Assembly (NCBI GenBank): GCA_037481815.1
Contig: JBBFKX010000002.1
Location: forward strand, 1-64,000
Direction: 5' to 3'
Origin: a candidate division WOR-3 bacterium
Lineage (GTDB): Bacteria > Hydrothermota > 32-111
Length of the DNA stretch: 64,000 nt
In this document: one piece after another, positions 1-64,000 of the stretch
Numbering within the stretch: the stretch's first letter is position 1
Layout: the number at the start of each line of letters is the position of its first letter
Made by a program: the position numbers and the translations under genes
Notes under the pieces: generated by a model
What the model was told of the DNA's origin: nothing
What the model saw: only the letters and a program-made list of their open reading frames with translations
The model's database searches: none

Positions 1-560
1 GCTCTCACTACGGGTCCACCCATAGAATGTGCTACAATATATACTTTCTTTCCTGACTTGTTATATACTTTTTCTATAAAAGCCGCCACATGTTTTGCCC
101 ATTGACCGTGCTTGAAAGCACGCAAATAATCATCTTGGTATTTTTCTGTAGCGGGAATAAATAAAGGATTACCATTTTTGTCCTCTCCACTACCTATAAC
201 TCCAGTATCACCATCAGGATTATAATAACTAAAATTATAAACTACATTACCAGAAACATCTCTTGGATTTGAGTCTATTGTGCAGTCAAAGGGAATCCCT
301 TTTCTATATCCTTTATAACCAATAATCTTTAATAACGCTGTGCTATCTACTTCTATATATTTCCCCATTAATGAATCCCACTTCAATGGGTGCCACGAAA
401 ACAATGCTCCTTCTTTATTGCCATATTTGTCATTTCTTCTTAAGTCAGGTGAAGCTTTTCCATTTATACCATGGATAAACACAATATTTGGTAATAATTC
501 TTCTGAGTAAATAACTAGAACTAGTAATAGAAGCAAGAAAACAAAACTATACCTCTTCAT
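1..560 (-). CDS. Secreted alpha/beta-hydrolase (lipase/PGAP1-like); partial, runs off the window start
   Basis: Not in the ORF track. Manual translation from ATG at 560 (AGGAGG upstream): MKRYSFVFLLLLLVLVIYSEELLPNIVFIHGING...KKVYIVAHSMGGPVVR. Signal peptide, oxyanion-hole IVFIHG and nucleophile elbow AHSMG. Confidence 0.8.
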   Translation of the reverse strand, partial: MKRYSFVFLLLLLVLVIYSEELLPNIVFIHGINGKASPDLRRNDKYGNKEGALFSWHPLKWDSLMGKYIEVDSTALLKIIGYKGYRKGIPFDCTIDSNPRDVSGNVVYNFSYYNPDGDTGVIGSGEDKNGNPLFIPATEKYQDDYLRAFKHGQWAKHVAAFIEKVYNKSGKKVYIVAHSMGGPVVR

Positions 561-571
561 TATATTTCCTC

Positions 572-1570
572 CTAAAATTTATAACCAATTCCGATTCCGC
601 CAACTAAGCCTGTTATACATCCTGCTTTGAAATCAATTGTGTAAATAAATTTATAATTCAACATAGGTTCTATGTATAATTCTTTCCATATTTTATACTT
701 TTTCCCCCAGCCTATTCCAACTCCCCAAAAATCATATTTGAAATTAACTATATAGTTGTCATTTGTCTTAGAAACAACATAATTATTTGTTTTAAAATAT
801 TGTGCCAAAGCATAAGTAACTGATTCTGTTGGGTAAATTCCAAATATTATCTTTTCAATAATAACATTGAATTCATTTACCTCTACTTCAATACCTGTTG
901 AATAGAATAATGGACCAGAAATATAATAATTATATAATTGCATGAGAAGATTGATATTAAGTCTATTGTTTATTCTTTTACCACTTCTCAAACAAATTAA
1001 ATTTAAATCCAAAAAACCAGTGTTCGGAATTCCAATTTCATTATAGTAAGGGTATTCATAGTAAGGCAAAGCCACTCCAGATTGAATAGAGAGTGAAATA
1101 TTAATGTTTTCATCGATACCTTTTGCTTCTTCGTTTAATAAAAGTCTTTTCCACATCCTTTCAGCAAACACTAATCCTATTGGATATATGCACGGTGTGC
1201 AGTAATTATCAAGAGGTAAAAATTTATCATCTACTTCCTCAGCTATTGAATAAAGTGTTATCATCGGGATTAAATAAGTCAATCCATCAATCAAACACCC
1301 ATATCTCCAATCATATAGCCATGGATTCTTCTTTGCTTCAATTAGTGACAGGTTGTCTTTCTCTTTTAAAGAAGTAGTATCACTTGTATTTTCAGTGATG
1401 TTTGAACTATCCTTATGAATCTCTTGATCATTAATTTTAATTGTGTCCACCTGTTGTGTAGTATCTGCTTGCTGTGTTGTATCTGCTTCTGATTGAATTT
1501 CCCCATCTGTTGTCTGGCTGTATACCCCCAATACTCCAATCACAAGAAACAATATCAACAGTTTCTTCAT
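572..1570 (-). CDS. Exported protein, probable outer-membrane beta-barrel
   Basis: Signal peptide MKKLLILFLVIGVLGVYS; low-complexity D/T/Q linker; amphipathic strands; C-terminal GIGIGYKF resembles a beta-signal; GGAGG RBS. Confidence 0.55.
   Translation of the reverse strand: MKKLLILFLVIGVLGVYSQTTDGEIQSEADTTQQADTTQQVDTIKINDQEIHKDSSNITENTSDTTSLKEKDNLSLIEAKKNPWLYDWRYGCLIDGLTYLIPMITLYSIAEEVDDKFLPLDNYCTPCIYPIGLVFAERMWKRLLLNEEAKGIDENINISLSIQSGVALPYYEYPYYNEIGIPNTGFLDLNLICLRSGKRINNRLNINLLMQLYNYYISGPLFYSTGIEVEVNEFNVIIEKIIFGIYPTESVTYALAQYFKTNNYVVSKTNDNYIVNFKYDFWGVGIGWGKKYKIWKELYIEPMLNYKFIYTIDFKAGCITGLVGGIGIGYKF
1446..1487 (-). repeat. Imperfect 18-bp coding tandem repeat (ADTTQQ-ADTTQQ-VDT)
   Basis: Minus strand reads gca gat aca aca cag caa gca gat act aca caa cag gtg gac. 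Confidence 0.7.
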
Positions 1571-1594
1571 TCAGCCTCCCAAGTATAATGTTTT

Positions 1595-2515
1595 TGTAGT
1601 CTTTCCTAAATTGGGTGACTACAAAACTCTCCATTATTTTTAATTAAACCAAAATTAAAAATTTTATCAATAGGGTAAACATTAAGAACTTTAAACTCTT
1701 TTGAAATCTTTCCTCCTTGTAGTTCTTTTAACTTCTCTAAGGTCTGGTAGAAGTCTCTATTGTAGAACTCCTCTCCAACGGTTCTATGAAATCTTTCTAC
1801 TTTGATAATATGAGAATTTGATGCTCCCCTTATGTTAGTGAACTTTAAACCATTGTCTGTAAGTATTGATTGAATTCTAAATTCAAAAAGTTGGTTTACC
1901 TCTTTTAAGAAAAAAGGACTATTTAAAACAGTCTCTCTCCTATAGAGTTTCACATAAGCAACTCTTGAAGCATCATCTACTGCTCTAAATAAGGTTCTCT
2001 ATATATTTCACATCTATATGCACCATTTCAAATGGTTTCTTCTTCTCATATCTAATTATTTCTTTCTCTTCTTTAAATGTTGGTAATTTGTTTAAATTTC
2101 TTTTCTTTAAAACATTGTATACTCCATAAGGTGAGATAGAGATTCATCTCCTTTTTAACTTGTAAGCAATTCTCAATGGACCAAAAGGAGTATTAAGCCT
2201 CAGTTTAACTATTTGATCCTCGATAGAAGGAAATGCCCTTTTTCTATTCTTCTTTCCCCCAACTTTCTTATTTATTAATCCTTCTTTTCCATATTCCCTC
2301 TATTTTTTTAACCATTTAAAGAAAGTTGAAATACCAAACATTTCTGCTATTTCATAACTTGATTTTCTTTCATAAGATACATCTATACCGTCATTAGCCT
2401 TACATTAGTCAGGATATTTGTGATATGAAAACTTGCGGGTGATTCCTCCTTTTAAATATATTTTGGGGTATTATATCCTAACTTTAAGGAGTCACCCAAT
2501 TATGAAATTAGCACA
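1595..2515 (-). mobile_element. Degenerate IS481-family insertion sequence (~921 bp)
   Basis: Imperfect 26-bp terminal inverted repeats with TGT...ACA ends: 1595-1620 TGTAGTCTTTCCTAAATTGGGTGACT vs reverse complement of 2490-2515 TGTGCTAATTTCATAATTGGGTGACT (19/26, inner 12 bp identical). Flanks ATGTTTT (1588-1594) and ATATTTT (2516-2522) look like a decayed target duplication. Confidence 0.8.
1606..2390 (-). pseudogene. IS481-family transposase pseudogene (HTH + rve integrase core)
   Basis: Fragments across frames with stops and frameshifts: EIAEMFGIS-TFFKWLKK*REYGKEGL, FGPLRIAYKL, GVYNVLK, PFEMVHIDVK, AVDDASRVAYV, ILTDNG, KVERFHRT. Start coordinate approximate. Confidence 0.8.
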
Positions 2516-2525
2516 ATATTTTCTA

Positions 2526-2553
2526 TTGACTTGATACTCTTTTTTTCTATAAT
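2526..2553 (+). promoter_or_regulatory. Sigma70-type promoter of the glmM operon (near-leaderless)
   Basis: TTGACT-16 nt-TATAAT; ATG 10 nt downstream. Confidence 0.7.
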
Positions 2554-2563
2554 AGGTTAACTT

Positions 2564-3886
2564 ATGGGTTTGATAAGAAGCGTTTCGGGTATTAGAGGTT
2601 TGGTTGGAAAAGATCTCAACAATGTAAACGTAGCACATTTTGCTTCCATCTTTGCTGATTTTATAAGTAAAGGTACAGTTATAGGTGGCAGGGATACAAG
2701 AGCTTCCGGTGACATACTTTCCCAGATATTTTTAAAATCTTTAAATTTTAAAGGTATAGATACAATTTTTTGTGGAATAGTACCAACTCCCACAATCCTT
2801 TTCCTTGTAAAAAAGTTAAAACTCTCCGGCGGCTTTATAATAACAGCGTCACATAATCCAAAAGAATATAACGGAATTAAGTTTGTTTCAAGTTGTGGAA
2901 GATTTTTGAACAGAAAAGATTATATTACTTTTATGAACTATGAGCAAAATCCACTACCTTTCAAAGAGAACTATAAAAACAATATAAACGATTTCAACCT
3001 TTACAAAAAACATATAAAAGAAGTTCTTTCGATACCATTTGTTAACAGATCAAAAATAAAAAGAAGAAAGTTAAAAGTTGTTTTTGATGGTGGTAGTGGT
3101 GCAGGTAGTATCATAATCCCTGAACTACTTGAAAATCTTGGTGTAAAACTTTCAACGATCAACACAAACATAGATGGGAAATTTAACAGAAACCTTGAAC
3201 CGATCCCTGACAACCTTAAAGGACTTGTGAAAGAGGTTAAAAACAAAAAAGCGGATATAGGTTTTGCAACGGATGGAGATGGAGATAGAATAGCGATAGT
3301 TACCCCAGAAAAAGGTGCGATATCAGAAGAGTACACGATAACTATTTCAGGGCTTTATGCTCTTTCAAAGTTGAAACCAAAAAGGATAGTTATAAATCAA
3401 TCAACAAGCAGTATGCTTGAAATACTCGCCAAGAAAAATAATTTCACAGTTTTACGAGCACCAGTTGGAGAAGCGAATGTAGTTGACTCGATAATTTTGA
3501 ATAAAGCACCTATAGGTGGAGAAGGTAACGGTGGAGTGATACTTCCATCGGTAAATTTAACAAGGGATGCTCTTGTTGCAATAACTCTTATTCTTGGTTA
3601 CCTTGCTGAAAGCAAAAAAGATATCGATGAGATTATAGATGAACTACCAAAACTTTATATGGTCAAGAAAAAATATGATATAAACTCATCCGCAGCACTT
3701 GAAAGGATTGAAAATGAGTTTAAAGGAGTGCCTCTCGATAACACCGATGGGTTAAGGTTTACTTTTGAAGATGGATTTTTACATATAAGAAGATCAGGAA
3801 CAGAACCTTTAATAAGATTGATATGTGAATTCACAACACCTGAAAGAACTTCAGAAATGATAAAAAGGGTTGAGGGATTACTTTAA
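2564..3886 (+). CDS. glmM: Phosphoglucosamine mutase / alpha-D-phosphohexomutase
   Basis: SGIRG, TASHNP phosphoserine loop, DGDGDR metal loop, GGEGNGG, RRSGTEP; abuts glmS. Confidence 0.85.
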   Translation: MGLIRSVSGIRGLVGKDLNNVNVAHFASIFADFISKGTVIGGRDTRASGDILSQIFLKSLNFKGIDTIFCGIVPTPTILFLVKKLKLSGGFIITASHNPKEYNGIKFVSSCGRFLNRKDYITFMNYEQNPLPFKENYKNNINDFNLYKKHIKEVLSIPFVNRSKIKRRKLKVVFDGGSGAGSIIIPELLENLGVKLSTINTNIDGKFNRNLEPIPDNLKGLVKEVKNKKADIGFATDGDGDRIAIVTPEKGAISEEYTITISGLYALSKLKPKRIVINQSTSSMLEILAKKNNFTVLRAPVGEANVVDSIILNKAPIGGEGNGGVILPSVNLTRDALVAITLILGYLAESKKDIDEIIDELPKLYMVKKKYDINSSAALERIENEFKGVPLDNTDGLRFTFEDGFLHIRRSGTEPLIRLICEFTTPERTSEMIKRVEGLL

Positions 3887-5734
3887 ATGTGTGGTATAGT
3901 TGGTTACATAGGTGAAAAGAAAGCTATTGATATTCTTTTGAACGGTTTAAAAAGGCTGGAATATCGAGGATACGATTCTTCAGGCATCTCATTTTATTGT
4001 GATGAAGAAAAAAAACTTGAGATAATCAAAAAATCAGGGAAGATAAAAGATCTTGTTAAAGAGATCGAAAAGAGAAAACCATGTGCTTCACACATTGGAA
4101 TAGCACATACAAGATGGGCAACACATGGTGAACCAAACGATATCAATGCCCATCCACACTCTGATTGTAATGAAAAAATTTCTCTCGTTCATAATGGGAT
4201 AATTGAAAATTATAGAACTTTAAAAAGTTTTCTTATAGATAAGGGACATAAATTCAGGTCTGAAACCGATACCGAAGTTTTAGTTCATCTTATAGAGCAT
4301 TTCTATAAAGGAGACCTACTTGAATCTGTAAAAAAGTCTTTAAAGATGGTTGAAGGAACTTACGGTATTCTTGTTCTCTCATCATACCAACCTGATACCA
4401 TAATTGCTGCGAGAAAAGGTAGTCCACTTATAATTGGAAAAGCTAAAGATCAAATGATTGCAGCATCTGATGCTTCAGCTATAGTTTCCTTGACAAACCA
4501 GATCCTCTATATGCAGGATTATGATATAGCAAAAATAACAAAGGATGATGTTGAAATTTTCAATATAGAAACCGATCAGATAACAGACAGTGAATTCGAG
4601 CAGATCGATATGACTCTTTCACAGATTGAAAAAGGTGGATACAGCCACTTTATGGAGAAAGAGATTTTTGAACAACCGGAAGCGTTGAAGAATACTTTTA
4701 GAGGAAGAATCGATAAAGCCAATGGAACTTTCAGGTTGAATGGAATAAAGGATAAATTCAACGATCTTTTGAACGCAGAAAGGATCATAATAACAGCATG
4801 TGGAACTTCATGGCATGCATCACTTATAGGGAAATATCTTATAGAAAAGTTCACACAGATTCCAGTTGAGGTTGATTACGCTTCAGAGTTCAGATATAGA
4901 AATCCGATAATTACTCCAAAAACTGTTGTAATACTTGTAAGTCAATCTGGTGAAACCGCTGATACACTCGCTGCTTTAAGGGAAAGTAAAAATAAAGGTG
5001 CAACGACTATTGGTATTTGTAATGTTGTTGGTTCAACTATAGCGAGAGAAACAGATTGTGGTATATACACACATGTTGGACCTGAAATCGGAGTGGCATC
5101 TACAAAAGCGTTCACTGCACAGGTTCTCGTATTTTTTATGTTATCGGTTGCACTGGGAAGAAAGAAAATGTTAACATTTGAGGATGGAATCAATCTCATA
5201 AAAAATGTTGAAATTATACCGGACAAGATAAATGAAATTTTGAATGATAAAGACAGAATATCAAAAATAGATAAAATCGTTGAAAAAATATATAACAAAA
5301 CAAATTTTCTTTATCTTGGAAGAGGGATAAACTATCCTGTTGCTCTCGAAGGTGCTTTGAAATTAAAAGAAATTTCTTATATCCACGCTGAAGGTTACCC
5401 TGCTGCTGAGATGAAACATGGGCCTATAGCTCTCATCGATGAAAATATGCCAGCACTTTTTATTTCTTTAAAAGATAGTATCTATGAAAAAATAATCAAC
5501 AACATTAAAGAGATAAAAGCAAGAAAAGGTTATGTCATAGCGATAGCAAACAAAGGTGACAATGAGATTGAAAAGATAGTTGATGATGTTATCCATATAC
5601 CTGATACGATTGAAGAACTTTCACCTCTCCTTTCGGTTATACCATTACAACTCATCGCCTATAAAACGGCTGTAAAAAAAGGTCTTGATGTTGATATGCC
5701 AAGAAACCTTGCAAAATCTGTTACAGTTGAATGA
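3887..5734 (+). CDS. glmS: Glutamine--fructose-6-phosphate aminotransferase (isomerizing)
   Basis: MCGIVG, LEYRGYDSSG, HTRWATHG, SQSGETADT, EMKHGP, PRNLAKSVTVE. Confidence 0.98.
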   Translation: MCGIVGYIGEKKAIDILLNGLKRLEYRGYDSSGISFYCDEEKKLEIIKKSGKIKDLVKEIEKRKPCASHIGIAHTRWATHGEPNDINAHPHSDCNEKISLVHNGIIENYRTLKSFLIDKGHKFRSETDTEVLVHLIEHFYKGDLLESVKKSLKMVEGTYGILVLSSYQPDTIIAARKGSPLIIGKAKDQMIAASDASAIVSLTNQILYMQDYDIAKITKDDVEIFNIETDQITDSEFEQIDMTLSQIEKGGYSHFMEKEIFEQPEALKNTFRGRIDKANGTFRLNGIKDKFNDLLNAERIIITACGTSWHASLIGKYLIEKFTQIPVEVDYASEFRYRNPIITPKTVVILVSQSGETADTLAALRESKNKGATTIGICNVVGSTIARETDCGIYTHVGPEIGVASTKAFTAQVLVFFMLSVALGRKKMLTFEDGINLIKNVEIIPDKINEILNDKDRISKIDKIVEKIYNKTNFLYLGRGINYPVALEGALKLKEISYIHAEGYPAAEMKHGPIALIDENMPALFISLKDSIYEKIINNIKEIKARKGYVIAIANKGDNEIEKIVDDVIHIPDTIEELSPLLSVIPLQLIAYKTAVKKGLDVDMPRNLAKSVTVE

Positions 5735-6378
5735 AAAATTTTTTTTATATTTTTTGTATTTTACCTTCAATCATCTTCCCTTCGATCACAAAAGAAACAC
5801 TCATAAAAAATTTCGATCAGAAAGAAAAAATTTTTGAGTCAACAATAAAATATCTAAAAATTGAAACTTTTACAAAATTTGATTATGGAGAAATACTATA
5901 TTACAATTCTTACATAGAAGATTTTATAGATTCTTTAAAAATCAGATCTTTTTTATACGATACTACATTCAAAGATACAATATCATACCTTTATAGAATC
6001 AAAAAGAATTCACCTGTGGTTACAAAACTTCTTCCTGAAGAAAAAAATCTGATACTTTATCCGGAAAATATTTTTAAAGGAACGAATTTAAAATATCTTT
6101 TACCTGACTCGTTCATCATTGAGGATGATGGAAAAAATTTAATTTTAAAAAATGTGAAAAGGAATGAACCTTTCGTTTATATTGTGCTTGATAAAAAAGA
6201 TTTAAGTTTAAAAGAGTTGAGTTTAAAAAACATTTACGATCAGATTATTTTCAAAGTAATAAAAAACAGATATCTGAAAAATGGTATAGTTCTACCGGAT
6301 AGTTATGAAATAACAGGTGTGAACACAAAAACTGTTTCTTTCTCAAAAATAAAAAATTTAACTGTTGAATACAGATGA
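5731..6378 (+). CDS. Exported hypothetical protein (possibly LolA-like fold)
   Basis: Signal-like N-terminus, beta-rich pattern, ATGA overlap with glmS. The fold guess is weak. Confidence 0.45.
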   Translation: MKNFFYIFCILPSIIFPSITKETLIKNFDQKEKIFESTIKYLKIETFTKFDYGEILYYNSYIEDFIDSLKIRSFLYDTTFKDTISYLYRIKKNSPVVTKLLPEEKNLILYPENIFKGTNLKYLLPDSFIIEDDGKNLILKNVKRNEPFVYIVLDKKDLSLKELSLKNIYDQIIFKVIKNRYLKNGIVLPDSYEITGVNTKTVSFSKIKNLTVEYR

Positions 6379-6509
6379 GAAAAAAAATCATTTTTTTCGT
6401 TTTTCTTTTAATTTTTTTAATACTCCTTTTTGTTGGAATCATTTTAAAACAATACGATCTTGTTTACAATTTTGGAAGGTTCATCTGTTTTGATTGTATC
6501 GGTTTATGA
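6375..6509 (+). CDS. Small membrane CxxC protein, CD1871A-like (44 aa)
   Basis: Below the ORF-track cutoff. MRKKIIFFVFLLIFLILLFVGIILKQYDLVYNFGRFICFDCIGL*; ATGA overlaps on both sides; directly upstream of a 4Fe-4S membrane protein, the usual context. Confidence 0.75.
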   Translation: MRKKIIFFVFLLIFLILLFVGIILKQYDLVYNFGRFICFDCIGL

Positions 6510-7327
6510 AAAAAAAATTTAAAATATCTTCAAGAAGAATAATACAGATCGTTTCCTTTATAGTTTTTAATCCATACATACTGTTAAATCCAAAAGCGGG
6601 AAAAGTTTTGTATCAGGGCAAATTAAAATCTTTATGTGTCCCCATCCTGAACTGTTATTCCTGCCCTCTTGCTGTTGGTAGTTGTCCTCTTGGGGCTTTA
6701 CAACAGATGATAAAAATTTCTCAAATCCCATATCTTTTGTTAGGATTTTTTGGAACTATCGGAATTTTTATTGGAAGGTATCCATGTGGAAACTTCTGTC
6801 CTTTCGGTTTTTTACAGGAACTTTTATATAAAATAAAAAGTTTTAAGTTTAGAGTCAAAAGACCATTCAGATACATAAAATATATTTTTCTCATTCTTTC
6901 TTTTTTAATTCCATTTTTTTACAAAGAACCGTTTTTTTGTAAGTTTATCTGTCCTGCCGGAACGATCGAAGCAAGTTTACCTCAGATACTTTTTAATCCA
7001 GCACTTTTATCAAACATTAGCTGGATATTCTACTTAAAAATATTTCTTGGAATCGCGTTTGTTTTTACCTCAATCACAACAAAAAGATTTTTCTGTTCAA
7101 CAGTATGCCCAATAGGTGCAATATATGGATTGTTCAACAGAATAAGTTTACTCCAGATCAAATATGATAAAGAAAAGTGTTCAAAATGTGGTGTTTGTAA
7201 CGCTGTTTGCCCTATGGATATAAACATTTATGAAAACACCAAAGATATAGATTGTATAAGGTGTTTTGAGTGTGTTAACAGATGTCCTTATGGAGCGTTG
7301 AAGGTTTCAAACAATTTTAAAAAATAA
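6506..7327 (+). CDS. Membrane 4Fe-4S binding protein (NapH/YccM-like polyferredoxin)
   Basis: CVPILNCYSCPLAVGSCP, CGNFCPFG, FCKFICPAG, FCSTVCPIG, CSKCGVCNAVCP, CIRCFECVNRCP. Start moved to ATG 6506. Confidence 0.85.
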   Translation: MKKKFKISSRRIIQIVSFIVFNPYILLNPKAGKVLYQGKLKSLCVPILNCYSCPLAVGSCPLGALQQMIKISQIPYLLLGFFGTIGIFIGRYPCGNFCPFGFLQELLYKIKSFKFRVKRPFRYIKYIFLILSFLIPFFYKEPFFCKFICPAGTIEASLPQILFNPALLSNISWIFYLKIFLGIAFVFTSITTKRFFCSTVCPIGAIYGLFNRISLLQIKYDKEKCSKCGVCNAVCPMDINIYENTKDIDCIRCFECVNRCPYGALKVSNNFKK

Positions 7328-7540
7328 TCATTTATTCTGTTCTAAAAACTGGTTCATCTCTTCAACGAATTTTTCCAAATCCTTAATTCCTTTACTTTCA
7401 AGTAGTTCCCTCAAACTCCCCCATACGGGAGCACCACATCTGATACATATTATATCGCGGTCCATAAGATAAGATATCAATTGTGGATACTCTCTTACAA
7501 TATCTTCAACTTCCATATCAAGTGATACTTTATTATTCAT
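7328..7540 (-). CDS. DUF1858-family small protein
   Basis: DMEVEDIVREYPQL...ICIRCG...SLRELL pattern. Confidence 0.7.
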   Translation of the reverse strand: MNNKVSLDMEVEDIVREYPQLISYLMDRDIICIRCGAPVWGSLRELLESKGIKDLEKFVEEMNQFLEQNK

Positions 7541-8744
7541 CCTCGTTCTCCTCCAGTACTTTTACAACATCCTCCGCTATAACCAGCTCTTCATTCGTTG
7601 GAATCACAAGAACTTTTACCTTTGAATCATCGGTTGAGATCACCATTTCTTTTCCTATACATGAATGGTTTTTTTCCCTGTCAACCTTTACACCCATAAA
7701 CTCCATACCTTTCAAAGAGATTTCTCTGACATCGGGATCGTTTTCTCCGATTCCAGCAGTAAAAACTATTGCATCAGGTCCTTCGAGAACAACTGAATAG
7801 GCACCGATAAATTTTTTCACTATATAACAGAATATCTGAAATGCGAGTTCAGCCCTTTTGTTTCCATTTTTTGCAGCGTTCTTGACCTCCCTCATATCGG
7901 AAGAAACACCTGAAACACCCAAAAGCCCAGAATGTTTTGTTAAAAGTGATGTTGCCTGTTCTATAGTTAACTCTTCTTTTTCCATTATGTTCAGAATAAC
8001 AGCAGGATCAAAATCACCACACCTTGTTCCCATCATGACACCTGCGATAGTTGAAAAACCCAAAGATGTATCTATCGAGCGACCATTTTTCACAGCACTG
8101 ATAGAACATCCGTTTCCAAGATGACATGTTATCACTGAAAAATCATTGATATTCCTGTCAAGTATTTCGCAACTCCTCTTGGAAACATAGTAATGACTCG
8201 TTCCATGAAATCCATACCTTCTGATCTTATACTTTTCATAAAAAACATAAGGTATAGGATAAATGTAAGCGACCTCAGGAAGTGATTGATGAAACGCTGT
8301 ATCAAAAACTGCAACCTGTGGAACTTTTGGTAGTGCTTTTATCGCAGCGTTTATTCCCCTTAAATTGTAAGGATTATGAAGCGGTGCTATCTCAGAGTAC
8401 TCTTCTATAGCTTTTATCACCCTATCGTTTATCAACACAGATCTTGAAAATTTTTCACCTCCATGAACAACTCTGTGTCCAACAGCATCTATTTCATTAA
8501 TCGACATCAAGACACCATGTTGTTTATCAACTATAAGTTTTAAAACATTTTCGATTGCAACCGAATGACTTATTATTTCATCCTCCAACTCATAAACATC
8601 ACCATCGAACCTTTTCTGTTTTATTACCGATTTTGTCATTCCTATTCTGTCAACAAGACCCCTTAGAAGTGAATCACCTGTTGATGTATCTATGATCTGA
8701 TATTTCAAAGAAGAACTGCCTGAATTTAAAACTAAAACTTTCAT
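7533..8744 (-). CDS. ackA: Acetate kinase
   Basis: LNSGSSSLKY, GHRVVHGG, APLHNP, FDTAFH, RYGFHGTSH, HLGNG, FTAGIGEN, PTNEE. Confidence 0.97.
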   Translation of the reverse strand: MKVLVLNSGSSSLKYQIIDTSTGDSLLRGLVDRIGMTKSVIKQKRFDGDVYELEDEIISHSVAIENVLKLIVDKQHGVLMSINEIDAVGHRVVHGGEKFSRSVLINDRVIKAIEEYSEIAPLHNPYNLRGINAAIKALPKVPQVAVFDTAFHQSLPEVAYIYPIPYVFYEKYKIRRYGFHGTSHYYVSKRSCEILDRNINDFSVITCHLGNGCSISAVKNGRSIDTSLGFSTIAGVMMGTRCGDFDPAVILNIMEKEELTIEQATSLLTKHSGLLGVSGVSSDMREVKNAAKNGNKRAELAFQIFCYIVKKFIGAYSVVLEGPDAIVFTAGIGENDPDVREISLKGMEFMGVKVDREKNHSCIGKEMVISTDDSKVKVLVIPTNEELVIAEDVVKVLEENEDE

Positions 8745-8750
8745 CTTTAC

Positions 8751-9608
8751 CTACCTGTAATTTAAAAATCCCTGTTTTGCTTTTATTCCTGTATAACCTT
8801 TATCGAGAAGATTTTTCAAAATTTCTGGAACCTTATAAACTGAACTATCTATCTTTGAAAGTTCCTCAATCCACATCTTGATATTGTCAAGTCCTATCTC
8901 ATCAGCCATCGAGAGTGGCCCTTTGTACATTTTTAATCCTTTTTTCATAACAAGATCAAACTCCTCGGGAGATATGCCAGTTTCTCTCATAACATCGCAT
9001 GCCTCAAGAACTGTCGCTATCAAAACTCTTGGACCGATAAGTCCTGCACCATCTTTCAGTTCAACTATTTTCAGATCAAGTTTTGCAAAAAATTCTTTTA
9101 CTATCTCAAGTGTGGTTTCCGAAGTATTCTCATTTTTAAAAAGTTCGATTAATTTATAAATCGGAACAGATGGAACAGGATGTATGTTTACAGATTTCTG
9201 TTCAAGTTCATCGTTTTCTAAAACATCTTTTAAACTGTTCGTCTGCGAGGTAAAGATAACGGGGATATTCATGTTGACTTCATTTTTTATCTTTTCCCTG
9301 ACCTCTCTTTTCCTCTGTAATCTTTCTTCAACCGATTCAACAAGAATATCTATATCGTGTTTTGAAAAATCAGCAAGATTCTCTATATGTTCAATCCTTG
9401 AAAGCATAACCTTTTTATCCTTTAAAGTGAGTCCCCAGTGTTCTATTTCATAGTCAATATTTCTTTCGATTATATTCAATCCAGCCTGATAAACATCATA
9501 ATCTTTTTCGTAGATAACAGCGGTTAGCCCTTTGTTTAAAACTGATTGAACAAGACCGGGACCAAGATTCCTAATTCCATAAAAACCAATTTTTGTTATC
9601 TTTATCAT
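8751..9608 (-). CDS. 3-hydroxyacyl-CoA dehydrogenase-family protein with degenerate motifs
   Basis: ESVEE, GPLSMADEIGLD and G-x-K-x-x-x-GF C-terminus typical of Hbd/FadB; NAD-binding and catalytic motifs altered. Confidence 0.75.
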   Translation of the reverse strand: MIKITKIGFYGIRNLGPGLVQSVLNKGLTAVIYEKDYDVYQAGLNIIERNIDYEIEHWGLTLKDKKVMLSRIEHIENLADFSKHDIDILVESVEERLQRKREVREKIKNEVNMNIPVIFTSQTNSLKDVLENDELEQKSVNIHPVPSVPIYKLIELFKNENTSETTLEIVKEFFAKLDLKIVELKDGAGLIGPRVLIATVLEACDVMRETGISPEEFDLVMKKGLKMYKGPLSMADEIGLDNIKMWIEELSKIDSSVYKVPEILKNLLDKGYTGIKAKQGFLNYR

Positions 9609-10012
9609 CTCCTCTCCTTAAAGAAAACTTTTTTTTCATAAATGTAAGATTTTTTTGAATCTGAAGCATGAACTGAGTTTCTTCTGAACGTTTCACCGAA
9701 TGTGTGTCTTATCGTCCCTTTTTTTGCATCTTTTGGATCAGTTGCACCAACTATTTCTCTTAGATACTCGATCGCATTTTTTCTTTCCAGAACAACTCCA
9801 ACTGTTAACCCAGAGCACATATATTCAACAAGATCATTAAAAAATTCTTTGCTCCTGTGAACCTTATAAAACTCTTTTGCCAATTTTTTTGTCATCTTCT
9901 GGGATTTTATCTGAACTATTTTAAAACCTTTTTCTTCAACTATTGAAAGAATTTTACCAACAAGATTTCTTCCTGTCGCATCAGGTTTTATCAACATAAG
10001 GGTTCTTTCCAG
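9605..10012 (-). CDS. ndk: Nucleoside-diphosphate kinase (probable CTG start)
   Basis: IKPD, FYKVH, GATDP, GTIR, NSVHASDS. Frame extends to CTG-GAA-AGA-ACC-CTT (MERTL-like) at 10012. Confidence 0.93.
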   Translation of the reverse strand: MERTLMLIKPDATGRNLVGKILSIVEEKGFKIVQIKSQKMTKKLAKEFYKVHRSKEFFNDLVEYMCSGLTVGVVLERKNAIEYLREIVGATDPKDAKKGTIRHTFGETFRRNSVHASDSKKSYIYEKKVFFKERR

Positions 10013-10013
10013 A

Positions 10014-10955
10014 TTACCCCCTTTTGATAAGTGTTCCCGACTCTCCTCTTACAACATCTTTTCCAAGTTCAACAGAGCCAATCAAAGCCCTTTTACCTGT
10101 GTTTTCAACAAACCTGATCATCGCTTCAATCTTAGGGCCCATCGATCCGGGCGGAAATTGTCCTTCAATAAAATATTTTCTTGCTTCAGATACTGTTAAC
10201 TCTTTGAGTTCCTGTTCGTTCACTTTTCTGAAATTGATGCAAACCCTTTTTACAGCAGTTAAAATATAAAACTCATCAGCCCCTATTTCCTCTGCAAGAA
10301 GTGCCGATGCTTTATCTTTATCGATAACAGCGTCAAGACCTTCAAGGTTTCCTTTCGAATCATAGTATACAGGAATCCCTCCACCACCTGCTGCGATAAC
10401 TATATAACCGTTTTCAAGCAAAGTTTTTATAACATCTTTTTCGACAATACCTTTTGGTTCAGGTGAAGGAACAACTCTTCTATACCCTCTTCCAACATCA
10501 TGTTTTACAACCCATCCTTTTTTCAAAAGGTTTGGGACATCCTCCTCTTTATAAAATTTTCCAACAAATTTTGAAGGATTTTTTATTGATGGGTCATTTT
10601 CATCAACAAGCACCTGAGTTATCACAACTGCAACCTGTCTATTTATTCCCTCTTTTTTTAATCTATTCATCAAAGATTGTGAAATCATATAACCTATAGA
10701 TCCCTGAGTCTCAGCATCTATAACACCAAGTGGAAGTGATGGCACCTCATTTTCAGCGATCTCATTTTTCAAAAGTTCAAAACCTGCCTGAGGACCATTA
10801 CCATGAGTTATTACAACTGAAAAGTCCTGACGGAGTAATTCGATTACTCCGTCAAGAGACATTCTTGTATTTGCAAACTGCTCGGTTATCGTTCCCTTCT
10901 GACCATCCTGAATCAGCGCGTTTCCACCTAAAGCAACAACTGCAATCTTAGTCAT
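10014..10955 (-). CDS. arcC: Carbamate kinase
   Basis: VALGGNAL, THGNGPQ, RRVVPSP, GGGGIPV, AVIDKD, GSMGPK. Confidence 0.96.
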   Translation of the reverse strand: MTKIAVVALGGNALIQDGQKGTITEQFANTRMSLDGVIELLRQDFSVVITHGNGPQAGFELLKNEIAENEVPSLPLGVIDAETQGSIGYMISQSLMNRLKKEGINRQVAVVITQVLVDENDPSIKNPSKFVGKFYKEEDVPNLLKKGWVVKHDVGRGYRRVVPSPEPKGIVEKDVIKTLLENGYIVIAAGGGGIPVYYDSKGNLEGLDAVIDKDKASALLAEEIGADEFYILTAVKRVCINFRKVNEQELKELTVSEARKYFIEGQFPPGSMGPKIEAMIRFVENTGKRALIGSVELGKDVVRGESGTLIKRG

Positions 10956-10960
10956 AATAC

Positions 10961-12286
10961 TTATTTTTTAATCTTTTTCACAAAATTTTTCAAAACATCT
11001 TCAAGATCTGGTTTTCCGATTTCCTGTAGATCATAACCAACTCTTACTGATGGCTTGTTGATCTTCACCAATCTTCCAAGGTTTATCGGTGTTGCTATAA
11101 CTATCGTTTCACATGGAATCTTGTTTATCGTTTTTTCAAGATCAGAGATCTGTTTTTTCGAATAACCCATTGCAGGAAGTATTGCGCCTGCGTCAGAGTA
11201 TTTTTCGTATGTCTCTTTTATTTCACCAACAGCATAAGGATGTGGATCTATTATCTCTTTTGCTCCAAACCTTTTTGCTGCAACAACACCTGCTCCATAT
11301 TTCATTTCGCCATGAGTGAGTGTTGGACCATCCTCAACAACAGCAACCTTTTTTCCTTTTATAAGTTCAGGTTTATCAACCGAAACTGGAGATGCTGCTT
11401 CAATTACTGTTGCTTTTGGATTTACTTTTGCGATATTTTCTCTTACGATCTCAACATTTTCAGGTTTCGCTGAATCTATTTTGTTTATAACAACAACATC
11501 TGCGAGTCGAATGTTAACACAACCAGGATAATATGTGAGTTCATGACCTGGTCTATGAGGATCAGCAACTGTTATCACAAGATCAGGTTTATAGAATGGA
11601 AAATCGTTGTTTCCACCATCCCATAGAATTATATCTGCCTCTTTTTCTGCTTGCCTAATTATATCCTCATAATCAACACCTGCATATACAACCGTTCCAT
11701 TGTTTATATGAGGTTCATATTCCTCCATCTCCTCTATAGTACAATTATGTTTTTTCAGATCCTCTATTGAAGCAAACCTCTGGACTCTCTGTTTTTCAAG
11801 ATCACCATAAGGCATGGGATGTCTTATCGCAACAAGTTTATAACCCATACCTCTTAAAATTTTTGATACAGCCCTTGTTGTCTGAGATTTACCTGAACCT
11901 GTCCTCACTGCAACTATTGATACAACTGGCTTTGATGATTTTATATATGTCTGTTCAGGTCCAAGAAGCATATAACTTGCACCAGCAGCCATCGCTTCTG
12001 CACCTTTGTTCATAACATACTGGTTGGAAATATCCGAATATGAGAACACAACAAGATCAACCTTTTTTTCCTTTATTATCTTTGTCATATCCTTTTCATC
12101 ATAAATAGGAATCCCCTTTTTATAAAGTTTTCCTGCAAGTGATGGAGGATACAATCTTCCCTCTATATCTGGAATCTGTGTAGCAGTGAAACCAACAACC
12201 TCATATTCCTCATTATTTCTAAAAAACACATTAAAATTATGGAAATCTCTTCCTGCTGCTCCTAAAATCAAAACTCTCTTTTTCAT
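10961..12286 (-). CDS. arcE: Arginine synthetase ArcE-like P-loop enzyme (often annotated as cDPG synthetase-like or GTPase)
   Basis: GAAGRDFHNFN, ATQIPDI, RTGSGKSQT, RHPMPYG, TIEEMEEYEPH, WDGGNND, EDGPTLTHG, PAMGY; directly upstream of arcC. Confidence 0.8.
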   Translation of the reverse strand: MKKRVLILGAAGRDFHNFNVFFRNNEEYEVVGFTATQIPDIEGRLYPPSLAGKLYKKGIPIYDEKDMTKIIKEKKVDLVVFSYSDISNQYVMNKGAEAMAAGASYMLLGPEQTYIKSSKPVVSIVAVRTGSGKSQTTRAVSKILRGMGYKLVAIRHPMPYGDLEKQRVQRFASIEDLKKHNCTIEEMEEYEPHINNGTVVYAGVDYEDIIRQAEKEADIILWDGGNNDFPFYKPDLVITVADPHRPGHELTYYPGCVNIRLADVVVINKIDSAKPENVEIVRENIAKVNPKATVIEAASPVSVDKPELIKGKKVAVVEDGPTLTHGEMKYGAGVVAAKRFGAKEIIDPHPYAVGEIKETYEKYSDAGAILPAMGYSKKQISDLEKTINKIPCETIVIATPINLGRLVKINKPSVRVGYDLQEIGKPDLEDVLKNFVKKIKK

Positions 12287-12335
12287 ATCTAATACCTCCT
12301 GCTGTTAATTTAATTTTAACAAAAATTAAAAAAAT

Positions 12336-12364
12336 AAAATAACATATTAAAACTTTTAAGTCAA
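12336..12364 (-). promoter_or_regulatory. Candidate promoter of the arcE operon (leadered)
   Basis: TTGACT-17 nt-TATTTT with upstream TG; AGGAGG RBS before ATG 12286. Confidence 0.45.
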
Positions 12365-12386
12365 GTGTTATGATTACAGGAAATAA

Positions 12387-13337
12387 TCACTTTTTGATGA
12401 TCATGTTAAGGTAGGGATAGAAAAATCCTTTATCGATTTGGGGAGAGATTTTTTGTAGAAGATCAAAAAATTTTTTTTCTTTCGAAAAGGGTAAAAAAAA
12501 CTGTTTCAAATGAGAAACCACATCGATATCCTTTGCTTTTATATCCCATGCAATTTCAAGTTCATGAAAACTCATCCCTCTGCCCCTTCTTAAAAAATGT
12601 AAAAATTTTTCATCTGAGTACTCGTTATAGATTTCCCTGAAATTACTCCTCTCACTGAACTTCGCATAATCGAAAGCTATTCGATCAGGTAACCAGTTGA
12701 AGTATGGAAGTAGTGATGTATGTTCATCGAAAAACCATAGTCGGTTTGGAGTTTCGATTATCGTAAAAAAAGAACCTTTTTCAAGAAATGAAAAATATTT
12801 TTTCAAACAATCTATCCTTTCCTCATAAACCATATGTTCAAAAGATGCATAAAAAATAATCATATCAAATTTTCTATCTTTAATATTTTCAAAAACAACT
12901 GATGCATTACCCTCAATAAATTCAGCTTTTAAACCATAAATGGACATCCTTTCCTTTGCTACCGTTAAACTATCTTTATCAATATCTATACCGGTAACAG
13001 AAGCACCCTGTTCAGAGAGTGCAACAGTTGATGATCCTGTTCCACAACCAATCTCCAAAATTTTTTTATCTTTTAAATTAAAAGTTTTCGATATCCATGG
13101 TATATAATAGTATCTGTTTTCATTAAGGCGCAAATAGAGTTGTGTTTTTAAGTCATTTTCAAATGTCTTTTCAGAAAAATTACTTTTCTCCCTCCATCCT
13201 TTAAAAAAAGTATCTTCAAGTGTTTTTTGAAAATTTTTTAATTTTTCATCAGGAATTTTGATAAAGTTTTTTTTGATATTTTTAGGAACTTGCTCTTTTT
13301 GTAACTTTTTATAAACCTTATAAACAAATTTTTTCAT
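12387..13337 (-). CDS. Class I SAM-dependent methyltransferase (UbiG/FkbM-like)
   Basis: ILEIGCGTG, GIDID, FEHM, ETPNR. Confidence 0.85.
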   Translation of the reverse strand: MKKFVYKVYKKLQKEQVPKNIKKNFIKIPDEKLKNFQKTLEDTFFKGWREKSNFSEKTFENDLKTQLYLRLNENRYYYIPWISKTFNLKDKKILEIGCGTGSSTVALSEQGASVTGIDIDKDSLTVAKERMSIYGLKAEFIEGNASVVFENIKDRKFDMIIFYASFEHMVYEERIDCLKKYFSFLEKGSFFTIIETPNRLWFFDEHTSLLPYFNWLPDRIAFDYAKFSERSNFREIYNEYSDEKFLHFLRRGRGMSFHELEIAWDIKAKDIDVVSHLKQFFLPFSKEKKFFDLLQKISPQIDKGFFYPYLNMIIKK

Positions 13338-13343
13338 ATTTTT

Positions 13344-13372
13344 ATTTTAACTGATTTTTCAATTTCTTTCAA
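13344..13372 (-). promoter_or_regulatory. Promoter, leaderless geometry
   Basis: TTGAAA-17-TAAAAT, 6 nt to ATG 13337, no SD. Confidence 0.6.
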
Positions 13373-13456
13373 GAAAATATTTCCCGGGGACGGTGCTTGA
13401 CTTTTTGACATTTTTTAGAAATGTTCAATCAAAAAATCAATTAAAACTTTTTCATC

Positions 13457-13484
13457 TTGAATTGGTTTCTTTTATCCTTATACT
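13457..13484 (+). promoter_or_regulatory. Promoter, leaderless geometry
   Basis: TTGAAT-16-TATACT, 7 nt to ATG 13492, no SD. Confidence 0.6.
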
Positions 13485-13491
13485 TACTTTT

Positions 13492-14295
13492 ATGTATGAA
13501 ATTTTAAAACTTTATGCTTTTATCGTTAGAAAATTTATAAACAGAAAAAAAAATATACAAAAAATGCATTCCCACCTGAAAAAAGGATATGAAGAGTATT
13601 TAAAGTTAAAAGATAAAGAGATAATAGATTACAATTCAAAAAAATTTAAAATCATAAAAATAAAAACAAAGATTTTTACCGGTGGAGAAGACCTTTTAAA
13701 CTATATCTATGAAAACCTTAAAGATGAGATAAAAGAAAATGACATTTTAACAGTTGCAGAGTCAATTGTAGGAATAACACAGAACAGGGCTTATCGAGTG
13801 GATGAGATAAAACCATCAAAATGGGCATACTTTTTATATCCATGGGTTTCAAATGTTGATTATGGCACAGGACTTGGTATGGCAGAGACGATGGAATGCG
13901 CTATAAGAGAGGTCGGGCTGAAAAGAATCTTGAAAGCAACACTTTTTGGATTCTTTGATAGAATCAGAAAAAAGAGTGGTTCATTTTATAAAGTTGCAGG
14001 AAAAGAGGTCAAAAGTATAGATTTCAAAAAAAACCATCCTATACCTTTTAAAGGTTCAAATAATTATATAGTTCTTTCTCCAAAAGATCCTGAAAAATTT
14101 GCAAAAAATCTTTACAAAAAATTTTCAAAAAATATTTTTGCTTGTGTTGTTGATGCAAACAATGTTTCGATTGATATTCTGGGACTTTATCCTGAAAATA
14201 AAAATGTTGAAAATATAATAATGAATGTAATGAAAGGAAATCCAGCAGGACAAGATGATGAAAAAACCCCTATCATCATTATCAGAGAAATTTAA
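13492..14295 (+). CDS. Coenzyme F420-0:L-glutamate ligase (CofE)-like protein
   Basis: DILTVAESIVGITQNR, FYKVAG, VVDANN, GNPAGQDDEKTPIIIIR match the bacterial CofE-like subfamily. Start set to ATG 13492 from promoter geometry. Confidence 0.7.
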   Translation: MYEILKLYAFIVRKFINRKKNIQKMHSHLKKGYEEYLKLKDKEIIDYNSKKFKIIKIKTKIFTGGEDLLNYIYENLKDEIKENDILTVAESIVGITQNRAYRVDEIKPSKWAYFLYPWVSNVDYGTGLGMAETMECAIREVGLKRILKATLFGFFDRIRKKSGSFYKVAGKEVKSIDFKKNHPIPFKGSNNYIVLSPKDPEKFAKNLYKKFSKNIFACVVDANNVSIDILGLYPENKNVENIIMNVMKGNPAGQDDEKTPIIIIREI

Positions 14296-15592
14296 AACAA
14301 ACTTTTTTAAATCGATATTTTCTACATCTCTACTTATAGGGATTTCAAGATTATCCGGGTTTTTCAGAGAGGTTGTCTACTCCGCTTTTATCGGGACATC
14401 CAGAATAATGGATGGTTTTCTGGTAGCGTTTCTTCTCCCAAACTTCTTTAGAAGAATACTTGGAGAAAGAGCAGCGGAATCAGTATTTTTACCAATGTAT
14501 ATCAGAGAAAGAGAAAAGAGTCAAAAAGATGCTGATTCTTATATGTCTAATCTTTTTACAATAATTTCCCTTATACTGATAATAGGAACAATCTTTTTAT
14601 ATCTGATCTCACCGATACTATTGAAAATTTTAGCACCCGGGTTTGACAGAGAAACTTATGAAATTTCATTGAAAATAACTTATCTTATTTTACCCTATAT
14701 GTTTTTTATAGGTATATACTCTTTTCTTGGTTCACTCCTTGAATCTTTCAAAAAGTTTTCACTCTACAACATATCTCCACTACTTTTTAATCTCGTGATG
14801 ATAATAGCGATTCCATTATTTTACAAAAAAAATCCAATACTCACAATTTCGTTTTCAGTTCTTGTTGGAGTTATATTACAAACTTTAATACTTTTTTTTG
14901 GATTAAAAAAACTACCTGTTAAATACAATTTCACTATATCCTTCAAAGATGAAAGGATAAAAAAAAGTTTTAAACTTTTGATTCCAATAATAGGAGCCAG
15001 TTTTATAGAAAAAAGTGCAATATATGTTGATAGAATAATGGGTTCGATTCTTGGAACAGGAGCAATTTCCGCTTTACATTTCTCGTTCTTATTAACAGAC
15101 CTTCCCTTTGCTGTTTTTTCAATCGCCATTTCAAAAGTAATACATCCTTACATTTCAGAGAAAGAAAACTATTCTTCAAAAGAAAATTTTAAAAAGTTCA
15201 TCAGAAGAGGGGTCTTCTTAAACATTGCGATTCTTTTACCGATAAGTTTATTCTTCATAATCTTTGCTGAAAAGATAATAAGCATAATCTATCAAAGAGG
15301 TGCTTTCAATGTTCAATCTGTTAAAATGACATATGTTCCTTTCATCTATTATACACTCGGACTGATTCCAATGGGAATAATACAGGTTTTTGCAAAAGGT
15401 TTTTATTCACTTTTAAACACAAAAACACCTTTATATGTCTCAGGTGTTTCGATGGTTTTGAACATACTTTTGAACATAATTCTTCTGCCAAAATTTAACC
15501 TTGCAGGTATCGCTTTTGCCACTTCACTTTCATACTGGTTCCATGCAACCTATCTTTATTTTAAACTGAAAAAAAATCTGGAAAGAATATGA
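14255..15592 (+). CDS. murJ: MurJ/MviN-family MOP flippase, 12-TM variant
   Basis: SRLSGFFRE, DGFLVAFLLPNFFRRILGE, LAPGF, RGAF, GFYSLLNTKTP, GIAFATS. Confidence 0.85.
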   Translation: MMKKPLSSLSEKFKTNFFKSIFSTSLLIGISRLSGFFREVVYSAFIGTSRIMDGFLVAFLLPNFFRRILGERAAESVFLPMYIREREKSQKDADSYMSNLFTIISLILIIGTIFLYLISPILLKILAPGFDRETYEISLKITYLILPYMFFIGIYSFLGSLLESFKKFSLYNISPLLFNLVMIIAIPLFYKKNPILTISFSVLVGVILQTLILFFGLKKLPVKYNFTISFKDERIKKSFKLLIPIIGASFIEKSAIYVDRIMGSILGTGAISALHFSFLLTDLPFAVFSIAISKVIHPYISEKENYSSKENFKKFIRRGVFLNIAILLPISLFFIIFAEKIISIIYQRGAFNVQSVKMTYVPFIYYTLGLIPMGIIQVFAKGFYSLLNTKTPLYVSGVSMVLNILLNIILLPKFNLAGIAFATSLSYWFHATYLYFKLKKNLERI

Positions 15593-15963
15593 AGATATCA
15601 AATGGGATAGATATCATAGAAGTTAAAAGGATAAAAGATAAATTTGAAAAAAATCAAAAATTCAAAGAGAAAATTTTTACTGAAAACGAATTGAACCAAG
15701 TGAAGGGGCTTGAAATAGAATATATAGTTCTTGCAGGAAAATGGGCTTCAAAAGAAGCATTTTCAAAAGCACTTGGAACAGGTATAGGAAAAGAACTTGA
15801 TTGGAAAGATATGGAGATCATAAACGATATCAATGGAAAACCTGAAATAAGAATTTCTCAGAATCTTATCAAAAAATATAAAATAGATCAGATCTCTCTT
15901 TCGATTTCACATATAAAAGATTATGCCATAGCATCAGTTTTTATTCTTTTCAACCAAACTTGA
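15589..15963 (+). CDS. acpS: Holo-[acyl-carrier-protein] synthase
   Basis: GIDIIEV, LAGKWASKEAFSKALGTG, GKP, SISH. Confidence 0.93.
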   Translation: MKISNGIDIIEVKRIKDKFEKNQKFKEKIFTENELNQVKGLEIEYIVLAGKWASKEAFSKALGTGIGKELDWKDMEIINDINGKPEIRISQNLIKKYKIDQISLSISHIKDYAIASVFILFNQT

Positions 15964-18516
15964 AATCTTTTTCTTGATACCCTTTATTGAAAGGTTATCA
16001 TCCTTTTCAACTTTTGAAATTTTTATGAGATATTCTTTATACATTTTAATCAAGTATTTAAAATTTTCATTTGAAATCAATTTATAAATAGTAATAAATT
16101 CCTCATAATTATTCAAATCACCTAAAAGTTGCATATATCTTAAAGTTGAAGAAAATTCTGATAGATAATTCGATATCGATTGACGAACAACTCTATCCTC
16201 TTCCTTATCAATCTTTTTCACAAAAAGTTCAACAAGATCAAACTTATGTTTTCTAAAACATTCAAGAATCTCAACTTTTAATCTGTAACTTCCTTTATCG
16301 TAATGCTCCAGTAAAAATGTTAAATCAACTGTTGTATCAAGATTTCCAATAGCAAAAACTGAAAGTTCTTTGATTTTTTGATCTGGATAAGAAAGGTGTT
16401 CTTTCAATGTCTGGAATGATCTATTGTATTTCGCCTGTGAAAGTATATAGATTATATTTTTTTTCGTATTTTTATCTTCGCTCCTGTTCAACTTTTCGAT
16501 CAATTTGTCTTTTAAAATATCTGAACAGTTTTTGAACAGATAGTTCATCGCTTCAAGTTCAAGTCCATCATCGGTTGAGATTTTTTTATCAAGAACATAT
16601 TTTACAGATTCATTTTCCCGTTTTAAAAGTATTTTTCTTGCTTTTTCAACTTTATAAAAGTTATCCCTTACAGCCCACTCTGATGAGATTTCAAATATTT
16701 TTTCTATCGGTAAATCTTCTGAAACAAAAAATGTATCCGGTTCTTTCTTTTCTTCAACAAATCCAACATCAACACCAAATCCATAATATTTGTTTATCCA
16801 ACTGATTGAATCTTTGTTTGATTGCTTTGAATAAAAATCTTTCCCTTCACAGTCAATAAAAAGTCCAATACCTGAAAATCCTCTCGATTCGTTCACATCT
16901 CCATTTGAAAGTTTTTCACTTGAAAAATAGGAGTCGTTCCCTTTTTTATCAAGAAATATTCCAACAGAGTTGTTTAAGCCAACACCCTGACCACCTGAAA
17001 CGGTATAGTTGTCATCACCCTTCTGATCGATCAAAACCCCATAAGCAAAATCATGTCCTTCTCCTTGCGATGGACCATACCTTGAAAAGAACATATCATC
17101 ACCTGAATAATCGAACAAACCACCCACAGAAAGATGAATCCCGGATCCCTGTGCATACTGTGCTGAAGAGTAATAATCGTTTCCAGAAAAATCGAAAAGA
17201 AGTCCAACACTGTGCCAGTAACTTCCTCCCTGCCCAAAAACAGAGGAGAAATAGTTATCGTTCCCTTTATAATCAACAAGAATTCCGACTCCACCACATG
17301 TTCTTGGTCTTAAACCAAATCCAAAGCCCTGACTCATCGAAAGATAATCGTTTTCAAGTAAAGGTGCATGCTTGAAAAATGTTCCTGATATATAATGGTC
17401 GTCACCTGAAGAATCAACAAGTATACCAGTACCTTTAACAAAACCAAATCCCTGTGAAAATGCAGAAGAATAATATATATCGTTTCCAGATTTATCGATC
17501 AACTCTCCCCTTCCAAAGTAGCCCGCACCCTGCGTGAAAAATCCTCCTGAATAAAAATCGTTTCCACCACCATCATAAAGTTGTGAAAATCCTATAAAAG
17601 CTGCCCCCTGTGAAAAGTTGTATGTTTTATAAAAATCGTTACCATTAAGATCGAACAAAAAATTGACACCGTTTATTGCACCACAGGAAACCTTAAAACT
17701 GTCTGTTGAAATATACTGGTCATCTCCATCAAAATCTATAATAAACCTGATTCTTTTTGTATAAGGATAAACAACCCCACAACTGTTAAAATATTTATCA
17801 TCACCACCAAGATCAATTATAAAATCATATTCATCATAATATGAGTTTGAATAAAAATCTCCAATAAACAATCTCCCATTTGAAAGAAAAGTATCAACAG
17901 GATAGAGTTGTCCATTAACAAAAAGTTCGATTATTCTTTTTTTAAAATTTTCAGTTAAAATTTTTACCTTTTCAAAGTCAGAATTTACCAGATAAGAATA
18001 ATTTACAAGGGAATCAACCTTTAAAGAATTAGTATCAATATTTATACCAAGAGATTGCTCTATCCTTCCTTTATATAGATAAGACAATGATTCTTCAAAA
18101 AAAAGTAATGGAATAATCTGTAAAATATCTCGACTTTTTTCAACATTTATTTTAATTTTTTCTCTCAAAATCTGATTGACATCTCCGGTATATTTTTCAA
18201 CAAGTTCAAAATGGTTTGTGATTTTTTCATAATCATTTTTTTCATAAATTTTATCGTGCAAATTTACAATCGAATCCAAATAAAACTCTCTTTTCTTAAC
18301 AAGTAGCAATGGATTGTTTAAAAGTGTATCTGCAAATGGCATTTTAAAGGAATCGTTAACAGAAAAATCTTTTTTAAAATTGAAATCTTTTTCCTCTATA
18401 CCAAAATTTCTACCTTTTTCAATTATCATCTTGTAATCCTCTTCTGGAACTTTTGCAAAAATTGTTGAAAAACAAAAAAGTAAAAATAAAAACTTTTTTA
18501 AACTTCCAAAAAACAT
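15934..18516 (-). CDS. Exported protein with 12 DxxGxDxY repeats and C-terminal HEAT-like helical repeats
   Basis: Signal peptide; repeats such as IIDLGGDDKY, LFDLNGNDFY, LIDKSGNDIY, LVDYKGNDNY separated by (S/G)QGxG; C-terminal HEAT-like segments (IKELSVFAIGNL). Confidence 0.7.
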   Translation of the reverse strand: MFFGSLKKFLFLLFCFSTIFAKVPEEDYKMIIEKGRNFGIEEKDFNFKKDFSVNDSFKMPFADTLLNNPLLLVKKREFYLDSIVNLHDKIYEKNDYEKITNHFELVEKYTGDVNQILREKIKINVEKSRDILQIIPLLFFEESLSYLYKGRIEQSLGINIDTNSLKVDSLVNYSYLVNSDFEKVKILTENFKKRIIELFVNGQLYPVDTFLSNGRLFIGDFYSNSYYDEYDFIIDLGGDDKYFNSCGVVYPYTKRIRFIIDFDGDDQYISTDSFKVSCGAINGVNFLFDLNGNDFYKTYNFSQGAAFIGFSQLYDGGGNDFYSGGFFTQGAGYFGRGELIDKSGNDIYYSSAFSQGFGFVKGTGILVDSSGDDHYISGTFFKHAPLLENDYLSMSQGFGFGLRPRTCGGVGILVDYKGNDNYFSSVFGQGGSYWHSVGLLFDFSGNDYYSSAQYAQGSGIHLSVGGLFDYSGDDMFFSRYGPSQGEGHDFAYGVLIDQKGDDNYTVSGGQGVGLNNSVGIFLDKKGNDSYFSSEKLSNGDVNESRGFSGIGLFIDCEGKDFYSKQSNKDSISWINKYYGFGVDVGFVEEKKEPDTFFVSEDLPIEKIFEISSEWAVRDNFYKVEKARKILLKRENESVKYVLDKKISTDDGLELEAMNYLFKNCSDILKDKLIEKLNRSEDKNTKKNIIYILSQAKYNRSFQTLKEHLSYPDQKIKELSVFAIGNLDTTVDLTFLLEHYDKGSYRLKVEILECFRKHKFDLVELFVKKIDKEEDRVVRQSISNYLSEFSSTLRYMQLLGDLNNYEEFITIYKLISNENFKYLIKMYKEYLIKISKVEKDDNLSIKGIKKKISSLVEKNKN

Positions 18517-19121
18517 AAAATTTTTCCTTTTTGATATTTTATCATTGCATTTCTTTTTATTATTCTATTACTAACACCTAAAGATGGGTGGTTGTTGAAC
18601 AAATCAGTTTTTTGATATTCATATTCAAATCCTTCAGATGTTATCATTTCACTCTTTTTAGTTATTGAGAAAAAAGAAACCCTTTTACCTTTCATATTGA
18701 AAAATGTATACTCGGTTTTCGGTTTTATTAAAAATATATCCTCATCTTTTGTCAAAATGTGAATGTTAAACTTTTCAAATTTTGAAATTAAAAGTAGAGA
18801 TGCAAAAAAATGGTCCTTTCTTGAACCAGAAACACCCGTTGCATAAATATTTTTAAAACCTTTTTCAACAGCATAGTTTATTGCAAGTTCAAGATCTATA
18901 AAATCTTTTTTTACAGGGAACTTTTCTTTTTTTATAAAAGATGGGATTTTTTGTTCATCTATTGAATCAAAATCACCTATAACAATTTTAGGAAGCAACC
19001 CTTTGGGAAGTTTATCATATCCTCCATCAGCAGCTACGATATATTTAAAACTTTTAATTATTTTTTCAGAACATAAATCTTCCCCGTTAGCAACTATCAA
19101 AACTTCTTTTTCTGTAAACAT
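18498..19121 (-). CDS. thiN: Thiamine diphosphokinase
   Basis: VANG, AADGG, IGDFDS, KDFIDLELA, GSRKDH, GVSN. Start ATG 19121. Confidence 0.9.
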   Translation of the reverse strand: MFTEKEVLIVANGEDLCSEKIIKSFKYIVAADGGYDKLPKGLLPKIVIGDFDSIDEQKIPSFIKKEKFPVKKDFIDLELAINYAVEKGFKNIYATGVSGSRKDHFFASLLLISKFEKFNIHILTKDEDIFLIKPKTEYTFFNMKGKRVSFFSITKKSEMITSEGFEYEYQKTDLFNNHPSLGVSNRIIKRNAMIKYQKGKILCFLEV

Positions 19122-19127
19122 TATTTT

Positions 19128-19156
19128 AATATACAACTCTATAAAATTTAAGTCAA
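19128..19156 (-). promoter_or_regulatory. Promoter, leaderless geometry
   Basis: TTGACT-17-TATATT, 6 nt to ATG 19121. Confidence 0.65.
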
Positions 19157-19159
19157 CAT

Positions 19160-19189
19160 AAAAAAAGTGGGATGATAATCATCCCACTT
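19160..19189 (-). terminator. Intrinsic terminator downstream of the 758-aa secreted protein gene
   Basis: Perfect stem AAGTGGGATGA / TCATCCCACTT (19165-19189) followed by a U-run on the minus strand. Confidence 0.85.
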
Positions 19190-19216
19190 GATTAAAAAAT
19201 GATTAAAAATTTACGA

Positions 19217-21493
19217 TTACTTTATAATGAACAAAAATTTTCCTTTTACAACATTTTTCGGTGTTTCAAGTTTAAAGAAATAGATATCAGAGGAAAACTT
19301 TTCTTTTTTCAAATCAACGATTATCTCCCTATTTACACCATTAAAATCAAGATTCTTAACAACTCTCCCATTTTTATCATAAATTTTTAAGTTTATTTTT
19401 CCTTTTACAGATTCAGAAAAAGTTGCATAGAATATGTTTGAAGTTATAGTTGAAACTTTTGTTTTTAGATCGATCTTCTCTTCTTTTGAAATTTCTTCAA
19501 TATTTGTCAACTCACTCGCTTTGAAAAGGTTATGTAAAAGTTCAACATAATCACCTTGTAATATACCATTCATAACAGACCAATCAGAAGGAAATATGTT
19601 GAGTCCTATCACTCCACCATAAGGTTGAGGAAGATCTCTATAGCCCAAAAGCCACTCACCATCATCCCACCTTGCAACAGTATCTGCACCAGGATTTAAA
19701 ACAATATAATCTCTAAACATGTCGCTTAAATTTGTAACATTATCCATAAATGGGTGACCCACAACAAAAGTTCCAAGGTTTGCTGTAGTAAAATGGTTAT
19801 CACCATTTAAACTCTTAAATGGATTTATTAAAGTATCCATTATTCCACCTTCAAGATTGTTCCCATTATAATACCATGAAAAACCTCCGGTAATAACCCA
19901 TTTGCCTGAGTTTACAAATGAAAGAAGTGTATCTCCCATTGCTATTTTATCCAAATAACTATTGTCGGGATATGTGAAAACCATATCATAAAATGATAGA
20001 TCGTTACTGTTTGGTAAGTAAGTTGCTGCATTCATATAATCAATATTTCCGAAATCTGGGAACTCTTCTATCTGTTTTATTATGTTTGGTGAATTATCAT
20101 CAGCAACAGCCCAGAGTATATTTGGAGAATTGCCATATATCCAATACATATCAATATTTTCCAATATTTCTGACAATACATTATAATACGCATATTCAAT
20201 AGTCATTGTGGTTGCTATTATTCCTCCCTTATTTTGTCTTGAAATTAAAAGTAGAGTATCTATTGAATCAGCAGATAACAAAACAACATAAGAATTTTCT
20301 GGTAAATTTATCAGCCCCCCATGAGAAACAGAATTCCAATTAACAAGTGTCGTTGAATCTTCCTTAGAAAACTCATTTAAAAGAGGATGCCAACCATTTA
20401 ATATCGCTACTGAATCAGTAGATCTTGAAGCCATCGTAAATCCAAAAGGCATTTCAACACCACTCCAATCATAAGAACTATAGGTTGCTCCATTTATCTG
20501 TAATATACCACCGTTGTTAACCCAATCTTCATATTTTGTTCTGTTGTTTGAAATCGCTTCATAAAAACTTCTCTCCTGTTGTGAAGCAAATATACATTTT
20601 TGAAATCTTGAAAGGTCAACAAGACCAATCTCGCTTTCATTAAAATGATGGAAAGCTATATTATACTTATAAAAAACATCTTCATTTGAGGTTGACCCCC
20701 ATGGAGCATGGTTTTCAAAATACGCAATCCTTGTTTTGGCAAATCCAAGATCAAATCTGTAAGCACTGGTTCCATAATATGTGCTAATCCAGAGATCATT
20801 CCCATCAAAAGCAACACCTTCTCCATAATTTGACATATCCGGATTAGGAAAACTATCAAGAATAATTGGTGGATCAACAGAAATATCAAGTTGTTTTACA
20901 TACTCTGTAATATTATCAAGAACCCATAGAGTTGAATCTTTTCCACAATAAGCCATATCCATTGGCCAACCGATAACAGATGAAATGTGTATTGTATCAA
21001 TAATGTGAATCAAAGTATCTGTTACAAAAATATAACCAGCAGTGGATGCTATATAAAGATTTCGCCCGTCAGATGTAACACCTCTTGTGTTTACTCCTCC
21101 AGGAGAAATGAAAGTAGTAACATGGGTTCCATTCTTTTCAATTTTGTGAATACTTCCATTCGTCCAATCTGAAATATATAATCTTTCTCCCACTATTCCT
21201 ATTCCGAATATGTATCCTGTAGTTGCCATCGTAAAGGAATCTATTGTTCCATAAATATAATCTATTCTATAAACTTTCGCAGGATTGGAATAGGTGTTCG
21301 CTAAATAAAAATATCTTCCATCAAACTCAAGTCCATTTGAATTTGTTCTATTATAATTCAATGTATCTATTACAGTTTCATTGATGCTAATACTTTTTAT
21401 ATTAACATTTTCACTGTTAGCACCTGTTGGATCAAATGGGAAAAGATAAATGAAAAAAGATAAAAGTAAAAAGAAAAGTACTAATTTTTTCAC
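19217..21493 (-). CDS. Secreted multidomain protein: beta-propeller, two alpha/beta (GATase/ThuA-like) domains, C-terminal T9SS-A/FlgD-like Ig domain
   Basis: GTG start with GGAGG; signal peptide; blades GLEFDGRYFYLA, GVTSDGRNLYIA, GVAFDGNDLWIS; DWVNNGG...HPLL and FVNSGK...HPFM; C-terminus LKIYDKNGRVV...IYFFKL. Confidence 0.65.
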   Translation of the reverse strand: MKKLVLFFLLLSFFIYLFPFDPTGANSENVNIKSISINETVIDTLNYNRTNSNGLEFDGRYFYLANTYSNPAKVYRIDYIYGTIDSFTMATTGYIFGIGIVGERLYISDWTNGSIHKIEKNGTHVTTFISPGGVNTRGVTSDGRNLYIASTAGYIFVTDTLIHIIDTIHISSVIGWPMDMAYCGKDSTLWVLDNITEYVKQLDISVDPPIILDSFPNPDMSNYGEGVAFDGNDLWISTYYGTSAYRFDLGFAKTRIAYFENHAPWGSTSNEDVFYKYNIAFHHFNESEIGLVDLSRFQKCIFASQQERSFYEAISNNRTKYEDWVNNGGILQINGATYSSYDWSGVEMPFGFTMASRSTDSVAILNGWHPLLNEFSKEDSTTLVNWNSVSHGGLINLPENSYVVLLSADSIDTLLLISRQNKGGIIATTMTIEYAYYNVLSEILENIDMYWIYGNSPNILWAVADDNSPNIIKQIEEFPDFGNIDYMNAATYLPNSNDLSFYDMVFTYPDNSYLDKIAMGDTLLSFVNSGKWVITGGFSWYYNGNNLEGGIMDTLINPFKSLNGDNHFTTANLGTFVVGHPFMDNVTNLSDMFRDYIVLNPGADTVARWDDGEWLLGYRDLPQPYGGVIGLNIFPSDWSVMNGILQGDYVELLHNLFKASELTNIEEISKEEKIDLKTKVSTITSNIFYATFSESVKGKINLKIYDKNGRVVKNLDFNGVNREIIVDLKKEKFSSDIYFFKLETPKNVVKGKFLFIIK

Positions 21494-21518
21494 ACTCCCT
21501 CCTTTTAAGTTTAAATTT

Positions 21519-21546
21519 ATTATAGACCTTTAAATAAAAATTTCAA
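21519..21546 (-). promoter_or_regulatory. Promoter (leadered)
   Basis: TTGAAA-16-TATAAT upstream of AGGAGG and GTG 21493. Confidence 0.6.
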
Positions 21547-21553
21547 CAAAAAT

Positions 21554-23857
21554 CTACTCAAACTCAACAATCGTTACTCCATCTCCCCCCTCTTCGATTG
21601 GAGCCGGATAATATTTTTTTATAAATTTTACCTTTTTAAAAAATTCCCTTATGTTCTCCTTTAATATCCCTTTTCCATGGCCATGTATTATTCTCACTCT
21701 TTTAAGCCCTGCAACCGATGCTTTTAGAATGTAATTTTCAACCTCTTCCAAAGCTTCATTAACATACTTTCCCCTCAAATCCAACTCATCAGTTATCTCT
21801 TCTCCTATATAAAATTTTTTTTCTACACCACCCTTTCTCTCAACTCTGTTAACAATATTTTCTATATTCGTTTTTAAAATAACTCCATTAACATCAAGAG
21901 TCACTTTGTCTTTCTCTATACTTTTTACAAAACCTTCAACTCTATCTTTCAGTTGAACAAAATCTCCAATCTTAATTTTAAGATTTTTTTCAATGTGAGG
22001 TTTAAAATCATCTTCTTTTAAAACAACTTTTTCTTCAAGAAATTTTCTAAAATCTTTTATTATATTTTTATTTTCATCCTTATCTTTTTTGTTATACAAT
22101 TCTTTAACCACCCTTTCAAACTTACTCCTTATAGTATCTATTTCCTGATTGATTTTTGTTCTATATTCTTTTTCAAGAGAATTCTTTTTGCTCAAATAAT
22201 CTTCCAGCTCTTTTCTTGTAATCTCCTCAATTTTTTGTTGGCTCTTTTTTAACAGTTCCAACTTTTCCTTTTCTTTTTCTAACAACTCAATTTTTTTCTG
22301 ATACTCTTTTATCAGTTCTGAATAATCAAGAAAATCTTTTCCAACAATCCTATAACTCTCCTGAATTATCTTTTCTGGAAAATTGTATTTTTTCAAAAGA
22401 GAAAACATCCCCGATTGACCCACGGTTCCATATTCAAGTTCAAAATATGGAGTATTTTTTTCAAAATCGTATTTCATAGCAGAACACATAATTTTTTCAT
22501 TTTTTAATGCAAATTCTTTTATCGGATCATAGTGTGTTGTAAAAATAACCGTTGAATTCTTTTCAAGAAAATCACTGACCAATGAAATTGCAAAAGATGT
22601 TCCCTCTTTTATAGATGTTCCAGTACCTATCTCATCAAGAAGTATTAAAGAGTTTTCATCACAATTTTCAACTATCCTTTTGTAGTTTATAAGATGGGAT
22701 GCAAATGTAGAAACTCCCTCTTCAAGTGATTGATCATCTCCTATATCACAAAAAATTTTTTCAAACAATCTGATTTTTGAATATTCGCTTGCACATACTG
22801 GAAGACCAAGTTTTGTAAGGATAACCGAGATGCCTATTGTTTTCAAAACAGCAGTTTTCCCTCCCATATTCGGACCGGTTATCAAAAGAGATTTCCCATT
22901 CTCCACTTTTATGTTAACAGGTTTTGCTTCATTTTTTTTAACTTTTTTTATTATTGGATGGTAAACCCTTATCAGATCGATTTCATCAGCGATCTCAACA
23001 AAATTTGCCTCATATTCATTCATAAAAATAACTATAGAATTTATAAAATCAATATCAGGGATAAACTTTGAAAAAATAGAAAATAATGAAATGTCTGAAA
23101 CAATTCCTTCTTTTAAATCTTCAAGAATTTTTGCTATCTCAAGACGCTCTTCCTCTTTCAATTCGTTCAACCTGTTATTCAAAAATACCAGTTCTTCAGG
23201 TTCAATAAAAACTGTTTTCTTAGTGTTTGAATAGGAATGGAAAACACCTTTAATTCTGTTCTTTTCGTGGACATCAACCTGTAACACTATTCTGTTGTCA
23301 ACAATCGTTATGTTACTATCACTCAAATACTGTTCATATTTCTTTAGAATTTTTGAGATAACCTTATCCTGAGATGATATCAAAATATTAATATTTTTTC
23401 TTATCTGTAAAAGATTCGTTGAGGCATCATCTCTTATCTTTCCATCGTTGTTAACAATTTTTTCAAGTTTATCTTTGAACGAAAAAATTTTTTGAATATC
23501 GAACTGAAAATCAAAAAATGAATAAAAGTAATTTTTATCGAGTTTTAGAAATTTTATCGAATAATCGATAGAATTTTTAATCTCGAGAAGATCTTGCTCA
23601 ACTATATGTCCATTAAGGTTTTTCAACCTCAAACTTATATCATCAATATTTGAGAATCCATTAAAGGAAAGATTCGGGAAAATTTTTTGACTGTATATAA
23701 GAACATTTTGTTTGAAATTTAAATACTCATCTGTATTTGATAAATATGATAATTCATAAAATTTTTTCTTTGTGGATTTTAAAAGGGAATGTTTTTTATA
23801 TTCTTCAAGTACAATATTTAATTCTAACTTTTCCCTTTCCCTAAAATTTTCTGACAT
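21554..23857 (-). CDS. mutS2: Endonuclease MutS2
   Basis: Walker A GPNMGGKT, DIGDDQS, STFASH, LLDEIGTGT, TTHY, C-terminal Smr (LDLRG...IIHGHGKG...GGDGVT). Confidence 0.93.
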   Translation of the reverse strand: MSENFREREKLELNIVLEEYKKHSLLKSTKKKFYELSYLSNTDEYLNFKQNVLIYSQKIFPNLSFNGFSNIDDISLRLKNLNGHIVEQDLLEIKNSIDYSIKFLKLDKNYFYSFFDFQFDIQKIFSFKDKLEKIVNNDGKIRDDASTNLLQIRKNINILISSQDKVISKILKKYEQYLSDSNITIVDNRIVLQVDVHEKNRIKGVFHSYSNTKKTVFIEPEELVFLNNRLNELKEEERLEIAKILEDLKEGIVSDISLFSIFSKFIPDIDFINSIVIFMNEYEANFVEIADEIDLIRVYHPIIKKVKKNEAKPVNIKVENGKSLLITGPNMGGKTAVLKTIGISVILTKLGLPVCASEYSKIRLFEKIFCDIGDDQSLEEGVSTFASHLINYKRIVENCDENSLILLDEIGTGTSIKEGTSFAISLVSDFLEKNSTVIFTTHYDPIKEFALKNEKIMCSAMKYDFEKNTPYFELEYGTVGQSGMFSLLKKYNFPEKIIQESYRIVGKDFLDYSELIKEYQKKIELLEKEKEKLELLKKSQQKIEEITRKELEDYLSKKNSLEKEYRTKINQEIDTIRSKFERVVKELYNKKDKDENKNIIKDFRKFLEEKVVLKEDDFKPHIEKNLKIKIGDFVQLKDRVEGFVKSIEKDKVTLDVNGVILKTNIENIVNRVERKGGVEKKFYIGEEITDELDLRGKYVNEALEEVENYILKASVAGLKRVRIIHGHGKGILKENIREFFKKVKFIKKYYPAPIEEGGDGVTIVEFE

Positions 23858-24323
23858 TCTTAAAAATTTCAGTATCAATTAAGATTTTATAATATTTTAA
23901 AGTTAAACTTTCTTCAAAATAATTTCGGAAATTTTTAGTCAAAACAAAAGAGTTTAAAAAATTTAAAATACCACCAACTATAAGAAAAGTCAAAAAACCC
24001 CAAACGATAATTCCCATAATTTTATCAAAGATAACAACAGGTGTTTTTTTCAAAATATTCACAAGAAGTAAAACAAAAAGTATTATCAAAGAAAAAATAA
24101 TTAAAAGAAGTATAAAAAATGAAAGAAATTTTAAAAGATTTCCCTCAAGTTTAATAAATTTAACCAGAAAGTTTGAAAATAAAACAAAATTTTTTAAAGT
24201 TAAAAAGAAAGATAAAATTAAAGCGAATATGTAACCAAATGGTGTCAAAATTCCTCTAAAAAAACCTAAAACAGAACTTATGAGGATTAAAGTCGATGAT
24301 ACTATATCGACTATGTTCATCAA
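23841..24323 (-). CDS. cvpA: CvpA (colicin V production) family membrane protein
   Basis: GFFRG, DKIMG, four hydrophobic segments, upstream of mutS2. Confidence 0.75.
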   Translation of the reverse strand: MMNIVDIVSSTLILISSVLGFFRGILTPFGYIFALILSFFLTLKNFVLFSNFLVKFIKLEGNLLKFLSFFILLLIIFSLIILFVLLLVNILKKTPVVIFDKIMGIIVWGFLTFLIVGGILNFLNSFVLTKNFRNYFEESLTLKYYKILIDTEIFKNVRKF

Positions 24324-24327
24324 TAAT

Positions 24328-24522
24328 TTAATCCTTCATAATGTTTGAGCGATAACTCTTCCTTATTGCCTGAATTCTTTCTCTTTTCTTTATTTCACTT
24401 GGTTTTTCATAAAACTGATGTTTCTTTATTTCACTTAAAATTCCTGCTTTTTCACACAATCTTTTAAATCTTTTTAAAGCAGCATCAAAAGATTCACCTT
24501 CTCTTACTTTAACTCCTGGCAT
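24328..24522 (-). CDS. rpsU: 30S ribosomal protein S21
   Basis: [21 protein letters not shown]...YEKPS; GAGGTG RBS places the start at ATG 24522. Confidence 0.95.
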
Positions 24523-24556
24523 TAACATCACCTCACTTCGTTAAAATTTTAAAGGT

Positions 24557-24584
24557 ATTATATTAAAATAATCCTTTTTGTCAA
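24557..24584 (-). promoter_or_regulatory. Consensus promoter of the rpsU operon (leadered)
   Basis: TTGACA-16-TATAAT. Confidence 0.75.
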
Positions 24585-24641
24585 CATTTTTTTAGTTTTT
24601 ATGAAAAAATTAAAAAATTTTCGTAAAATAAAAATAAGGTA

Positions 24642-24669
24642 TTGACAAAATAAAAAAATTTTATATAAT
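24642..24669 (+). promoter_or_regulatory. Consensus promoter, leaderless geometry
   Basis: TTGACA-16-TATAAT, 8 nt to ATG 24678, no SD. Confidence 0.75.
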
Positions 24670-24677
24670 TTTTTTAG

Positions 24678-25694
24678 ATGAAAAAGAAAGTTAAAATTCT
24701 GCTCATTTTCTTTTTGATCTTTTCCTCACTTGTTTTCGGGAAGGGGTTGGGGAAGATAGAATTAAATAAAGGTTTTTCCGGTTTTGGAGGGAATTGTTTG
24801 ATTTCAATTTTTCCTAATTTTTCTAATTCTTCTTCCCTAACGAATTTTTTTAATTTGAGAGGTAATGAAGGTTTTCTGGTTGCAAATGTTTTTTCCGAGG
24901 AAGATAACATCGAAGTGGATGCTCTGATTTTTATAGGTAAAGAAAAATTTTTTGTTGAAGATGGAAATCGTAAAATAAAATTAAAAGAAGGAAATTATAA
25001 AGTTAAAATATTAGCAGATGAAATGAATCCTTTAGAGGATAACATAAATATAGTAAAAGATTCAACAGTGGTAAAAATTTTTCAATTAAAACCGGTATCC
25101 AAAAAAGTTGAAATTAAAGGCAAAATTCTGGACTTTGAAAACAATAGTCCCATTTCATTCTATTTTGATGCAAGGAATTGTAAAAACTATTACGAATGTT
25201 ACTATGATTCATTAACCGGTACATTTAAAATAAAAGGTTTTGTTGGTCTCTGTACTCTTGAAATCTATCCTTATGGGAATTACATGCCATTGAAAAGAGA
25301 GATAAATTTATCCGAAACTTGTGATACTTTTCCTTCAATATTTGTATTGAAAGACAATGTTACAAAATCCTTCAACACCCTATTCTTAAAAAATGGGTCG
25401 ATTCTTGATAAAAATTCTTTTACTGAACTCGATAAAATTGTAAATATTTTGAACGATTATCCAACATTAAAAATCAGAATATGTTCCTTTACAGATGATT
25501 CCGGGAAAGCAGAGGATAATCTAAAATTGTCAGAGAAAAGATGCGAGACGGTTAGGGAATATTTATTGGAGAGAGGTATTGAACAGGAGAGAATATCTAT
25601 TAAAGGTTTTGGAGAAACGATGAATCTTTTTGACAATGAAACAAAAGAGAACAGGTTAAAAAATAGAAGGGTTGAGATAACTTTTTACAGGTAA
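24678..25694 (+). CDS. OmpA-family peptidoglycan-binding protein with N-terminal Ig-like domains
   Basis: Signal peptide; C-terminal FTDDSG...NLKLSEKR...GFGE...NRRVEI. Confidence 0.85.
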   Translation: MKKKVKILLIFFLIFSSLVFGKGLGKIELNKGFSGFGGNCLISIFPNFSNSSSLTNFFNLRGNEGFLVANVFSEEDNIEVDALIFIGKEKFFVEDGNRKIKLKEGNYKVKILADEMNPLEDNINIVKDSTVVKIFQLKPVSKKVEIKGKILDFENNSPISFYFDARNCKNYYECYYDSLTGTFKIKGFVGLCTLEIYPYGNYMPLKREINLSETCDTFPSIFVLKDNVTKSFNTLFLKNGSILDKNSFTELDKIVNILNDYPTLKIRICSFTDDSGKAEDNLKLSEKRCETVREYLLERGIEQERISIKGFGETMNLFDNETKENRLKNRRVEITFYR

Positions 25695-25695
25695 A

Positions 25696-26109
25696 CTATT
25701 CTCCAAAAACCTTTAATATTATTCTCTTTTCTCTCATCCCATCAAATTCAAAATAAAAAATTCTTTCCCAAACACCAAGATCAAGTTTTGAATCTGTTAT
25801 CGGAATAATAACCTGATGGTTGATCAGGATTCTTTTAAGATGTGCATCACCATTATCTTCACCAGTATTATGATGTTTATAATCTCTTCTTTCGGGTGCA
25901 AGTTTCTCAAGCCACTCAAAAATGTCCTGCCACAACCCTTCCTCATAATCGTTAACAAGAATACCTGATGTGATATGCATACTTGATACAAGAACAAAAC
26001 CTTCTTTAACTTTACTATCCTTTACAATCTTTTCAACCAAATCGGTTATATGAACTATATCTTTTCGTTTTTTTGTTTTTATCTTTAAATATTCAGTTTT
26101 GATTATCAA
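25696..26109 (-). CDS. yjbQ: YjbQ/UPF0047 family protein
   Basis: [40 protein letters not shown] start with GGAGG. Confidence 0.9.
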
Positions 26110-27235
26110 AGAACACCTCCTTTAATTTTTTTCTATAGGTTTCAACTGAATCCAATCTATCATATTTAAAATCAGGATAAATTTTCTTCCAATCATTTAC
26201 AACTTTTTCGATTAAAGATTTCAAAGCCATATGATTGTTGTTTTCAAATATGTACAATTTTTTATAATCTTTCAACAACTCTTTAGCAGGTGTCAAATTT
26301 GAAGCTATTATAATTTTACCACATTTTGCCGCCTCAAAGATCACTCTACCAGATGTCTCTGGCCAGATAGAAGGGAATATGAGAACATCAAAACTGGCTA
26401 AAACCTGATCGATTTTCTCACTTTCGAATTTACCTTTAACTGATATCCTTTTATCTTTAACTTTATTTTTAACATCACCCCATAAAAGTAGTTTTATATT
26501 TCCATCTTTTATAAGTTTAAAAGATTTTAAAACCGTATGTAACCCTTTATGGTAAGCTGAATGACCGATAAAAGCAAAAACAGGGTATTCTTCCTTTTCC
26601 CTTTTTTTACATAAAATATCCTTTTGAAAATTTTTTAAAACAACACTTTTATCATTTAAATTCAAAAATCTGTTCGTTATTTCAAAAGATTTTTTTGAAG
26701 GGTAAATAATTTTATCGATGTATAAAAAAATTTCGTCAAAAAATTTTTTTCGATTTTTATACCAGTTCAACCTTTTCATAAACAATGCTAAAAATGGGAA
26801 TAGAAGATCTCTTATCTGTCTTGTGATTGGAAGAAAAGGATATTTATCCATATAGCAATAGATGCAGTTTCTTCCATAAGGTCCGGAGCATAACATTTTT
26901 CTGTTGTTTATAAGAACCACTCTTTCACAGATAGAGTAATAATCATGAGAGACAAAACCAATTTTTATATTTTTCTTTTTGACTACATTTAAAATTTTTG
27001 GGGTAATGAATTTCAATGAATGAAGCAACAGTAAATCAAAATCTTCATTTCCAATCTTATTGAAAAAATCTTCATCATTTAAAAAATTTTTATCTTTTTT
27101 AACTATCAAAATTCTTCTATCATTCACTCCTGTAAATGATGTTAAAATTTTTTCATCATCAAGAGCTAATTCTTTTACAAACAGCGATGAACCACCATCA
27201 TCTTTGAACTCATCTATATAGTGTAAAATTTTCAT
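26093..27235 (-). CDS. Glycosyltransferase family 4
   Basis: HDYYSIC...C...[24 protein letters not shown]. Confidence 0.85.
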
Positions 27236-28434
27236 AACAAATACTCCAGAATTTTTTCAAACTGTATTACGAACCTATTTTTGTCAAAAGGTCCATCTTT
27301 ATATCCTTCAACTGCTTTACTACCTTTTAATGAAGTTAATCTTGCATTATAGGATAAATTTTCTTTTAGGTTTTTATCAAGGTATAACTGCTTGAGATAA
27401 TTGTAAGTCAAAATATAATCCTGAAAAGGAACAAGGAAGCCATTGAATCCATTTTTCACAATATAGCATGACCCCCAGCAGTATGAGTTAATTGTAGGGA
27501 TACCATAGGAGTGTGCTTCAACACTCACGATACCAAACGATTCGGCTATCGAAGGTAAAAGGAAAACATCAGTGTTTAAAAAGAGTTCCTCTTTCTTTTT
27601 TTCTGATACATGGGGATAGTAAATTATAAAATCTTCATTTAAACTTCTAAAATATTTTTTATCGATCTTCCCTACGATTGTGAATCTTATATTTTTAAAT
27701 TCAGAATATAACATTTTTGTTGCTTTCAAACTCGTTTCTATCCCTTTTTCATAATTCTGCCTTCCAATAGAGAGAATATTGAAAATACCATTTCCACCTT
27801 TTGAGGTTTTTTCAGGAATGTTAATGTAAGAGTTCAATTGAAAAACTTTTTTTCCAAATTTTTCCAAATAATCTCTCTCATAGGAGTTCAGACAGATCAA
27901 AATATCAGAAAGTTCATATAAACTTTTATAATAAGGATGAAAAAACTCATATGAAAACCTTTCGGTATGAGGTAATGTCGAATGGATTAAAGGTATAAAA
28001 ACTGTTTTTCTACCATATTTTTTAGAATAAAAAAGTGCAGGGTAAACTATCGATGAAAAAGGAAGAAAACCTGTTATGATGATATCATACTTTTTTACAT
28101 TTTTTTTAAGATTTAATACTAAGGATGGGGATAAAATTTTAAAATTCAAAGTGTAATATTTTAAAAGGCCCATCTCTTCAAAATATTCCATTATCCTGTT
28201 CTTATATGGGAAATTTATAAGAAAAAACCTTTTTATCAAAGAACCATAAAAATTTTCCTCGGTTTCTAACATTTTATCATTTTTTTCATAAGAATCATCT
28301 GATACCTTTAAAGTATAAACATCAACATCAAAACCTTTTTCTTTAAGGAAATCAAAAATTTGTTTTGAATACACTTCTGAACCTGAAACAACAGGGAAAA
28401 ACCTGTTAAAAACTAGTAAAAATTTTTTAGCCAT
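27232..28434 (-). CDS. Glycosyltransferase family 4
   Basis: SGSE, IGRQNYEKG, PSIAESFGIVSVEA. Confidence 0.88.
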   Translation of the reverse strand: MAKKFLLVFNRFFPVVSGSEVYSKQIFDFLKEKGFDVDVYTLKVSDDSYEKNDKMLETEENFYGSLIKRFFLINFPYKNRIMEYFEEMGLLKYYTLNFKILSPSLVLNLKKNVKKYDIIITGFLPFSSIVYPALFYSKKYGRKTVFIPLIHSTLPHTERFSYEFFHPYYKSLYELSDILICLNSYERDYLEKFGKKVFQLNSYINIPEKTSKGGNGIFNILSIGRQNYEKGIETSLKATKMLYSEFKNIRFTIVGKIDKKYFRSLNEDFIIYYPHVSEKKKEELFLNTDVFLLPSIAESFGIVSVEAHSYGIPTINSYCWGSCYIVKNGFNGFLVPFQDYILTYNYLKQLYLDKNLKENLSYNARLTSLKGSKAVEGYKDGPFDKNRFVIQFEKILEYLL

Positions 28435-29743
28435 TCTTTTTGCCTATGTATGTAATTTTTATTTTTTCCTTTGTTTCAATCTTTAAATGTAATTTCCCTT
28501 TTACGACTTTGAAATAAAAAGGAGATTTTTTTGATAAGATTTCTGTGTCATTGTGTTTTATTAAAATCTCTTTATCTTCAGGATAATAAACGATCAAATA
28601 CTCACAATCCTCATCACTCTCCAAAAAAATCTCACCTTCTTTTGACACGAATCTTCCAACAGGAAAATTTTTATCAAGAAAAGAAAAGCCCTTTCCGATG
28701 TAAAGATCATCTATTCCAAAAGTGATAGAATTTTTTAAATTTGGTATTTCGTTAAAACTTGAAACCACTTTTACCTTTTCGTAAAACACCTCTTCGATTG
28801 GGAAAGGATTAAAACTCTTATCGAGGAAATCTTCAACCCTTCTTGCATTTAGCAAAAATTTTCTTTTAAATCTGATAAAAAGAATTTTTGGAAACTCTAT
28901 CAACAATGAAAATAATATTTTCAAATGTAGAAGATTTTTTTTTAAAAATCTTGTTTTAAGAAAAAACATTTTTGTTAACAAAAGATTTTTAAAAGATAAA
29001 AATTTCAATAGAAAATAGTACTGATTTTTTAAAATTAAAAATTCTTTTCTCTTTGAAAAATTTTTAAAACTTCCAGAGTACTCATGATAACATACCGCAT
29101 CCCTGACAAACCCAATTTTGAAATCTGTTTCAGTTAAAATTCTCATCGAAAGATCAGCATCTTCATAAAAGGACGAATAAGAAAAATCAAAAAGTCCTGT
29201 TTTATTTAAAACTTCCTTTTTTATTCCAAAACAACCACCTGTTAAAAGGATGTTTGAATCTCTGGAAAATTCTACATCATCGTTTAAACCATAATCTCGA
29301 TTTTTAGCAAAACCTGCAAGATTCAATACCAGTCCTGTCGAGTTTATTATATCCCTTTTACCATTAAATTTTATAAGGGGAATCGCTGCTCCGATATCCT
29401 CATTTAAAAAGATCCTGTCAAAGTTTTCCAAAAAATCTTTATCCAAAATGATATCGTTGTTCATCACAAGAAGTATATCAGCACCAGAATAGAAGAAATA
29501 ATTTAATCCAAAATTGTGTGAAACATAACCAAAATTTTTGTTGACTCTTGTAACTTTAACTGCAGGAAACAATCTATGAACATCTTCAACTGAAGAATCG
29601 TTTGAACAGTTATCTATAAGATGAACTATATAATTTTTATAAGTTTGCTTAAAAATCGAATCGATGGATTCAAAGAAAACATCTTTCAATAATGAACTTC
29701 CATTAAAATTGACTATCTGAACTATGTAAAGATTTTTCTTCAT
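28427..29743 (-). CDS. Glycosyltransferase family 2 (rhamnosyltransferase-like) with C-terminal extension
   Basis: IVNFNG, IDNCSND, MNND, FYEDADL; ATG 29743 overlaps the rmlD stop. Confidence 0.85.
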   Translation of the reverse strand: MKKNLYIVQIVNFNGSSLLKDVFFESIDSIFKQTYKNYIVHLIDNCSNDSSVEDVHRLFPAVKVTRVNKNFGYVSHNFGLNYFFYSGADILLVMNNDIILDKDFLENFDRIFLNEDIGAAIPLIKFNGKRDIINSTGLVLNLAGFAKNRDYGLNDDVEFSRDSNILLTGGCFGIKKEVLNKTGLFDFSYSSFYEDADLSMRILTETDFKIGFVRDAVCYHEYSGSFKNFSKRKEFLILKNQYYFLLKFLSFKNLLLTKMFFLKTRFLKKNLLHLKILFSLLIEFPKILFIRFKRKFLLNARRVEDFLDKSFNPFPIEEVFYEKVKVVSSFNEIPNLKNSITFGIDDLYIGKGFSFLDKNFPVGRFVSKEGEIFLESDEDCEYLIVYYPEDKEILIKHNDTEILSKKSPFYFKVVKGKLHLKIETKEKIKITYIGKKNG

Positions 29744-30585
29744 AAAAATTCTTTGATGCATCTTTTTAAAGCATCATCAAATGGTGGCATTTCTTTAATT
29801 CCAAGGTCATTTAATCTTATACTTTTCAAAGCACAATTTTTCGGAATCTTTTCAATCAGTTCATCACTTCTGATATTTATTTTTACATTTTTTTTCAGAT
29901 AATCTCTTATCATTTTAGCAACTTCAATATAAGAAACCTTGCCCAAGTTTACAAGATGTAAAATCCCGGAAACGGTTCTGTCTTTCTTCAGTAATTCTTC
30001 CATCTTTAAAGATAAATCCAAGGCGTATGTTGGAGAAGTGAGTATGTTATATAAAGAGACATCTTTTCCATCGATTATCTTTTTTATCGTAAATCCTATT
30101 ACATTATGACCTGGGGTAAAGTTCCCATATCCAAAAATTTCATCAGTTCTTATTATCAGAGCATCAGGATTGTTTTCCAAAATCAATATTTCACCTTTAA
30201 ATTTAGAAAATCCGTAAACGGTTTTCGGTTCAGGAGAATCTGATTCAATATATTCTTCCCCTTTTTCACCATTAAAAACAAATCCAGTAGAAAGGTGAAC
30301 AAACTTTATACCAAGTTCTTTTGAAATCTTTGCAAGTTCGCTCGGTGCATATGCATTTATTTTCAGTGATTCTTCAGGATTTTTTTCACAATAATAAATG
30401 TTTGTGATTCCTGCACAGTTAATACATATATCAATTTTATTTTCCTTAACAAACAGATAAAATTTTTCATAATTCACTATATTCAAATCCCCATGTGAAA
30501 CTGCAAAGACCTTAAATTCTCTTTTAAAATTTTCTGCAAGATATTTCCCAAGAAGACCTCCACTTCCCAAAATTAAAACATTCAT
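29740..30585 (-). CDS. rmlD: dTDP-4-dehydrorhamnose reductase family
   Basis: GSGGLLG, INCAG, HLST, YGFSK, SPTY. Confidence 0.85.
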   Translation of the reverse strand: MNVLILGSGGLLGKYLAENFKREFKVFAVSHGDLNIVNYEKFYLFVKENKIDICINCAGITNIYYCEKNPEESLKINAYAPSELAKISKELGIKFVHLSTGFVFNGEKGEEYIESDSPEPKTVYGFSKFKGEILILENNPDALIIRTDEIFGYGNFTPGHNVIGFTIKKIIDGKDVSLYNILTSPTYALDLSLKMEELLKKDRTVSGILHLVNLGKVSYIEVAKMIRDYLKKNVKINIRSDELIEKIPKNCALKSIRLNDLGIKEMPPFDDALKRCIKEFL

Positions 30586-30640
30586 ATCCCCCTCCTGACA
30601 GCGAAATAACCATCAAATTTTTTATAATAATTAGAAAAAT

Positions 30641-31768
30641 TCATAATTTCCATTTAACAGGTATTTTTACAAAACCCAAATGTGTTTTTTTTGCTCCATC
30701 AACCTCAAATGAAGAAGCAAAATCTATATGATCGTAAGGAAATCTGTTATGAACATCATAGAATGCAATGGAAATATAATATTTACCTGGATTCAGGTTT
30801 ACTGGATTGAAAGAAAAACTTATTTCACCATAATCTTTGAGATCAACATATCTCCCTTCATAATCATAGATGTTTGGACCAGATATCACATTTGAAAATT
30901 GATCGGTTATTGAAAACCCAAAGATTCCCTTATCAACTTTTCCATTTTTTTTATACCTGACCTTAAAAGATATTTCCTTTCGTTCGAAAGAAGAATATCT
31001 ATTGTTTTCGCATAATATTTCAACTATCTCTATCTCTCTGCTTCCTCTTCTTATTATATTTTTTGATGGATCATTCTCTTTTTTCGAAAGATAATTTGAA
31101 ACAACATCTTCCGGATTTCCAATATCAACGATCTCACCATTTTCAAGAAGTGCTACCCTGTCCGAAAATCTTGAGATCAGTCCCATATCATGTGAAACAA
31201 AAAGTATTGTAACTCCTTCATTTTTTAGATTCTCAACTTTTTCAAGACATTTCCTCTGAAAATGGATATCTCCAACAGCAAGTACTTCATCTATAATGAG
31301 TATCTCTGGATTTGAAAATATGGCAACAGAAAATCCCAATCTGATATACATCCCCGTTGAATACTCTTTTACCTTCATATCAACATAATTTCCCAATTCT
31401 GAAAACTCTAGAATCTTATCGTATATCGAGTTTATATATTTTTTTGAAAATCCCATAATCGTTCCATAAAGAAAGATGTTCTCCTTACCAGATAACTCAG
31501 GGTTGAATCCAATTCCAAGACCAAGGAAGGGAGAAACTTTACCATAAACCCTTACTGTACCTTTATCAGGTTTTAATATTTTTGAAACTATCGATAATAG
31601 AGTTGTTTTCCCGGAACCATTGGCACCTATTAAAGAAAAAAACTCGTTTTTCGAAACATCAAAGGAAATATTTTTTAATGCCTCAATTTTTTTCTTTTTA
31701 AAAAAACCAACATTGGGATAGTATGTTAAAGCAACATCTTTTAAAGATATAACAATGTTACTTTTCAT
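30641..31768 (-). CDS. wzt: Polysaccharide ABC exporter ATPase with C-terminal carbohydrate-binding domain
   Basis: GANGSGKT, YSTGM, IDEVLAVGD, VSHD, Wzt_C-like C-terminus. Confidence 0.92.
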   Translation of the reverse strand: MKSNIVISLKDVALTYYPNVGFFKKKKIEALKNISFDVSKNEFFSLIGANGSGKTTLLSIVSKILKPDKGTVRVYGKVSPFLGLGIGFNPELSGKENIFLYGTIMGFSKKYINSIYDKILEFSELGNYVDMKVKEYSTGMYIRLGFSVAIFSNPEILIIDEVLAVGDIHFQRKCLEKVENLKNEGVTILFVSHDMGLISRFSDRVALLENGEIVDIGNPEDVVSNYLSKKENDPSKNIIRRGSREIEIVEILCENNRYSSFERKEISFKVRYKKNGKVDKGIFGFSITDQFSNVISGPNIYDYEGRYVDLKDYGEISFSFNPVNLNPGKYYISIAFYDVHNRFPYDHIDFASSFEVDGAKKTHLGFVKIPVKWKL

Positions 31769-32517
31769 AAACTCTTAACCATCCTATCCTCATAAATGTT
31801 GAATATAAGATATCCAATAAGTACAAAAATTATTGCGAAGAAAATGGAATTTATAGTAACTGTTACATCTGGTAGATTTGAATAAAAAAGTATATTCTGG
31901 ATCCCTATAACATAAACAGCAACAGGGTTTATAAGATACAGGTGAATAAAATTGTATGGCACGAGTTCAAATGGGTAAAATACTGGACATAGAAAAAATA
32001 ATGCCTGAACAAGTATCTCCCATCCTGCCTTAACATCTTTGAAAAAAACATAAATTATGGAAAGAATTGTTGATATACCAAAAAGAAAAAATGAAAATAT
32101 TATAATGTAAGGAATAAAAAACAGAGAAATAAAAGGAAAAGATTTGTTTATAACGATATAGAAAATTATGTAAATCACATATTCAAAAAAAACTATTATA
32201 AGATTTGAAATAACAAGTGATAATGGTAAAATCAACCTTTCGATCTTAACCTTTAAAATCAATTCTCTGTTTCTGTGGAATAACTGTAAGGATTGTGTTG
32301 TTGTATTGACAAAAAATCTCCATAAAGTTGTTCCAGCAAGAATAAAAAGTGGATAATTTTTCATGTTGAATCTCATAAACCTGTTAAAAACGATATAGAT
32401 TATGATCATCAAAAAGAGAGGTTCAAAAATTATCCAGAAAAAGCCCAACAATGAATTTTTATATTTCGTTTTAAGATCTGATTTTATGAGTTCAACTATT
32501 AGATCAAGATTTATCAT
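31765..32517 (-). CDS. wzm: Polysaccharide ABC exporter permease
   Basis: KYKNSLLGFFW...EPL, FFKDV, PVFYP, NP. Confidence 0.9.
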   Translation of the reverse strand: MINLDLIVELIKSDLKTKYKNSLLGFFWIIFEPLFLMIIIYIVFNRFMRFNMKNYPLFILAGTTLWRFFVNTTTQSLQLFHRNRELILKVKIERLILPLSLVISNLIIVFFEYVIYIIFYIVINKSFPFISLFFIPYIIIFSFFLFGISTILSIIYVFFKDVKAGWEILVQALFFLCPVFYPFELVPYNFIHLYLINPVAVYVIGIQNILFYSNLPDVTVTINSIFFAIIFVLIGYLIFNIYEDRMVKSL

Positions 32518-32523
32518 AAATGT

Positions 32524-32551
32524 ATTTTAACAGAGATTGTTTATCAGTCAA
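32524..32551 (-). promoter_or_regulatory. Promoter, leaderless geometry
   Basis: TTGACT-16-TAAAAT, 6 nt to ATG 32517. Confidence 0.65.
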
Positions 32552-32569
32552 GAATATAATCGGGTTGTA

Positions 32570-32598
32570 TTGACTATTTAACTATGTTATGTTATAAA
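32570..32598 (+). promoter_or_regulatory. Promoter, leaderless geometry
   Basis: TTGACT-17-TATAAA with extended TG, 6 nt to ATG 32605. Confidence 0.6.
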
Positions 32599-32604
32599 TA
32601 AATT

Positions 32605-33390
32605 ATGATAAGAGTTGGAGTTAATGGTTGTGCTGGAAAGATGGGAAGCATCTTATGCTATAAGATCCTTCATGAGGATGATATTGTATTGACTGAAGCT
32701 TTTGAAAAAGCAGGTTCAGAATTTATTGGAAAGGACCTTGGAATAGTTCTTGGTATAGAAGAGTGGAAATTGAATATAAAAGAACTCTCAGTATCTGAAA
32801 AATACAAAATGGATATACTTGTAGATTTTTCAACGGAAGAGGGATTTTTAAATTCTCTTGAGTATTCTTTTACCCAAAAAATTCCTTTCATCTCCGGAAC
32901 AACCGGACTTTCAGAAGAAAGTTTAAAAAAAATGAAAAATTATTCTAAAGACATTCCAATCCTATACTCATCAAATATGTCAACTGGTATAAACTCGATT
33001 TTAAACGCCCTGGAAGATATGAAAGATATTCTTAATGACAGGAAAAGAGATATTGAAATTATTGAGTACCATCATAACAAAAAAAAGGACTCACCAAGCG
33101 GAACAGCACTTATGATCGCAGAAAAAATATCAGAACTTACAAAAAGAGGCATCAACAAAACTGGAACAGTAAACTTTCCAAGAAACGATGAGATAAGGAT
33201 ACATTCTTTAAGGCTTGGGGAAATATATGGTTATCATAAAGTGATAATCTCGGGAAACGGTGAAACAATCGAAATATCACATACAGCATTATCAAGAGAA
33301 ACTTTTGCGAATGGAGTTATTCAAAGCATAAAGTTTTTATCGGACAAAAAGAATGGCTTATACTCGCTTTCAGACATCAAAAGGAGTTAA
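32605..33390 (+). CDS. dapB: 4-hydroxy-tetrahydrodipicolinate reductase
   Basis: GCAGKMG, DFS, GTTG, EYHHNKKKDSPSGTA. Confidence 0.95.
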   Translation: MIRVGVNGCAGKMGSILCYKILHEDDIVLTEAFEKAGSEFIGKDLGIVLGIEEWKLNIKELSVSEKYKMDILVDFSTEEGFLNSLEYSFTQKIPFISGTTGLSEESLKKMKNYSKDIPILYSSNMSTGINSILNALEDMKDILNDRKRDIEIIEYHHNKKKDSPSGTALMIAEKISELTKRGINKTGTVNFPRNDEIRIHSLRLGEIYGYHKVIISGNGETIEISHTALSRETFANGVIQSIKFLSDKKNGLYSLSDIKRS

Positions 33391-33391
33391 A

Positions 33392-34537
33392 ATGTTCTCT
33401 CAAAATCTTGAAAAACTTCCACCGTACCTTTTTGATCAAATAGATAAAATGAAAAAAAGTATAAAAAATCCTATAGATTTTGGTGTGGGAGATCCAGATC
33501 TACCAACCCCAAAAATCATCGTTGATGAGATGATCAAAAATGTTAAAAAATCGGAATACCACAAATATCCCCCATATGAAGGCATTTCTGAATTAAAAAA
33601 AGAGATCTCGATATATTTTAAAAACAGATTCTCAGTGAAAGTTGATCCAGAAAAAGAGATACTAGTTTTAATAGGTTCAAAAGAAGGTATCGCACATTCA
33701 CTTGAAGCATTTATGAATAAAGGAGATAAAGTTTTTATACCTTCAATATGCTATCCGGTTTACAAAAATCAAACGATTTTAAAAGGTGGTATTCCCATAG
33801 AATACAGGATAAGTTATGAAAACAAATTCATACCTGATATAGAGGAAATAAAAAAGAAGATAGACAAAAAAACAAAAATTCTTTTTTTAAACTTTCCGAA
33901 CAATCCAACGGGAACAAAGGTCCAAAAAAGATTTTACGACGATATATACGAACTGTGCTCGAAAAAAAATATATTCGTGTTAAACGATAATGTTTATTCT
34001 GAAATATATTTTGATGATGATCCTCCCCCATCTTTTTTAGAATCAGATAAAAACAAGGATATATCCTGTGAGTTTCACTCTTTTTCGAAGATTTTCAATA
34101 TGACGGGCTGGAGGATTGGCTTTATGGTTGGAAATCAAAAAATGATCGAGACGGTAAAAAAAATAAAAACGAACACAGATTCTGGAGTTTTTATTCCAAT
34201 CCAGTTAGCTGCCGTTAAAGGTTTAAAAAACTTTGAAAAGATTAAAAAAGATAACATAAAGGTTTACAAAAAAAGGATGGATATCCTTTCACAGGAACTT
34301 TACAGAAAAGGTTTTGAATTCCATAAACCGGTTGCAACTTATTACCTTTTCTCAAAAACCTTGAAAAATATGGATTCCCTATCTTTTACAAAATTACTTT
34401 TACAAAAAACTGGTATAGTTACAACTCCCGGCATAGGTTTCGGAAAAGATGGTGATAGGTTTATCAGATTTTCTATAACTTTAAACGAAAAAGATTTTTA
34501 TAGAGGAATAGAAAAAATAAAAAGATTAAAAATTTAA
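33392..34537 (+). CDS. dapL: LL-diaminopimelate aminotransferase (class I PLP)
   Basis: PPYLF, GVGDPD, LIGSKEG, NFPNNPTG, SFSKIFNMTGWRIG, DSGVF; dap-operon context. Start ATG 33392. Confidence 0.85.
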   Translation: MFSQNLEKLPPYLFDQIDKMKKSIKNPIDFGVGDPDLPTPKIIVDEMIKNVKKSEYHKYPPYEGISELKKEISIYFKNRFSVKVDPEKEILVLIGSKEGIAHSLEAFMNKGDKVFIPSICYPVYKNQTILKGGIPIEYRISYENKFIPDIEEIKKKIDKKTKILFLNFPNNPTGTKVQKRFYDDIYELCSKKNIFVLNDNVYSEIYFDDDPPPSFLESDKNKDISCEFHSFSKIFNMTGWRIGFMVGNQKMIETVKKIKTNTDSGVFIPIQLAAVKGLKNFEKIKKDNIKVYKKRMDILSQELYRKGFEFHKPVATYYLFSKTLKNMDSLSFTKLLLQKTGIVTTPGIGFGKDGDRFIRFSITLNEKDFYRGIEKIKRLKI

Positions 34538-35713
34538 ATGGCTTTAATAGTAAAAAAATTTGGCGGGACATCTCTTGCAACGCCAGATCTTATAAAACAT
34601 CTTGCAAAAAAAGTTGCTCTGGATATTAAATCCGGAAACAAGGTTGTTGTTGTTGTTTCTGCAATGGGTAAAACAACAAACGAACTTATATCGATGGCTA
34701 AATCCTTAACCTCAAATCCCGATCAAAGAGAAATGGATATGCTATTAACAGCAGGCGAGAGGATATCGATGTCATTGTTTTCGATGGCTTTGAATTCCCT
34801 TGATATAAAAGCATACTCTTTCACAGGTTCTCAGGTTGGAATCATAACAACATCAACTCACACTGATGCTAAAATTATTACCGTAAAAGGTGAAAGGTTA
34901 CTTGAAGCGTTATCAAATGGAATAACACCAATAATTGCTGGATTTCAAGGGGTATCTTCTACAAAAGAGATCACAACTCTTGGAAGAGGCGGTTCGGATA
35001 CAACCGCGGTTGCAATAGCGGCTTTTTTGAAAGCTGATCTGTGTGAGATCTATACTGATGTTGATGGAGTCTATAAAGTTGATCCAAGGATTATCCCTGA
35101 ATCAAAAATAATTAAAAAAATATCCTATGATGAGATGCTTTTGATGTCACATTTGGGTTCGAAAGTTTTACATCCAAGATCCGTTGAGATCGCTAAAAAA
35201 TATAAAATACCGATTGTTGTAAAATCATCTTTTAATGAAGGAGAAGGAACAATGGTAACCAACATTGAAAACATTGAATCTCCAGGTATAAACAGTATAA
35301 GCGTAAAGGATGATCTCGCGCTTGTTAATATGAAAACTGGAGATTTGGGTCTTGTTAAATTTTTGAATGATCTAAACGAAAAAGATTTGAAAATCGAACT
35401 GTTTATTACAAAAAGTTTGGAAAATATTTCACTTGTGATCTCCCAGGATAAAGTCAACGATCTTTTACCTCTTGTTGAAAACTTTTCAAACTCATTGAGT
35501 ATCAGCAGTGATATCTCTTTAATATCACTTATCGGAGAAGGTATTTCAGAGGATAAAAACATTATCAAAACAATAATCGAAATAGTTTCAAAATATGATA
35601 AGGATATATTTGGAATATTCACCAACAAAATTTCTTACACGATAGTTACTAAAAGGGCTTACAAAGAAAAAATTGTTAAAGAGGTAGGTAAAAGATTTGA
35701 ACTTATCAAATAG
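34538..35713 (+). CDS. lysC: Aspartate kinase
   Basis: KFGGTS, VSAMG, TTLGRGGSDTTA, TDVDGV, LHPRS. Confidence 0.95.
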   Translation: MALIVKKFGGTSLATPDLIKHLAKKVALDIKSGNKVVVVVSAMGKTTNELISMAKSLTSNPDQREMDMLLTAGERISMSLFSMALNSLDIKAYSFTGSQVGIITTSTHTDAKIITVKGERLLEALSNGITPIIAGFQGVSSTKEITTLGRGGSDTTAVAIAAFLKADLCEIYTDVDGVYKVDPRIIPESKIIKKISYDEMLLMSHLGSKVLHPRSVEIAKKYKIPIVVKSSFNEGEGTMVTNIENIESPGINSISVKDDLALVNMKTGDLGLVKFLNDLNEKDLKIELFITKSLENISLVISQDKVNDLLPLVENFSNSLSISSDISLISLIGEGISEDKNIIKTIIEIVSKYDKDIFGIFTNKISYTIVTKRAYKEKIVKEVGKRFELIK

Positions 35714-36674
35714 AAATGTGAATATCGCTCTTGTAGGAGCAACAGGTCTTGTTGGAAGAGAATTTTTAAAACTTGTTGAAGAAAGGGATTTCCCTTTTAA
35801 ACAGTTGTATCTTTTTTCTTCAAAAAAAAGTGCTGGAACAAAATTTAAAGTAAAAGGTAAAATCCATACTGTTAAAGAGTTTGATAAAGATGATTTTCAA
35901 AATATAGATCTTGCATTCTTTGCTACTTCTGCGGAAGAATCCACAAAATATATAGAAGAGATTAAAAAATTTAAAACGGTTTGCATAGACAACTCTTCAG
36001 CTTTCAGATTGAAAAAAAATATTCCCCTTGTGGTCCCTGAGATAAATTTTCATATGATAAAAAGTAGAACAAAAATAATAGCTAATCCAAACTGTTCTAC
36101 GATACAACTCGTTTTGGTATTAAACAGTTTGTTAACAATTGAAAAAATACATTCCGTGAACGTTTCAACATACCAGGCGATATCAGGTGCAGGGAAAGAT
36201 GCTTTGACAAAATTCTTTGAACAAAAAGATGGTAGATATAAAAAGGGAGAACCAGTTTTTTTCAATAACCTAATACAACACATCGGGAATTTTAATCAAG
36301 ATTGGTGCGAAGAGGAAAATAAAATAATCAACGAAACAAGGAAAATTTTAAACGAAAAGAGTTTAAATGTTTCTGCAACAACCATTAGAGTTCCTGTTAT
36401 AAATTCTCACACTGAGGTTGTTATGGTAGAGTTTAAAAGAAAAATTGATTTCAAAAAGGTAGTTGAAGTCCTTCAAAAAACCCCATATCTGATACTGTTA
36501 AAAGAAACCGACCCTATCTCTGTCTCTGGAACCAACCTTGTTTTTGTTTCCCGCCTAAGAAAAGATAAATTCTTAGATAACAGAATCCATTTTGTTATTA
36601 CTGCGGACAACCTAAGAATAGGTGCTGCCCTCAACGGTATAAAAATAGCCGAAAGGATAATATATGAAAGTTAA
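35697..36674 (+). CDS. asd: Aspartate-semialdehyde dehydrogenase
   Basis: GATGLVG, DNSSAFR, ANPNCST, YQAISGAG, RVPV, DNLRIGAALN. Confidence 0.95.
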   Translation: MNLSNRNVNIALVGATGLVGREFLKLVEERDFPFKQLYLFSSKKSAGTKFKVKGKIHTVKEFDKDDFQNIDLAFFATSAEESTKYIEEIKKFKTVCIDNSSAFRLKKNIPLVVPEINFHMIKSRTKIIANPNCSTIQLVLVLNSLLTIEKIHSVNVSTYQAISGAGKDALTKFFEQKDGRYKKGEPVFFNNLIQHIGNFNQDWCEEENKIINETRKILNEKSLNVSATTIRVPVINSHTEVVMVEFKRKIDFKKVVEVLQKTPYLILLKETDPISVSGTNLVFVSRLRKDKFLDNRIHFVITADNLRIGAALNGIKIAERIIYES

Positions 36675-37824
36675 AATAATTTTTTTGATTTTGTTTCTTA
36701 CAAACATTTACCTTTTTTCTGCTTTCGATGACGCAATCATTGTTTCTGAAATAAATATAGATTCAACCAATTTCCCCTATTTAAATTTGAATATTGAGAT
36801 CCCATCTAAGGATATAATTTTTTTAAAGGATAGTTTAGGATATTTTTCAAAAATAAACATCATATTCACCTTTTTAAAAGGAAATGATAATCCCATACTT
36901 TCAAAAGAAATAGATACAACAATAAAATATGATACTTTCCCATCATCCATTGATACGCTGATAATAAAATTTAAAAACATTTCTTTAAATGTTCCAGAGG
37001 AAACAAAAAAATTGGTAATAAGTATTCTCGACAAAAAAACCGATAGATCAAAAAATTTTATTTTTAAAGTCGAGATACCAAAGATACCACAGACAGGCAA
37101 CTATCTTAAAAGTTTTTCAATAATAAATGGAACAAATGGTTCATTTTTCGCTGGAGAAACGATAAAAGTTGAAACTAAATTATTTAAAAGGAATGAGAAA
37201 CAGGGAAACTACAATCTTTTGATAATCGATCAAAACGAAAGGATAGTTTTCAAGAAAAAGTTCGCTTCTAAAAATTTAACTGATACCCTTTTGATAATCA
37301 AGGAACTTTATGGTGGGAAATACAGGTTGAAAATCGAATATATTGAAGATAATAAAATCACAAATTTTCTAACAAAAGACCTGTTTATAAAATTCTCATT
37401 CATAAACTCGGAAAATGAATTCCAGGATATTTTAAACGCTTTATCTTATATCGCTAAATGGGATGAATTAGATAAACTGAAAAAATCCACAAAAGAAAAT
37501 AGAGAGGAAGAATGGAACAGGTTCTGGATAAAACAGATTTCAGAACCTATTATAACAACGAATATTTCTTATGCTGAATTTATGGAGAGGTACAACTATT
37601 CGAATAAAAATTTTTCAGGATTCAAAAAAGGTTATAGAACAGATTTTGGAAGGATATATATAATTTATGGGAAACCTGATGAAATTGAAAGACATCCATT
37701 TGATAAAGATAGTAAGCCATATGAGATCTGGTACTATTACAAAAACAACATACAGTTTATCTTTGTTGATGTAAATGGCTACGGAGAATATGTTCTACAG
37801 AATTATCTTGAACAGTTGAGGTGA
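36664..37824 (+). CDS. GWxTD-domain exported protein
   Basis: Signal peptide; FW...RYNYSN...GYRTDFGRIYIIYGKPDEIE...EIWYY...FIFVD. Confidence 0.85.
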   Translation: MKVKIIFLILFLTNIYLFSAFDDAIIVSEINIDSTNFPYLNLNIEIPSKDIIFLKDSLGYFSKINIIFTFLKGNDNPILSKEIDTTIKYDTFPSSIDTLIIKFKNISLNVPEETKKLVISILDKKTDRSKNFIFKVEIPKIPQTGNYLKSFSIINGTNGSFFAGETIKVETKLFKRNEKQGNYNLLIIDQNERIVFKKKFASKNLTDTLLIIKELYGGKYRLKIEYIEDNKITNFLTKDLFIKFSFINSENEFQDILNALSYIAKWDELDKLKKSTKENREEEWNRFWIKQISEPIITTNISYAEFMERYNYSNKNFSGFKKGYRTDFGRIYIIYGKPDEIERHPFDKDSKPYEIWYYYKNNIQFIFVDVNGYGEYVLQNYLEQLR

Positions 37825-39140
37825 ATATGAGAATTTTTAAAATTTTGATTTTGACACTTTTTTCAATAAATGTTTTTGCAAACTATGATGTATCGATTAC
37901 ATCTTTTAAAGCAAAAGATAACATACATCAAATATTTTATGATATCCAGTTCTACGCAAAGGATATCACGTATAAAAATGTCGATGGAAAAAATACCGGG
38001 ATTCTACATTTTAAAATTTTTGTTAAAAACCTTGAAACATCACAGGAAATATATGATGAATGGAATTCAAAATCTTATATTTCACAATCTGAACAACTCA
38101 ACAGAGAAATGTTCCTTCTCGATCGATCATCTTTTATCCTCTCTCCTGCAAAATATGAAATAAGAAGTTTGATAGTTGATTCTTTTTCAAAAAAGGAGTT
38201 TTCAAAAATCGATACGATAATTTTAGAAACTTTTGACAGTAAACCAACAATTTCAAATATACTTGTAGGATACACCGTAAAAAAAGATTCTCTTGAAGGT
38301 AAATTTACAAGAAACGGATATTCAGTTACTCCAAATCCATCAAAAATATTTACTCTTGTGAACCCTTTGATTTATCTGTATTTTGAAATTTATAATTTAC
38401 ACAACAAAGAATATACTCTTGATTACCTTATATACAATGATAAAGATTCATTGATCACAACAATAAAAGGTGAAAAGAAAATATCGCCTCCTTTCGATTT
38501 TGTTGTGAATAACTTTTTCAACACTCTTGGTTTTAAAGATGGAAAGTATAGATTGGATGTCAAAATAAAATATGATGATAAAGAAATTCTTCAATCAACA
38601 AATTTTGAAAAAATTTCAAACCTCTATACAGGCAGAGAAACCAAATATATTCTAACAGAAGAGGAAATGAAATATTATTCTTTAATAGATTATATTGCAA
38701 CTCCTTCCGAGTTAACACAGTTCAAATCCATAAAAGATGAAAAAGCAAAACATAATTTCCTTCTAAATTTCTGGGAAAGGAGAGATATCGATAAAACAAA
38801 CGATAAACTCGAATCTTTGAAAGATTTTATCTTAAAAGTTAAATATGTCAGAAAAAATTTTTCATCGGGTGGAGAAGATGGCTATCTTTCAGCGAGAGGA
38901 AGGATATATTTAAAATATGGTCCACCGGATGAAACATTACTTGTTCCGATGAGTAAAGGATCAAAAAATTATGATTCCTGGATTTATTATTCGAAAGGTG
39001 GCATGCAGTTCATCTTTATGGATATAAAAGGATTTGGTAAATATGAACTTATATATACAAATGTTATGGAAGAGGAGATACCACAAAATTGGACAAATTA
39101 CATTGACGATTACAATATAATCCAATTTTATAGAAATTAA
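37821..39140 (+). CDS. GWxTD-domain exported protein (second paralog)
   Basis: Signal peptide; FWERRD...GYLSARGRIYLKYGPPDE...WIY...FIFMD. Confidence 0.82.
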   Translation: MNMRIFKILILTLFSINVFANYDVSITSFKAKDNIHQIFYDIQFYAKDITYKNVDGKNTGILHFKIFVKNLETSQEIYDEWNSKSYISQSEQLNREMFLLDRSSFILSPAKYEIRSLIVDSFSKKEFSKIDTIILETFDSKPTISNILVGYTVKKDSLEGKFTRNGYSVTPNPSKIFTLVNPLIYLYFEIYNLHNKEYTLDYLIYNDKDSLITTIKGEKKISPPFDFVVNNFFNTLGFKDGKYRLDVKIKYDDKEILQSTNFEKISNLYTGRETKYILTEEEMKYYSLIDYIATPSELTQFKSIKDEKAKHNFLLNFWERRDIDKTNDKLESLKDFILKVKYVRKNFSSGGEDGYLSARGRIYLKYGPPDETLLVPMSKGSKNYDSWIYYSKGGMQFIFMDIKGFGKYELIYTNVMEEEIPQNWTNYIDDYNIIQFYRN

Positions 39141-39141
39141 A

Positions 39142-40713
39142 ATGAAAAATTTTGATATTATTGTTGTAGGTTCAGGAATCGCTGGTTTAACTTTCGCATT
39201 CAAGATTGCACCTTATGTTAACAATGTTTGTTTGATAACCAAGAAAAGTATTGAGGACTCAAACACAAACTATGCTCAGGGAGGAATCGCTGCTGTTTTT
39301 GGAGAAGATGATTCTTTTGAACTTCATATAAAGGATACTATCGAAACGGGAAGATATCTATCACATAAGGATGCTGTTGAGATAATGGTTATGAACGGTC
39401 CCAAACTCGTTCTGGAACTCAAAGAACTTGGAGCAAAATTTGAAATAGATGAAAATGGGAAATTTAAACTTGGTAAAGAAGGTGGGCATTCAAGAAGAAG
39501 GATTGTTCATGCCGGCGATTATACGGGATATGAAATTGAAAAAACACTTATAGAAAATATAAAAACCTACAACAATGTTTTGATGTTCACCAACCATTTT
39601 GTCTGTGATCTGATCGTTGATGAAAACAACCTATGCCAGGGTGTTTATGTTCTCGATGTTGAAAAAAATGAGATAGAGCCATATTTCTCTCAGTTCGTGG
39701 TGATCGCAACAGGCGGATGTGGTCAGGTTTACAAATTTACAACAAATCCCATGATCGCAACAGGTGATGGTATTGCGGTTTCATATCTTGCAAATGCCAA
39801 AATAGCAAACATGGAGTTCTTTCAATTTCATCCTACAGCTTTATACAACTCCGAAGAGATGGGGAGATCTTTTTTGATCTCCGAAGCTGTGAGAGGTGAA
39901 GGAGCATTTTTAAAATTGAAAGATAACAGGCAATTCATGCATAAATACAGCGAAAAAAAATCTCTTGCTCCAAGAGATATCGTTGCAAGAGCCATAGATA
40001 ATGAATTAAAACTTTCAGGAGAAGATTTTGTTTACCTTGACCTCTCTCCTTTCACAGAGAAAAAATTTAAAGAAAGATTTCCCAAAATATATGAAAAGTG
40101 TAAACAGATGAACATAAATGTTCCCTATGAACCGATACCTGTTGTTCCAGCAGCACATTATTCGTGTGGTGGTATTTATACTGATACAAATGCAAGGAGT
40201 TCTATTAAAAACCTCTATGCAATAGGTGAAGCCGCATGTACGGGAGTTCATGGAGCAAACAGATTGGCATCAAATTCATTGCTTGAAGCTCTTGTTTTCG
40301 CTGATCAGGCCTTTCGTGATGTGAGGGAAAAATTGAAAGAACCTTTTGAAACCACTGTTCCAGGATTTTACAGTCAGCCAAAACCTATAGATCAAGAAAC
40401 AAGGAAAATTTTGTTCGAATTGAGAAGAAAACTTAAAGAGATAATGTGGAAGAAGGTTTCAATCGTAAAAACTGTAAAATCTTTAAAAGAAGCTGATGAG
40501 CAACTAAACATTCTATCAGAAACATTTTTCAATCTTGAAAATTACAATACTGTTGAATATTTTGAGGTCAGAAATATGATAATAGTTTCAAAAATTATAA
40601 TAAACTCAGCACTCAAAAGAAAAGAATCGAGAGGATTACATTTTGTAAAAGATTATCCTGAAGAGAAAAAGGAATATTTACATGATACAATTATTCAAAA
40701 GGAGGTTTTATGA
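39142..40713 (+). CDS. nadB: L-aspartate oxidase
   Basis: GSGIAG, AQGGIA, EGGHSRRRI, QFHPT, LISEAVRGEG, HYSCGG, HGANRLASNSL. Confidence 0.96.
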   Translation: MKNFDIIVVGSGIAGLTFAFKIAPYVNNVCLITKKSIEDSNTNYAQGGIAAVFGEDDSFELHIKDTIETGRYLSHKDAVEIMVMNGPKLVLELKELGAKFEIDENGKFKLGKEGGHSRRRIVHAGDYTGYEIEKTLIENIKTYNNVLMFTNHFVCDLIVDENNLCQGVYVLDVEKNEIEPYFSQFVVIATGGCGQVYKFTTNPMIATGDGIAVSYLANAKIANMEFFQFHPTALYNSEEMGRSFLISEAVRGEGAFLKLKDNRQFMHKYSEKKSLAPRDIVARAIDNELKLSGEDFVYLDLSPFTEKKFKERFPKIYEKCKQMNINVPYEPIPVVPAAHYSCGGIYTDTNARSSIKNLYAIGEAACTGVHGANRLASNSLLEALVFADQAFRDVREKLKEPFETTVPGFYSQPKPIDQETRKILFELRRKLKEIMWKKVSIVKTVKSLKEADEQLNILSETFFNLENYNTVEYFEVRNMIIVSKIIINSALKRKESRGLHFVKDYPEEKKEYLHDTIIQKEVL

Positions 40714-40997
40714 ACATAAGAATTACAGGTAAACATCTTGAAATTTCACCAGAAATAAAAAATTTTATTGAAGAATCCTTAAAACACCTTGAAAAATTTG
40801 AACATAATATAATCGATTGTAATGTAGTGGTCGAATTGAATGGAAGAAGATATAAAGTCGAAATAGATGTTGATGTAAAAAAACATAGATTCGTTTCTTC
40901 AGATGAATCTTTCGATCTCATGACATCGATAGATAAAGCGATTGATAAAATGAAAACCCAGCTTAAAAAGTTTGAGGAGAAAAAACATGACAGATAA
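40710..40997 (+). CDS. hpf: Ribosome hibernation factor, short HPF/RaiA
   Basis: MNIRITGKHLEISPEIK...SIDKAIDKMKTQLKK. Confidence 0.9.
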   Translation: MNIRITGKHLEISPEIKNFIEESLKHLEKFEHNIIDCNVVVELNGRRYKVEIDVDVKKHRFVSSDESFDLMTSIDKAIDKMKTQLKKFEEKKHDR

Positions 40998-41985
40998 TGT
41001 AAAACAAAGAAGTGAGTTGAGCGTAGAAGACCTTTTTAAAGACAACAAAGAGGAATTAGTTTTGAAAGTGGTGTCAGGGAACAACGGGATGACAAACCTT
41101 ATTAAAAGCAAAGAGGTTATAAATGCTGGACTCGCTTTTGCAGGATATACAGAACATATTCAAAAAAGCTCCATAATAGTTGCCGGTGATGTAGAACTTG
41201 ATTTTTTTAACAACCTGAACAGTTCAAAGAGAAAGCTCTTTTTAAACTCAATCTTTGAAAAAGGATGTGCTGCTTTATTTATCGTAACTGAAAGAAATAT
41301 CCCTAAAATAATAAAAATACTTTCAAACAAAAAAGGTATCCCGGTTATTACAAGTAATAAAACTATATACAATACGATAAATAAACTCTCACTTTACCTT
41401 TCAAGCAAACTTGCTGAATCGATAACAAAACATGGAACACTTGTAGATATTTATGGTGTTGGAGTTTTACTTACAGGCAAAAGTGGAATCGGGAAAAGTG
41501 AGTGTGCTCTTGATCTTGTAGATAGAGGTCATCGTCTCGTTGCTGATGATGCTGTTAAAATTTATAAAAGAGGAGAGCATATTTTAATGGGAACAGGGAT
41601 TGCACCTGATTCGTCAATCCAATATCATATGGAAGTCAGAGGTGTCGGAATACTCGATATAGCCAAAATATTTGGGATAAGAGGTGTCAGATTGCACAAA
41701 AGAATCGAGATTGAGATAAACCTGATAGAATGGAAACCTGACACTGATATCGAAAGGGTCGGACTCAAAGAGGAAACATCCAACATTCTCGGAGTCGAAA
41801 TCCCTTTAGTTAAAATACCACTTTTACCAGGTAAAAATATTTCAGTTATAGCAGAAGTTGTAGCACTTAACCATCTTTTAAAAATTTCAGGTTATGACAC
41901 GAGCAAGGTCTTCAATGCTACACTGATAAAACTTATGCAGGAAAAAGCAAAAAAACTGGCAAGACTTGATGAGGACGAAGAATGA
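40987..41985 (+). CDS. hprK: HPr(Ser) kinase/phosphorylase
   Basis: HGTLVDIYGVGVLLTGKSGIGKSECAL, LVADD, MEVRGVGI. Start ATG 40987 after GAGGAG. Confidence 0.95.
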   Translation: MTDNVKQRSELSVEDLFKDNKEELVLKVVSGNNGMTNLIKSKEVINAGLAFAGYTEHIQKSSIIVAGDVELDFFNNLNSSKRKLFLNSIFEKGCAALFIVTERNIPKIIKILSNKKGIPVITSNKTIYNTINKLSLYLSSKLAESITKHGTLVDIYGVGVLLTGKSGIGKSECALDLVDRGHRLVADDAVKIYKRGEHILMGTGIAPDSSIQYHMEVRGVGILDIAKIFGIRGVRLHKRIEIEINLIEWKPDTDIERVGLKEETSNILGVEIPLVKIPLLPGKNISVIAEVVALNHLLKISGYDTSKVFNATLIKLMQEKAKKLARLDEDEE

Positions 41986-42362
41986 TATACGGAATTTTTA
42001 CAGGTCATAACAATTTTGCATACGAAACAGTTAAAAGCTGCGAAAGTATAATCGGTGATCAGCAAAACTATTCAACAATTTCAAACAGAGAACTTTCAAA
42101 CGATGAGATCTATGAGCAGTTTGAAAAAATTTTAAAAACTCATCCTGATTGTAAAGAGTTTTTCATATTTATAGATTTCTATGGCTCTTCAATCTCACTT
42201 CCTGCAATAAAGATTAAACAGAAAACAGAAAAGGAAACAATTAAACTCATATTCGGGTATAATCTTCCGATGGTTATCGATTTTTTTCTTCACAGGAATA
42301 AATTGACTGGAGAACAACTTTTCGAAAAAATCATCGATGTTGGAAAAAGAGGTATAAGATGA
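41982..42362 (+). CDS. PTS mannose/fructose-family IIA component
   Basis: N-terminal phospho-His motif TGH, DFYGSS, GYNLPM. Confidence 0.8.
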   Translation: MIYGIFTGHNNFAYETVKSCESIIGDQQNYSTISNRELSNDEIYEQFEKILKTHPDCKEFFIFIDFYGSSISLPAIKIKQKTEKETIKLIFGYNLPMVIDFFLHRNKLTGEQLFEKIIDVGKRGIR

Positions 42363-42829
42363 AAATATTAAGGATAGATGACAGGTTGATCCATGGACAG
42401 ATAATCGCTGGATGGCTACCAAATCTTGGTATTTCAAACATTTTGCTTTTCAACGAATCTTTACCTTTAGATATGTTACAGATCTATAAAAATATGATAC
42501 CGGAAGATGTAAATCTCCAGATTATTGATATAAATCATATTGATATGATCCCTGATAAAAACTCTTCCATATACCTTTTTGAAAATATAAAAACCTTAAA
42601 AAATAATTTGAACAAACTTGAAAATATCAGTTTTGACATTTTTAATCTTGGTGGAATGAGGAACAAAGATAACAAACAAAAAATCTTGGATTTTATTTAT
42701 ATGGATGAAACAGATATAGAAGATTTCTTCGCTATAGTAAAAAGTTTGAAATTAAAAAAAATCAACGCTCAACAGTTGCCAACAACACAATCTTATGATA
42801 TAAAGAGAATTCTCGAAAGAAGGAGTTGA
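42359..42829 (+). CDS. PTS mannose/sorbose-family IIB component
   Basis: [11 protein letters not shown]...W, NLGGM. Confidence 0.85.
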
Positions 42830-42830
42830 G

Positions 42831-44501
42831 ATGAAAAAGAAAAATAGGACAAGAAGTTTACTGACAACTATAATCATCACAGTTATTCCCTTTTATGTTG
42901 CTTTCCTATTCATCATTCTTTTCTTTATCGAATACAGAAACATTTCACATCATAACAAAGATACTGAGGATTATTTTAGAAGTATAATGGATAACTATTC
43001 ATTTTCATCAGCAAATTACATCCAGAGAGATGATACAAATGGTATATTAATCATATTAAACAATTTTTTAAAAATGCCTGACTTTAAATTTGCTCTGGTT
43101 CTTGATTCAAACCTTCAAATATTCAACTATCTGAAGAGCGATAATAAAAATGAAATGATCATCTCAAAAGAAATCGCTAAAAATTCTATACAAGATCTGA
43201 AGATTTTAAAAGAGTTTAACAAAAATCTTCTAATCGATGTCTATTATTCACCTATATATTATGAAATGAACGGAGAAAGAAAACCTTTAGGTGTTCTCTG
43301 TGTCGGTTTATCAAGAGGTGAAAATGTAAATGCGATAATAAGTATACTCCTTCAGACATTTGCGATAATAGCGGTTTCGCTTATTCTATTTTTCCTGATT
43401 TTACTCCTTCTTTACAGAAGAATAAAAAATCCTATAGCGATGATAACACAGGAGATGAAACAGATAAATGAGGGAAAGGGTAATATAGAAAACCGTAAAA
43501 TAACCGTAGAAGCAGAGAGAGAAATAAATGAGTTGATCGAGGAGTTCAACAAGGTTCTTGATTTTCTTTATAATATAAAAAATAATGTTTCGATCATAAC
43601 AAACCAATTAAATGAACACATTGAACTTTTATCATCTTCATCTGAGGAACTAACCGCCTCATCGGAAGAAATCACTTCAACGATCCAGGAAATTTCTCAG
43701 AATTCCTCTGAACAGGCAAAAAAAATCGAAGAGGTTTTCCAGAAAACAGAATCAACAAAATCAAGTATAAACACATCTTTTGATAAAACAAAGATGAACG
43801 AGGAATTCTCTTCAAAGATTAACGAAGTCACAATCACAGGAAAAGAACTATCAAAAAAAGCTGTTGAAAAGATTGAAACAATCATAAACAGTTCGAATGA
43901 ACTTTATGAAAAAATAAAAGATATAAATGAAAAACAGGAAAAAATATCTATAATAACCGACACTATAGAATCGATAACCAACAGAACAAACATTTTATCA
44001 CTCAACGCATCGATTGAAGCTGCAAGAGCTGGAGAGTATGGAAAAGGATTTCAGGTTGTAGCAGAAGAGATAAGAAAACTTGCTGAAAAATCCCAAGAAT
44101 CTGCGTTGGCTATACATGGAATAATAAATGAAATCAAAAGTTCAATAGAAATACTCATAAATCAAAGTAGATCAAACGAATTTGTCCTTAACGAAGGGAA
44201 AGATGTAATCATGAATACATCCGAGGTTCTTGAAAATATAAGCAACAGCATATCTTCAATAACCGAAAACAATAAGAGCATCTCAAATGAAATTAAAAAT
44301 GTAAAAGCGATTATAGATGAGTTCAGTTTAACGATAAACGAGGTGGTAAAAATCTCCGAGACAAACGCTTCAGCAAGTGAGGAGATCGCTGCAAGTATAG
44401 AACAACAGGGAGCTTCAATAGAAGAGTTGGCTTCAAGTGCCCAACAACTTTATGAAATAATCGGAAAACTTAAAGATATAGTTAATAAGTTTCAGGGATG
44501 A
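42831..44501 (+). CDS. Methyl-accepting chemotaxis protein
   Basis: Two TM helices with periplasmic sensor, HAMP-like linker, [34 protein letters not shown]. Confidence 0.93.
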
Positions 44502-44502
44502 A

Positions 44503-45078
44503 TCACAACCTTTGAAGGATCATCTTTGAAACAGCTTTGAGTGTTTCAAACACACCGATTCCCTGAGTTGCAACCGCTTCAAAATATGGTACATTCCAGG
44601 GATTCAACGCCTGTTGTAGATCCTCTATCGATGAAATATTCGGTAGATCCCTTTTGTTGTACTGCATTACAAATGGGATGTCTTCTATTTTAAGGTTATG
44701 CTCAGCAAGATTTTCAAGAAGATTGTCAACACTTTCTATGTTATCTTCAAACCTTTCAATCTGTGAATCAGCAACAAATACTATTCCATCAACTCCTTTA
44801 AGGATCAATTTTCTTGATGCGTTATAATAGATTTGCCCTGGCACGGTGTAAAGTTGAAATTTTGTTTTAAAACCTTTTACTGAGCCAATATCCATAGGTA
44901 AAAAATCAAAAAACAAAGTCCTGTCCATCTCTGTTGCAAGAGAGATCATCTTTCCTCTTGTCTCTGGACTTATCTTGTTGTATATCACTTTCAAATTTGT
45001 TGTTTTCCCTCCTAAACCTGTTCCATAGTAAACTATCTTAAATGTTATCTCTCTTGATGAGTAATTAATAACTGACAA
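44503..45078 (-). CDS. mglA: MglA small Ras-like GTPase
   Basis: [37 protein letters not shown]. Likely TTG start at 45078 (MSVINY) after GGAGG. Confidence 0.93.
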
Positions 45079-45092
45079 CTTTTCCTCCAATT

Positions 45093-45590
45093 TTACTTGA
45101 ACAGATCATCAAGTTCACTTTCTGCTGCCTTTTTGAAATCTTCGTTAAAAGTATCTTTCATTCTTTCTGTGTTACTGCTCAATTTAGCAAATATATTGTT
45201 GAAAATCCTTTCGAGTTCAGTAACAGTTGTTTTGATTCTTATTCTGATAAGTCCAAGGTTTGTGGTTTTACCAAAAATAACAACGAGGATTATTCTTGAT
45301 AGAATTATTGTTATATAAATATTTTCCTGTTTACCCTGATGAAAAAGTTCTGTAAACTCATCTTCACCTATAAGTAATGCAAGTTGACTCGTTGCTGCAA
45401 AATCTGCTGCTGCAAGTGAGCCAAACGAAACAAGGTCAAGGTTTGAAATATTTCCAACAGAAGTAATAAGTTGTCCTGCCTTGTCGACAAGAAGTAGTGC
45501 AGTTGCGTTTGTCGATGTTAAAAGTTTGTTTAATGAGTTATTTATATCCCAGAAATCTTGTTCAAATATGCTCAGATTTTCATAACTCAA
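45093..45590 (-). CDS. mglB: MglB roadblock/LC7-domain GAP
   Basis: [43 protein letters not shown] start with GGAGG. Confidence 0.9.
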
Positions 45591-45598
45591 AAATCCTC

Positions 45599-46522
45599 CT
45601 ATCTATTTGAACATTCCTCTTTCTTCAAAAGGTTCTGATACTTTTCATTCAAAAATCTTCTTAACTCCTCAACAAGTTCAGGATTATTTTTAAGGTGTTT
45701 AAACCTTTGCTGTCTGAAAAGGAAATCCTCTAACGGTCTCTCTCTTTTTGGCTTAACATTCACCTTATATTTACCATTTTCATATTCATAAACATTCCAG
45801 AAATGTGTTGAAACAGCAAGTTCTGCAAGTTCAACTGTTTCAGATGGCTCTGAGCCCCAACCAAGTGGACATGGGGAAAGAACATCTATGAACGATGGAC
45901 CATCAACTTTTAAAGCTTTTTTTACTTTTTCAACAAAATCGTTCCAATAAAAAATAGATGCCTGTGCTACATAAGGAATATTGTGTGCGATCATGATTTC
46001 TGTAAGATCCTTTCTGTGTTGCATTTTTCCTTTGATACTTTTTCCAGCAGGACTTGTGGTGGTGTTTGCTCCAAAAGGTGTTGCTGAAGATCTCTGGATA
46101 CCTGTGTTCATATATGCACCGTTATCATAACACACATACAAAAGTTTATGCCCTCTTTCCATCGCACCTGATAAAGATTGTAAACCGATATCATAGGTCC
46201 CACCATCACCACCAAAAGCGATTATGTTTATATCCTTGTTAATCTTCCCTTTTTTCTTTAAAGCTCTGTACGCACTTTCGATTCCACTCGCTGTTGCTGC
46301 TGAATTTTCAAAAGCGTTATGCATAAAAGGAACCTTCCACGATGAATATGGGTATATCGTTGAAACTACCTCCATACATCCGGTTGCTCCAACAAAAACC
46401 GTATTCTCACCTGCCGCAGCAGCGATAAGTCTTAAAATTATTGTTCCCCCACACCCAGCACATGCTCTATGTCCCGGGGTGAACAGATTGCCTTTACTTG
46501 CTAACTCTTTTATATTTGCCAT
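45599..46522 (-). CDS. porB: Pyruvate:ferredoxin oxidoreductase beta subunit
   Basis: GHRACAGCG, ATGC, GGDGGTYDIG, YDNGAYMNTG. Confidence 0.93.
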   Translation of the reverse strand: MANIKELASKGNLFTPGHRACAGCGGTIILRLIAAAAGENTVFVGATGCMEVVSTIYPYSSWKVPFMHNAFENSAATASGIESAYRALKKKGKINKDINIIAFGGDGGTYDIGLQSLSGAMERGHKLLYVCYDNGAYMNTGIQRSSATPFGANTTTSPAGKSIKGKMQHRKDLTEIMIAHNIPYVAQASIFYWNDFVEKVKKALKVDGPSFIDVLSPCPLGWGSEPSETVELAELAVSTHFWNVYEYENGKYKVNVKPKRERPLEDFLFRQQRFKHLKNNPELVEELRRFLNEKYQNLLKKEECSNR

Positions 46523-46531
46523 TTTTTACTC

Positions 46532-47707
46532 CTACTCTCTAACAGTTATATATCTGACAGGATCACCTTTACCATTCTTTTCAGTGAAATCTTTAATATC
46601 ATAAAAAACTTTTTCGATATCATCAACATCAATATCCCTTCCCCCAAGGCCATAAACATAATCTCTCAAAATTGGCTTTGATGAGGAAATATACAAAGCA
46701 GATTTGATATCGTTGAAAAGATGCCCACCGGTTCCTGAGAACATATCACTCCTATCAAAAACAGCACAACCTTTAATATTTTTTAAAGATTCAATTATAT
46801 CTTCCTCAAAGAATGGTCTATAGAATCTTATTTTTAATGATCCAACTTTATGACCATCTTTTCTTAGTTTATCAACAACATATCTTATCGTTCCAGCTGT
46901 TGAACCAAGAGCAACAAGACAATACTCAGCATCATCCATCATATATTTTTCAACAACATTATAATTTCTTTTCATGTTTTTGTTAAAATCTTTCAGAATC
47001 TCTTTTATCTTAGTTTTAGATTCTCTTATAAAGTTTGCCTGCTGGACCTTCACTTCCATATAATAATCCTGTAAAGCAAGAGGCCCGACGGTTATGGGAT
47101 TATCAACATCAAGAATATTGTACGGTGTCTTTGGTTCGCCAAGGTATTTTTTTACCTCCTCATCATCATACATCTCAACTCTTTGCATAGCATGGGAGAT
47201 TATGAAACCATCTGTTGTAACCATCGATGGAAGAAAAAGATTTTCAGAAATTTTTACAGCCAGAATCGTTTGATCGTAAGCCTCCTGTGGATCTTCTGAA
47301 AAAATCTGTATCCAGCCAGCATCCCTTGAAGCCATTGTATCAGAATGATCACAGTGTATGTTTATTGGAGCGGATAATGCTCTGTTGACTTCACATATTA
47401 CTATTGGCAACCTTAAACCACCTGCTATAAATAGAATTTCATGCATAAGAGCAAGTCCCTGCGATGAAGTCCCTGTCATAACTCTTGCCCCAGCTGCCGA
47501 TGCACCAACACAGGCTGAAATCGCTGAATGTTCAGATTCTGTTGGAACAAAAACTGTATCAACTTCTCCGTTATTAACAAAGGAAGAAAATATTTGAACT
47601 ATTTCCGTAGCAGGGGTTATTGGATATGCAGCGACAACATCAGGATTTATCTGTCTCATCGCTTCAGCCATAGCTTCATTACCCGTTTTTGCAACTATTT
47701 TTGACAT
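46532..47707 (-). CDS. porA: Pyruvate:ferredoxin oxidoreductase alpha subunit
   Basis: GNEA, AYPITP, ESEHSA, TSSQGL, GLGGRD. Confidence 0.93.
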   Translation of the reverse strand: MSKIVAKTGNEAMAEAMRQINPDVVAAYPITPATEIVQIFSSFVNNGEVDTVFVPTESEHSAISACVGASAAGARVMTGTSSQGLALMHEILFIAGGLRLPIVICEVNRALSAPINIHCDHSDTMASRDAGWIQIFSEDPQEAYDQTILAVKISENLFLPSMVTTDGFIISHAMQRVEMYDDEEVKKYLGEPKTPYNILDVDNPITVGPLALQDYYMEVKVQQANFIRESKTKIKEILKDFNKNMKRNYNVVEKYMMDDAEYCLVALGSTAGTIRYVVDKLRKDGHKVGSLKIRFYRPFFEEDIIESLKNIKGCAVFDRSDMFSGTGGHLFNDIKSALYISSSKPILRDYVYGLGGRDIDVDDIEKVFYDIKDFTEKNGKGDPVRYITVRE

Positions 47708-47725
47708 TTTATTTCTCCTTATAAA

Positions 47726-48001
47726 TCATTTCTCTTCTTTTATCATATCGATAGCATCAAAAGGACAAACCTTACTACAGATACCACAACCTTTGCAGTG
47801 ATCATAATCTATTCCTATCATTTTTCCATCTTTTATTATAATCGATGAATCAGGACAAAAAAGCCAGCACTGTAAACACTGTTTACATTTGTCACTCTTA
47901 TACAAAGGTTTTTCAGATCTCCAGTCACCAGTTTTGAATTCTTCCGCTGTTCCACCTTTTACTATAAGAGCTATATCAACTTCTTTCCAATTTTTTTTCA
48001 T
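47726..48001 (-). CDS. porD: Pyruvate:ferredoxin oxidoreductase delta subunit (2[4Fe-4S])
   Basis: TGDWR, CKQCLQCWLFCPD, CKGCGICSKVCP. Confidence 0.92.
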   Translation of the reverse strand: MKKNWKEVDIALIVKGGTAEEFKTGDWRSEKPLYKSDKCKQCLQCWLFCPDSSIIIKDGKMIGIDYDHCKGCGICSKVCPFDAIDMIKEEK

Positions 48002-48579
48002 TCTGAAACAACCTCCTCATAAGCCCTTTTTATGGATTTGATGTTTCCATCAACAACTTCGGGCTTATTTGCAAATTTCTTTTTCAATTTCTCTTCAGTA
48101 TCTTTTAACATTCTTTCAAAATCAAGAATTTTTGTCACCTTAACCAATGCCCCAAACATGGGTGTGTTAGGTTTATTTGCACCTATTTCTTCCAGAGAAA
48201 TTTTTGAAGCATCAACAGTATAGATTTTTATATTCTTATTGATCTTATATTTCTCTCTTATCTCTGATGGTTTTTTTACAGTGTTAACTATAAGTATTCC
48301 ACCATCTTCCATTCCAGAAGTGGTATCAACTGTATCCATAAGCGATTGATCAAGAACCACAACAACATCGGGATTTTTGATCGGGGAATGTATCGTTATC
48401 TCTTTGTCGGACAACCTGTTAAAAGATTGAACCGGTGCTCCCATTCTTTCAGGTCCATACTCTGGAAAAGCCTGGATATATTTACCTGTAGCCAGAGCTG
48501 AATCTGCAAAAAGAAGTGCAACAGTTTTTGCTCCCTGACCACCACGTCCATGCCATCTGATCTCAAAAAAATCTTTCAT
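47998..48579 (-). CDS. porC: Pyruvate:ferredoxin oxidoreductase gamma subunit
   Basis: EIRWHGRGGQG, AFPEYGPERMGAP, PNTPM. Confidence 0.93.
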   Translation of the reverse strand: MKDFFEIRWHGRGGQGAKTVALLFADSALATGKYIQAFPEYGPERMGAPVQSFNRLSDKEITIHSPIKNPDVVVVLDQSLMDTVDTTSGMEDGGILIVNTVKKPSEIREKYKINKNIKIYTVDASKISLEEIGANKPNTPMFGALVKVTKILDFERMLKDTEEKLKKKFANKPEVVDGNIKSIKRAYEEVVSE

Positions 48580-48607
48580 CGTTTAACCTCCGATTCATTA
48601 AAACTAT

Positions 48608-48635
48608 ATTATATTTTAACTCTTTTTAAAGTCAA
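48608..48635 (-). promoter_or_regulatory. Promoter of the por-mgl operon (leadered)
   Basis: TTGACT-16-TATAAT; GGAGG before ATG 48579. Confidence 0.7.
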
Positions 48636-48652
48636 GAAAATTTTCTTTTCTA

Positions 48653-48680
48653 TTGATTTATTGCTTAAAACAATTAAACT
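48653..48680 (+). promoter_or_regulatory. Promoter, leaderless geometry
   Basis: TTGATT-16-TAAACT, 7 nt to ATG 48688. Confidence 0.55.
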
Positions 48681-48687
48681 ATCATTT

Positions 48688-49707
48688 ATGGAATCTATAT
48701 ATAACTATACTTTAACAAAGTTGAAAGAAGATCTTGAAAAAAAAGGATTTAAACCTTTTCGAGCTGAACAGATCTACAAATGGTTATATTGTAAAAAAAT
48801 CAACGATTTTACAAAAATGACAGATATCTCTTTAAAAGAGAGAGAGATTTTAGAAAAAATCTATGATCTCTCTTTATTTAAAAACTTCTTAGAGTTCATT
48901 TCAAAAGTTGATAGAACAAAAAAATATCTTTTCAATCTCTCAGAAAATGAGAGTATTGAAACTGTTCTTATGAAAGAAGGTAAAAGGACAACCATCTGTT
49001 TATCTTCACAAACAGGTTGTCCATTAAAATGCAGATTCTGTGCTACAGGGAAAAAAAGTGGTAGAAATCTTTCAATTGAGGAGATTGTAAAACAGTTTAC
49101 AACAATCTACTATTTAAACCCTGAAAGGATTACCAACATAGTTTTTATGGGTATGGGAGAACCTCTTTTGAACCTTTCAAACATTTTTGAAACGATAAAA
49201 ATTTTTAACGAAGAAAAAGGTATTAAAATCGGGGCAAGGAAGATTACAATTTCGACTGCGGGAATAGTTGAAGGGATTGAAAGGATCATTGAATTTCCGC
49301 TACAGGTTAAACTTGCCGTTTCTTTGAACAGTGCAATAAAAGAAAAGAGAGAATATCTTATGCCCATAACAAAAACAAACAGCATCTCTGCATTGAAAAA
49401 AGTGTTAAAAAAATATCAGGAAATCAAAAAAAAGAGGATCACTTTTGAATATATAATCATTCCAGGATTCAACGATAGCGAAGAGGATATAAAACAACTT
49501 TTAAAATTTCTTTCAGAATTCGACTGTAAACTCAACCTAATTCCCTACAACAAGACGGGTGGAGAGTTCAGAGAACCAACAGAAAAGGAAATAAAAAATT
49601 TCTTTGAAAAGGTTTCTGTTCTCAAAGATGCAGTATCTATCAGAAAAAGCAAAGGCAAAGATATTTCAGGCGCATGTGGACAGTTAAAAGGGAAATTCAT
49701 TTCTTAA
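48688..49707 (+). CDS. rlmN: 23S rRNA/tRNA m2A radical-SAM methyltransferase
   Basis: FRAEQIYKW, IETV, CPLKCRFC, MGMGEP, ACGQL. Start MESIY at 48688. Confidence 0.93.
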   Translation: MESIYNYTLTKLKEDLEKKGFKPFRAEQIYKWLYCKKINDFTKMTDISLKEREILEKIYDLSLFKNFLEFISKVDRTKKYLFNLSENESIETVLMKEGKRTTICLSSQTGCPLKCRFCATGKKSGRNLSIEEIVKQFTTIYYLNPERITNIVFMGMGEPLLNLSNIFETIKIFNEEKGIKIGARKITISTAGIVEGIERIIEFPLQVKLAVSLNSAIKEKREYLMPITKTNSISALKKVLKKYQEIKKKRITFEYIIIPGFNDSEEDIKQLLKFLSEFDCKLNLIPYNKTGGEFREPTEKEIKNFFEKVSVLKDAVSIRKSKGKDISGACGQLKGKFIS

Positions 49708-50212
49708 ACAGAGGATACTTTTTAAAACCTAAAATAGAAGATATAAGATTATAAGGGAACTGTTCGATCTTTGTGTTGAAATTTGTAACACACCAATTAT
49801 AACTTTCCCTTCTATCAGCTATATGGTTTTCTATCGTTGTTATCCTTTTTTGAAGGTTCAGAAAATTTTCATTCGCTTTAAGGTCTGGATATTTTTCTGC
49901 CAATGCAAAAAGTTTTTTTGTTTCTTTACTTAAAGCATTATCAAATTTTGATTTTTCACTTATTTCCATATCATCAGAATAACCACTTCGGATTTTGATA
50001 ACCTTTGCAAGAGTTTCCTGTTCATAGGAAGCATAACCTTTTACAACTTCAATAAGGTTTGTTAACTCATCATTCCTTTGCTTTAAAAGAACATCAATAT
50101 TTGAAAGTGATTGAAATATTCTATTTTTTAAAAATATCAGATCGTTGTAAAGGATTATAAAAATTGTCAAAAGGAAAAACAAAAAAAACAAAAAAATTAT
50201 CATAAAAATCAT
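49697..50212 (-). CDS. lemA: LemA family protein
   Basis: N-terminal TM, YNDL...NIDVLLKQR, EKYPDLKANENF, YN...FP. Confidence 0.92.
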   Translation of the reverse strand: MIFMIIFLFFLFFLLTIFIILYNDLIFLKNRIFQSLSNIDVLLKQRNDELTNLIEVVKGYASYEQETLAKVIKIRSGYSDDMEISEKSKFDNALSKETKKLFALAEKYPDLKANENFLNLQKRITTIENHIADRRESYNWCVTNFNTKIEQFPYNLISSILGFKKYPLFKK

Positions 50213-51918
50213 TAAAAACCTCCAATTAAAAAAATTAATATAATTAATAAAATAACCATTATAAAAGACGATATTAGAAAAATGTTAGAATACTTTAAGA
50301 ATGTTCTTTCACTGAAATCTGAAATAAAAAGTATTTTATCATCTTTAGAATATACCAGTTCAAGATTTTCATTTTCTTTTCTTTCCATTAATTTTTTATC
50401 GAAATCTTTTTCCATACTGATTTTTGCTATCTCCCATTCATCACTGTCTATTTGCTCATCTTTGTTAAGGTCAAAGTTTTTCATATAGTCATGGTCCAAT
50501 TTTTTTTCTTTAATAAATTCATTTTTCTCTTTCATATAATCTTTGTTCACAACAGAACCAACAACAAAAACTTCACTCATAACAGGTAAAATCTCTTCTT
50601 CGTATTTTACTTCACCAACATCTTCTGTTGAAAAAAATTTATAAAATGTCTTCGTATAAACCGTTTTATTCTTTAGATTGAATGTGGCATTTTCTGTTTT
50701 CACAGATATCCTGTTCCCGTGTTCATCCTGTACAATAAATTTTTCTGGCAGATACTCTCCAATATGTTCGAGTTGCCATTTTGTTTTTCCCTCACTATCC
50801 TTTACTTTTCTAAATTTTTTGTACTGAAAATACACACATTTTGTTCCTGAAATTGGGGATGGGATTGCATACTCATCGGTTATAAAACCCTTTATTTCAT
50901 TTATCCCAACACTGATCGATTCAATTTTTGAAAATGGTATCGATTCAAGAAAAACTTTAAGTTTGAAAACTTTCACAAATGAAATAAAATAATAGAAAAT
51001 CCCACCAAGAAAAATATAGGAAAGCAGGTTGATTTTACCTATTCTGAAAAGTATTAGAAAACTAAAAAAAATTATTCCAAAAGGTATAAAAAAAGTTTCC
51101 AGCAGATTAAATTTGTTTACAGGGATCCTTTTTTTCTTAAAAATCAGATCATTTGGTTTATAGATATTATATTTAAAATCATATACAAGGTTATTATAAT
51201 CCTTCGTTTTTTTTCTATCAACATATTTTTGGTCATATTCAAAAGAATAAATCCCTTCTTCAAAAAGCAAAGATGAAATCATTGAATATGTTTTTAAATC
51301 AAAAAAAAGTTCTTCAACAAAATTTTCAGAGTAGTTCAAATCTTCATAAAAGACCGAAGAAAAATTTTTTAAGGATTCATAAAATTTAAAAAAATTTTCA
51401 CTTTTCGAATACTTTGAAAAATTTTTAAGATTTGTATAATTTATCCTTTCCTGCTCAAATTTCAAAAGTATATTTTTTTCATGGGAATACAAGTAGAATT
51501 CAAAATTTGACTGTAACAGTAGTTTTTTTAAATTAACATTTTCAATTCTTGTTTTATCAATTCCAGCCAAAAAAAGCAACCTATCATTTTTAGAGATTGT
51601 TATCTCACCTTTTTCAGTAAAAAATTTATATGCCTGTTCATCATACCTAAAAGTGGACACATCTGCAACCTTTATAGATGAGATATCATGATCTGAAAGT
51701 ACAACAGATTTAATATTAATGGAATTCAGTAAATCTTTAATCTTTTCTAACTCTTCCTTATTTTCAGATCTTTTTAATACAGCCCAACCTTTTCCAATAA
51801 ATTTCTGTTTTAGGGTATAAACATCGATTTTGGTAGTATGAAAAATTTGTTCAAAAAATTCTTTGTCAACGGATTCTGTTCTATCAAAGATACATTTTAT
51901 AAAAAGTTTAAACTCCAT
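50212..51918 (-). CDS. Membrane protein with GIDE-like domain and EF-hand loop
   Basis: Two TMs then ESIPFSKI...EIKG, SPISGTKCVYF, FIVQD, VFVVG; DLNKDEQIDSDEW EF-hand loop; C-terminal TM; next to lemA. Confidence 0.7.
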   Translation of the reverse strand: MEFKLFIKCIFDRTESVDKEFFEQIFHTTKIDVYTLKQKFIGKGWAVLKRSENKEELEKIKDLLNSINIKSVVLSDHDISSIKVADVSTFRYDEQAYKFFTEKGEITISKNDRLLFLAGIDKTRIENVNLKKLLLQSNFEFYLYSHEKNILLKFEQERINYTNLKNFSKYSKSENFFKFYESLKNFSSVFYEDLNYSENFVEELFFDLKTYSMISSLLFEEGIYSFEYDQKYVDRKKTKDYNNLVYDFKYNIYKPNDLIFKKKRIPVNKFNLLETFFIPFGIIFFSFLILFRIGKINLLSYIFLGGIFYYFISFVKVFKLKVFLESIPFSKIESISVGINEIKGFITDEYAIPSPISGTKCVYFQYKKFRKVKDSEGKTKWQLEHIGEYLPEKFIVQDEHGNRISVKTENATFNLKNKTVYTKTFYKFFSTEDVGEVKYEEEILPVMSEVFVVGSVVNKDYMKEKNEFIKEKKLDHDYMKNFDLNKDEQIDSDEWEIAKISMEKDFDKKLMERKENENLELVYSKDDKILFISDFSERTFLKYSNIFLISSFIMVILLIILIFLIGGF

Positions 51919-51924
51919 CTTTTG

Positions 51925-51983
51925 ATTATATAATTATCTAAACCAATTTCAATACTTGAACATTCTTTTTTAAAATATATAAT
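51925..51983. promoter_or_regulatory. Back-to-back divergent promoters, both with leaderless geometry
   Basis: Minus: TTGAAA(51947-52)-16-TATAAT(51925-30), 6 nt to ATG 51918. Plus: TTGAAC(51956-61)-16-TATAAT(51978-83), 6 nt to ATG 51990. Confidence 0.7.
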
Positions 51984-51989
51984 TTTAGG

Positions 51990-52556
51990 ATGTATAAAAA
52001 AGAGATTGAAAGAAGGTTTCTTGTTATCGATAAAAACTATTCTAAAAAGATATCATTTTTTAACAGGAAAAGAATAATTCAGGGATACTATAGGTCCGAG
52101 GATTTAAAAAAAATAAAAGGTGTTGATGAAATTTTAAAAAAAAATCCTGAATTTATAAATAAAATCGTTAGAATAAGAATTGAAAATAAAAGAGATATCT
52201 TTTTTACACTAAAAAAAGGTGAAGGAATTGAAAGGGATGAATTTGAAATAAAACTTGATTTCGATGAAAAAATTTACAAATTTATGAAAAGTGATAAAAA
52301 AGTTCTGTCAAAAATAAGAGGAGAATTTTTCATTGAAGGATATAAAGCAATTTTAGACAGATATACCAAAAGATACAGAGGGATTGAAATAGTTGAAATC
52401 GAATTTAAAACCGAACCCGAAGCAAAAAAGTTTCAACCTTCAAAAAGCTTAGTCGAGATAACCAATCTTAATGAGTTATCAAATATGAGTCTCTATTTTA
52501 AGGATGAAAAAGAAATAATTAAAAAAGTTGAGGAGAATTATGGTTATAAAAATTAA
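51990..52556 (+). CDS. CYTH-domain protein (triphosphate tunnel metalloenzyme)
   Basis: EIERRFLV, QGY, VRIR, TLK, RDEFE, KIR, EIEF. Confidence 0.85.
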   Translation: MYKKEIERRFLVIDKNYSKKISFFNRKRIIQGYYRSEDLKKIKGVDEILKKNPEFINKIVRIRIENKRDIFFTLKKGEGIERDEFEIKLDFDEKIYKFMKSDKKVLSKIRGEFFIEGYKAILDRYTKRYRGIEIVEIEFKTEPEAKKFQPSKSLVEITNLNELSNMSLYFKDEKEIIKKVEENYGYKN

Positions 52557-53547
52557 AAACAGGATAATAAAGAAGGGGGATATTTTTATCATCGCTGAAG
52601 GAGGGGTTAACCATAACGGTGACATGAATCTAGCAAAAGAACTTATCGTTAAAGCGAAAGAGGCAGGAGCTGATGCTATAAAGTTTCAAACATATAAAAC
52701 AGAAAAGTTGATAATAAAAAACAAAAAAACAGAGAACTTTTTTAATATGATAAAAAGATTGGAACTCTCTGAAGAAGATTTTATAAAATTAAAGGATTTC
52801 GCAATAAAAAATGATATAATCTTTCTTTCAACACCAGATGAGGAAGATTCTTTAAATTTCCTGCTCTCATTAAATCTTCCTGCTATAAAAATAGGTTCAG
52901 GTGAAGCAAACAATATCGATTTTCTCATAAAAGTTGCAAAAACGAAAAAAGTAGTTTTGATATCAACAGGATGCTGTAACGAAGAAGAAATCGATAGAAT
53001 CTATCAAACCGTATACCCTTTGAATAAAAAGATGATACTTATGCATTGTATTTCAGAATACCCTGCTAAGATAGAATCTTTAAACCTTCAATTTATAAAA
53101 AAAATGATAAAAAAATATAATTGCCCGATTGGATTTTCTGATCACACTACTTCCATATTTACTCCATCGATTGCATACATACTTGGGGCAACAGTTATTG
53201 AAAAACATTTTACGCTTGATAAAAATCTTCCAGGACCAGACCATTCATCTTCTCTTGATGTTGGTGAATTCAAAAGTATGGTTAACTTGATTTATGAAAC
53301 AAAGGAAGCACTCGGTAAAGATATAAGGAAGATAACTGAAAGCGAGGACAGGATGAGAAAGTTCATAAGAAAATCTCTTTTTTCCAAAAGTGAGATAAAA
53401 AAAGGTGAAACCTTAACAAAAGAAAATACAATCCTTTTAAGACCAGAAATAGGGATAAGGGCTGATCAGGCAACAAAAGTTTATGGAAAAAGGATAAAAA
53501 TTAAAAAAAATAAATTTAAACCAATATTTTCAAATGAGATAGATTAG
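52540..53547 (+). CDS. NeuB/SpsE-family nonulosonic acid synthase
   Basis: IIAEGGVNHNGD, GADAIKFQT, KIGSGE, HCISEYP, GFSDHT, IEKHFTLD, GPDH, C-terminal SAF/AFP-like domain. Start ATG 52540. Confidence 0.9.
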   Translation: MVIKIKNRIIKKGDIFIIAEGGVNHNGDMNLAKELIVKAKEAGADAIKFQTYKTEKLIIKNKKTENFFNMIKRLELSEEDFIKLKDFAIKNDIIFLSTPDEEDSLNFLLSLNLPAIKIGSGEANNIDFLIKVAKTKKVVLISTGCCNEEEIDRIYQTVYPLNKKMILMHCISEYPAKIESLNLQFIKKMIKKYNCPIGFSDHTTSIFTPSIAYILGATVIEKHFTLDKNLPGPDHSSSLDVGEFKSMVNLIYETKEALGKDIRKITESEDRMRKFIRKSLFSKSEIKKGETLTKENTILLRPEIGIRADQATKVYGKRIKIKKNKFKPIFSNEID

Positions 53548-53702
53548 AAGATGGTGTATATGAATGGAGAAATTGTTGTTGATGTGAATAAAAAGATCAA
53601 TAAACCTAAAAGTAAAATTATGATAATAAGAGGGAGTAACCAGTATTTTTTCTTTTTCAACAAAAATTTCATCAAAGATTTCAGAGTTTTTAAAAATCCC
53701 AT
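53544..53702 (-). CDS. DUF5989/SxtK-like small membrane protein (52 aa)
   Basis: Below the ORF-track cutoff. MGFLKTLKSLMKFLLKKKKYWLLPLIIIILLLGLLIFLFTSTTISPFIYTIF*; KKYWLLP...PFIYTIF signature. Confidence 0.85.
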   Translation of the reverse strand: MGFLKTLKSLMKFLLKKKKYWLLPLIIIILLLGLLIFLFTSTTISPFIYTIF

Positions 53703-54065
53703 TTAGAACGGCTCCTCAATATCAAATTCATCTTCCACATATTTGTTGTAATACGAACTCTCTTGTTTTTTTATATTCTTATAAAACCTTTTATCCATAA
53801 TGTAAAGTATCGGCTTAAACATTAAAAAAATTATATAATAGATTATAACTACTATCAATACTGTAAAAAGAAATGCAACAAACAAAAAGAGTTTATCCAA
53901 CAATTTTTTAGCAATAAATAATTTTTTCGGTAAAAATATTAAAAATAAGAGTGAAACCACTGTTAATGAAAAGAAAAAAATTTTCAGTAATCCAAATTTT
54001 CTAAAGATAAAGGTTAACATTAAAAATATTAAAACTACCTGAACGGATTTTAACCTTTCAATCAT
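53703..54065 (-). CDS. SxtJ-like membrane protein
   Basis: Hydrophobic, IIYYIIF...P motif, ends EEPF; lies between the carbamoyltransferase and DUF5989 genes. Confidence 0.6.
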   Translation of the reverse strand: MIERLKSVQVVLIFLMLTFIFRKFGLLKIFFFSLTVVSLLFLIFLPKKLFIAKKLLDKLFLFVAFLFTVLIVVIIYYIIFLMFKPILYIMDKRFYKNIKKQESSYYNKYVEDEFDIEEPF

Positions 54066-55848
54066 TCCTTTTTTCAATTTTAAAATCTCCCTTTTTTCTT
54101 ACCTGTTCTTCTTTTCGTAACAGAAAATTACCAATTATTAAAACATCTATATCGGTTTCGATGAAAGTTTTAAAAGCATCTTCAGGATTTTCAACTATCG
54201 GCTGTCCCCTTACATTGAAGGATGTGTTTATGACCATAGGACATCCTGTCCTTTCATAAAAATTATAGATTAGCGAATAAAACAGTGGGTTACTCTCTTT
54301 GCTCACAAGTTGAACTCTTGAAGTAAAATCTGAATGGACCACAGATGGGAACTGTGTGATACTTTTCCTAAGAATTTTAAAATCATGTGTGATAAACTCT
54401 TCAGTGTTTTTAAAATCATCTTTAATTTCACATACTGTTAACATATAATGAGTGGGATAACCCTTTTTAAAAATCAGTTCATATTTATCTTCGAGAACAG
54501 CAGGTGCAAGTGGCCTGAAAGATTCTCTGAACTTAATCTTCATGTTCATTATTTTTTGCATTTCAGGATCCGTTGGATCACCTAAAATACTTCTATTTCC
54601 TAAAGCTCTTGGCCCATACTCCATTTTCCCCTGAAACCATCCAACAACTTTTTTCTTGAGTATCTCTTCACAACCAATAACATCAGGATTGGTTATTTTT
54701 TTGTAAACACCATTTAATCTTTTTAAACTTTCCTCGATCTCATGATCTGAATATTCTGTTCCAAGAAAAGAATAATTCTGACAACCCCTGATATTCAAAT
54801 TATAATATCTGTTCGCAACATACAAAGCGGCTCCAAGTGAACCACCAGCATCCCCTGATGCAGGTTGAATAAAAAATTTTTCAGGTTTATAAGATTCTAA
54901 AACTTTAGAATTCGCAACACAGTTTAAACCAACCCCTCCCCCGATTATCAAGTTTTTTTCTTTCGTTTCACTTTTCAACTTTAAAGCCATTTTTATAAGA
55001 ATCTCCTCTAAAACCTTCTGAACAGAAGCAGCAATGTCTGCATACACTTCGTTTAAAGGTTGTTCTTCTTTTCTAATCTTTATTCCAAAAAGTTTTTCCA
55101 TCTGTTTCCCACACATCTGTAAACCATTCTGGAAATCAAAAAATTTCAAATTCAATCTGTAAGATCCATCATCTTTGATATCTATCAAATTCTCTTTTAT
55201 CAGAGAAACATACCGTGGAACACCATAGGGGGCAAGCCCCATCAATTTGTATTCACCTGAATTAACTTTAAATCCAGTAAAATAGGTAAATGTTGAATAA
55301 AACATCCCTAAAGAATGCGGATAATCTATAGAATATAGGATCTTTATGCTTTTATCATCAACAACTCCAAGAGTTGTTGTTTCCCATTCTCCAACACCAT
55401 CGTTTACCATAAATGCTGCTCTTTCAAGATCAGATGGATAGAAGGAAGAAGATATGTGTGAAACATGATGTGGAACATAGAATATTTTATAATTCCCCTT
55501 AATCAATTTTCTTAATTTAGATTCAGTATAAAGTTTATCTTTAATCCACAACGGTAAAGAAGTGAAAGCAAACTCAAAATTTTTCGGCGTCGAATAAATC
55601 AGATTTTCAATTATTCTTTCAAATTTCAAAATCGGTTTATCATAGAAAACAATTGCTTTCAGATTTCCAGGATCAAAATCGAACTTTTTTTTAAGAATCT
55701 CTATTGATAACTCTGGTAACCTTTCATCAAATTTTATTTTAGAAAACCTTTCTTCCTGAAGAGCAGCAATAACCTTACCTTTTTTTATGTACGTTACAGA
55801 CGAATCGTGAAACAATGCCGAAATTCCTAAAATTTCTATTTCACTCAT
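54058..55848 (-). CDS. NodU/CmcH-family carbamoyltransferase
   Basis: ILGISALFHDSS, QEERFS, HHVSH, DGVGE, SGEYKLMGLAPYG, EYGPRALGNRS, KFRESFRP, NTSFNVRG. Confidence 0.93.
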   Translation of the reverse strand: MSEIEILGISALFHDSSVTYIKKGKVIAALQEERFSKIKFDERLPELSIEILKKKFDFDPGNLKAIVFYDKPILKFERIIENLIYSTPKNFEFAFTSLPLWIKDKLYTESKLRKLIKGNYKIFYVPHHVSHISSSFYPSDLERAAFMVNDGVGEWETTTLGVVDDKSIKILYSIDYPHSLGMFYSTFTYFTGFKVNSGEYKLMGLAPYGVPRYVSLIKENLIDIKDDGSYRLNLKFFDFQNGLQMCGKQMEKLFGIKIRKEEQPLNEVYADIAASVQKVLEEILIKMALKLKSETKEKNLIIGGGVGLNCVANSKVLESYKPEKFFIQPASGDAGGSLGAALYVANRYYNLNIRGCQNYSFLGTEYSDHEIEESLKRLNGVYKKITNPDVIGCEEILKKKVVGWFQGKMEYGPRALGNRSILGDPTDPEMQKIMNMKIKFRESFRPLAPAVLEDKYELIFKKGYPTHYMLTVCEIKDDFKNTEEFITHDFKILRKSITQFPSVVHSDFTSRVQLVSKESNPLFYSLIYNFYERTGCPMVINTSFNVRGQPIVENPEDAFKTFIETDIDVLIIGNFLLRKEEQVRKKGDFKIEKRND

Positions 55849-57703
55849 ATTTGAAATCTTTAATATACGATTTTAAAATTTGACGAACATTACCTTCAGA
55901 ATTTGTGAAATCATCAACCATTTTTTCAATTTTATCATTCTCTAACTTCTCCACTAAAAGAATTTTAAAGATCTTATCAAACCTTGTTTTTTCTATCTGT
56001 TCCTCTTCTCTATACAGTTCCTCATAAAGTTTTTCTCCTTTTCTTATTCCAGTATAAACTATCTTTATATCCTTATGGGGAACATAACCATACATTCTTA
56101 TAATGTTCTCTGCAATATCATTTATTTTTACGGGTTTCCCCATATCGAGCATAAATGTTTCCCCACCTTCTCCAATACCTGCTGCTTCGAGACAAAGTGT
56201 TACCGCTTCCGCAATCGTCATAAAATATCTTGTCATATTTTTATCTGTTACCGTAACTGGCCCCCCGTTTTTTATCTGTTCTTCAAAAATTGGAATAACA
56301 CTTCCCCTTGATCCAAGAACATTTCCAAATCTTACAGCGAAGTATTTTGTCAGAGGATCTTTCTGAGAAACAACAAGCATTTCTCCAATCCTTTTTGTAG
56401 CACCCATTATCGAAGATGGTTTAACAGCTTTATCAGTTGATATATAAAGAAATCTTTTAACCTTCCCTTTCGATGCTTTAATTAGATTGAAAGTTCCTAA
56501 AATATTTGTTTTTACAGATTCATAAGGGAATTCTTCACATATTGGGACATGTTTTAAAGCTGCAGCATGAAAGATGATGGATATTTTTTCTTTTTCAATA
56601 ACCTTTACCATATCTGAAAAATTCCTGATATCAGCAAGAACTATTTTTATATCTTTTGAATATCTCTGCTTCATTCTTTCCTTAAGATAAAAAAGTTCAG
56701 TTTCGTTTATATCAAGTGCATACACATTTGCAGCTTTAAATTTAACAACCTGGTTTATAATCTCACTACCGATCGATCCAGCAGCACCTGTAACAAGTAC
56801 ATTCTCTCCATCAAGATAACTGCCTATCAATCCAAGATCATATGAAACCTTTTCTCTCCCCAAAAGGTCTGTAATGTCTATATTTCGTACATCTTTTGAA
56901 GATACTTTCCCATCAACAATACTATCAACCGATGGAAGAACTTTTATTTCTTTACATCCACTTTTTTCCAAATTTCTGTATATCTTCTGTAAATTTTCTC
57001 TATCAAGAGATGGTATCGCTATCAGTACAGTGTAACAATCGTTCTCCTTCATTACACTTTTTAAAATCTCGCTCCCACCAACAACCTTTAATCCATGAAT
57101 CCTGTTTCCTTTTTTCTTTGGATCATCATCAATGAATAGGATAGGATTGTACTCACTTTTTCTTGAAAGCATATCCCTTACAATCTGTTCACCAGCATCC
57201 CCTGCACCATAGATAATAATTTTTTTCCTTTTTTCCATCTCCCTTCGACCTTCAAAAGAGAGCAAAAACCTTTTTAAACTTCTCAAAGTCAAAAGAAACC
57301 AGAGTGAGAAGAAATAATCAAGAAAAAAAACCGATCTAGGTAAAAAGGAAAGAATTTGATTCTTCAAAAAGAATAGAGATATGTAAAAGGAAATAAACTG
57401 TGAAAAAGTCAGTGCGATTCCAAGTTTTATAGCATCCTTAAAAGAAAAATACCTCCAGTTGAAAGAATATATATCAAAAATAAACAGAAAAAAAATTTTG
57501 GAAACAATAAAAATTGGAAGGAAGTTTTTATAGAGTTTAAAATTTAAAAAGACCTCCGTTATACTGAATCTGATACTGAATGAAAGAAAATATGATAATG
57601 TGAAAAGAAACAGATCAAACAGAACAAAAAAAATTATTCTTTTCAGATAACTAGGTTTAAACAGATCTTCTTTCAAAAAATTCTTTAATCTTTTTATAAA
57701 CAT
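55841..57703 (-). CDS. Membrane-bound UDP-GlcNAc 4,6-dehydratase (PglF/CapD/WbpM family)
   Basis: Four N-terminal TMs, GAGDAG, GAAGSIGSE, HAAALKHVP, STDKAV, MGATKR, RFGNVLGSRGSV. Start ATG 57703. Confidence 0.92.
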   Translation of the reverse strand: MFIKRLKNFLKEDLFKPSYLKRIIFFVLFDLFLFTLSYFLSFSIRFSITEVFLNFKLYKNFLPIFIVSKIFFLFIFDIYSFNWRYFSFKDAIKLGIALTFSQFISFYISLFFLKNQILSFLPRSVFFLDYFFSLWFLLTLRSLKRFLLSFEGRREMEKRKKIIIYGAGDAGEQIVRDMLSRKSEYNPILFIDDDPKKKGNRIHGLKVVGGSEILKSVMKENDCYTVLIAIPSLDRENLQKIYRNLEKSGCKEIKVLPSVDSIVDGKVSSKDVRNIDITDLLGREKVSYDLGLIGSYLDGENVLVTGAAGSIGSEIINQVVKFKAANVYALDINETELFYLKERMKQRYSKDIKIVLADIRNFSDMVKVIEKEKISIIFHAAALKHVPICEEFPYESVKTNILGTFNLIKASKGKVKRFLYISTDKAVKPSSIMGATKRIGEMLVVSQKDPLTKYFAVRFGNVLGSRGSVIPIFEEQIKNGGPVTVTDKNMTRYFMTIAEAVTLCLEAAGIGEGGETFMLDMGKPVKINDIAENIIRMYGYVPHKDIKIVYTGIRKGEKLYEELYREEEQIEKTRFDKIFKILLVEKLENDKIEKMVDDFTNSEGNVRQILKSYIKDFKYE

Positions 57704-58817
57704 ATTTCTGCTCCATAACAGAGAGTCCAGTAAAAAATGGAATAGCAACAAGTTCATCAGATATTTTTTCAGTTACAGGGAAATCTCCATTTTTAAAACC
57801 AAAAATTTTTTTATAGAAGGGTTGAAGGTGTATTGGATAAAAATACCTTTTTGAAGATATTCCACTTTTATTTAAAAATTCTATTAACTCGTTTCTAATC
57901 TTTTTATCCACAAATATATAAAATAAAAACCATGAATTCTTTTGCCCTTCAATCAAAGAAGGCAACTTTATCTCCTTTATTCTATTCAACAACTCCATAT
58001 ATCTTTTCGCAACATTCTCTCTTCTTTTTAAAATTTCTTCCAGATTTTCCATCTGTGCCAAGCCAATAGCTGAATTTATATCACTAACCCTGAAATTGTA
58101 TCCAAGATATCTATGTATAAAGTTCGGGTCACCTTCCATCCTTCCCTGATTTCTTAACGCTTTAAGATAAAGATAGAGTTTTTTATCATCGGTTACAATC
58201 ATTCCACCTTCACCTGTTGTAATCTGCTTATTCGGATAGAAAGCGAAAACTGCCCCCCTCCCAAAAATACCAGATTTTTTACCTTTAAATTCACTCCCAA
58301 GCGATTCTGACGAATCCTCAAACAATAAAAGATTGTAATCGTTACATAACTCTTCGATCTTTTGATAATCACACAGATTCCCAAGAATGTCTACCGAGAG
58401 GATACCTTTTAAAATTTTTCCATTTTTTTTGTTCACAATTTTTTTGCCCTTTTTTTTATAATCACTTTTTATCTTCCTTTCGATCAGATCAGGAGAAATA
58501 CACAAACTCTTTTCATCTATATCGACAAAAACCGGACTTGCATTACAGTACAAAATCGAATTTGCAGATGCTATGAATGAAAAAGGGGTTGTAATTATTT
58601 CATCGTTACTTTGAATTCCAGCTGCTTTTAAAAGTAGGAAGAGTCCAGCGGTTCCAGATGATACCATAACGGCATATTTTCTACCAACATAATCTTTAAA
58701 TATGTTCTCAAATTTCTCTGTATATTCCCCCATGCTGAGTTTTTCAGATTTAAGCAGAAAATCCACATACTTTTTTTCATTACCTTTAAAATACAAACCA
58801 GATAATGGAATCTTCAT
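57657..58817 (-). CDS. DegT/DnrJ/EryC1/StrS sugar aminotransferase
   Basis: SSGTAGL, FSFIAS, EDSSESLG, FAFYPNKQITTGEGG, GYNFR. Confidence 0.92.
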   Translation of the reverse strand: MKIPLSGLYFKGNEKKYVDFLLKSEKLSMGEYTEKFENIFKDYVGRKYAVMVSSGTAGLFLLLKAAGIQSNDEIITTPFSFIASANSILYCNASPVFVDIDEKSLCISPDLIERKIKSDYKKKGKKIVNKKNGKILKGILSVDILGNLCDYQKIEELCNDYNLLLFEDSSESLGSEFKGKKSGIFGRGAVFAFYPNKQITTGEGGMIVTDDKKLYLYLKALRNQGRMEGDPNFIHRYLGYNFRVSDINSAIGLAQMENLEEILKRRENVAKRYMELLNRIKEIKLPSLIEGQKNSWFLFYIFVDKKIRNELIEFLNKSGISSKRYFYPIHLQPFYKKIFGFKNGDFPVTEKISDELVAIPFFTGLSVMEQKYVYKKIKEFFERRSV

Positions 58818-58818
58818 A

Positions 58819-59844
58819 TCATTTCTTTTTCAAAAAGATTTTTCTTCCTTTCCTTGATGCATCATATATAGCCATAATAAGTTCAAGAGATTTCCTTCCC
58901 TCTAAACCATCAGTCAACGGCACACTATCCTTTTCAAGTGAGTTTAAAACATTCTCATAATATGCAAAATGTCCTTCACCGTAAACATTCTTTGGAACAT
59001 AGTTAACCTTTTCAATCATAGCATCGTCATCATCATATTTTTCGAATTCCCATTTTTCAATCCTGTTCAGAGCTGTTCCCCCGATTTTGACTGTCCCTTT
59101 TTCACCGATAACCGTGATCGAACCTTCATAGTTTCTTGGATAGGTTAGCATCGTTACCTGTATAACACCCAAAGCTCCATTTTTATATCTTAAAACTGCT
59201 CCACCTGTATCCTCTGTTTCTATCTTTCGTGCGAGTCGTGCAGTTATTGAAACAACTTCTTTAACTTCTCCACCGAGCCAGACCATAAGATCAACATAAT
59301 GGGATGCCTGATTCAAAAAAGCACCACCATCATACTTCCATGTCCCTCTCCACTTTGCCTGTTCATAATACTCTTGTGGCCTATTCCAGTATACGGTTGT
59401 ATTTATAAAATATATTCTTTCAAACCTGTTTTTTTCAATTGCACTTTTTAAAAGTTGAACAGTTGGGTTTAATCTGTTCTGTTTAACAACAAAAAGTTTG
59501 ACTTTATTTTTTTTACATTCATTTATAAGTTGATCGGCATCCTTGAGATTTACAGCCATCGGTTTTTCGGTTAGAACATTTATTTTTCTTCTTGCTGCCA
59601 TCATACCATGAATCGGATGTAATCCTGAAGGAGTACAGATAGATAAAAGGTCAAGTTCCTCATTTGAAAGCATATCTTCGAGATTTTTGTAGTATGGTAC
59701 ATCAAACCTTTCAGCTGATCTTTTTGCTTTTTCTAAAACTATATCGCACACAGCAACAAGTTTTATTCTTTCATTGAATTTTTCATATACCTCAAAATGT
59801 TTTTCAGATATTCTGCCACATCCAACAAGCCCAACTCTTATCAT
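58819..59844 (-). CDS. Gfo/Idh/MocA oxidoreductase, WbpB/WlbA-like UDP-GlcNAc(A) 3-dehydrogenase
   Basis: GCGRIS, TPSGLH, EKPMA, VKQNR, WRGTW-DGGAFLNQASHYVD. Confidence 0.85.
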   Translation of the reverse strand: MIRVGLVGCGRISEKHFEVYEKFNERIKLVAVCDIVLEKAKRSAERFDVPYYKNLEDMLSNEELDLLSICTPSGLHPIHGMMAARRKINVLTEKPMAVNLKDADQLINECKKNKVKLFVVKQNRLNPTVQLLKSAIEKNRFERIYFINTTVYWNRPQEYYEQAKWRGTWKYDGGAFLNQASHYVDLMVWLGGEVKEVVSITARLARKIETEDTGGAVLRYKNGALGVIQVTMLTYPRNYEGSITVIGEKGTVKIGGTALNRIEKWEFEKYDDDDAMIEKVNYVPKNVYGEGHFAYYENVLNSLEKDSVPLTDGLEGRKSLELIMAIYDASRKGRKIFLKKK

Positions 59845-60785
59845 ATAACACCTCTAAAATATTGTATCGTTTTAGAGAGCCCTAATTCAATGGGAACACC
59901 ATTCTTGTATCTTAAAACTTTCCTTGCAAGTGTTAGATCAGGTTTTCTCTTAACAGGGTCATCAGCAGGCAAATCTTTAAAAACTATCTTTGATTTTGAT
60001 TTTGTTAATTTTATAATCGTTTGTGCTAAATCGATAATCTTGATCTCTTCATCTGAACCAAGGTTTACAGGGCCTGTAAAGTTAGGTTCACTATCGCTTA
60101 ATTTTATAATACCCTCTATAAGATCATCTATATAACAAAAAGATCTTGTTTGTGTCCCATCTCCATAAACAGTTATATCACGATTTCCAAGGGCCTGGAC
60201 GATAAAATTTGAAACAACTCTACCATCATCTTTTGACATATATTCTCCATAGGTGTTGAATATTCTACAAACTTTTACTTCAATATTAAAATTTCTATAA
60301 TATTCAAAAGTTAAAGTTTCAGCCACCCTTTTTCCTTCATCATAACAAGCCCTAACACCTATAGGGTTTACATTCCCCCAATAATTTTCATTCTGTGGGT
60401 GCACCAGTGGATCTCCGTATATTTCAGATGTTGAACTTAGAATAAACTTTGAACCAGTTTTTTTTGCAACCTCAAGCATATTCATTGTTCCTATAAAATT
60501 TGTTTTCAAAGTTTCCAGAGGATATTTTTGATAAAATTTTGGGGAAGCCATTGAAGCAAGATGAAAAATTTTTTTTATGTCCCTGTATTCTATCTGTATT
60601 TTTTTAGAAACATCTTTTTTAAAAAATTCAAAATTTTTAAACTTTTTTAAAATTTTTAAATTTTCAAGTGAACCAGAGGAAAGGTTATCAATTCCTAAAA
60701 CTCTCTCTCCTCTTTTCAACAGGTATAACGAAAGATTTGTTCCAATAAAACCAGCACAACCAGTTATCAAGTTTATTTTTACCAT
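59841..60785 (-). CDS. UDP-glucuronate decarboxylase (UDP-xylose synthase) family
   Basis: TGCAGFIG, LASMASP, STSEIYGDP, YWGNVNPIGVRACYDEGKR, DGRVVSNF, QTRSFCY. Confidence 0.92.
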   Translation of the reverse strand: MVKINLITGCAGFIGTNLSLYLLKRGERVLGIDNLSSGSLENLKILKKFKNFEFFKKDVSKKIQIEYRDIKKIFHLASMASPKFYQKYPLETLKTNFIGTMNMLEVAKKTGSKFILSSTSEIYGDPLVHPQNENYWGNVNPIGVRACYDEGKRVAETLTFEYYRNFNIEVKVCRIFNTYGEYMSKDDGRVVSNFIVQALGNRDITVYGDGTQTRSFCYIDDLIEGIIKLSDSEPNFTGPVNLGSDEEIKIIDLAQTIIKLTKSKSKIVFKDLPADDPVKRKPDLTLARKVLRYKNGVPIELGLSKTIQYFRGVI

Positions 60786-62101
60786 CCGATCCCTTTATAG
60801 TTTTTCGAACTTTTCTTTTCAGGGAAAATGTTCACAAGATCTACGACTATAAGTTCCTTTTTGTTATATGAGTTCAACAATTCTCTGTAAGAGTTGTCTC
60901 TATTGGCAACAACAACGAGTTCTACATTATCCAGAAATTTTTGTGGATCCTCTACAAGAATTTCAGAAATATGTTTTATCTCTCTTTCAATATATTCTTT
61001 ATTGGAACCAACCAGTTTTGAAAGTTTTACATTTTCATCATATATTAAAACATTTTTACCTTTACCTAAAAGTTTCTCAACAAGAACAACCGATGGAGAT
61101 TCTCTTAAATCATCTGTCCCACTTTTAAATGTTATACCCATCACTCCAATTCTATTTACCTTTTCTTTTAAGATTAAATCAAAAGCCCAATCGATATGAA
61201 GATCGTTGGAATCCATTATATTTTCGATTATAGGTAAAGATAATCCATTCCTTTTGGATTCATAAGACAAAGCTCTTACATCCTTCGGTAAACATGAACC
61301 ACCGAATGCGAATCCTGGTTTTAAATAATATTCAGATATATTTAGTTTTCTATCCATAAGGAAAAGTTCCATCACTTCTCTGCTATCGATCCCTTTCTTT
61401 TTACATATTCTTGCGATTTCATTAGCGAAACCAACTTTTAACCCATGAAAGGTGTTGTTAACATATTTAAGCATTTCAGCAGTTTTTATAGATGTTACGA
61501 TAAATGGCGCTTCAAGAAATGAATACATCTGTCTTATTATCCTTTCACTCGCCTCACATTCACAACCTATAAGAGTATAAGGAGGGTTATAGAAATCGTT
61601 TACAGCATTACCTTCCCTTAAGAATTCAGGATTTGACAGAACATCAAAATCTTTTTTCCTTTTCTTTCCACTTATACTCTGGACTATCTCGGCATACTTA
61701 TCAACGGTTCCGGGCATCGATGTTGACCTTATGAGTATAAGGTACTCTCTTTCAAAATTTTCCTTTTTCCTCAAAGCATCACCTATCTGTTGGGCAGTTT
61801 TAAAAATGTATGAAAGATCAACCTCTCCAGTTTCTGAAGACGGAGTTCCTACACAGATCAATGCGATATTGGTATTCTTAACCGCATACTCAAAATCATC
61901 TGTTGCCTCAAGATTCCCGGCTTTTACAACTTTTGATACTATCTCATTGATATAGGGTTCAACTATAGGGGATCTTCCATTGTTGACTTCAGAGATTTTT
62001 ATATCGTTTATCTCAACCCCTATAACTTTGTATCCCTGCTCTGCCAAACATGCAGCGGATATTATACCAACATAACCCAAACCAAAAACAGCGATCTTCA
62101 T
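60779..62101 (-). CDS. UDP-glucose/GDP-mannose 6-dehydrogenase (AlgD-like)
   Basis: GLGYVG, CVGTPS, RST, NPEFLREG, GFAFGGSCLPKD, FKSGTDDLRESP. Confidence 0.92.
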   Translation of the reverse strand: MKIAVFGLGYVGIISAACLAEQGYKVIGVEINDIKISEVNNGRSPIVEPYINEIVSKVVKAGNLEATDDFEYAVKNTNIALICVGTPSSETGEVDLSYIFKTAQQIGDALRKKENFEREYLILIRSTSMPGTVDKYAEIVQSISGKKRKKDFDVLSNPEFLREGNAVNDFYNPPYTLIGCECEASERIIRQMYSFLEAPFIVTSIKTAEMLKYVNNTFHGLKVGFANEIARICKKKGIDSREVMELFLMDRKLNISEYYLKPGFAFGGSCLPKDVRALSYESKRNGLSLPIIENIMDSNDLHIDWAFDLILKEKVNRIGVMGITFKSGTDDLRESPSVVLVEKLLGKGKNVLIYDENVKLSKLVGSNKEYIEREIKHISEILVEDPQKFLDNVELVVVANRDNSYRELLNSYNKKELIVVDLVNIFPEKKSSKNYKGIGW

Positions 62102-64000
62102 TTTTCACCTTCTTTTGTATGATAATGATAATAATAATGATAATAGTAATATTTCCCATAGAAACTTTCGGTGTTAACATTGTTAAAAACAAAACCAACT
62201 AATGGTATATTAAGATTTTTCAACAATTTTTTTGTATAGTGTAACTCTCTTTTTTTCGCTTTTTTAAATTGAACAACCCAGAGTAAACCATCCGATAACC
62301 TTGAAATTATTGTAGGGTCTGCAACCGAAAGTATCGGAGAAGTATCAACTATGATAAAATCAAACATCCCTTTTAACTGTTCAAAAATTTTTCTTGTCAA
62401 TTTCCCTTCAAGTAGTTCAGTTGAATGAGATGTCCTTTCACCATAAGGTATTATCCATAGATTCTCAATTCCACTTGGATATATAACCTTTTCAACACTT
62501 GTTTCCCCTTTCAGTATGTTTGTAAAACCTTTATCAAAACTTAAATTAAACATTTTATCGATCACAGGTCTTCTCAAATCTCCATCTATCAAAAGAACCT
62601 TTTTGTCCAGTTGTGCTAAAACGATGCTAAGGTTTGATGCGGTAGTTGATTTCCCTTCACCTTTTGTGGCTGATGATACAACGATTATTTGGGGAGTTTT
62701 TGTTCCTTCGGAAAGATATAAAAGGTTTGTTCGAAGAATTTTATACGATTCAACAATCGGTGAATTTTCTGGAACTTCAGTTAAAAGTTTACTCCTTTCA
62801 CTAACCATCGTTTTCCCATTTTTGAGTTTAATCAAAGGGATATTACCAATTATATTAACTTTTAATTCTCTTTCAATTTCATCTATATCCTTTACAGAAT
62901 CGTCTATATATTCTTTAATAAACACTGCACCTATTCCCAGTATTATGGCAAGAAAGAATCCAAAAAGATAATTTCTGTTTTTCTTTGGTAAAACTGGATT
63001 TTTATTCAACACAGGTTTATCTATTATCTTTACAGAACCAAGTTTACCAGCTTCTGCCACTTTTGCCTCTTCAAATTTTCCTTTCAACATCAGATAAAGT
63101 TCCTCTGAAACTTTTTTATTTCTTTCAAGTCGTGCAAGCATAAGTTCCTGATATGGGATCTTTTTCATCTTATCTTCAAAAATTTTTATCACATTGTTTA
63201 ACGCTTCAATCATCGACTCCTTAACTTTTATTTCAAGTTGAACCGATACGATTTCGTCCATAAGACTTTTTGAATAATCCAAAGGATTGGTTGCGAAATA
63301 TTTTTCAGTCAAAGATTTTTTACTGTTGGTCACTATGTTGTTTTTCAAATTTTCAACCCTTATCTTTATCTCCTTCATTTTCGGATGTGATGTGTCGTAT
63401 CCAAGTGATAGAAAATATGCATAGGATGACTGTAAAGAATCGAGTTCCTTCATAGATCTTTCAAGGAAGGGATTAAGTTCATTCAAAAATCCTTCAGCCA
63501 TCATTTTGTTCGACTGGGAAAGGTTCTCTTTTAGATAATTCAATTTTGCAAGAAGCATCTCCCTTTCAACATAGTTCTGTTTTTTCTGACCTTCAAAATT
63601 TGATATCATATCAACAAGTTTTGAGGTCTCTTCGGTGAGTTCGATAATAGAATTATTCTCTTTAAACTTTTTTAAATTTTCTTCATTTATTTGTAGATCA
63701 TTTTCTATTTTAGTTAACTGTTCTTCGAGAAATTTTCTCACCTCACTCAATTCTCCCCTAGTCATTTCAAGGTTAATATTGTAATACTGCTCAACTATGA
63801 TTTTTGTTATATAGAAAGCATCCTCTGGACTCTTATCATTATAGATTATTTTCAAAATATCAGTATCCTTAACCGGGATCACTGTGAGATTTTTTTTGAG
63901 ATATGATATCCTTGCTTCTTTTTCTTTAAATTTACCTATATAAAGAGAGTCAAGATAACCACTGTTTGATATAACATTTTCGACTCTTTCAAAAAGAGTT
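62098..64000 (-). CDS. wzc: Wzc-type polysaccharide co-polymerase / BY tyrosine kinase; 5' partial
   Basis: Frame is open to the window end; coiled-coil periplasmic domain, TM, Walker A SATKGEGKST, IDGDLRRP, IVDTSP, C-terminal Tyr cluster. Confidence 0.92.
   Translation of the reverse strand, partial: TLFERVENVISNSGYLDSLYIGKFKEKEARISYLKKNLTVIPVKDTDILKIIYNDKSPEDAFYITKIIVEQYYNINLEMTRGELSEVRKFLEEQLTKIENDLQINEENLKKFKENNSIIELTEETSKLVDMISNFEGQKKQNYVEREMLLAKLNYLKENLSQSNKMMAEGFLNELNPFLERSMKELDSLQSSYAYFLSLGYDTSHPKMKEIKIRVENLKNNIVTNSKKSLTEKYFATNPLDYSKSLMDEIVSVQLEIKVKESMIEALNNVIKIFEDKMKKIPYQELMLARLERNKKVSEELYLMLKGKFEEAKVAEAGKLGSVKIIDKPVLNKNPVLPKKNRNYLFGFFLAIILGIGAVFIKEYIDDSVKDIDEIERELKVNIIGNIPLIKLKNGKTMVSERSKLLTEVPENSPIVESYKILRTNLLYLSEGTKTPQIIVVSSATKGEGKSTTASNLSIVLAQLDKKVLLIDGDLRRPVIDKMFNLSFDKGFTNILKGETSVEKVIYPSGIENLWIIPYGERTSHSTELLEGKLTRKIFEQLKGMFDFIIVDTSPILSVADPTIISRLSDGLLWVVQFKKAKKRELHYTKKLLKNLNIPLVGFVFNNVNTESFYGKYYYYHYYYHYHTKEGEK

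Follow-up and report, generated by a model that had tools for sequence, protein, structure and literature searches.

The window analysed here, a 64,000-nucleotide stretch of DNA from a candidate division WOR-3 bacterium, carries six co-directional open reading frames on its minus strand between positions 7328 and 12286. The first gene, arcE (10961..12286), encodes a 441-residue P-loop enzyme that is predicted to be an arginine synthetase (ATP-forming arginine deiminase). It is followed by arcC (10014..10955), which encodes carbamate kinase (TIGR00746; score 371.6 bits, cut-off 358.25), and ndk (9605..9997), which encodes nucleoside diphosphate kinase (PF00334, 154.3 versus 27 bits; NF001908, 156.2 versus 155 bits). 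The fourth gene (8751..9608) codes for a derived 285-residue paralog of the 3-hydroxyacyl-CoA dehydrogenase (3HCDH) family, with matches to PF02737 and PF00725, the fifth is ackA (7533..8744), encoding an acetate/propionate-family kinase (TIGR00016; score 507.1 bits, cut-off 293.4), and the last (7328..7540) encodes a 70-residue DUF1858-like protein. Going from arcE to the last gene, neighbors are 5 bp and then 16 bp apart (the latter between arcC and ndk), overlap by 4 bp, lie 6 bp apart and finally overlap by 8 bp (ackA and the last gene). The first-pass annotation had described these genes as tightly co-directional with gaps of at most 6 bp; the shared orientation applies to all six, and the spacing limit is broken at the arcC–ndk junction. 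In the protein atlas, the labels of the operon proteins are 'GTPase' and '3HCDH', with nothing further.

Within the 100 bp that precede arcE lie an AGGAGG ribosome-binding site (12295-12300) and a candidate sigma-70-type promoter on the minus strand (12336..12364; TTGACT, 17 nt spacer, TATTTT, with TG). The latter is no more than a consensus match, one of 27 sites in a scan for which 26.4 were expected by chance; the corresponding terminator scan returned 2 sites (2.8 expected by chance). The six genes may be co-transcribed from a single promoter. A further element lies inside arcC (10825..10857, minus strand, codons about 33-45), where a perfect 15 bp stem with a CGA loop is followed by CUUUUCAG. 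All 11 sequences from the same family have this hairpin, and none of the 8 others does. In its alignment, 93.3% of the cells are paired, compared with 25-48% in slid controls, and 5 of the 15 pairs change on both sides. No Rfam family matched within positions 7000-13600, the hairpin included. Its conservation suggests internal control of the operon.

The arcE product is 68-71% identical to proteins from Thermococcus and Pyrococcus. In a pairwise alignment with Thermococcus P0103, a member of the ArcE clade, 302 of 440 residues are identical (69%) without gaps. Orthology with ArcE is thus supported by Thermococcales proteins other than TK2200 of T. kodakarensis. The residues of the Walker A motif (R128-T-G-x-G-K-S-Q-T136) do not vary among 21 homologs. 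The only Pfam match is a weak one of 23.2 bits to cobW (cobW/HypB/UreG), and no NCBIfam model matched. These comparisons support the assignment of the first gene as ArcE, an arginine synthetase of the TK2200 family, with the predicted activity Arg + ADP + Pi → citrulline + NH3 + ATP, as given in PMC11032458.

Conservation of the gene order was analysed in 12 loci of the same family (f1), i.e. the window and 11 relatives. The order arcE-arcC-ndk-3HCDH-like is found in all 12, and ackA comes next in all 10 loci that reach far enough. Because this order is kept while the identity of the 3HCDH-like protein drops to 53%, the arrangement goes beyond chance. The DUF1858-like gene follows ackA in the window and seven relatives and is absent from two loci (L110 and L112). 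In the sister family (f2), arcE-arcC-ndk-ackA is present in all three loci of sufficient length, and this core order is therefore common to two families of the class. Of 80 distant loci with arcE, only 7 have arcC next to it, 4 have ndk nearby and none has ackA nearby; the wider package is therefore lineage-specific. Based on the predicted gene products and their conserved order, we consider it likely that the locus is an operon of the arginine synthetase pathway which also takes in two phosphotransfer enzymes of general function.

It is also conceivable, although on balance unlikely, that the gene order reflects inherited history. In that case ndk, ackA and the other two genes, which are small or odd, would have no functional tie to arginine breakdown and would simply belong to one strongly expressed housekeeping operon. 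Both ndk and ackA are housekeeping genes as well, since ndk is the sole copy in the genome and ackA the only close one (three distant butyrate-kinase-like paralogs are encoded elsewhere); arcC is likewise present in a single copy. The absence of ackA from the vicinity of the distant arcE genes fits such a history, as does the f2 operon, which continues into NuoE- and NuoF-like genes and resembles a general energy operon. However, arcE-arcC-ndk-ackA outlasts a decrease in ackA identity to 51% between the two families, with the order still intact, and arcE-arcC-ndk is seen again in two Marinimicrobia loci (L035 and L038) among the 80 distant ones. If the locus is indeed a joined pathway operon, the presence of ndk and ackA in it means that energy-yielding phosphotransfer steps would be co-expressed. 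NDK could then balance NTPs, as proposed in the first-pass annotation, and AckA might be mechanistically coupled to arginine breakdown.

The remaining enzymes of the pathway were sought in the whole genome (95.1% complete). The first-pass annotation placed ornithine carbamoyltransferase (OTC) outside the window, and a true OTC gene is indeed located at C2:95523-96497, 83 kb from the operon (score 432 bits, cut-off 281). Agmatine/putrescine carbamoyltransferase was considered for this gene and rejected, as the score of 359.8 bits falls short of the cut-off of 500, whereas the OTC models pass. The gene is unlinked to the operon, which counts against the pathway reading of the locus. Ornithine aminotransferase RocD (541 bits, cut-off 378) and RocA (668 bits, cut-off 660) are present, together with pyrR-pyrB-pyrC and pyrF. 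The claim that arginine deiminase is lacking stands for the entire assembly, in which TIGR01078 (arcA) has no match. There were no matches over cut-off for argG, argH or argC, nor for carbamoyl-phosphate synthetase (CPS; carA and carB), and searches for ornithine cyclodeaminase and proC found neither. A search for permeases of the APC type, to which the ArcD antiporter belongs, found none; this leaves no candidate of that family for arginine uptake and counts against the same reading.

In the route that we propose, ArcE would convert arginine, ADP and phosphate into citrulline, ammonia and ATP, the distantly encoded OTC would cleave citrulline to ornithine and carbamoyl phosphate, and ArcC would form a second ATP from carbamoyl phosphate. 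Ornithine would be converted to glutamate by RocD and RocA, both encoded elsewhere in the genome. Part of the carbamoyl phosphate probably enters pyrimidine synthesis, because pyrB, pyrC and pyrF are present and CPS was not found. A precedent is described in PMC13260591, in which ArcE and ArcB supply carbamoyl phosphate in an archaeon that lacks CPS.

The direction of flux through this route would most plausibly be toward breakdown. According to PMC11032458, the ArcE reaction is reversible and close to equilibrium, with the equilibrium favoring breakdown, and its direction in vivo is therefore not fixed. ArcE could instead be mainly synthetic, forming arginine from citrulline, ATP and ammonia in place of the missing ArgG/ArgH. 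RocD would then make ornithine out of glutamate semialdehyde, and carbamate kinase, working in reverse, would provide the carbamoyl phosphate. The lack of argG and argH matches and the presence of OTC and RocD are in line with this, and in PMC11032458 reversibility is demonstrated and a biosynthetic role is raised for some bacteria. However, the bacteria proposed there have CPS and an ornithine pathway, whereas CPS and argC were not found here, and the partners of arcE in the operon are ATP-yielding kinases. Moreover, the T. kodakarensis carbamate kinase was unable to supply carbamoyl phosphate (PMC13260591) and the equilibrium itself favors the opposite direction, so we regard a mainly synthetic ArcE as improbable.

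The same combination of genes extends across the phylum. In a sample of 41 genomes (19 from the class, 22 from outside it, the genome studied here included), ArcE was found in 38, a strong carbamate kinase match in 37 and OTC over cut-off in 37, and arcA reached its cut-off in none. ArcE is thus accompanied by arcC and arcB and takes the place of the missing arcA, both in this genome and in the sample. No CPS was detected in the 19 members of the class; 8 of the other 22 genomes have one, and two of the three genomes without ArcE are among those eight.

The possibility that the first gene encodes a cyclic 2,3-diphosphoglycerate (cDPG) synthetase, suggested by many database names (those of close homologs include 'cyclic 2,3-diphosphoglycerate synthase') and by the Methanothermus fervidus enzyme being the top Foldseek match (E 4e-18), is negligible, because a fold search gave TM-scores of 0.42-0.46 and 14-15% identity to that enzyme, and a PDB sequence search with phmmer gave 35.4 and 21.8 bits to solved cDPG synthetases over ∼110 residues (within 210-336 only), against 69% identity over 440 residues to the Thermococcales ArcE clade. 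The M. fervidus synthetase (PDB 8ork, 8oru) has the same multi-domain P-loop architecture but differs in sequence and in its reaction from that predicted here, and no link to cDPG metabolism was seen. The first-pass annotation is therefore supported in siding with ArcE; its predictions that can be checked by sequence (grouping with ArcE, an OTC in the genome, no arcA found) all came out as expected, and the reassignment of the family from 'cDPG synthetase/GTPase' to arginine synthetase that it invoked is in print (PMC11032458).

The fourth gene had been called hbd-like, but its product is not a canonical Hbd. The Hbd models of NCBIfam reach only 129.3 bits, far under the cut-off of 408. Compared with Hbd (PDB 4kuh, 9fbd), the paralog shares both 3HCDH domains and the His-Glu pair (His143 and Glu155). 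Relative to 4kuh, its GxGxxG motif has become GxRxxG, with Arg13 at the second Gly, and Ser117 is replaced by Asn124 and Asn188 by Pro193; roles for Ser117, His138 and Asn188 in Hbd are described in PMC10470551 and PMC11476959. The Asn, Pro and Arg replacements are invariant or nearly so within the clade, whose members fall into a single cluster at 50% identity in a set of 1.84 billion representatives. The gene is missing from the operons of the sister family and, from this distribution, is an insertion specific to one family. A role in the step after ornithine was considered and rejected: proC was not found, but with RocD and RocA present, there is no gap in the ornithine catabolic route to fill. 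The DUF1858-like protein scores below cut-off with both PF08984 (24.4 versus 32.2 bits) and TIGR03980 (31.8 versus 44.95 bits), and its CxxC motif is conserved within ICI(R/K)CGAPVWG. Both proteins may have a role in the operon.

The operon would be a new bacterial example of the already known arginine synthetase pathway. A literature search turned up three papers naming ArcE, none of which ties it to WOR-3 bacteria, and the supplementary text of PMC11032458 does not mention WOR-3, Hydrothermia, acetate kinase or nucleoside diphosphate kinase. We tentatively propose, as a combined reading that is somewhat more doubtful than probable, that this class uses arginine as an energy substrate and also depends on it obligatorily for the carbamoyl phosphate of its pyrimidines, and that the operon is tuned by two lineage-specific inventions, the arcC mRNA hairpin, which would set how much ArcE is made relative to the downstream kinases, and the 3HCDH-family protein, whose remodelled active site would serve a new role. 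If true, this would be the first bacterial counterpart of the T. kodakarensis finding of 2026. To our knowledge, ArcE has been studied in one archaeon only. Here, an entire lineage of bacteria at phylum level appears to rely on it instead of arginine deiminase, mostly without CPS, which extends the reach of the pathway and points to an arginine dependence of these uncultured bacteria that would be useful in designing cultivation media. With the assignment, a label common in databases ('cyclic 2,3-diphosphoglycerate synthase' or 'GTPase') is corrected as well, and the dehydrogenase-like gene and the covarying arcC hairpin offer small testable leads.

When the predicted pathway is compared with that of T. 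kodakarensis (ArcE TK2200, ArcB and ArcC; PMC11032458 and PMC13260591), it is apparent that both combine ArcE, ∼69% identical here to the Thermococcales proteins, with OTC and carbamate kinase, and that arcA, ArgG/ArgH and CPS were not found in the bacterium. Since the pyrimidine pathway is present, arginine is the likely source of both ATP and carbamoyl phosphate here too. The two systems differ in that the host is a bacterium, arcE shares its operon with arcC, ndk, ackA and two further genes, and ornithine probably proceeds to glutamate via RocD and RocA. Classical arcABC operons, such as that of Pseudomonas aeruginosa, likewise lead from arginine through citrulline to ornithine, with ATP formed by carbamate kinase. 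In contrast to these operons, the WOR-3 locus has arcB unlinked, no permease of the ArcD family was found in the genome, and the hydrolytic ArcA is replaced by a predicted ATP-forming ArcE.

Six open reading frames on the minus strand, spanning positions 7328–12286, make up a putative operon, and their identities were assigned with Pfam and NCBIfam. The first encodes an arcE-like protein of 441 aa, which has a weak Pfam match to the cobW/HypB/UreG P-loop family (23.2 bits) and none in NCBIfam. It is followed by arcC (carbamate kinase; TIGR00746, 371.6 bits, cut-off 358.25), ndk (nucleoside diphosphate kinase; PF00334, 154 bits), a gene for a 285 aa 3HCDH-like protein with both 3-hydroxyacyl-CoA dehydrogenase domains (8751–9608), ackA (acetate/propionate kinase; TIGR00016, 507 bits against 293) and a gene for a small CxxC protein of 70 aa, whose DUF1858 match (24.4 bits) lies under the cut-off of 32.2. 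All six are single-copy in the genome by tblastn. The first two junctions are gaps of 5 bp and 16 bp (arcC-ndk), the third is an overlap of 4 bp, the fourth a gap of 6 bp and the last an overlap of 8 bp, so the gaps of 6 bp or less given by the first-pass annotation hold at four junctions and fail only between arcC and ndk. A SAM-methyltransferase gene lies on the same strand 100 bp upstream, and at its 3′ end the operon meets a convergent NapH-like ferredoxin gene with zero spacer. The ribosome-binding site of arcE is strong (AGGAGG), and the 100 bp gap upstream contains a promoter-like site, TTGACT-17-TATTTT, from a promoter scan that overall returned 27 sites compared with 26.4 in shuffled sequence, i.e. 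no excess.

A word-indexed search with the arcE protein returned at least 8000 matches. The best 120 of these were 67–99% identical over the full length and included proteins source-named WOR-3 or Hydrothermia bacteria, as well as Thermococcus and Pyrococcus proteins at 68–71% identity; source labels on close homologs include 'GTPase' and 'cyclic 2,3-diphosphoglycerate synthase'. Michimori et al. report that TK2200 (ArcE) of T. kodakarensis catalyses Arg + ADP + Pi → citrulline + NH3 + ATP, and describe its homologs as present throughout Thermococcales and widely in bacteria, with earlier annotations of GTPase or hypothetical protein and only a distant similarity to cDPG synthase (PMC11032458). 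In pairwise BLASTP, 302/440 residues are identical between the window's protein and P0103, a Thermococcus representative of the ArcE clade, with zero gaps, and Walker A residues R128–T136 are invariant across 21 homologs. Among solved structures, the best matches by sequence are cDPG synthetases (35.4 and 21.8 bits), over residues 210–336 only. An AlphaFold model built from 21 homologs (pLDDT 88.8) gave M. fervidus cDPG synthetase (8ork and 8oru; E 4e-18, TM-scores 0.42–0.46) as the top Foldseek matches, followed by LpxK and HypB. The architecture is thus common to both proteins, at an identity of only 14–15%. Given the identity to P0103 as well, the window's protein has this fold in common with cDPG synthetase but is a member of the ArcE clade, which is anchored via Thermococcales proteins such as P0103. 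This upholds the initial choice of ArcE rather than cDPG synthetase.

The assembly (1.58 Mb, 20 contigs, 95.1% complete) encodes a true OTC at C2:95523–96497, on the same contig as the window, which is C2:1–64000 (432 bits, cut-off 281), flanked by RidA and DapF genes with no arginine cluster there. It also encodes the ornithine aminotransferase RocD (TIGR01885, 541 against 378), the glutamate-semialdehyde dehydrogenase RocA (TIGR01237, 668 against 660), pyrR-pyrB-pyrC and pyrF. No gene in this genome exceeded the cut-off for arcA, argG, argH or argC, for the large or small subunit of CPS, for proC, ornithine cyclodeaminase or ornithine/arginine decarboxylase, or for APC-family permeases (zero). 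The first-pass annotation was right in placing OTC outside the window and in seeing no arginine deiminase gene among the six.

A catabolic role of the operon appears probable: ArcE, OTC and carbamate kinase would break down arginine with a gain of two ATP per arginine, ornithine would be oxidised to glutamate, and some carbamoyl phosphate would be drawn off to pyrimidines, as described for CPS-less T. kodakarensis (PMC13260591). It is conceivable, at rather low probability, that ndk and ackA sit in the operon for co-expression only, without mechanistic coupling, which is compatible with arginine catabolism. A mainly biosynthetic ArcE is unlikely, since the genome yielded neither CPS nor the ornithine pathway. 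In its gene content the genome resembles that of a bacterium fermenting amino acids, with several acyl-phosphate routes: it contains three phosphate butyryltransferase-like (Ptb-like) genes, none of which reaches the cut-off of the phosphate acetyltransferase (pta) model, and one butyrate kinase gene. Ptb-like and butyrate kinase genes adjoin a 2-oxoacid:ferredoxin oxidoreductase, and a second Ptb-like gene adjoins methylmalonyl-CoA epimerase (C1:846193–848207 and C1:301689–304564, jointly, on another contig).

In a sample of 41 genomes of the phylum, including the genome studied, whose counts describe and do not test because the genomes are kin and a sample, ArcE was found in 38, a strong carbamate kinase match in 37 (28 over cut-off, 8 at 340–357 bits, 1 split at contig ends), OTC over cut-off in 37 and arcA over cut-off in none (one 36-bit fragment), and the CPS large subunit occurred in 0/19 genomes of the class and 8/22 others (7 over cut-off, 1 split). 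The three ArcE-less genomes (G028, G038 and G040) all lack a real carbamate kinase, and two of them have CPS.

Gene order was compared in the best 80 of 585 confirmed arcE loci, taken from contigs of one genome per species; their neighbours were scored in tblastn searches that used the proteins of the window (E of 1e-5 or better, at least half coverage). Flank lengths vary among the 80 loci, and absence refers to the stretch fetched. Carbamate kinase adjoins arcE in 7 of the best 80 loci, ndk is near it in 4, and an OTC-like gene in 26 (23 at 25–29% identity, 3 at 39–46%), while none of the 80 has ackA, the small gene or the 3HCDH-like gene nearby. In the 23 loci, mostly Bacteroidales (L006–L079), a carbamoyltransferase 25–29% identical to the window genome's OTC directly follows arcE; it is perhaps an acetyl- or succinyl-ornithine-type enzyme, and the arrangement hints that this group uses ArcE in another way, possibly for biosynthesis.

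Within the window's own family, the order arcE-arcC-ndk-3HCDH-like is kept in the window and in 11/11 fetched loci, with ackA next in 10/10 loci that are long enough and the small CxxC gene then in 8/10. The sister family of the class has arcE-arcC-ndk-ackA without the 3HCDH-like gene in 3/3 loci with enough sequence. From these two orders, conservation of the core package arcE-arcC-ndk-ackA extends to the class, and the 3HCDH-like gene was inserted later. In the two sister-family loci examined, the operon continues without a break into a NuoE-like gene (152 aa) and a NuoF-like gene (593 aa; L116:6294–8546 and L113:2669–4921). Bifurcating hydrogenases typically have such a pair in their NADH module, and the extension suggests a larger energy super-operon. 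A further 13 loci comprise a second arcE copy and 12 loci of other families in the phylum; arcC adjoins in 2 of them and ackA in 0. The second copy, in a same-genus genome (G004; C4:31179–32483, L103), is 61% identical, and its operon partners are absent nearby. The arcE homolog of G014 (L116:2398–3728) is split into ORFs of 239 and 193 aa, and the genome search reported an in-frame TGA; the gene is either broken or affected by a frameshift or a sequencing error.

A terminator scan detected a stem-loop inside arcC, with a perfect stem of 15 bp (10857–10825, minus strand; codons ∼33–45), followed by CUUUUCAG, a short U-run. The hairpin is present in 11/11 distinct sequences of the window's family (folding at −23.7 to −36.0 kcal/mol in an 84-nt window) and missing from 8/8 carbamate kinase genes outside it (−6.2 to −16.1 kcal/mol). 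In the alignment of 11 sequences (L085 was left out, as it is identical to L084 there), pairs are formed in 93.3% of 165 cells, with both-side changes at 5/15 pairs, spanning 15 cells; slid controls gave 25.5–48.5% paired. The observed percentage paired, double-change cells and covariation score were reached by 0/500 shuffles, the number of double-change pairs by 25/500 and the pair-type count by 474/500, and this covariation is suggestive, not proof, because the 11 sequences are relatives and one of them supplied the structure. One compensated change alters the amino acid (CGT → CAT with GAC → GAT). The occurrence of G-U pairs on the sense strand speaks for a structure in RNA rather than in DNA, and no Rfam family matches the hairpin. 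It may act as an internal attenuator, or as an element of transcript stability, that separates arcE from the downstream genes.

The 3HCDH-like protein forms a narrow clade. A word-indexed search returned only 20 close clusters (53–89% identity; next match 23%), and in a profile search against 1.84 billion representatives a single one scored 493 bits and the next 191 bits; at 50% identity the clade makes up just one cluster, restricted to the window's family. In its nearest single-domain outgroups, GxGxxG is normal and the SNTS and HF.NP motifs are present. PF02737 has only one other match in the genome, a weak one. In Hbd, His138 is assigned to catalysis and Ser117 and Asn188 to substrate recognition (PMC10470551), and a Ser-His-Glu triad and the motif HXFXPXXXMXLXE have been described (PMC11476959). 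When the clade profile was aligned to Hbd (4kuh), His138 and Glu150 were kept as His143 and Glu155, whereas Ser117 and Asn188 were replaced by invariant Asn124 and Pro193, and the second Gly of GxGxxG by a nearly invariant Arg13 (GxRxxG). Judged by these replacements, the protein, 'hbd-like' in the first-pass annotation, is not a canonical Hbd; its score on an Hbd model is only 129 bits against a cut-off of 408. Alignment columns within the clade average 71% identity, which argues for a functional protein.

A literature search turned up three papers on arginine synthetase that name arcE but no paper joining WOR-3 with carbamate kinase, and the SI text of PMC11032458 is without mention of WOR-3, acetate kinase or NDK. 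Compared with the bacterial ArcE homologs already reported as widespread (PMC11032458), the extras of this locus are modest: a kinase package kept across the class, ArcE/CPS complementarity, the hairpin within arcC and a derived paralog in the 3HCDH family.

Follow-up and report, generated by a model that had tools for sequence, protein, structure and literature searches.

Family f1 of candidate division WOR-3 holds a natural clade of MurJ proteins that, judged from sequence, have only 12 TM helices and are encoded in a predicted lineage-specific three-gene operon of that family, cofE-like > murJ > acpS. (Families of the phylum are written f1, f2 and so on, and the five genera of f1 are g1 to g5.) MurJ, which is essential, is a target for antibiotics, and TM13-14 and the arginine triad R18-R24-R270 hold a central place in present models of how it works. 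Here a whole bacterial family apparently lives with a MurJ that is without TM13-14, and two of its genera are also without the third arginine, making the f1 protein a natural test of which flippase parts a cell cannot do without. The literature searched, covered in part, contained no account of a 12-TM MurJ occurring in nature. The gene preceding murJ is one of a very large bacterial family annotated in databases as F420 ligase, though carriers such as the genome studied here have no F420 pathway; the recurrence of this gene next to murJ is a circumstantial lead to its function, possibly the modification of wall precursors.

Organization of the locus

The DNA analysed (the window, 64,000 nucleotides in full) comes from the 95%-complete genome of a small uncultured bacterium of candidate division WOR-3. 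Its open reading frame list contains three overlapping plus-strand genes at 13492-15963, whose products are, in order, a protein of CofE fold, MurJ (445 aa) and AcpS (Table 1). An earlier reading made from the sequence alone (the sequence-only reading) had described a 41-bp overlap of the first two genes within one apparent operon, and the open reading frames confirm it. The murJ ATG has AGGA 6-9 nt upstream, and beyond 14255/14258 no further in-frame murJ start was found downstream; murJ is predicted to be translationally coupled to the cofE-like gene. The murJ stop codon in turn overlaps the acpS ATG (ATGA).

Table 1. Features of the cofE-like, murJ and acpS locus (positions in the window)
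Feature	Position	Strand	Remarks
Methyltransferase gene	12387..13337	-	Divergent from cofE-like gene
Intergenic region	13338..13491	.	Between methyltransferase gene and cofE-like gene; likely promoter region of three-gene unit
cofE-like gene	13492..14295	+	CofE-fold protein, 267 aa; F420-independent subfamily by sequence
N-terminal extension of CofE-like protein	13492..13581	+	Clade-specific, ~30 aa; from HMM alignment offsets
Overlap of cofE-like 3' end and murJ 5' end	14255..14295	+	41 bp
murJ	14255..15592	+	445 aa, 12 TM helices, MOP core only
Codon for L279	15089..15091	+	Equivalent of E. coli MurJ R270
acpS	15589..15963	+	Holo-ACP synthase, third gene; TIGR00516, 111 bits (cut-off 59.8)

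The open frame of the cofE-like gene reaches upstream to a GTG at 13393, and the stretch 13393-13491 is conserved only in the closest genomes; the start is placed at the ATG at 13492, as in the homologues, with 11 of 21 matches being exactly 267 aa long. A promoter-like site at 13457-13484 (+) is a match to consensus alone, and the promoter and terminator scan around the three-gene unit gave nothing decisive. The order cofE-like > murJ > acpS is found in all five genera of f1, and murJ is followed by acpS in every f1 genome with a contig of sufficient length.

The 12-TM MurJ of family f1

The window MurJ passes the MurJ equivalog model TIGR01695 (315.6 bits against a cut-off of 235.55; positions 3-431 of 506). 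Residues 16-444 of its AF2 model (pLDDT 88) superpose on MurJ residues 2-436 of 510, with close agreement over TM1-12 of the E. coli (6cc4/7wag) and Thermosipho africanus (5t77/6nc6-9) structures (Z 38-40, rmsd of 2.4 Å for 425 residues), so that TM13-14, which form the groove proposed for the undecaprenyl tail, are without counterpart in the window protein. A split MurJ with TM13-14 encoded elsewhere was considered and rejected, as neither the f2 MurJ tail used as query in the genome (best E 0.086, with stops within the match) nor a tail HMM run at maximum sensitivity on the genome's open stretches of at least 60 aa (best E 0.18) gave a credible tail match.

The truncation is a property of the family. 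The sequence-only reading had observed that the protein ends after TM12 with its stop on the acpS ATG, and the same truncated form occurs in all five f1 genera; each of the 14 f1 genomes carries a MurJ of 437-446 aa, or fragments thereof, and no other strong MurJ match. When 5.8 billion proteins were searched, the clusters listed fell into 23 with at least 51% identity, of 394-445 aa, and another 97 of 486-568 aa, placing the homologues listed from outside the clade of the window protein at 486 aa or more, and MurJ scores in the same search fall from 473 to 236 bits outside that clade.

The equivalents of E. coli R18, R24, D39 and R52, which the sequence-only reading saw as retained, are identified by alignment as R32, R38, D53 and R66; they are invariant in 21 aligned WOR-3 MurJ sequences. 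A phmmer alignment to PDB sequences sets window HFSFLLTDLP against E. coli YYADRLMEFP, replacing D269 by F278 and R270 by L279, so the cationic triad R18-R24-R270 is incomplete, with R32 and R38 present and leucine at the third position. The replacement of D269 and R270 proposed from the sequence alone thus stands, with one correction for this phylum: the D269 position is F or Y in all 23 aligned WOR-3 MurJ rows, even in rows with R270, and D269/R270 is therefore no conserved pair there. Within f1 the R270-equivalent is arginine in g2-g4 and leucine only in g1 and g5, and it is arginine in the other WOR-3 families examined. Comparison of g1 and g5 with g2-g4 revealed no clear relocated charge offsetting L279, the gains of K or R (91, 191, 234, 317 and 437) being at loop-like positions.

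MurJ proteins encoded near the ligase gene in f2, f3 and f32 are 501-554 aa long where the start is clear, with a tail of 80-93 aa after TM12, and keep the R270-equivalent arginine. The f1-wide truncation, the restriction of leucine to g1 and g5, and the full-length, arginine-bearing MurJ near the ligase in other families together indicate three separate events: truncation, loss of the arginine, and adjacency to the ligase.

The window's genome has one strong MurJ match, making murJ the sole MurJ-type gene. A second MOP protein (34 bits) lies beside a glycosyltransferase gene, and its only NCBIfam match is weak and TuaB-like; Amj was not found in the genome. From mraZ to ftsZ no gene of the dcw cluster is missing, and its murE is of the mDAP type.

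Fold and family of the CofE-like protein

The product of the first gene passes the gathering cut-off of Pfam PF01996 (F420_ligase; 50.2 bits against 25), although only through residues 90-146 and profile positions 2-61 of 218, and misses the CofE equivalog cut-offs (TIGR01916, 24.1 bits against 180.65; NF009809, 27.1 against 274). While phmmer against the PDB gave chance matches only (methyl-coenzyme M reductase beta, E 0.19 or worse), the AF2 model (pLDDT 93.9) has 2phn_A as its top Foldseek match (E 4.4e-9, TM 0.54/0.58), with the next unrelated match at E 0.48, and this confirms the CofE fold for the modelled structure. Across 40 subfamily members (mean column identity 31%) there are 8 invariant and 15 near-invariant columns, and these include a D-A-N motif aligned to D-T-N of CofE; the subfamily profile aligns to CofE residues 15-67 and about 121-155 only.

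The protein thus resembles CofE and FbiB's N-terminal domain (2phn, 2g9i, 7uld) in fold, in the N-terminal nucleotide-site segment and in the D-x-N motif, and it presumably shares their acyl-phosphate ligase chemistry (PMC10861534; PMC8498797; published work is cited here and below from excerpts). By analogy it is probably an NTP-dependent carboxylate-amine ligase. Unlike CofE, it is only ~15% identical, lies far under the equivalog cut-offs and has motifs of its own, and its genome has no cofC, cofD or cofH. In A. fulgidus CofE the F420 head-group pocket comprises F92, G153-C155 and R234 (excerpt of PMC10861534). The other F420 genes, noted by the sequence-only reading as absent from the window, are missing from the whole 95%-complete genome, in which cofD has no match and the best matches for cofH (46.7 bits against 374) and cofC (19 bits against 105) are below cut-off, arguing against an F420 pathway that uses the ligase.

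As far as sequence can tell, the subfamily is large, bacterial and unrelated to F420. Distant homologues in the ESM Atlas come, on a coarse assignment, from Cloacimonadota, Bacillota and Chloroflexota. Scanning 72 long homologues for fused domains identified an AsnB-type amidotransferase in 19, Amidase_3 in 4, and a Mur ligase, PlsY and a CDP-alcohol phosphatidyltransferase in one each, with a MurJ domain in 0 of 72; a word-based search, a method of low sensitivity, found no fused form of the window's ligase above 469 aa.

The f1 ligases additionally carry an N-terminal extension, a basic amphipathic helix with the pattern ILKLYA.FVRKFINK.K, which the HMM alignment offsets of 53 WOR-3 CofE-like ORFs place in all five f1 genera and in no other WOR-3 family examined. 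The AF2 model has helices at residues 2-16 and 27-39 of this N-terminus (block pLDDT 89-96).

Distribution and gene neighbourhoods

Of 272 genomes of the phylum, 126 carry the CofE-like gene, which is all-or-none in most families. It adjoins murJ in f1 and f32 and lies one gene from it in f2 and f3, and the murJ-near genes form three separate clades on the ligase tree with three gene orders. The adjacency anticipated from the window is thus conserved, in all five f1 genera and, adjacent or one gene apart and in other orders, in two more clades; it is real and more than chance. In f2 and f3 the intervening gene is scpB, and since f6 has scpB-cofE without murJ, the f2 and f3 arrangement may be incidental.

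In 11 WOR-3 families the CofE-like gene is located away from murJ, and its neighbours there are scpB/rluB, in three families lipB, lipA or gcvH, and others. For a related subclade, 74 metagenome loci were scanned and none shows murJ within two genes; the metagenome loci (80) were retrieved with a narrower alignment of the family and represent one subclade only. PBP1a, PAP2, glycosyltransferases, ExbBD and Lgt are also found next to the gene. Pfam families of envelope type, assigned by hand once their names had been seen, account for 17 of 100 genes directly flanking it, compared with 14 of 150 at least three positions off in the same loci (odds ratio 2.0, one-sided p = 0.055, the loci not being independent), and the link between the ligase and the cell envelope is suggestive but weak.

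Proposed function and alternatives

We tentatively propose that the f1 12-TM MurJ flips lipid II and that the CofE-like ligase modifies an envelope precursor, the two being linked through the pathway only, with no reshaping of the binding site; as a whole this account is quite possible, if short of probable. The window MurJ is most likely the lipid II flippase, its 12-TM MOP core alone sufficing, because no other MurJ-type protein occurs in this genome, whose peptidoglycan pathway is complete. Its working mode may be that of the 12-TM Wzx flippases for other undecaprenyl-linked glycans. WzxE is a 12-TM MOP flippase for an undecaprenyl-diphosphate-linked glycan in which the two extra helices are absent (excerpt of PMC11706664), and its structure (PDB 9g9n) matches the window MurJ with Z 33.6 over 405 residues; however, identity is only 10%, by sequence the window protein belongs with MurJ, and the genome has a separate Wzx/TuaB-like gene. 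TM13-14 would have been lost once, at the base of f1, and the R270-equivalent later in two genera, neither loss being tied to the ligase. The CofE-like protein would activate a carboxylate with a nucleotide triphosphate and join an amine to it, as CofE does. It would act on an envelope precursor of the cytoplasm or inner leaflet, most plausibly a stem-peptide carboxylate of peptidoglycan, and its link with MurJ would be one of modification followed by export. The MurT/GatD and AsnB/LtsA-type systems are cytoplasmic enzymes that likewise modify stem-peptide carboxylates ahead of export. The CofE-like family is fused most often to AsnB-type domains, but the folds of both systems are unrelated to the CofE-like fold, and the window's genome has no MurT.

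The chief alternative concerns the ligase, which may serve a soluble metabolite, cofactor or protein substrate (by glutamylation, for example) and stand beside murJ through genome compaction and inherited order, a serious possibility that we still hold to be somewhat doubtful. Its neighbourhoods are indeed diverse, taking in scpA/scpB/rluB, lipB/lipA/gcvH, AIR-synthase-like genes, AdoMet decarboxylase, and tRNA and ribosome genes; the envelope enrichment is about 2-fold and borderline, the AsnB-type amidotransferase is not a wall-specific partner, and characterised members such as CofE/FbiB and FolC2 act on cofactors (excerpts of PMC1971073 and PMC10861534). Against this, murJ is adjacent or nearby in two or three separate clades with differing gene orders, where direct adjacency by chance to one given gene would be expected ~0.02 times (a rough figure for ~15 family-level lineages and 1,500-2,000 genes per genome), and there are the fusions to Amidase_3 and a Mur ligase. 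Another reading, in which the ligase is a FolC2-type folylpolyglutamate/dihydrofolate synthase in place of FolC, draws on CT611 of Chlamydia, a CofE homologue in an F420-less bacterium that is put to other use and complements an E. coli folC mutant (PMC1971073, in excerpt), and on the window's genome itself, in which no FolC exceeds its cut-off and the four Mur-type ligases (Mur_ligase_M matches) all lie within the dcw cluster. However, FolC scores above the cut-off in 256 of the phylum's 272 genomes, 5/5 congeners and nearly all CofE-like carriers among them (those without it are the window's genome and a few others), so its absence from this assembly is probably a gap; throughout the phylum the ligase gene occurs alongside canonical FolC, and no folate genes occur among the 67 WOR-3 and 100 metagenome neighbours scanned. 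On the phylum-wide scan we rejected the replacement of FolC, which is hardly credible.

It is unlikely, too, that the 12-TM protein exports another lipid-linked glycan while an unrecognised protein flips lipid II. In E. coli, MurJ cannot bear a stop between TM12 and TM13 and requires R270 (excerpts of bioRxiv 10.1101/260596 and PMC13661225), and the window MurJ has diverged strongly from every other MurJ. Nevertheless, it passes the MurJ equivalog cut-off, keeps the R18, R24, D39 and R52 equivalents and is the sole MurJ-type gene beside a complete wall pathway with no Amj found, and the 12-TM form is the only strong match in 14/14 f1 genomes.

The sequence-only reading had instead tied the two genes together by co-adaptation, with the ligase neutralising a lipid II carboxylate (e.g. 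the D-Glu alpha-COOH) and MurJ losing R270 and TM13-14 in response. Both features do meet in one translationally coupled operon of the window, and in f1 the two proteins have diverged strongly (the f1 CofE-like proteins sit on a branch of length 1.78 in the ligase tree, and MurJ scores drop outside the clade as given above). However, f1 branch lengths are inflated by a low G+C of about 30% and a skewed amino-acid make-up, and the odd features of MurJ do not track the ligase: MurJ adjoining the ligase gene (f32) or one gene off (f2, f3) is full-length with its arginine and g2-g4 are truncated yet have R, leaving the supposed correlation of adjacency with both losses unsupported. S. aureus has lipid II with amidated D-Glu. 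Its MurJ keeps K302 as the R270 equivalent, and the proposed role of the R18-R24-R270 triad is to bind the lipid II diphosphate (PMC13661225, in excerpt), where the sequence-only reading had R270 contacting the D-Glu region. We regard such co-adaptation as very improbable.

Finally, ligase and flippase might form one physical machine in f1, with the newly gained N-terminal amphipathic helix of the ligase anchoring it on the truncated MurJ at the membrane and perhaps occupying the former TM13-14 site. Once modified by the ligase, a lipid-linked wall precursor would pass directly to the 12-TM flippase, which would need no tail groove and, in two genera, no third arginine. Complex prediction for the two proteins with two alignments (score 0.00, mark 0.32) speaks neither for nor against binding, and we think such a machine improbable. 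Gene overlap, ligase extension and MurJ truncation are nonetheless three derived traits on the one f1 branch.

A natural MurJ clade without TM13-14

What is new at this locus rests most firmly, and can be tested best, on a natural clade of MurJ proteins with twelve transmembrane helices (TMs). ORF calling places three closely packed genes within 13492-15963 (+) of the window (see table), and the product of the second passes the MurJ equivalog (315.6 bits, cut-off 235.55) with a match that ends at profile position 431 of 506. By phmmer against solved structures the alignment reaches approximately residue 433 of E. coli MurJ, placing R32, R38, D53 and R66 opposite E. coli R18, R24, D39 and R52, and F278-L279 opposite D269-R270. 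The AlphaFold model (pLDDT 88, pTM 0.83) superposes on MurJ structures with Z of 38-40, residues 16-444 aligning with MurJ residues 2-436 of 510, so that TM13-14 have no counterpart. What the sequence-only reading had described (overlapping genes, an end after TM12, four retained charged residues and a replaced D269-R270 pair) is thus confirmed.

Features of the three-gene unit and its downstream border
Feature	Position	Strand	Remarks
CofE-like gene	start ATG 13492	+	267 aa; start shared with homologues; frame open from GTG 13393
murJ	14255-15592	+	445 aa
acpS	15589-15963	+	AcpS, 124 aa
860-aa protein	15934-18516	-	convergent with acpS, 30-bp overlap; downstream border of unit

The CofE-like stop codon lies 41 bp inside murJ and the murJ stop overlaps the acpS ATG, both as first read; no in-frame murJ start was found downstream of 14255/14258, and AGGA lies 6-9 nt 5' of the start. 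A divergent methyltransferase gene forms the upstream border. As contig 2, the window belongs to an assembly of 1.58 Mb at 95% completeness, and the sources assign its closest proteins to candidate division WOR-3. The upstream open frame of the CofE-like gene (13393-13491, +) would contribute a hydrophobic stretch, VSFILILTF, that occurs in the three closest genomes only and is missing from the rest of f1, the family-level group of the window. The 860-aa protein has many G-x-D-x-Y-like repeats, matches HEAT_2 only below threshold and falls into no NCBIfam family, and its gene is conserved at the same position in two fetched loci (L004 and L005). At 10014-12286 (-) lies a pair conserved in L005: a carbamate-kinase-like gene and, after it, one for a 441-aa protein whose sole match, to CobW/HypB-type GTPases, is weak.

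This murJ is the only one in the genome, the sole further MOP protein scoring 34 bits against MurJ in Pfam with only a weak TuaB-like NCBIfam match, encoded next to a gene resembling a glycosyltransferase. Searches of the genome found neither Amj nor a separate TM13-14-like gene, and the dcw cluster is complete (mraZ, rsmH, ftsI, murE of the mDAP type, murF, mraY, murD, ftsW, murG, murC, murB, ftsA, ftsZ), which leaves the 12-TM protein as the only visible candidate lipid II flippase. When it was searched against 5.8 billion protein clusters, 23 of the matches listed, at at least 51% identity, were 394-445 aa long and the other 97, at 36% identity or less, 486-568 aa, a split that confines the short form, among those matches, to the query's own clade; it is present in 14/14 f1 genomes (five genera). 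In E. coli, a high-throughput mutagenesis study found the stretch between TM12 and TM13 intolerant of premature stops (bioRxiv 10.1101/260596), and R270 is described as part of an essential triad (PMC13661225). WzxE, which flips another undecaprenyl-linked glycan, has 12 TMs without the extra helices (PMC11706664), making a 12-TM lipid II flippase plausible by analogy. The literature searched, as far as its text was accessible, yielded no description of a natural 12-TM lipid II flippase.

The adjacent protein has a CofE fold

The Pfam F420_ligase match of the CofE-like protein covers 57 residues only and its CofE equivalog scores fall far under the cut-offs, while a search with its model (pLDDT 93.9) returns CofE structures alone (2phn, E 4.4e-9; next match, E 0.48). 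When 1.84 billion cluster representatives were searched exhaustively, 488 relatives came up at E <=0.001 and 253 at <=1e-10. In an alignment of forty stand-alone members, 8 columns are invariant and 15 nearly so, and the group has its own set of motifs; a profile built from them finds CofE at E 3.6e-5, aligning an N-terminal segment and also placing D-A-N on the D-T-N motif of CofE. The initial observation that the window has no other F420 genes extends genome-wide, cofD being absent and cofH and cofC giving sub-cut-off matches only. This is therefore a CofE-fold enzyme, but not CofE. By analogy with CofE, whose mechanism is NTP-dependent carboxylate-amine ligation (PMC10861534, PMC8498797), it is presumably an NTP-dependent carboxylate-amine ligase. 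At locus L132 (1-1652) a member of this non-F420 subfamily is followed directly by a gene matching nearly the whole of Pfam F420_ligase (126 bits, positions 13-217 of 218), so the two kinds can co-exist side by side.

A CofE homologue substitutes for FolC in Chlamydia (PMC1971073), and no canonical folC was found in the 95%-complete assembly holding the window. A FolC2-type replacement is nevertheless very unlikely, folC being over cut-off in 256/272 phylum genomes, among them 5/5 congeners and nearly every genome with the ligase gene; the absence here most likely reflects a gap in the assembly, not a true loss.

Ligase and murJ across the phylum

The ligase gene occurs in 126/272 phylum genomes, all-or-none in most families. 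Among 52 fetched loci, covering nearly all carrier genera, 22 stretches contain murJ, in three arrangements: overlapping cofE-like > murJ > acpS in f1 (5/5 genera), murJ-scpB-cofE-like-rluB in families f2 and f3, and adjacent but divergent genes in family f32 (14/15 genera). The adjacency first noted is conserved, with f2/f3 one gene apart, and two direct adjacencies in ~15 family-level lineages lie far above the ~0.02 expected by chance on a rough estimate. A maximum-likelihood tree of 53 ligase sequences groups every arrangement into a single clade and places non-adjacent families between the three.

In 11 other families murJ is absent from the fetched stretch. With the nearest 67 of 122 listed WOR-3 neighbours scanned, the genes there include scpB/rluB, lipB/lipA or gcvH (three families), PBP1a, PAP2, glycosyltransferases, exbBD and ABC exporters. 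Three further WOR-3 families have the CofE-like gene right next to genes of lipoylation or glycine cleavage, namely lipA-lipB at L052 (5354-6717), gcvP-gcvH at L053 (4354-5402) and a divergent lipB at L062 (5998-7362), a recurrent association at odds with a cell-wall role. A scpA/scpB-rluB chromosome-segregation cluster encloses the gene in several WOR-3 families and one metagenome locus (L040 5400-6675, L042 5989-7172, L043 5965-7234, L110 3560-5626).

Ligase and flippase as possible partners

On the sequence-only reading the ligase might neutralize a lipid II carboxylate and the flippase have adapted to that substrate, and it asked whether adjacency correlates with loss of R270 and TM13-14. 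The MurJ features do not track the ligase. MurJ proteins near the gene in f2, f3 and f32 extend 80-93 aa past TM12, with the arginine retained (SYAFRL, SYAYRI), f1 genera g2-g4 have the shortened protein with YFAFRLIDLP, and HFSFLLTDLP, with the arginine lost, is confined to f1 genera g1 and g5, indicating that truncation, arginine loss and adjacency are three separate events. Lipid II of S. aureus is amidated. The premise that the R270 equivalent contacts the D-Glu region also fails, since the R18-R24-R270 triad is proposed to hold the lipid II diphosphate and S. aureus MurJ keeps the equivalent, K302 (PMC13661225). Co-adaptation of the two proteins is not supported.

A conserved N-terminal extension of ~30 aa with a basic amphipathic helix marks every f1 ligase and is missing from all other WOR-3 ligases examined. 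The same branch bears the truncated MurJ and the overlapping genes, and ligase and flippase alike have diverged strongly on it; a low G+C of ~30% and skewed amino-acid make-up also inflate f1 branches. Because f1 is a single lineage the coincidence is not open to statistical test; it leaves some room for the bold, if unlikely, reading that ligase and flippase act together as a single physical unit.

The wider ligase family

For a related subclade, 80 metagenome loci (50-87% identity to sequence P0024) were fetched; in none of the 74 with a callable ligase ORF does murJ lie within two genes. After 31 short ORFs and near-duplicate loci had been dropped before any result, 100/131 immediate neighbours were scanned, and 17 had envelope-type families (PBP1a 3, PAP2 4, Lgt 5, and Amidase_3, VanW, M23, sortase and Wzy 1 each), a sorting of Pfam families made after the names were seen. 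The first 150/189 genes three or more positions off in the same loci served as control and gave 14 (odds ratio 2.0, one-sided p = 0.055, the loci not being independent). Among the 150 best homologues, 72 exceed 330 aa, with fusions to AsnB-type amidotransferase (19), TPR repeats (6), Amidase_3 (4) and a full Mur ligase (1), and single fusions to PlsY, CDP-alcohol phosphatidyltransferase, M20 peptidase, adenylate kinase, GNAT, HD_4 and AhpC. These neighbours and fusions suggest a recurrent but weak envelope link for the family, and that the ligase shares a pathway with the export of wall precursors is conceivable, if somewhat less likely than not. At two metagenome loci (L093 5708-6085, L100 3821-4198) a gene for S-adenosylmethionine decarboxylase, of polyamine synthesis, lies directly 3' of the CofE-like gene.
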